From Vitrella brassicaformis CCMP3155 (lineage: Eukaryota; Protista; Chromerida): 15,173 nt of DNA. The position numbers and the translations under genes are program-made. How positions within the stretch are numbered: position 1 is the first letter of the stretch; every line of letters starts with the position of its first letter. Positions 1 to 15,173 of the stretch are shown here, piece by piece. The DNA is taken from contig CDMY01000855.1 of assembly GCA_001179505.1 (NCBI GenBank), positions 1 through 15,173 of the forward strand. Reading direction: 5' to 3'. The notes below the pieces were generated by a model that was given only the letters and a program-made list of their open reading frames with translations, made no database searches and was not told the origin of the DNA.

Positions 1-2650
1 ACCGCCCCTCCCTCTCACGGTCCCGCCCAGAGTTCTACTGGCTGCCCTCAAGACGACGCCGCGAGGTTCCGCAGCCGGCCCCACGGGATGGCGGTATGAG
101 CATCTTCGTGCCTGCATGGGAGAGGGTGACGCCTCGGCAGAAGACGAGACCGTCCCCCTGCCCTCCCTTGTCAGCCGGATGCTCGCTGGTAACATGCCGG
201 ACAGCTGCACTACAACTCTTTCGGCCGCCCGCCTTTTCGCTCTGATGAAAGACAACGGTGGTGTCCGGCCGATTGCTGTGGGTGATGTGCTTTGGAGATG
301 GGTGACGAAGGCAGTTTGTATGGAGAACAAGTTGGCCTTTGAGGAGGACTTCTCGCCTCTACAGTTTGCGGTTGGTACGTCGGCAGGCGGAGAAAAGATT
401 TTCCGGGCCTATCAGACCTACATGGAGACACGCCGCGATGACTCCGATAAATGGGTTTTGGTGACTTTGGACTGCAAGAACGCCTTCAACAGCATCGACC
501 GTCAGGATCCTTGAACTCGGCACAAAGTGGCCGTCCTTTGTCGATTTCTTCTGGCAGTTCTACGGCACCCCGGCTGAACTATGGTATCGCATGAAGGACG
601 GAGGCACAGAGACCATCCTCAGTCAGGAGGGCACTCAACAAGGCGACACGGCGGGCCCTTTACTCTTCTGCCTGGGCCTCCACCCCGCTCTCGTCAAACT
701 GCAAGAGGAGTTCCCCGACGACTTCGTTAGTGCGTTTATGGACGACATCGATAGTGGATTGGACGAGACACGTGTGACGGGGTATGTGGACAGGGCTGAG
801 CAGCTTCTGTCCGAGAAGAAGTTGAGGCTGCGGAGAGACAAGAGTGCTGCATGGAGCTGCTGCTGGCAACAAGACTCCGACATCCCGGCGGACATTGCCG
901 CTTCCGGCGTTGAGTGCTCCACTGAAGGCATCACTGTCCTCGGCTGCCCGCTTGGCGGCAACTCTTTCATCCAGCACAGCCTCGATAAGATCACCACCAG
1001 CCACCAGCCGCTGCTCGAGGCAATCGTGACTTTTGCCCAGAAGGGACTGCAGGGCTTGGGCCTTCTTCTCCGCTATTGTGCATCCCCTCGGCTGAACTAT
1101 TGGCTGCGCCTCCTTCCTCCAAAACCCGGCGTCTCCCTGGCAGCCGCCGAGCGACATGACGCCGCCATTATCATGGCATTCAGGCGCATGTTCCGCTTTC
1201 CCGGCGACTTCCCCGACTCGGTTTCCGCACAGGTGCAGCTGCCCATTCGATTGGGAGGATTTGGCCTTGTTTCTGCATCCACGATTGCCCGTGCAGCTTT
1301 TCTGGGCTCGATCGGTGTGACGGCATCTGACGTCTCTAGCCGGTTCCGAGGAGCACCATGGATGCCTCAAGGTGGGCCTGCTGCTCTTCTGTATCTACCC
1401 TGGCTTCAAGCTGCAGTCCCCGCCCTCGCTGCCATCTCTGAGATGGTCGCACCCTCCTTTTCCCTCCCCTCCCTTGAGGACCTTGTCTCGAGGCCGCAGG
1501 TCCGACTGCAGCAGCGCCTGACCGATCAGCTGCACAAGTTCCGCTTCAACGAGCTCTTCAACTCCCTCCCGCCCGACGGCAGAGCCCGCGCCCGTCTCTT
1601 GAGCTGCCAAGGGCCTCTCTCGTCCGGTCGGTTGTCTGCAATCCCTTCCAGTGACACCAAGGTGCTGAACAACTTCCAGTATCGTCATGCTGTCGCCGGA
1701 TGTCTCGGCATTGCCCTCCCACACGCAACAGTCTCGCAGCGATGCATCTGCGGTGGGGAGGTTGACAAGTTTGGCGGTCACTACTACGTCTGCCACACCG
1801 GCCGTGAGCGGGTCACGAGACACAACAATATGCGCAACTTGTTTATTCGCATCTTTGCTGAGGCAGATGTGCCCTCCAATATGAAGGTACCTCTGCACAG
1901 CCTCGGCATCACCCCGCCCGACGACAACCCCAACAGCCAGCGGATAGACATCTACTGTGTGATCGACGGCAGTGATTACTTGCTCGATGTCACCATCGCC
2001 CACCCATGCCGCCCTGACGATTCGCCCATCCCCTTTCACAGGACACTCAATCGGCGCAGCGCACAACTTCCAGGTGGCAAGACAGCTCAGCTTGCGGAGA
2101 AAGACAAGATCGACAAGTATGGTCCAAGCGCCTAAGCAGCTGGCTTCTGCTTTGTGCCTCTCGCCGCGGAGACATTCGGCAGATGGGGAGAGAAAACGAT
2201 GGACTTTCTCAAGATGCTCGCCAAACGAAAGCCCCGCCCTACCTCCATCCCCACCGATGAGAACGCAGCTTTCCGAGAGAGCGTCATCAACCATTGGAGC
2301 CAGCTCCTGTCCGTCGAGCTGATGAAGCACAACGCGTTTCAAGTGGCGAGTCGTGCACAACGCGCTGCAGCTGCCAGAGGGCCACAGAGGGCCAGCGCGT
2401 TTCCTGAATACTTCATCAGCCGCGGGCCGTATAGGCCACACACCAACCCCGCTTCGGGGCTGTGAGGTGGCTGGCTGGTTCTGGATGTGGTGTGTATGTG
2501 CGTGTTTCTGTATGTCTATTGTGGTGCATGCCTCGCGCTTGTTTGCAGTGTGCGACATGCATTTGTTTGCAGTCAATGAGCGTTGTTCATTGGGTTGTGT
2601 CCCCCTTTGTTTGTTTGATACGAATTGATGCTTAGACGAACTTCGTCGCC
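1..2650 (+). mobile_element. Non-LTR retrotransposon copy 1 (RT + CCHC + restriction-like endonuclease; CRE/SLACS-like organisation); 5' end lies outside the window
   Basis: Frame open from base 2 gives RGSAAGPTGWRYEHLR (RT domain 0), VRPIAVGDVLWR, VTLDCKNAFNSIDR, GTQQGDTAGPLLFCL and SAFMDD. These are followed by CICGGEVDKFGGHYYVC (CCHC), RHNNMRNLF and RIDI...YLLDVTIAHP...AEKDKIDKY (RLE). The 3' UTR (2466-2650) is shared with copy 3. Confidence 0.93.
2..2465 (+). pseudogene. Disrupted RT-RLE polyprotein ORF of retrotransposon copy 1
   Basis: Frameshift at about 505-507 (SIDRQ / ILELGTKW...). In-frame TAA at 2133-2135 where copy 3 has CAA (Gln). The frame resumes AAGFCFVPLAAETFGRWGEK and ends at TGA 2463-2465. 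Confidence 0.9.
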
Positions 2651-2744
2651 CGTTATATGTCTTCACTTAATAGAGCATTTAAGGTATTAGAACGTTTGAG
2701 AAGGTAAATGCATGAAATGGCGACGAAGTTCGTCCAAGCCTCAA
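2625..2744. repeat. 26-bp inverted repeat pair formed by the 3' termini of copies 1 and 2, around a 68-bp AT-rich spacer
   Basis: 2625-2650 TTGATGCTTAGACGAACTTCGTCGCC versus reverse complement of 2719-2744 TTGAGGCTTGGACGAACTTCGTCGCC (24/26 identical). Spacer 2651-2718 is 47/68 A+T. Confidence 0.95.
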
Positions 2745-3960
2745 AGCCAATCAGCCAAAGACAAACTTCCAAACCACACAGTCGATACGAACGAAGCGAA
2801 AACGCACAAATGCAATCGAAGACAAAGGCACACAGGCACACACAAACAGTCCAAGACAATAAATCAAATCGAGGCAAAACTCACAGACTGAACACAAACG
2901 GACGAGCCCGCTGACACACAGCATGTCCACAACACGCACACAGACAAGCACCAAACACACACATTGCTACGCAGGAGACACGCAGCAAAGGGAACACGGC
3001 AAGCATCAGACTGCCAGCTCACAGCCCCGAAGCGAACTCGGTGTGGGGCCTGCAAGGCCCGCGGCTGATGAAGTCTTCTGGAAAGGCGCTGGCTCTTCGG
3101 GGCCCTCTGGCGGCTGCTGCTCGCTGCGCGCGGCTGGACACCTGGAAAGCGTTGTGCTTCATCAGCTCGACCAACAAGAGCTGGCTCCAATGGTTGATGA
3201 TGCTCTCGCGAAAGACTCCGTCCTTAGTGGCGGGAATTGCGGCTGGACGGGGTCTCCGCTTGGAGAGCATCTTGAGGAAATCCAACATCTTCTCTCCCCA
3301 TCTGCCGAATGTCTCCGCTGCAAGGGGGACGAACCGAAAGCCGGCTGCGCGGGCGGGAGAGCCATATTTGTCGGTCTTGTCCTTCTCCGCGAGAGCCGCT
3401 GCCTTACCGCCAGGCAGCTGTACGCCGCGCCGGTTCACCGTTCGGTGAACGGAATGGGAGAGTCGTCGGGTTGGCAGGGATGGGTGATGGTGACATCGAG
3501 CAGATAGTCATAGCCGTCGATCACAGAGTAGATGTCCATGCGCTGGCTGTTGGGATTGTCGTCGGGTGGGGTGATGCCGAGGCTGTGCAGGGACACCTCA
3601 ATGTTGGAGGTGACATCTGCCTCCGCCAGGATGCGAACGAACAGGTTGCGCATGTTGTTGTGTCTCAAGTTCCGTTCACGTCCGGTGTTGCAGATGAAGT
3701 AGTGATCATCAAACTTGTCGACGTCACCGCCGCAGATGCATTTCTGCGAGACAGTTGCGTGCAGGAGGGCGATGCCGAGGCACTCAGCAACAGCGTGGCG
3801 ATACTGGAAGTTGTTCAGCGCCTTCTGCTCACTGGACGGGATGGCCGACAGCCACCCAGACGAGAGAGGCCCGCGGCAGCTCAGAAGGCGACTGCGGGCC
3901 CGACCATCAGGCGGGAGGGAGTCGAAGAGGTTGTTGAAGCGAGACTTGTCTAGCTGGTCG
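2719..3960 (-). mobile_element. Non-LTR retrotransposon copy 2, 5'-truncated, diverged subfamily
   Basis: Homology to copy 1 starts at DQLDKSRFNNLF (about 3960) and includes CICGGDVDKFDDHYFIC, RHN and the RLE motifs. A 1-nt deletion frameshift lies near 3446 and the stop is TGA at 3019-3021. About 80% amino-acid identity to copy 1 over the last 102 aa (manual count). The 3' UTR of about 300 nt differs except for the terminal motif. Confidence 0.92.
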
Positions 3961-4084
3961 CACGTTGGAGTCCGTGTACAGTCCGTGTGAGCGTCATTTG
4001 CTCGCTTTGCGGTCCTTGTGGACACAGACATTCAGCACTTTCTCCATGCATGAATCCATCCACACCCACCCCAATTACTCTCAG

Positions 4085-4921
4085 AATGATGCGGATCGTG
4101 ACGCCGATCAATCGGCAGCTGGACAACCTTGCAGACATCGAGATGCTCCCATTCTGCGCTGCAAACGGCAAGTGTCGCTGAGGAGAGAATGAGGCCATAC
4201 AAGGGCGGCACACAGAAGCTGGAAACGGGGGAAGGAAGAGCAGCAGGACAAATGTTCAGAGGGGCTATTCTGTTGAGGCCCCTCTCTTTCCTTTCGCCTG
4301 TCGATGCTCCTTTGCCTCAGATTCGTTCGTGGGTGTGGACATCGGACTTCTGTGAGGCCGTGAGGCCGCTCGCGCTACGCGTCAACTGCTTCCCCCTCAG
4401 GTATCTGGTCGATGGAAAAGTATATGGCGCTGTTGTTCGAGAAGTATATGGCACTGTTTGTTGCCAGTAGAATCGATGGGGAATGATGGCTATGGCCTTC
4501 TGGAGCTCGGTTTCCGTGATCTTGTGTCTGCAAACCCAGTGCGAGCTTCAAGTGATGTCGAGGCCCCCACGGCGCCCCCATGCTCCAACGCATGTGAAGC
4601 TCTCTCACGCCCTTTGGAGCTAGGTGGACTGGCAGTAGAATGTTGAATCTGTCTTGACGGCTGCTTCTCGTCGGTTTCGGTAGGTTTCTCGGAGAGGACG
4701 TACCGAAAACACCACCTCAGCGTCTGAAATCGCTTCGGCACTCGGGTGGGTTGTTTGCTCCTCCCTCAACCGCGTCCACCAGTTCATTCCACCCGGATGG
4801 AGGCTGGCAGTGCTACAGAGCAGGATTGCGGCGGATCCCCTGCATTTGGGGTCGTGAAGACCTCAAGTCTCGACCCCTTGACTGCACCCGGAGAGTATCA
4901 AGAACAGAATGAAGGCAACCC
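4085..4921 (+). pseudogene. Possible upstream exons of the membrane-protein gene (4085-4171, 4321-4351, 4401-4593, 4783 onward)
   Basis: GT-AG junctions are phase-compatible, but joining to MDVPRL at 4922 needs a 1-nt frameshift in the C run at 4919-4921. No recognisable homology. Confidence 0.3.
4418..4458 (+). repeat. 17-bp direct repeat, period 24
   Basis: AAGTATATGGC(G/A)CTGTT at 4418-4434 and 4442-4458. Confidence 0.85.
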
Positions 4922-7141
4922 ATGGACGTGCCAAGACTCAATCAGCTGGAGAGTGGTGAAGATGCAATAACGAAGGAACGATTGACGGTTCCCCAGGTGG
5001 AGGCAGACCATGCAGTTGGCTCCCCTGCTGCAGTTGGGCTCACGCAGATCTTGAGGCGAGAATTGAGCGAACAGCTCGTCGATCAACAACAGGACGAAGA
5101 TCCGCCTGCGAACGAGCGGAAGTTCAGCAGGCTGGACAGCCAAGTATCAAAAGATCAGTTCCTCGAGGAGTTGGACTATGTCCGTGAAGCAATCCTGACG
5201 AGAAAAGACATCTACACATACAGTAAGCACATTGAAGCTGGATGATTTTGCCTGAAATATCTCTCTTTCTGTGCAGTGGCTCTGGCGCCTTCCACACCAC
5301 ACGGCCCCACTTGCTGCTCATGGCTGATCAGCTGGCTATGCTTACTCCCACATGAGGGTTCGTTATCGAAGGAGGCCACGATGCGCGCCACTCAGCGTCC
5401 TATTCACCTCAATCTTCTCGTCAATGGACACCCGCTTCACTACTGGCTCATCTATAGGGCCATACTGTGTGTTCAGTGGATTGCGCCTCTCATTGTGTTC
5501 ACAGGTGAGCAAGCTATTGTACACGAGAAACGCCAATCTGTCTGTAAAGCCCCCTTTCTTTTCTCACAGGCCTTCTGCTTTCCATGATCGTCGAGGAACT
5601 TGACCCAGACAGAGAGACTATGTCTGGCCTGTTTTAGAGAAGTGTAGCGTATTTGGCACGCTTCCTCTCGGCCCTGCTCTTTTGGGTCAATTACAATCAT
5701 GGAATCATGGTAGTAAAAAGAGGGAAGAAGACGATTGTGGATCCTGACATTCATACAATGTGTCTGCCTTACAGGACCTACTGCAGCAAGCGTACTACAA
5801 TTACCTATGCGCACGGCGATTTCTGCATCCGATGCATCGATGGTTGAGGCCATTGGAGATCAATTTTGGTCCTGAATCCGAATGCATGCGTTTCATCCTC
5901 TCTCATGCCAAGTGGAGGCAATTCAAATATGGAATGAATCTCAACTGGAGTACAACAACAGTTGTGCTTTTCATTGTCTTACCGATGGTGCTTTGGCTCG
6001 AAAAGGACCCTGCACAAGCTCTCTTGAATTCCCATGCCTTCAACTTCCTCCTCATCCTTGTAAGCAAGAGACATCATGAAAGACCCGTTTCTGTAGATAC
6101 CACTTGCTGATCTACAGGACGATATTGGCGATCAGAAACTAGTTCAGCTCTTTGAGCGAGAGCACGTGACCTACTGCTTCAAGGAAGTCAGCAGTAAGCT
6201 CGATGCTATTCGCGAAAAATTCGAGGAAGCTTTCGATAAGATTGAGGCAAGCGAGAACGGGGCATTCGCTCGAAACTATGGCTCTACACGTGAAAGGTCA
6301 AGCCAAAAAATGCTTCAAACAGGAAAAACTCGTCTGTGCCTTTAGGCCTAAGGGAGATTCGAGTGCCTTGTTACAAGGGGTCACACTAGATGAGCACTAT
6401 ATTCTCGTCCACTTGACTGAAAGCCTCCGACAATCATACGCCTTCCGCAGAAAGATGTTCGTCGACCGATGGCTCTATCTCGGTAATAAGTCACAGCGCA
6501 AAATACATTTGCTCTCTCCATCTCGCATCTGTTCTCTCAGTGGAGGCTGTGTATAGTGTGACGCTACTTTTCCCACCCTGGATGTACCGCGGTTTTATCG
6601 CCCTAACCATCTGGTCAATCGGGTATGCACTCATGGCCAACCGCATTGAAAGTAAGCACACACGCGTATCATACACACACCAGCGTATCATGGAAGAGAT
6701 ATACTGTATGCCGCTTTGTGCTATCTAGGGTGGTTACAGATTGGGAAGTGGAAGGATCAGATTCGGAGAGGACTTTTCCTGCAGTCGCCGGAATCGATGA
6801 TCCTCAGGTGATGCAAGAGACAAATAGGAAGAGTTGACTTCCATCTTGAGTGCTACATTGTGTGCTGACTTGGGCTGTATGAGTTCGCTAACTAAATATT
6901 CTTCTTCCCTCCATTAAGTGCATTTCTTAGAAGACGCGTAAGTTGAGAGAGACAACCCTTTGGCATACTCACTCTCTCAAAACCCTTTGGCATACTCAAG
7001 AAAGTCGTGAGGGATGAGAACGCTTTTCCTCAGCTCGAGAAGCATCTTCCTCTTCTCGTGTTCTTTGCTTGGGCGACTGAAAGCCAGCTACGACAGCGCC
7101 TGGCAGTGCGCCCTGTCGTTGCGCTGGCCATGCTTACATAG
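4922..7141 (+). pseudogene. Spliced multi-pass membrane protein gene of unknown family, probably disabled; exons 4922-5222, 5277-5504, 5570-5709, 5775-6059, 6097-6296, 6346-6482, 6541-6651, 6729-6807, 6931-6937, 7034-7141
   Basis: All introns are GT-AG (37-123 nt) and phase-consistent. Several hydrophobic segments occur (WLIYRAILCVQWIAPLIVFTGLLLSMI, AYLARFLSALLFW, VVLFIVLPMVLWL, GFIALTIWSIGYALM). The in-frame TAG at 5635-5637 is either a nonsense mutation or the acceptor of a 48-nt intron (5590-5637). Confidence 0.65.
6954..6998 (+). repeat. 18-bp perfect direct repeat separated by 9 nt (intronic in my model)
   Basis: AACCCTTTGGCATACTCA at 6954-6971 and 6981-6998. Confidence 0.9.
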
Positions 7142-7828
7142 TCCAACTTCACGCGTGCATATGCAGGTGTGCACATAGTCCAAGTCCACGCGTGCATACG
7201 CAGGTGTGCGCACACAGACATTCATCAGGCACTCCCTTCATGCGCAGGTGTGCGCACCAAGACATTCATCAGATACACACACTCCAAGTCCACGCGTGCA
7301 TGCGCAGGTGTGCGCACCGAGACGTTTATGACATACACACACCCCAAGTATACGCGTGGATGCGCAGATGCGCGCACAGAGACATCATCAGATACACACA
7401 CTCCAAGCCACTCCAAGTCCACGCGTGCATGCGCAGGTATGCGCACAGAGCATACACACGCTCCAAGTCCGTCCGCACGTGTATGCGCAGGTGTGCGCAC
7501 AGAGACATTCATCAGGTACAGACACTCCCTTCTTGCGCAGGTGTGCGCACCGAGACGTTCATCAGATACACACATTCCAAGTCCACACGTGCATGCGCAG
7601 ATGCGCGCACAGAGACATTCATGACATACACACAGTCCAAGTTCACGCGTGTATGTGCAGGTGTGCGCACACAGACATTCATCACACTCCAAGTCCACGC
7701 GTGTATGTCCACGCGTTTATGTGCAGGTGTGCGCACACAGACATTCATCACAATTCAAGTTCACGCGTGTATGTGCAGGTGTGCACACCGAGACATTCAC
7801 CAGATACACACACTCCAAGTCCACACGT
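7136..7828 (+). repeat. Minisatellite, 60-bp consensus, about 12.5 units
   Basis: Consensus GACATTCATCAGATACACACACTCCAAGTCCACGCGTGCATGCGCAGGTGTGCGCACCGA. Twelve GCAG(G/A)T cores at 7163, 7200, 7244, 7304, 7364, 7433, 7487, 7537, 7597, 7657, 7723 and 7775 (spacing 37-69). Confidence 0.95.
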
Positions 7829-7836
7829 TCTGTTAG

Positions 7837-8231
7837 CGATGGCCGTATATATTTTGAGCTTTCTGTTTCCGCCCTGGATCTTACCGTGGTTACATCGCGC
7901 CCCTGCTCATCTTTCCCTTGTATTTCTTCCTGTACTTTCGTATTGGAAGTGAGTACATACGGCTAGTATGCACTTGCGAAAGAGATATGGCGTCTGCCGT
8001 TATGCCGTTCCGAGTGTTTGAGACGTGGGAAGTGGGGGAAGTAAAAGGACTTCTCTTGCGTTCTGCAAATCGAGGATCTTCGTGTCATAAGGGATACCTA
8101 GGAACAGCTGACTTTCATTTGAGCGCAGTGCGTGTTGGCTTGGGCTGTATGAAGACGCGTTGCCCCCTCAACGTGTTCAGCTTGTCAAACATATTGGCTG
8201 GGATTTGAGTGCGTTGAGCTGGACATGTTAG
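7837..8231 (+). pseudogene. Degenerate paralogous copy of exons 7-10 of the membrane-protein gene
   Basis: 7837-7948 reads AVYILSFLFPPWI/YRGYIA...FRIG versus AVYSVTLLFPPWMYRGFIA...NRIE (112 vs 111 nt, same phases, 1-nt insertion near 7881). Shared DNA blocks include GGGAAGTGG, AGGACTT..AATCGA.GATC.TC, intronic CTTGGGCTGTATGA and AGACGCGT. LVKHI at 8181 corresponds to LEKHL at 7034. Confidence 0.8.
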
Positions 8232-8742
8232 CTGTGTGGTGAATGCACCTACGTACCCCACTTGACGCTTTTCTCACAACGTCAGCAGAATGGAAAGGCG
8301 TAGCGACCTCTGCTCCACAGCTGGCCTGAGCCGGGTGGGACCGCGGAGACTCCCAGCGCCTGAGGCTGCATGGCCACCCCTGCAGCGAGACAGCCAGTCT
8401 CAACGATCGTCTCTCCGCCTGACCGCATATGTGAAGACACAGAAATGGGTTCATCGGCCGGAGCGACGGTTGAAAGCAGCGAAACAGAGGCAAGAGCATG
8501 CATACATGTACCTCTGCACATGTGCATTTGAATATGTGGATGTTTCGGTACAGGGGTGCACTTGTTTGATGCGACATTCCGTTGATCTTTCCTCAATAAT
8601 GTTTTCTTCTTGGATGGGTGTCTCCATTCTCACACAGACACCCACATGACATATCCCGTCACACGTCGCAAGCTCGCGTCCTCGCTCAACTCGTCTCTCC
8701 CTTGCCATTTGAATCCACCTCTCCTCACTATTTGAATCTTAC

Positions 8743-9183
8743 TGTCTTCTCCAACTGTGCGTGTGCCCCCATCGGACTTCCTGTGAGGTTTTCTGTGGGT
8801 GAATCGCCCGATGGTGAGTCGCCATCGGGCGCGGATGATGGACCAGGATGTCCACCCTTCTGGCTGACAGCGAGGCTCTCGTACGGCTCCAGGGGGACAT
8901 TGATGTCTCCGTATGGTTTTGCACGACTCCCACCGAGAGACGCATCGATGTCCGCAAACTGGTCCCTTCTGCGGTCTGGAATCCGTGTGCCGCTGCCGTA
9001 GCCCGGCCTTCGCTGCCGCTGCAGCTGGGCGCGCATGCTCGAGGGACTGATGGATGAACATGTAACAGAGGAGACAGGCGCAAGTACAGCAGAGGCTGGA
9101 TCCATCTAGTGTATACCTGAGAGCGAATGACATGCCCACAACGTTGGTCCAGAATCGTTCTCGCATGAAGATGTCCGCTGACG
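8743..9183 (-). other. Putative downstream exons (9183-9117, 9046-8743) extending the tubulin-like gene C-terminally
   Basis: GT-AG introns of 102 and 70 nt are phase-consistent. Product is SSADIFMRERFWTNVVGMSFALSPSSMRAQLQRQRRPG..., Ser/Pro/Gly-rich. Confidence 0.45.
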
Positions 9184-9285
9184 CTGCAGACATATGGTAG
9201 ACACACACCGCACACCATACACAGGGAGAGCTTGTGCCCTGGTGAGGCTGGAGAGGTGTTCGCTCATGCATCCATTCATTCGTAC

Positions 9286-11157
9286 ATGCTCCCGGGATAA
9301 AGACCTCTTTTACCACGTCTAGCCACTTGCGTATCTGCATTTGATCCTCCTTGGTGGCCTCGTCTTTCTCCACCTTGTCAGGGAAGGCTCCCCATTCTCG
9401 GTACCGACTCAACAGATCCTTGAGCGTCTCACGAGCCCATCTGCACAAATGAACAGTGCAACCCATCCCTCCCCCCCCCCCCTGTCCTCATGTTGTATGT
9501 ATACCTCTTCGATCTCCATTCCTTCTGCCTCGTATATGTATAGGTGCGCCTTGGCCTTGTACAGTTTGTCCCACGCGTCCCCTATGCGTTCGAGCACCTC
9601 ATGGAAGGCCGTGCAGTTGGTGATGTACGTCACTGACTGATCGAACTGCTTGCCGGCGGGCGGCACCGTGCATATACACGAGCTGAGGCAGGTGGGGGTC
9701 CAGTCGGGGAAGTGCGCGTCGTACACGGTGGTGTGTGGCATCCTTTGCAGCACATCGTTGATTTCGGACGTGGCCAGGTACTCCGTCTTGCCGCGAAAGG
9801 TCGCAAACGATGGCAGGAACCGAGACGTGCGCCAATGCTCCTGAGGACACAAACAAGACGGCGCCTTCCTGATCCCCTATTGTGTGTGAGCTGCATTCAT
9901 TGCGTGCGATATGACCCCTGTGTCGAGCCTGAGAGTGTCGCACTTGACGACACAGTTCTCGGGCTGCAGCATCTGCTGTGTGAGTTCCAAGATGGAGTAC
10001 GTGCGATAGGGAGCCGTCTTCGTCAACGACAGGGGAGCCGTGCCTACGCCGACACGCACACGAAAAACCGGGAAGGATGTTGTATGTGAGATACGCATGC
10101 GCTTCCCCTCCGACATACACGTGATCAGAAAGTGTGTCTTTGGGAACGGCACCAGGTTGGTGTGCATTTTGCGGAGGTCTGCGTCGACGATACCTGGGAA
10201 CCTCAAGTTACACGTGATGCCGCTCATGACGCGGGCGACCAGGTCATCCATGTGCTGGAAGCGGGGCACGTTGATCTGCAGTATCTGCTGGCATATGCTG
10301 CTCAACGCATGGTTGTCAAACGGAAACACCTAATCGATCAAAATTCGTTCACATGCACAGGCAGACAAAGGGGTGTGCCGTGCCGCGTGTGTAGGTGTGT
10401 GTGCACCTGATCGCAGCACTCAACGAGACCTTTGAGCCCCAGTACGGCATTGTATGGCTCCACGAGTATGTCTGATGCGAGCTCGCTGGTGAAGAGGGTG
10501 AATGTTTGCAGGACAGGTCCCAGCAGCCCAGAGGTCTTGTTGAAGAAGTCTTGCATGGAGTTGAGCATGAGGGTGGTCAGCCCCGACCCCGTCCCGCCCG
10601 CAAGGGAGTGAGCGAGCTGCACACCCTGTAGACAATCGCATCCCTCTACCATCCGACGCACCTGAAATGTGATAAGCCAACGTGCGCGAGCGTTCCCTCT
10701 ATGCTATTTTTGCTCACTCCCTCCGTCATTGCGTCGCAGATGTCGAGCCCAGATGTGTGGTAGGCCCTGGCGTAGCAGTTGCCGCTGCCCTCGTCAGGTA
10801 AAAGATATTCTCTGGTCTGTAGAGCCTGCCAAGTTCTGTGGTCATCAGATTGTCAATGAACATCTTGTCAAGCTCCACAAGAATTTAGCGAGGCACATAT
10901 CTGGATGCAGATGGCATAAATCTATACGCACGTGCAAGTGGCTTGATCGCTCCGTGTCTGTCCTGCCTGCCGCTGGAGGATTCGTCGAAGAAGACGCCCA
11001 CTTGCTGCAGTCGATATATGTCCGCCTCGCTGCCGCAGAACTTGCCGTGGAGCGTCCCCATTGTCTTCTCGAAGTTCTGGTGGTGAATGTGATGCTCCTC
11101 CACCAAATCGCGCCAAAACTCTTGCGAAATGTTGTTGCCGGCACGACCAACTTGCAC
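9286..11157 (-). pseudogene. Highly divergent beta-like tubulin gene, disrupted; exons 11157-10967, 10900-10718, 10661-10407, 10329-10119, 10043-9916, 9840-9505, 9440-9286
   Basis: Tubulin motifs in colinear order: VQVGRAGNNISQEFW, YVPR*ILVELD, YRPEN, GSGNCYARA, VRRMVEGCDCLQG, HSLAGGTGSG (signature), VEPYNA, FDNHAL, MSGITCNLRFPG..DLRKM..NLVPFP, APL, FRG, DWTP, TNCTAF, LYKAKAHLYIYEAEGME, LKDLLSRY. Lesions: TAA at 10887-10885, 1-nt deletion at about 10798, and a phase conflict at the 9504/9441 intron. Confidence 0.92.
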
Positions 11158-11233
11158 CTACACGAGCACAGAAACCATGCCGTCTACGTTGCCTTTGTGC
11201 ACTCATAGGACGCCGCCTTCATGTATCACTCAC

Positions 11234-11980
11234 CATGTCACCGGCCACATGTATGTAGCCATCTATGTTCACCATGACATCAAGGAAACAAGGGGCTTCA
11301 GGAAAGTTTCCCAGCAACTCATCAAGGAGGGCCTCCCGTACCTCTATCGACCTCCTGCATGGATGGGGTCGAAGCACCAACCATCCAGACACATAACACA
11401 ACACACACACGGGTGTTGTCCATTCTATGTCTCCGTCCTTTTCCCTTGCCATTTGCATCTCATGGTGCCCATCCGGCTTCATCCTGGTAGAGACCGTGTA
11501 TTTATGTATACAGCAAGACGGTTGATGTTTGCTTGCCTGCTCTAGACCATTCTCTTATCAGATCGGCACACAGCTCACCAGTAGTCCTCGGCATACTTCT
11601 GTGAATCGCCGGCGATATGTTCTACGAAGGCCTCGGTTACCTTGACGCCTTTCCACTTGCCGTCAATGTTGGTCATTTTCACCTACACAACGACGTGAAC
11701 ACGCAGTATTCGGATGGATTAATTCCTATGTTAAGTGACCATCTTCGGTCGGGCCTTTCCATCGTGGTCACGCAAAATAAGAGAGTAGACAGCCTCACTT
11801 TCTCCTTTGAAGTAGCTCACAGTTCCCTTGGACCTGATTGGCTAGGAAAAACCGGAGAATGACTGACGTTGAAGAATCAGTGATATATACACATGAAAGC
11901 CTCACTCACGCGATATAGCTATATCCGGGGTGCATGTTTGGTTTCGGACTACCAGGATGGATTTCGGTGGACCACAAGTC
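11234..11980 (-). other. Putative upstream exons (11980-11910, 11833-11740, 11682-11579, 11483-11409, 11354-11234) splicing in frame into the tubulin domain
   Basis: Five stop-free exons total 465 nt (155 codons), joined by GT-AG introns of 76, 57, 95, 54 and 76 nt with matching phases. Strong donors GTGAGT at 11909 and 11233 and GTGAGC at 11578. Confidence 0.5.
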
Positions 11981-12179
11981 CTGCATACACGGACACGCGA
12001 GCAGGAATGTATGAACATATGTACATACCTGCATGCATATTCTTTCCGTGGCTTAGTATGTATCGAAGGTGAACGATCTATCTCTCTTCCGCCAAATAGT
12101 AAGGTGTTGTGTCTTGTGGAAGTCCGGCGATGTCTCGAATGTCTGCGATTACACGAATCGTAGACGCACACATCATCAA

Positions 12180-12227
12180 GACAAGACGGTTGCAGAGTCA
12201 CCTGACAAGACGGTGGCAGAGTCACCT
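12180..12227 (+). repeat. 24-bp tandem duplication
   Basis: GACAAGACGGT(T/G)GCAGAGTCACCT twice. Confidence 0.9.
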
Positions 12228-12448
12228 GCGGTGGTGAGCCGACGGTTGTACACCCGCACATCGTCATTTTTTGCACTATCCATTTGCTCCAAGTTGAACC
12301 CATTCCAAGGCCGACTAGGCGGCTCTTCGTCGGCGTGGCCACGCAAACGCCCATCTCTGGACACACATACATATGCATCGCGGGAGAGACAATAGGATAG
12401 GCATGAAGTCAGGCAGCCAGGCAATGTGAATATGATTGATTAGAACAC

Positions 12449-12790
12449 TTGTACTTAGAAAAAGGCCTACAAGTAGTATCGGAGGTATCCGTCTTCATCG
12501 GCGGAATTCACAAGCCAATGGCAAAAAAGGACTCAAGCACTCTCTCAGGTCTCCAGGACTCGGACAAGTGGGTACACGTTGCTTCGGGGGAGCCCCTGTT
12601 CTGGCTCAGTAAGAGGGAGAGACATCATGAGATGCGCCCTACAGGGCGGAAGAGAGCTTGAGGCGGCTAAGCGAAGACAGAAAAAAACTCCAAAGGGAGG
12701 GCAAATTGATGACGCAGAAATGGCAGAATGGAATCAGGAGAAACTCCCATGGGGGTTTGAAAACCCGTATTTTCTCGATCCTGCGCTGAG
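12449..12790 (+). other. Possible two-exon gene fragment of unknown function (end coordinate approximate)
   Basis: ...GLQDSDKW | 73-nt GT-AG intron 12572-12644, phase 0 | GGRELEAAKRRQKKTPKGGQIDDAEMAEWNQEKLPWGFENPYFLDP. No start, end or homology could be established. Confidence 0.3.
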
Positions 12791-13298
12791 TCGTCGACCA
12801 ACGACGGGGCCACAGCCACAATGCTGGCATTCACTCAGCGGGCCCTGTCGTTTAGGGTTTAGGCCCCCCCTTCTGCTTTTCAGAAGAAATCCAGCGTGCT
12901 CCCTCGGGATCGATGGAGATCCCTCATGCTTTCTTGCCATCGACTATTTTTGTTGTTTTCTTGTATCCCCGATGCCTGCTCAGGGGCCCAAAACATCAGC
13001 ATACGCAGAGCGATGCACTGGGTCGCTTCTCTTGTCCTTACACGTTCATCTGACACGGCTGCTCTTCGTTTCTGCCCTTGGCTGCATTCCCTTGACGCGC
13101 TCATGATGTCGAAGTTGCTGTGTGCTGCCACATACACACCGTGGTCAGAAGAATCAATCTCTGCCGAACAGGAGCTTTCACGCAAAGCGCCAAACGCAAG
13201 GGTCCATCGTGGGCATAGCCAGCCCGCCAAGCAACGCAAGCAAGTGCTGCCAACGTTCACCGAGAAAAAGCGGCACGAAATAACAGTCAAGGTCTGCT

Positions 13299-14191
13299 AG
13301 CATCGTCATGCCGTCGCCGGGTGTCTCAGCATCGCCCTCCCGCACGCAACCGTCACGCAGCGATGCATCTGCGGCGGGGAGGTTGACAAGTTTGGCGATA
13401 ACTTCTACGTGTGTCACACCGGCCGTGAGCGGGTCACGAGACACAATAATATGCGCAACTTGTTTGTTCGCATCCTGGCTGAGGCAGATGTTCCTTCCAA
13501 TATGGAGGTGCCTCTGCACAGCCTCGGCATCACCCCATCCGACGACAACCCCAACAGCCAGCGTATGGACATCTACTGCGTGATCGACGGCAGTGATTAC
13601 CTGCTCGACGTCACCATCGCCCATCCCTGCCGGCCTGATGACTCCCCCATCCCCTTCCACCGGACAGTCAACCGGCGCAGTGCGCGTGGCAAGATGGCTC
13701 AGCTTGCGGAGAAAGACAAGATCGACAAGTATGGACCAACCGCCCAAGCTGCCGGCTTCCGCTTTGTGCCTCTTGCGGCGGAGACATTCGGCAGGTGGGG
13801 AGAGAAGACCATGGATTTTCTCAAGATGCTCGCCAAGCGGAAGCACCGCCCTACGTCCATTCCCACGGAGGAGGACACAGCTTTCCGAGAGAGCATCATC
13901 AACCATTGGAGCCAGCTCCTGTCCGTCGAGCTGATGAAGCACAACGCGTTTCAAGTGGCGAGTCGTGCACAACGCGCGGCGGCCGCCAGAGGGCCACGGA
14001 GGGCCAGCGCGTTTCCCGAGGACTTCGTCAGCCGCGGGCCATATAGGCCACACACCCGCCCCGCTCCGGGCTGTGAGGTGGCTGGCTGGATCTGGATTTT
14101 GTGAATGTATGTATCATGATGCATGTCTCACGCTTGTTTGCAGTGTGCGGCATGCATTTGTTCGCAGTCAATGAGCGTTGTTCATTGGGTT
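13299..14191 (+). mobile_element. Non-LTR retrotransposon copy 3, truncated at both ends, same subfamily as copy 1
   Basis: Open frame from 13301 (HRHAVAGCL...). The knuckle His is replaced by Asn (GDNFYVC). There is a 9-nt in-frame deletion (RSARGK vs RSAQLPGGK) and a 1-nt deletion just before the normal stop. About 90% amino-acid identity to copy 1 over the last ~100 aa. The UTR match stops at TTCATTGGGTT (equivalent to 2596). Confidence 0.92.
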
Positions 14192-14314
14192 TGTATATCG
14201 TGTCGGCAGAAGGCGAGGCCTGCGGCATAGACCCGTCCCTGCGCGTGGGGTGCCTGGGCTCCTTGTGGCCCTCACAAAAATCCTCCCTCAGACGTGACGT
14301 CTCCCTCGATGCCA

Positions 14315-14863
14315 TCAGTTGTGGTTGGTATAGGACCGCGGCACGAAGGGCCTCTTGACCTCGTCCTCGTTTTTGCCGTCCAGGTCCGGGCGGGCGATCG
14401 GTGCGTTCGGTGCGTTTGGTGCACGTCGGGTGAGAGTGGGGACGGGTTGTCGTGCCGGTGGAGGGGGAGGAGGTGGGCGGAGAACGATTCGACCTCGAGG
14501 TTGCGGTGCCGGTGCGGGTGCCTCGTCCCCGCTCTCACTGGGAGACTCGAGGTCGATGACCTCCCGTGAGCGCTCTCTTCTCTCGATGCACTCGACGGAC
14601 GCGCGCGTCTAGCGGATCTGCTGTACGAAGGCCGCTACCACGCGAGGGTCGTCGAGGATGTGCGGGTAGCGAGGGAGTTCGCGGGTGCGGAGGCGGGGTG
14701 GGGTGGGCTCGGAAGCGTGCAGGGGGAGGACGAAGCGGGTGCGGTAGGGGTGCGCTCGGATGCGACGGATGAGGGCGCTAACAGCTCGTTGGCGCTGTGC
14801 TTCGTAAGCGCAAATGTCGTCGAGGTCGCTGGTCAGATCACTCAAGTGTCGGCGCGCGGCCAT
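14315..14863 (-). pseudogene. Single-exon ORF of about 182 codons, Pro/Arg-rich, with one internal TAG
   Basis: ATG at 14863 (CATC ATG G) follows a polypyrimidine-CAG acceptor. It reads MAARRHLSDL...VQQIR*TRASVECIERRERSREVIDLESPSESGDE...PPPPPPPA...SYTNHN to TGA 14317-14315, in one frame across TAG 14611-14609. Confidence 0.55.
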
Positions 14864-15173
14864 GATGAGAAGTGTGATCTGCGGGAAGGAACGTGGATGA
14901 GACGCAGGACATCAAGATTCAACGCAAGAGCCACGAAGCCGCAAGAAAACCGGTTGAAAAGCCACGAAAGGCGTAGATCTGGATAGCCCGGCGCTGCATG
15001 ATTGTCCACCTCTCAGCTTCGCCGTGAGGTGAGAAGGGGTGTTGGGTTTTCCTAGCAGGGTTTCTGCACGCTTAGCTAGCAGACCTGTCCCACTGTTTCG
15101 TACCTTCTCGGTGAGCGTTGGCAGCTCTCGTGCGTGTGTTGCTTGGCGGGCTGGCTATGCCCATGATGGACCC

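What the first reader, a model, noticed from the sequence alone, without database searches (positions are those of the whole stretch)
9286..11157. Highly divergent beta-like tubulin with mixed subfamily signatures
It has beta-type DLRKM (Lys rather than the alpha catalytic Glu254) and CDCLQG. It also has gamma/delta-like AGGTGSG, an alpha-like YAR in the T3 loop (GSGNCYARA vs GAGNNWAKG), and insertions in the H1-S2 region (HHIHHQNFEKTMGTLHG) and before S8 (LRLDTGEHWRTS). Known: alpha and beta tubulins are among the most conserved eukaryotic proteins, so divergence this deep suggests an unassigned lineage-specific tubulin class. Splice sites and motifs are largely intact despite two or three lesions, so the loss is recent, allelic or an assembly error, and intact relatives may exist.
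Basis: partly seen in the sequence, partly recalled or inferred. Interest (0 to 1): 0.7.

Follow-up and report, generated by a model that had tools for sequence, protein, structure and literature searches.

The report
Broken copy of divergent beta-like tubulin
This is a transcribed but broken duplicate of an intact, unusual beta-like tubulin gene of the alga Vitrella brassicaformis. The broken copy is ordinary, but it belongs to a so far unnamed tubulin family shared by dinoflagellates, perkinsids, chromerids and at least one early apicomplexan.

Summary
A multi-exon tubulin gene lies on the minus strand (about 11275 to at least 8622). It carries the quoted motifs, an in-frame TAA (10887-10885) and a 1-nt frameshift (10798/10797).

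The genome is Vitrella brassicaformis CCMP3155, and the window is a whole 15,173-base scaffold.

An intact, expressed paralog lies on another contig (G000:C149, protein P0001, 784 aa). Against it the window copy also shows:
- a 5-nt deletion that gives a TGA right after ...EEMGS
- a degraded GC-AG donor
- a shifted donor
- two missing introns

Contigs from two other sequencing studies reproduce the window across both lesions without a difference. A marine sediment metagenome does so across the frameshift. These are therefore not assembly errors. A spliced transcript contig covers exons 6 to 9, so the locus is transcribed.

dN/dS against the paralog is 0.12 (dS 0.78), so the decay is recent.

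The gene is not a decayed canonical beta-tubulin. Both copies belong to a well-supported clade of beta-like tubulins found across Myzozoa: Perkinsus, Oxyrrhis, Amoebophrya, core dinoflagellates, Chromera and Digyalum. Databases auto-name them 'tubulin beta', and I found no description of the family. Whether the clade is an old sister of beta or a fast myzozoan duplicate is unresolved.

The parts
11234..11275 (-). Exon-1 piece (MVNIDGYIHV AGDM), followed by a GTGAGT donor. It has 15 extra nt before the donor compared with the paralog, and DGY where the family has the conserved REI.
   Evidence: annotated model P0002
11158..11233 (-). Intron 1 (GTGAGT...TAG).
   Evidence: the position matches the paralog's intron after ...IIH
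10718..11157 (-). Exon 2, covering the T1 loop to H3. It holds all of the 5' lesions.
11138..11139 (-). Site where the paralog has an intron (after VQVGRA|G, which holds the C149 assembly gap). The window has none here.
10901..10966 (-). Remnant of the paralog's GC-AG intron. The donor GCAAGT has become GCAGGA. If unspliced, it reads through in frame and adds about 22 residues to the H1-S2 loop.
   Evidence: P0001 reads ...SSGRYVPR...
10885..10887 (-). In-frame TAA where the paralog has TCG (Ser), in YVPR-S-ILVDLD.
   Evidence: X1 and X3 contigs cover it with 0 differences
10811..10812 (-). Site where the paralog has a 53-nt intron (LYRP|ENMFY). The intron is precisely absent here.
10797..10798 (-). 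1-nt deletion (paralog TAC ACT GAC; window TAC -CT GAC), causing a frameshift.
   Evidence: an identical 97-nt contig spanning 10768-10864 in X1, X3 and metagenome X11
10662..10717 (-). Intron (GTGAGC...CAG, 56 nt).
10407..10661 (-). Exon 3 (CDCLQG, AGGTGSG, T5 loop).
10119..10329 (-). Exon 4 (H7, and the T7 loop DLRKM with beta-type Lys).
9916..10043 (-). Exon 5 (ELTQQM, and the start of the pre-S8 insertion).
9505..9840 (-). Exon 6 (Tubulin_C part, ending GMEIEE).
   Evidence: the RNA contig lies on 9505-9798
9441..9504 (-). Intron, shown to be spliced out in RNA.
   Evidence: joint 9440/9505 in X13
9314..9440 (-). Exon 7 as spliced in RNA. A 5-nt deletion after ATG gives TGA at 9431-9429. 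The donor used (GTG|GTAAAA) lies 28 nt upstream of the ancestral donor at 9286/9285.
9117..9183 (-). Exon 8 (C-terminal extension, SADIFMR...TNVVG.SFAL), conserved with the paralog.
8622..9046 (-). Exon 9 and onward (C-terminal extension and/or 3' UTR), covered by transcript contigs.
   Evidence: DNA similarity to C149

Best explanation
The locus is a non-processed, still transcribed pseudogene. It is a duplicate of the intact Vitrella gene on contig C149 (P0001, CEL93227.1). It stayed under purifying selection for most of the time since the duplication and was disabled recently.

The disabling changes are:
- a stop codon and a 1-nt deletion in exon 2
- a 5-nt deletion in exon 7
- a degraded GC-AG splice donor
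- a shifted donor in exon 7

Both copies belong to a Myzozoa-wide family of beta-derived tubulins. Family features:
- a full tubulin fold and intact GTP-binding loops
- a beta-type Lys in the T7 loop
- a T3 loop reading GSGNCYA(K/R)A
- insertions in the H1-S2 loop and before S8
- a conserved non-acidic C-terminal helix in place of the acidic tail

Inferred, not shown: intact members act as the beta-like (non-catalytic) subunit of a specialised tubulin dimer or polymer. The window copy itself makes no working tubulin.
For: Paralog and lesions:
- The exon pieces match C149 at 73-83% amino-acid identity.
- The DNA alignment shows each lesion against an intact counterpart.

Reads:
- X1 and X3, from different studies, and marine metagenome X11 reproduce the window exactly across the frameshift.
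- X1 and X3 also reproduce it across the TAA.

Expression:
- A 541-nt contig of X13 joins 9798-9505, 9440-9314, 9183-9117 and 9046-8994 over GT..AG introns.
- That splicing puts TGA in frame after EEMGS.
- P0001 is identical to an MMETSP transcript ORF, so the intact copy is expressed. The annotated window model P0002 has no such support.

Selection:
- dN 0.096, dS 0.78, omega 0.12.
- At sites conserved in at least 9 of 12 outgroups, the window copy has 12 derived changes and the paralog none.
- Tree end branches are 0.27-0.28 for the window model and 0 for the paralog.

Family:
- Relatives score 400-500 bits, against about 355 bits for canonical beta.
- Taxa were identified.
- The clade has SH-aLRT support of 100.

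Fold:
- The AlphaFold2 model of the paralog's domain has pLDDT 90 and pTM 0.92.
- Its best matches are beta chains, at target TM 0.97 and rmsd 1.4-1.8 A.
- The sequence alignment covers beta residues 2-426.
Against: - The annotated model P0002 is an open 531-aa frame. It avoids the TAA and the frameshift with a GC-AG intron (about 10966 to 10836). I have no RNA data over 9799-11300 to exclude that splice.
- An omega of 0.12 is also what a still-functional gene would show.
- The overall relative-rate count (17 versus 10) is not significant.
- The tool only guesses that X13 is RNA. The spliced joints are my reason for reading it as RNA.
- The function of the family is entirely inferred.
Confidence: 0.8

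Rival explanations
1. The locus is a working gene that encodes the annotated 531-aa protein (P0002). An alternative GC-AG intron skips the stop and the frameshift, giving a tubulin-like protein that lacks S2-H2 and most of H12 and has taken on a new role.
For: - P0002 is an uninterrupted frame in the public annotation.
- The locus is transcribed and spliced.
- Omega is 0.12.
Against: - The skipped stretch encodes sequence that is clearly conserved with the paralog (YVPR..ILV.LDKMFIDNLMTT). In the model it is replaced by 13 out-of-frame residues.
- The model would lack a core strand and the T2 loop.
- The model ends at a stop created by a 5-nt deletion.
- The copy has 12 derived changes at highly conserved family sites, against 0 in the paralog.
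- No transcript-derived ORF of at least 292 aa matches the model.
Confidence: 0.12
2. The gene is intact, and the lesions are sequencing or assembly errors or a rare allele.
For: The frameshift sits next to a TTTT run, and the scaffold is small and unplaced.
Against: - Contigs of X1 and X3 (two studies) are identical across both lesions. Metagenome X11 is identical across the frameshift. No variant letters were reported.
- There are at least five independent defects, including a 5-nt deletion that is also seen in a transcript contig.
Confidence: 0.03
3. It is a neutrally decayed copy of an ordinary beta-tubulin gene, and its odd motifs are decay.
For: The best solved-structure matches are beta-tubulins.
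Against: - The odd motifs and insertions are shared with an intact expressed paralog and with about 60 relatives in other myzozoans.
- Vitrella's canonical beta genes are elsewhere, on C553 and C448.
- Omega is 0.12, not near 1.
- The family clade excludes canonical beta with support of 100.
Confidence: 0.01

Closest known systems
Canonical beta-tubulin
   Same: - End-to-end alignable with beta residues 2-426, at 351 bits.
- Same fold, at target TM 0.97.
- T7 loop NADLRK with Lys instead of the alpha catalytic Glu.
- CDCLQG, GGTGSG-type T4 loop and ELTQQM are present.
- Nearest canonical class in the trees.
   Different: - Only about 40% identity, whereas the canonical betas sampled here sit on very short tree branches.
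- The T3 loop reads GSGNCYA(K/R)A instead of GAGNNWAKG.
- Extra residues in the H1-S2 loop, after H4 and before S8.
- No acidic tail. A conserved non-acidic helix takes its place.
- The Vitrella paralog adds about 165 N-terminal and about 150 C-terminal residues.
Divergent beta-like tubulins of ciliates and Naegleria (Paramecium 'theta'/'iota', Tetrahymena beta-like genes)
   Same: These are long-branch tubulins that trees place at the base of beta. Findeisen et al. 2014 (PMC4202323) folded them into beta. They are also alveolate-centred.
   Different: I had no ciliate or Naegleria sequences on hand, so any relationship is untested. No ciliate names appear among the close relatives listed.
Duplicated (non-processed) pseudogenes that remain transcribed
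   Same: - Premature stop, frameshifts and splice-site decay.
- An intact paralog exists.
- Most introns are retained.
- The mRNA is still made and spliced.
   Different: Two of the paralog's introns are absent here. This could be reverse-transcriptase-mediated intron loss in this copy or intron gain in the paralog. There is no outgroup gene structure to decide.

Membership tests
Tubulin superfamily (eukaryotic tubulins) | Tubulin/FtsZ GTPase domain plus tubulin C-terminal domain | tested here: met
   PF00091 and PF03953 match the exon pieces and are on record for P0001 and P0002. The AlphaFold2 model has pLDDT 90 and matches solved tubulin chains at target TM 0.97.
Canonical beta-tubulin | T7 loop with Lys at the position of the alpha catalytic Glu254 | tested here: met
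   DLRKM in window exon 4. NADLRK is nearly invariant in the family.
Canonical beta-tubulin | Falls inside the clade of canonical beta sequences | tested here: inconclusive
   Free trees place the family as sister to canonical beta (family 100, canonical beta 89). The AU test does not reject holding it together with apicomplexan canonical beta (p 0.58).
Canonical beta-tubulin | Acidic C-terminal tail and a GAGNNWAKG T3 loop | tested here: not met
   The tail is non-acidic and conserved within the family. The T3 loop reads GSGNCYA(K/R)A.
Alpha-tubulin | Catalytic Glu in T7; best matches are alpha | tested here: not met
   T7 carries Lys. All 60 best solved-structure matches are beta chains.
Gamma, delta, epsilon, zeta tubulins | Closer to one of these classes than to alpha or beta | tested here: not met
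   Within the genome, the exon pieces match only the paralog, the two beta loci (C553, C448) and the two alpha loci (C323, C256). They do not match the gamma-like (C373), delta-like (C113) or epsilon-like (C640, C781) loci. No tree with these classes was built.
Ciliate/Naegleria divergent beta group ('theta', 'iota') | Groups with those sequences in a tree | not tested
   No such sequences were retrieved. The group is known to me only from PMC4202323.
Pseudogene (duplicated, non-processed) | Disabling lesions that are real in the DNA, with an intact paralog elsewhere | tested here: met
   The TAA, the 1-nt deletion and the 5-nt deletion are each seen against an intact C149 counterpart. Independent contigs agree with the window.
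Pseudogene (duplicated, non-processed) | Relaxed constraint compared with the functional copy | tested here: inconclusive
   Omega is 0.12 overall. The derived changes at highly conserved sites are 12 versus 0, but the overall count of 17 versus 10 is not significant.
Processed (retro-copied) pseudogene | No introns; a cDNA-like copy | tested here: not met
   At least seven introns are retained at the paralog's positions. Only two are missing.

The most novel reading that the evidence does not exclude
The intact relatives of this broken gene form an undescribed, functionally distinct tubulin class of Myzozoa. It would have been present in the common ancestor of dinoflagellates, perkinsids, chromerids and apicomplexans, and lost in the well-studied parasites. 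It could pair with a matching divergent alpha-like tubulin (Vitrella contig C1045) to build a specialised structure, such as part of the flagellar or apical apparatus.
Probability: 0.3. Interest if true: 0.7.

Novelty: new variant of a known kind. Interest (0 to 1): 0.42.

Why it matters
The window gene itself matters mainly as an annotation correction. The public model CEM35466.1 / A0A0G4GWU6 ('Tubulin beta chain', 531 aa) is built around a stop codon and a frameshift and should be treated as a pseudogene.

The wider point is the family. It is a conserved, expressed, beta-derived tubulin with a replaced C-terminal tail, and it is spread across Myzozoa while hidden under the automatic name 'tubulin beta'.

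Tubulin tails carry the modifications that motors and microtubule-binding proteins read. A conserved non-acidic tail therefore suggests a polymer with different partners.

Some hosts of the family (Perkinsus, Chromera) can be transfected, so localisation and knock-out are feasible. The family's absence from the listed Cryptosporidium hits, and apparently from other model apicomplexans, would tie it to structures lost during the move to parasitism.

Tried and rejected
- **Alternative genetic code for the TAA.** Rejected. It is the only in-frame stop in the conserved frame, and the paralog has a Ser codon there.
- **A small intron removing only the TAA or the frameshift.** No GT..AG or GC..AG pair fits without deleting conserved coding sequence.
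- **Assembly error.** Rejected.
- **Earlier scan notes near this place.** None found.
- **Transcript-derived ORFs of the window copy.** The word search with P0002 returned only P0002 and P0001 above 50% identity. ORFs shorter than 292 aa would not have been seen.
- **AU test on the 103-row set.** It did not finish in 864 s. I replaced it with a 40-row set.
- **'Careful' tree search on the 40-row set.** It did not finish. The trees reported are 'quick' trees with SH-aLRT support only.
- **Literature.** Four searches and three papers read gave no description of the family. The held library is not complete, so this is not proof of novelty.
- **Joined exon model.** Exons were searched by reference, and the database's own models P0001 and P0002 served as full-length proxies.
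- **Complex prediction.** Not used. The alpha-like candidate partner has no unjoined full-length reference.

Full report
**1. What is in the window**

Pfam's Tubulin and Tubulin_C models match pieces of the minus strand between 9412 and 11157. I read the minus strand and compared it with a paralog and with a spliced transcript contig. That gives this gene model:
- an exon-1 piece at 11275-11234
- exon 2 at 11157-10718
- exon 3 at 10661-10407
- exon 4 at 10329-10119
- exon 5 at 10043-9916
- exon 6 at 9840-9505
- exon 7 at 9440-9314
- exon 8 at 9183-9117
- exon 9 from 9046 to at least 8622

The two lesions they located are also real: an in-frame TAA at 10887-10885 and a frame change between 10798 and 10797.

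**2. Organism and annotation**

The assembly has 72.7 Mb in 1,064 contigs. Database records name it Vitrella brassicaformis CCMP3155, and the window is a complete 15,173-base scaffold.

The public model of this gene is P0002 (CEM35466.1 / A0A0G4GWU6, 531 aa, auto-named 'Tubulin beta chain'). It avoids the TAA and the frameshift with a GC-AG intron from about 10966 to about 10836. That splice discards a stretch that is plainly conserved coding sequence and replaces 13 residues with out-of-frame ones. The model ends at ...EEMGS.

**3. The intact paralog and the list of defects**

The exon pieces match a second locus on contig C149 at 73-83% amino-acid identity. That locus encodes P0001 (CEL93227.1, 784 aa). 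P0001 is identical to an ORF of an MMETSP transcript, so it is expressed.

Aligning the two loci shows the following in the window copy:
- (a) TAA where the paralog has TCG (Ser).
- (b) A 1-nt deletion (TAC ACT GAC becomes TAC CT GAC).
- (c) A 5-nt deletion just after the exon-7 acceptor, which puts TGA at 9431-9429.
- (d) The paralog's GC-AG donor GCAAGT changed to GCAGGA. If unspliced, this leaves a 66-nt in-frame remnant (10966-10901).
- (e) Two of the paralog's introns absent: one after VQVGRA|G and one between LYRP and ENMFY.
- (f) 15 extra nucleotides ahead of the intron-1 donor, and DGY in place of the conserved REI at the N-terminus of the tubulin domain.

The N-terminal extension annotated for the window gene is unrelated to the paralog's.

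**4. Are the lesions real, and is the locus expressed?**

I laid four public runs on 8600-11500.
- Contigs of X1 and X3, from different studies and carrying different organism labels, are identical to the window across the TAA and the frameshift.
- A marine sediment metagenome (X11) has the same 97-nt contig across the frameshift.
- No variant letters were reported.
- The contig breaks and doubled depth at 10768-10864 come from words shared with the paralog. A 151-nt contig there carries the paralog's extra 70 nt.

Assembly error is therefore excluded.

A 541-nt contig of X13 joins 9798-9505, 9440-9314, 9183-9117 and 9046-8994. The skipped parts begin with GT and end with AG on the minus strand. 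The DNA-like runs show no such joints. I therefore read this contig as spliced mRNA, although the tool only guesses that X13 is RNA.

This splicing confirms the frame break in exon 7. It also shows that the donor in use lies 28 nt upstream of the ancestral one at 9286/9285. No transcript contig covers 9799-11300, so splicing around the 5' lesions remains unobserved.

**5. Selection**

I used a Nei-Gojobori count, summed exon by exon without building a joined sequence. It gives dN 0.096, dS 0.78 and omega 0.12. The duplication is old, and the window copy was constrained for most of its history.

Polarising the amino-acid differences with 12 family outgroups gives 17 window-derived and 10 paralog-derived changes, which is not significant. 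At sites conserved in at least 9 of 12 outgroups, however, the count is 12 against 0. In the trees the window model has an end branch of 0.27-0.28 and the paralog 0. Part of that difference comes from the out-of-frame residues in P0002.

Together with five or more defects, this fits a recent loss of function, perhaps after a period of relaxed constraint.

**6. What kind of tubulin is it?**

An exhaustive profile search with a paralog piece found the two Vitrella proteins first. Next came a set of proteins scoring clearly better than canonical beta.

A word search with the paralog's tubulin domain lists about 55 proteins at 41-49% identity and about 360-500 bits, ahead of canonical beta at about 355 bits and 40% identity. 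The named sources are:
- Perkinsus marinus and P. chesapeaki
- Oxyrrhis marina
- Amoebophrya
- Symbiodinium pilosum, Effrenium, Gymnodinium smaydae, Ansanella, and Prorocentrum (placed in the family by the tree)
- an unnamed dinoflagellate
- Chromera velia
- the apicomplexan Digyalum oweni
- many marine metagenome ORFs

Where these carry a functional name, it is 'tubulin beta'; many carry none.

Shared features (alignments A1 and A2):
- a T3 loop reading GSGNCYA(K/R)A
- (S/A)GGTGSG
- NADLRKM
- a pre-S8 insertion
- FPDWIPN
- a conserved non-acidic C-terminal helix

Within Vitrella, ordinary genes sit elsewhere:
- beta on C553 and C448
- alpha on C323 and C256
- gamma-like on C373
- delta-like on C113
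- epsilon-like on C640 and C781

The window's exon pieces do not match the gamma-, delta- or epsilon-like loci.

**7. Phylogeny**

With alpha as outgroup, the family is one clade (SH-aLRT 100, stem about 1.0-1.2 changes per site). It sits beside a clade of canonical beta from alveolates, rhizarians, red algae and animals (support 89).

Inside the family, the chromerid and Digyalum sequences branch at the base. Perkinsus, Oxyrrhis, Amoebophrya and the core dinoflagellates then follow in roughly the species order, which argues for vertical descent from the myzozoan ancestor.

The tool warns that long branches meet here. An AU test does not reject a tree in which the family sits with apicomplexan canonical beta (p 0.58; that tree is 3 log units better). 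The data therefore cannot separate 'old sister of beta' from 'fast-evolving myzozoan duplicate of beta'. The restricted distribution makes the second the simpler reading.

These are 'quick' trees; the 'careful' searches did not finish.

**8. Structure**

An AlphaFold2 model of the paralog's tubulin domain, built from the family alignment, is confident (pLDDT 90, pTM 0.92). It superposes on solved beta chains at target TM 0.97 and rmsd 1.4-1.8 A. The sequence aligns with beta residues 2-426.

The nucleotide-binding loops are conserved in the family. GTP binding is therefore likely for intact members. This is an inference.

**9. Likely mechanism**

Shown:
- Intact members are full tubulins.
- Their T7 loop is of the beta type.
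- Their tail is replaced by a non-acidic helix.

Inferred:
- They occupy the beta position of a dimer with an alpha-type partner.
- They build, or join, a specialised polymer whose surface lacks the acidic tail that motors and modifying enzymes use.

A divergent alpha-like tubulin on Vitrella contig C1045 is a candidate partner (all best solved-structure matches are alpha). Neither its distribution nor any pairing was tested.

The window copy cannot make such a protein, whichever way it is spliced.

**10. Comparison with what is known**

The reviews and surveys I could read recognise six classes. They fold the divergent Paramecium, Tetrahymena, Oxytricha and Naegleria tubulins into beta (PMC4202323). 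A survey of apicomplexan tubulins does not mention chromerids or this family (PMC10056924), and a ciliate survey does not mention myzozoans (PMC11321004). Other searches found nothing.

**11. Verdict**

- The window feature is a recently disabled, transcribed duplicate, and its public annotation is misleading.
- The family behind it is a real, widespread and apparently unnamed variant of beta-tubulin. It deserves proper phylogenetic and cell-biological study.

Noticed in passing
L010 (G000:C1045:59216-62557), minus strand: A second divergent tubulin gene of the alpha type. It has an N-terminus with a GQAGVQVG T1 loop, an odd T3 region (KQDSGGTFVQG) and a WGGGTGGG T4 loop. All best solved-structure matches of its 162-aa piece are alpha chains. 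It is a candidate partner for the beta-like family.
   Followed up: partly
window 591-2132 (+): A 514-aa ORF with a partial reverse-transcriptase match (RVT_1, 27.9 bits, just under Pfam's cut-off of 29.6). This looks like a retroelement remnant on the same small scaffold as a gene copy that lacks two of its paralog's introns.
   Followed up: no
window 8600-11500 (runs X11, X12): Marine sediment metagenomes hold near-identical sequence, so a Vitrella-like organism occurs in the environment. X11 differs by a 5-nt insertion (GTGCC) after 10374, inside an intron, and a 1-nt deletion at 8729.
   Followed up: partly
L032 (G000:C149:51402-51701): A 300-N assembly gap lies inside an intron of the intact paralog, between the exon encoding VQVGRA and the one starting GNNIS. 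The annotated protein bridges the gap and agrees with an MMETSP transcript.
   Followed up: partly
proteins P0020, P0133, P0107, P0038: Another set of very long-branch tubulins of unknown origin groups loosely near the base of beta, apart from the myzozoan family. I did not look up their sources.
   Followed up: no
proteins P0153, P0394-P0399: Proteins of 800-900 aa named 'tubulin beta' (Plasmodiophora, Wallemia, Glossina, Gossypium, Acropora) score like two tubulin domains in tandem. They are probably fused gene models of neighbouring tubulin genes.
   Followed up: no
window 9470-9481, minus strand: A run of 12 G sits inside the intron that RNA shows to be spliced out (9504-9441). It has no effect on the coding sequence.
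   Followed up: no
window 11300-12400 versus L032: The N-terminal extension annotated for the window gene shows no similarity to the paralog's roughly 165-residue extension. The duplication may have excluded the 5' end, or the annotation may join a neighbouring gene.
   Followed up: partly
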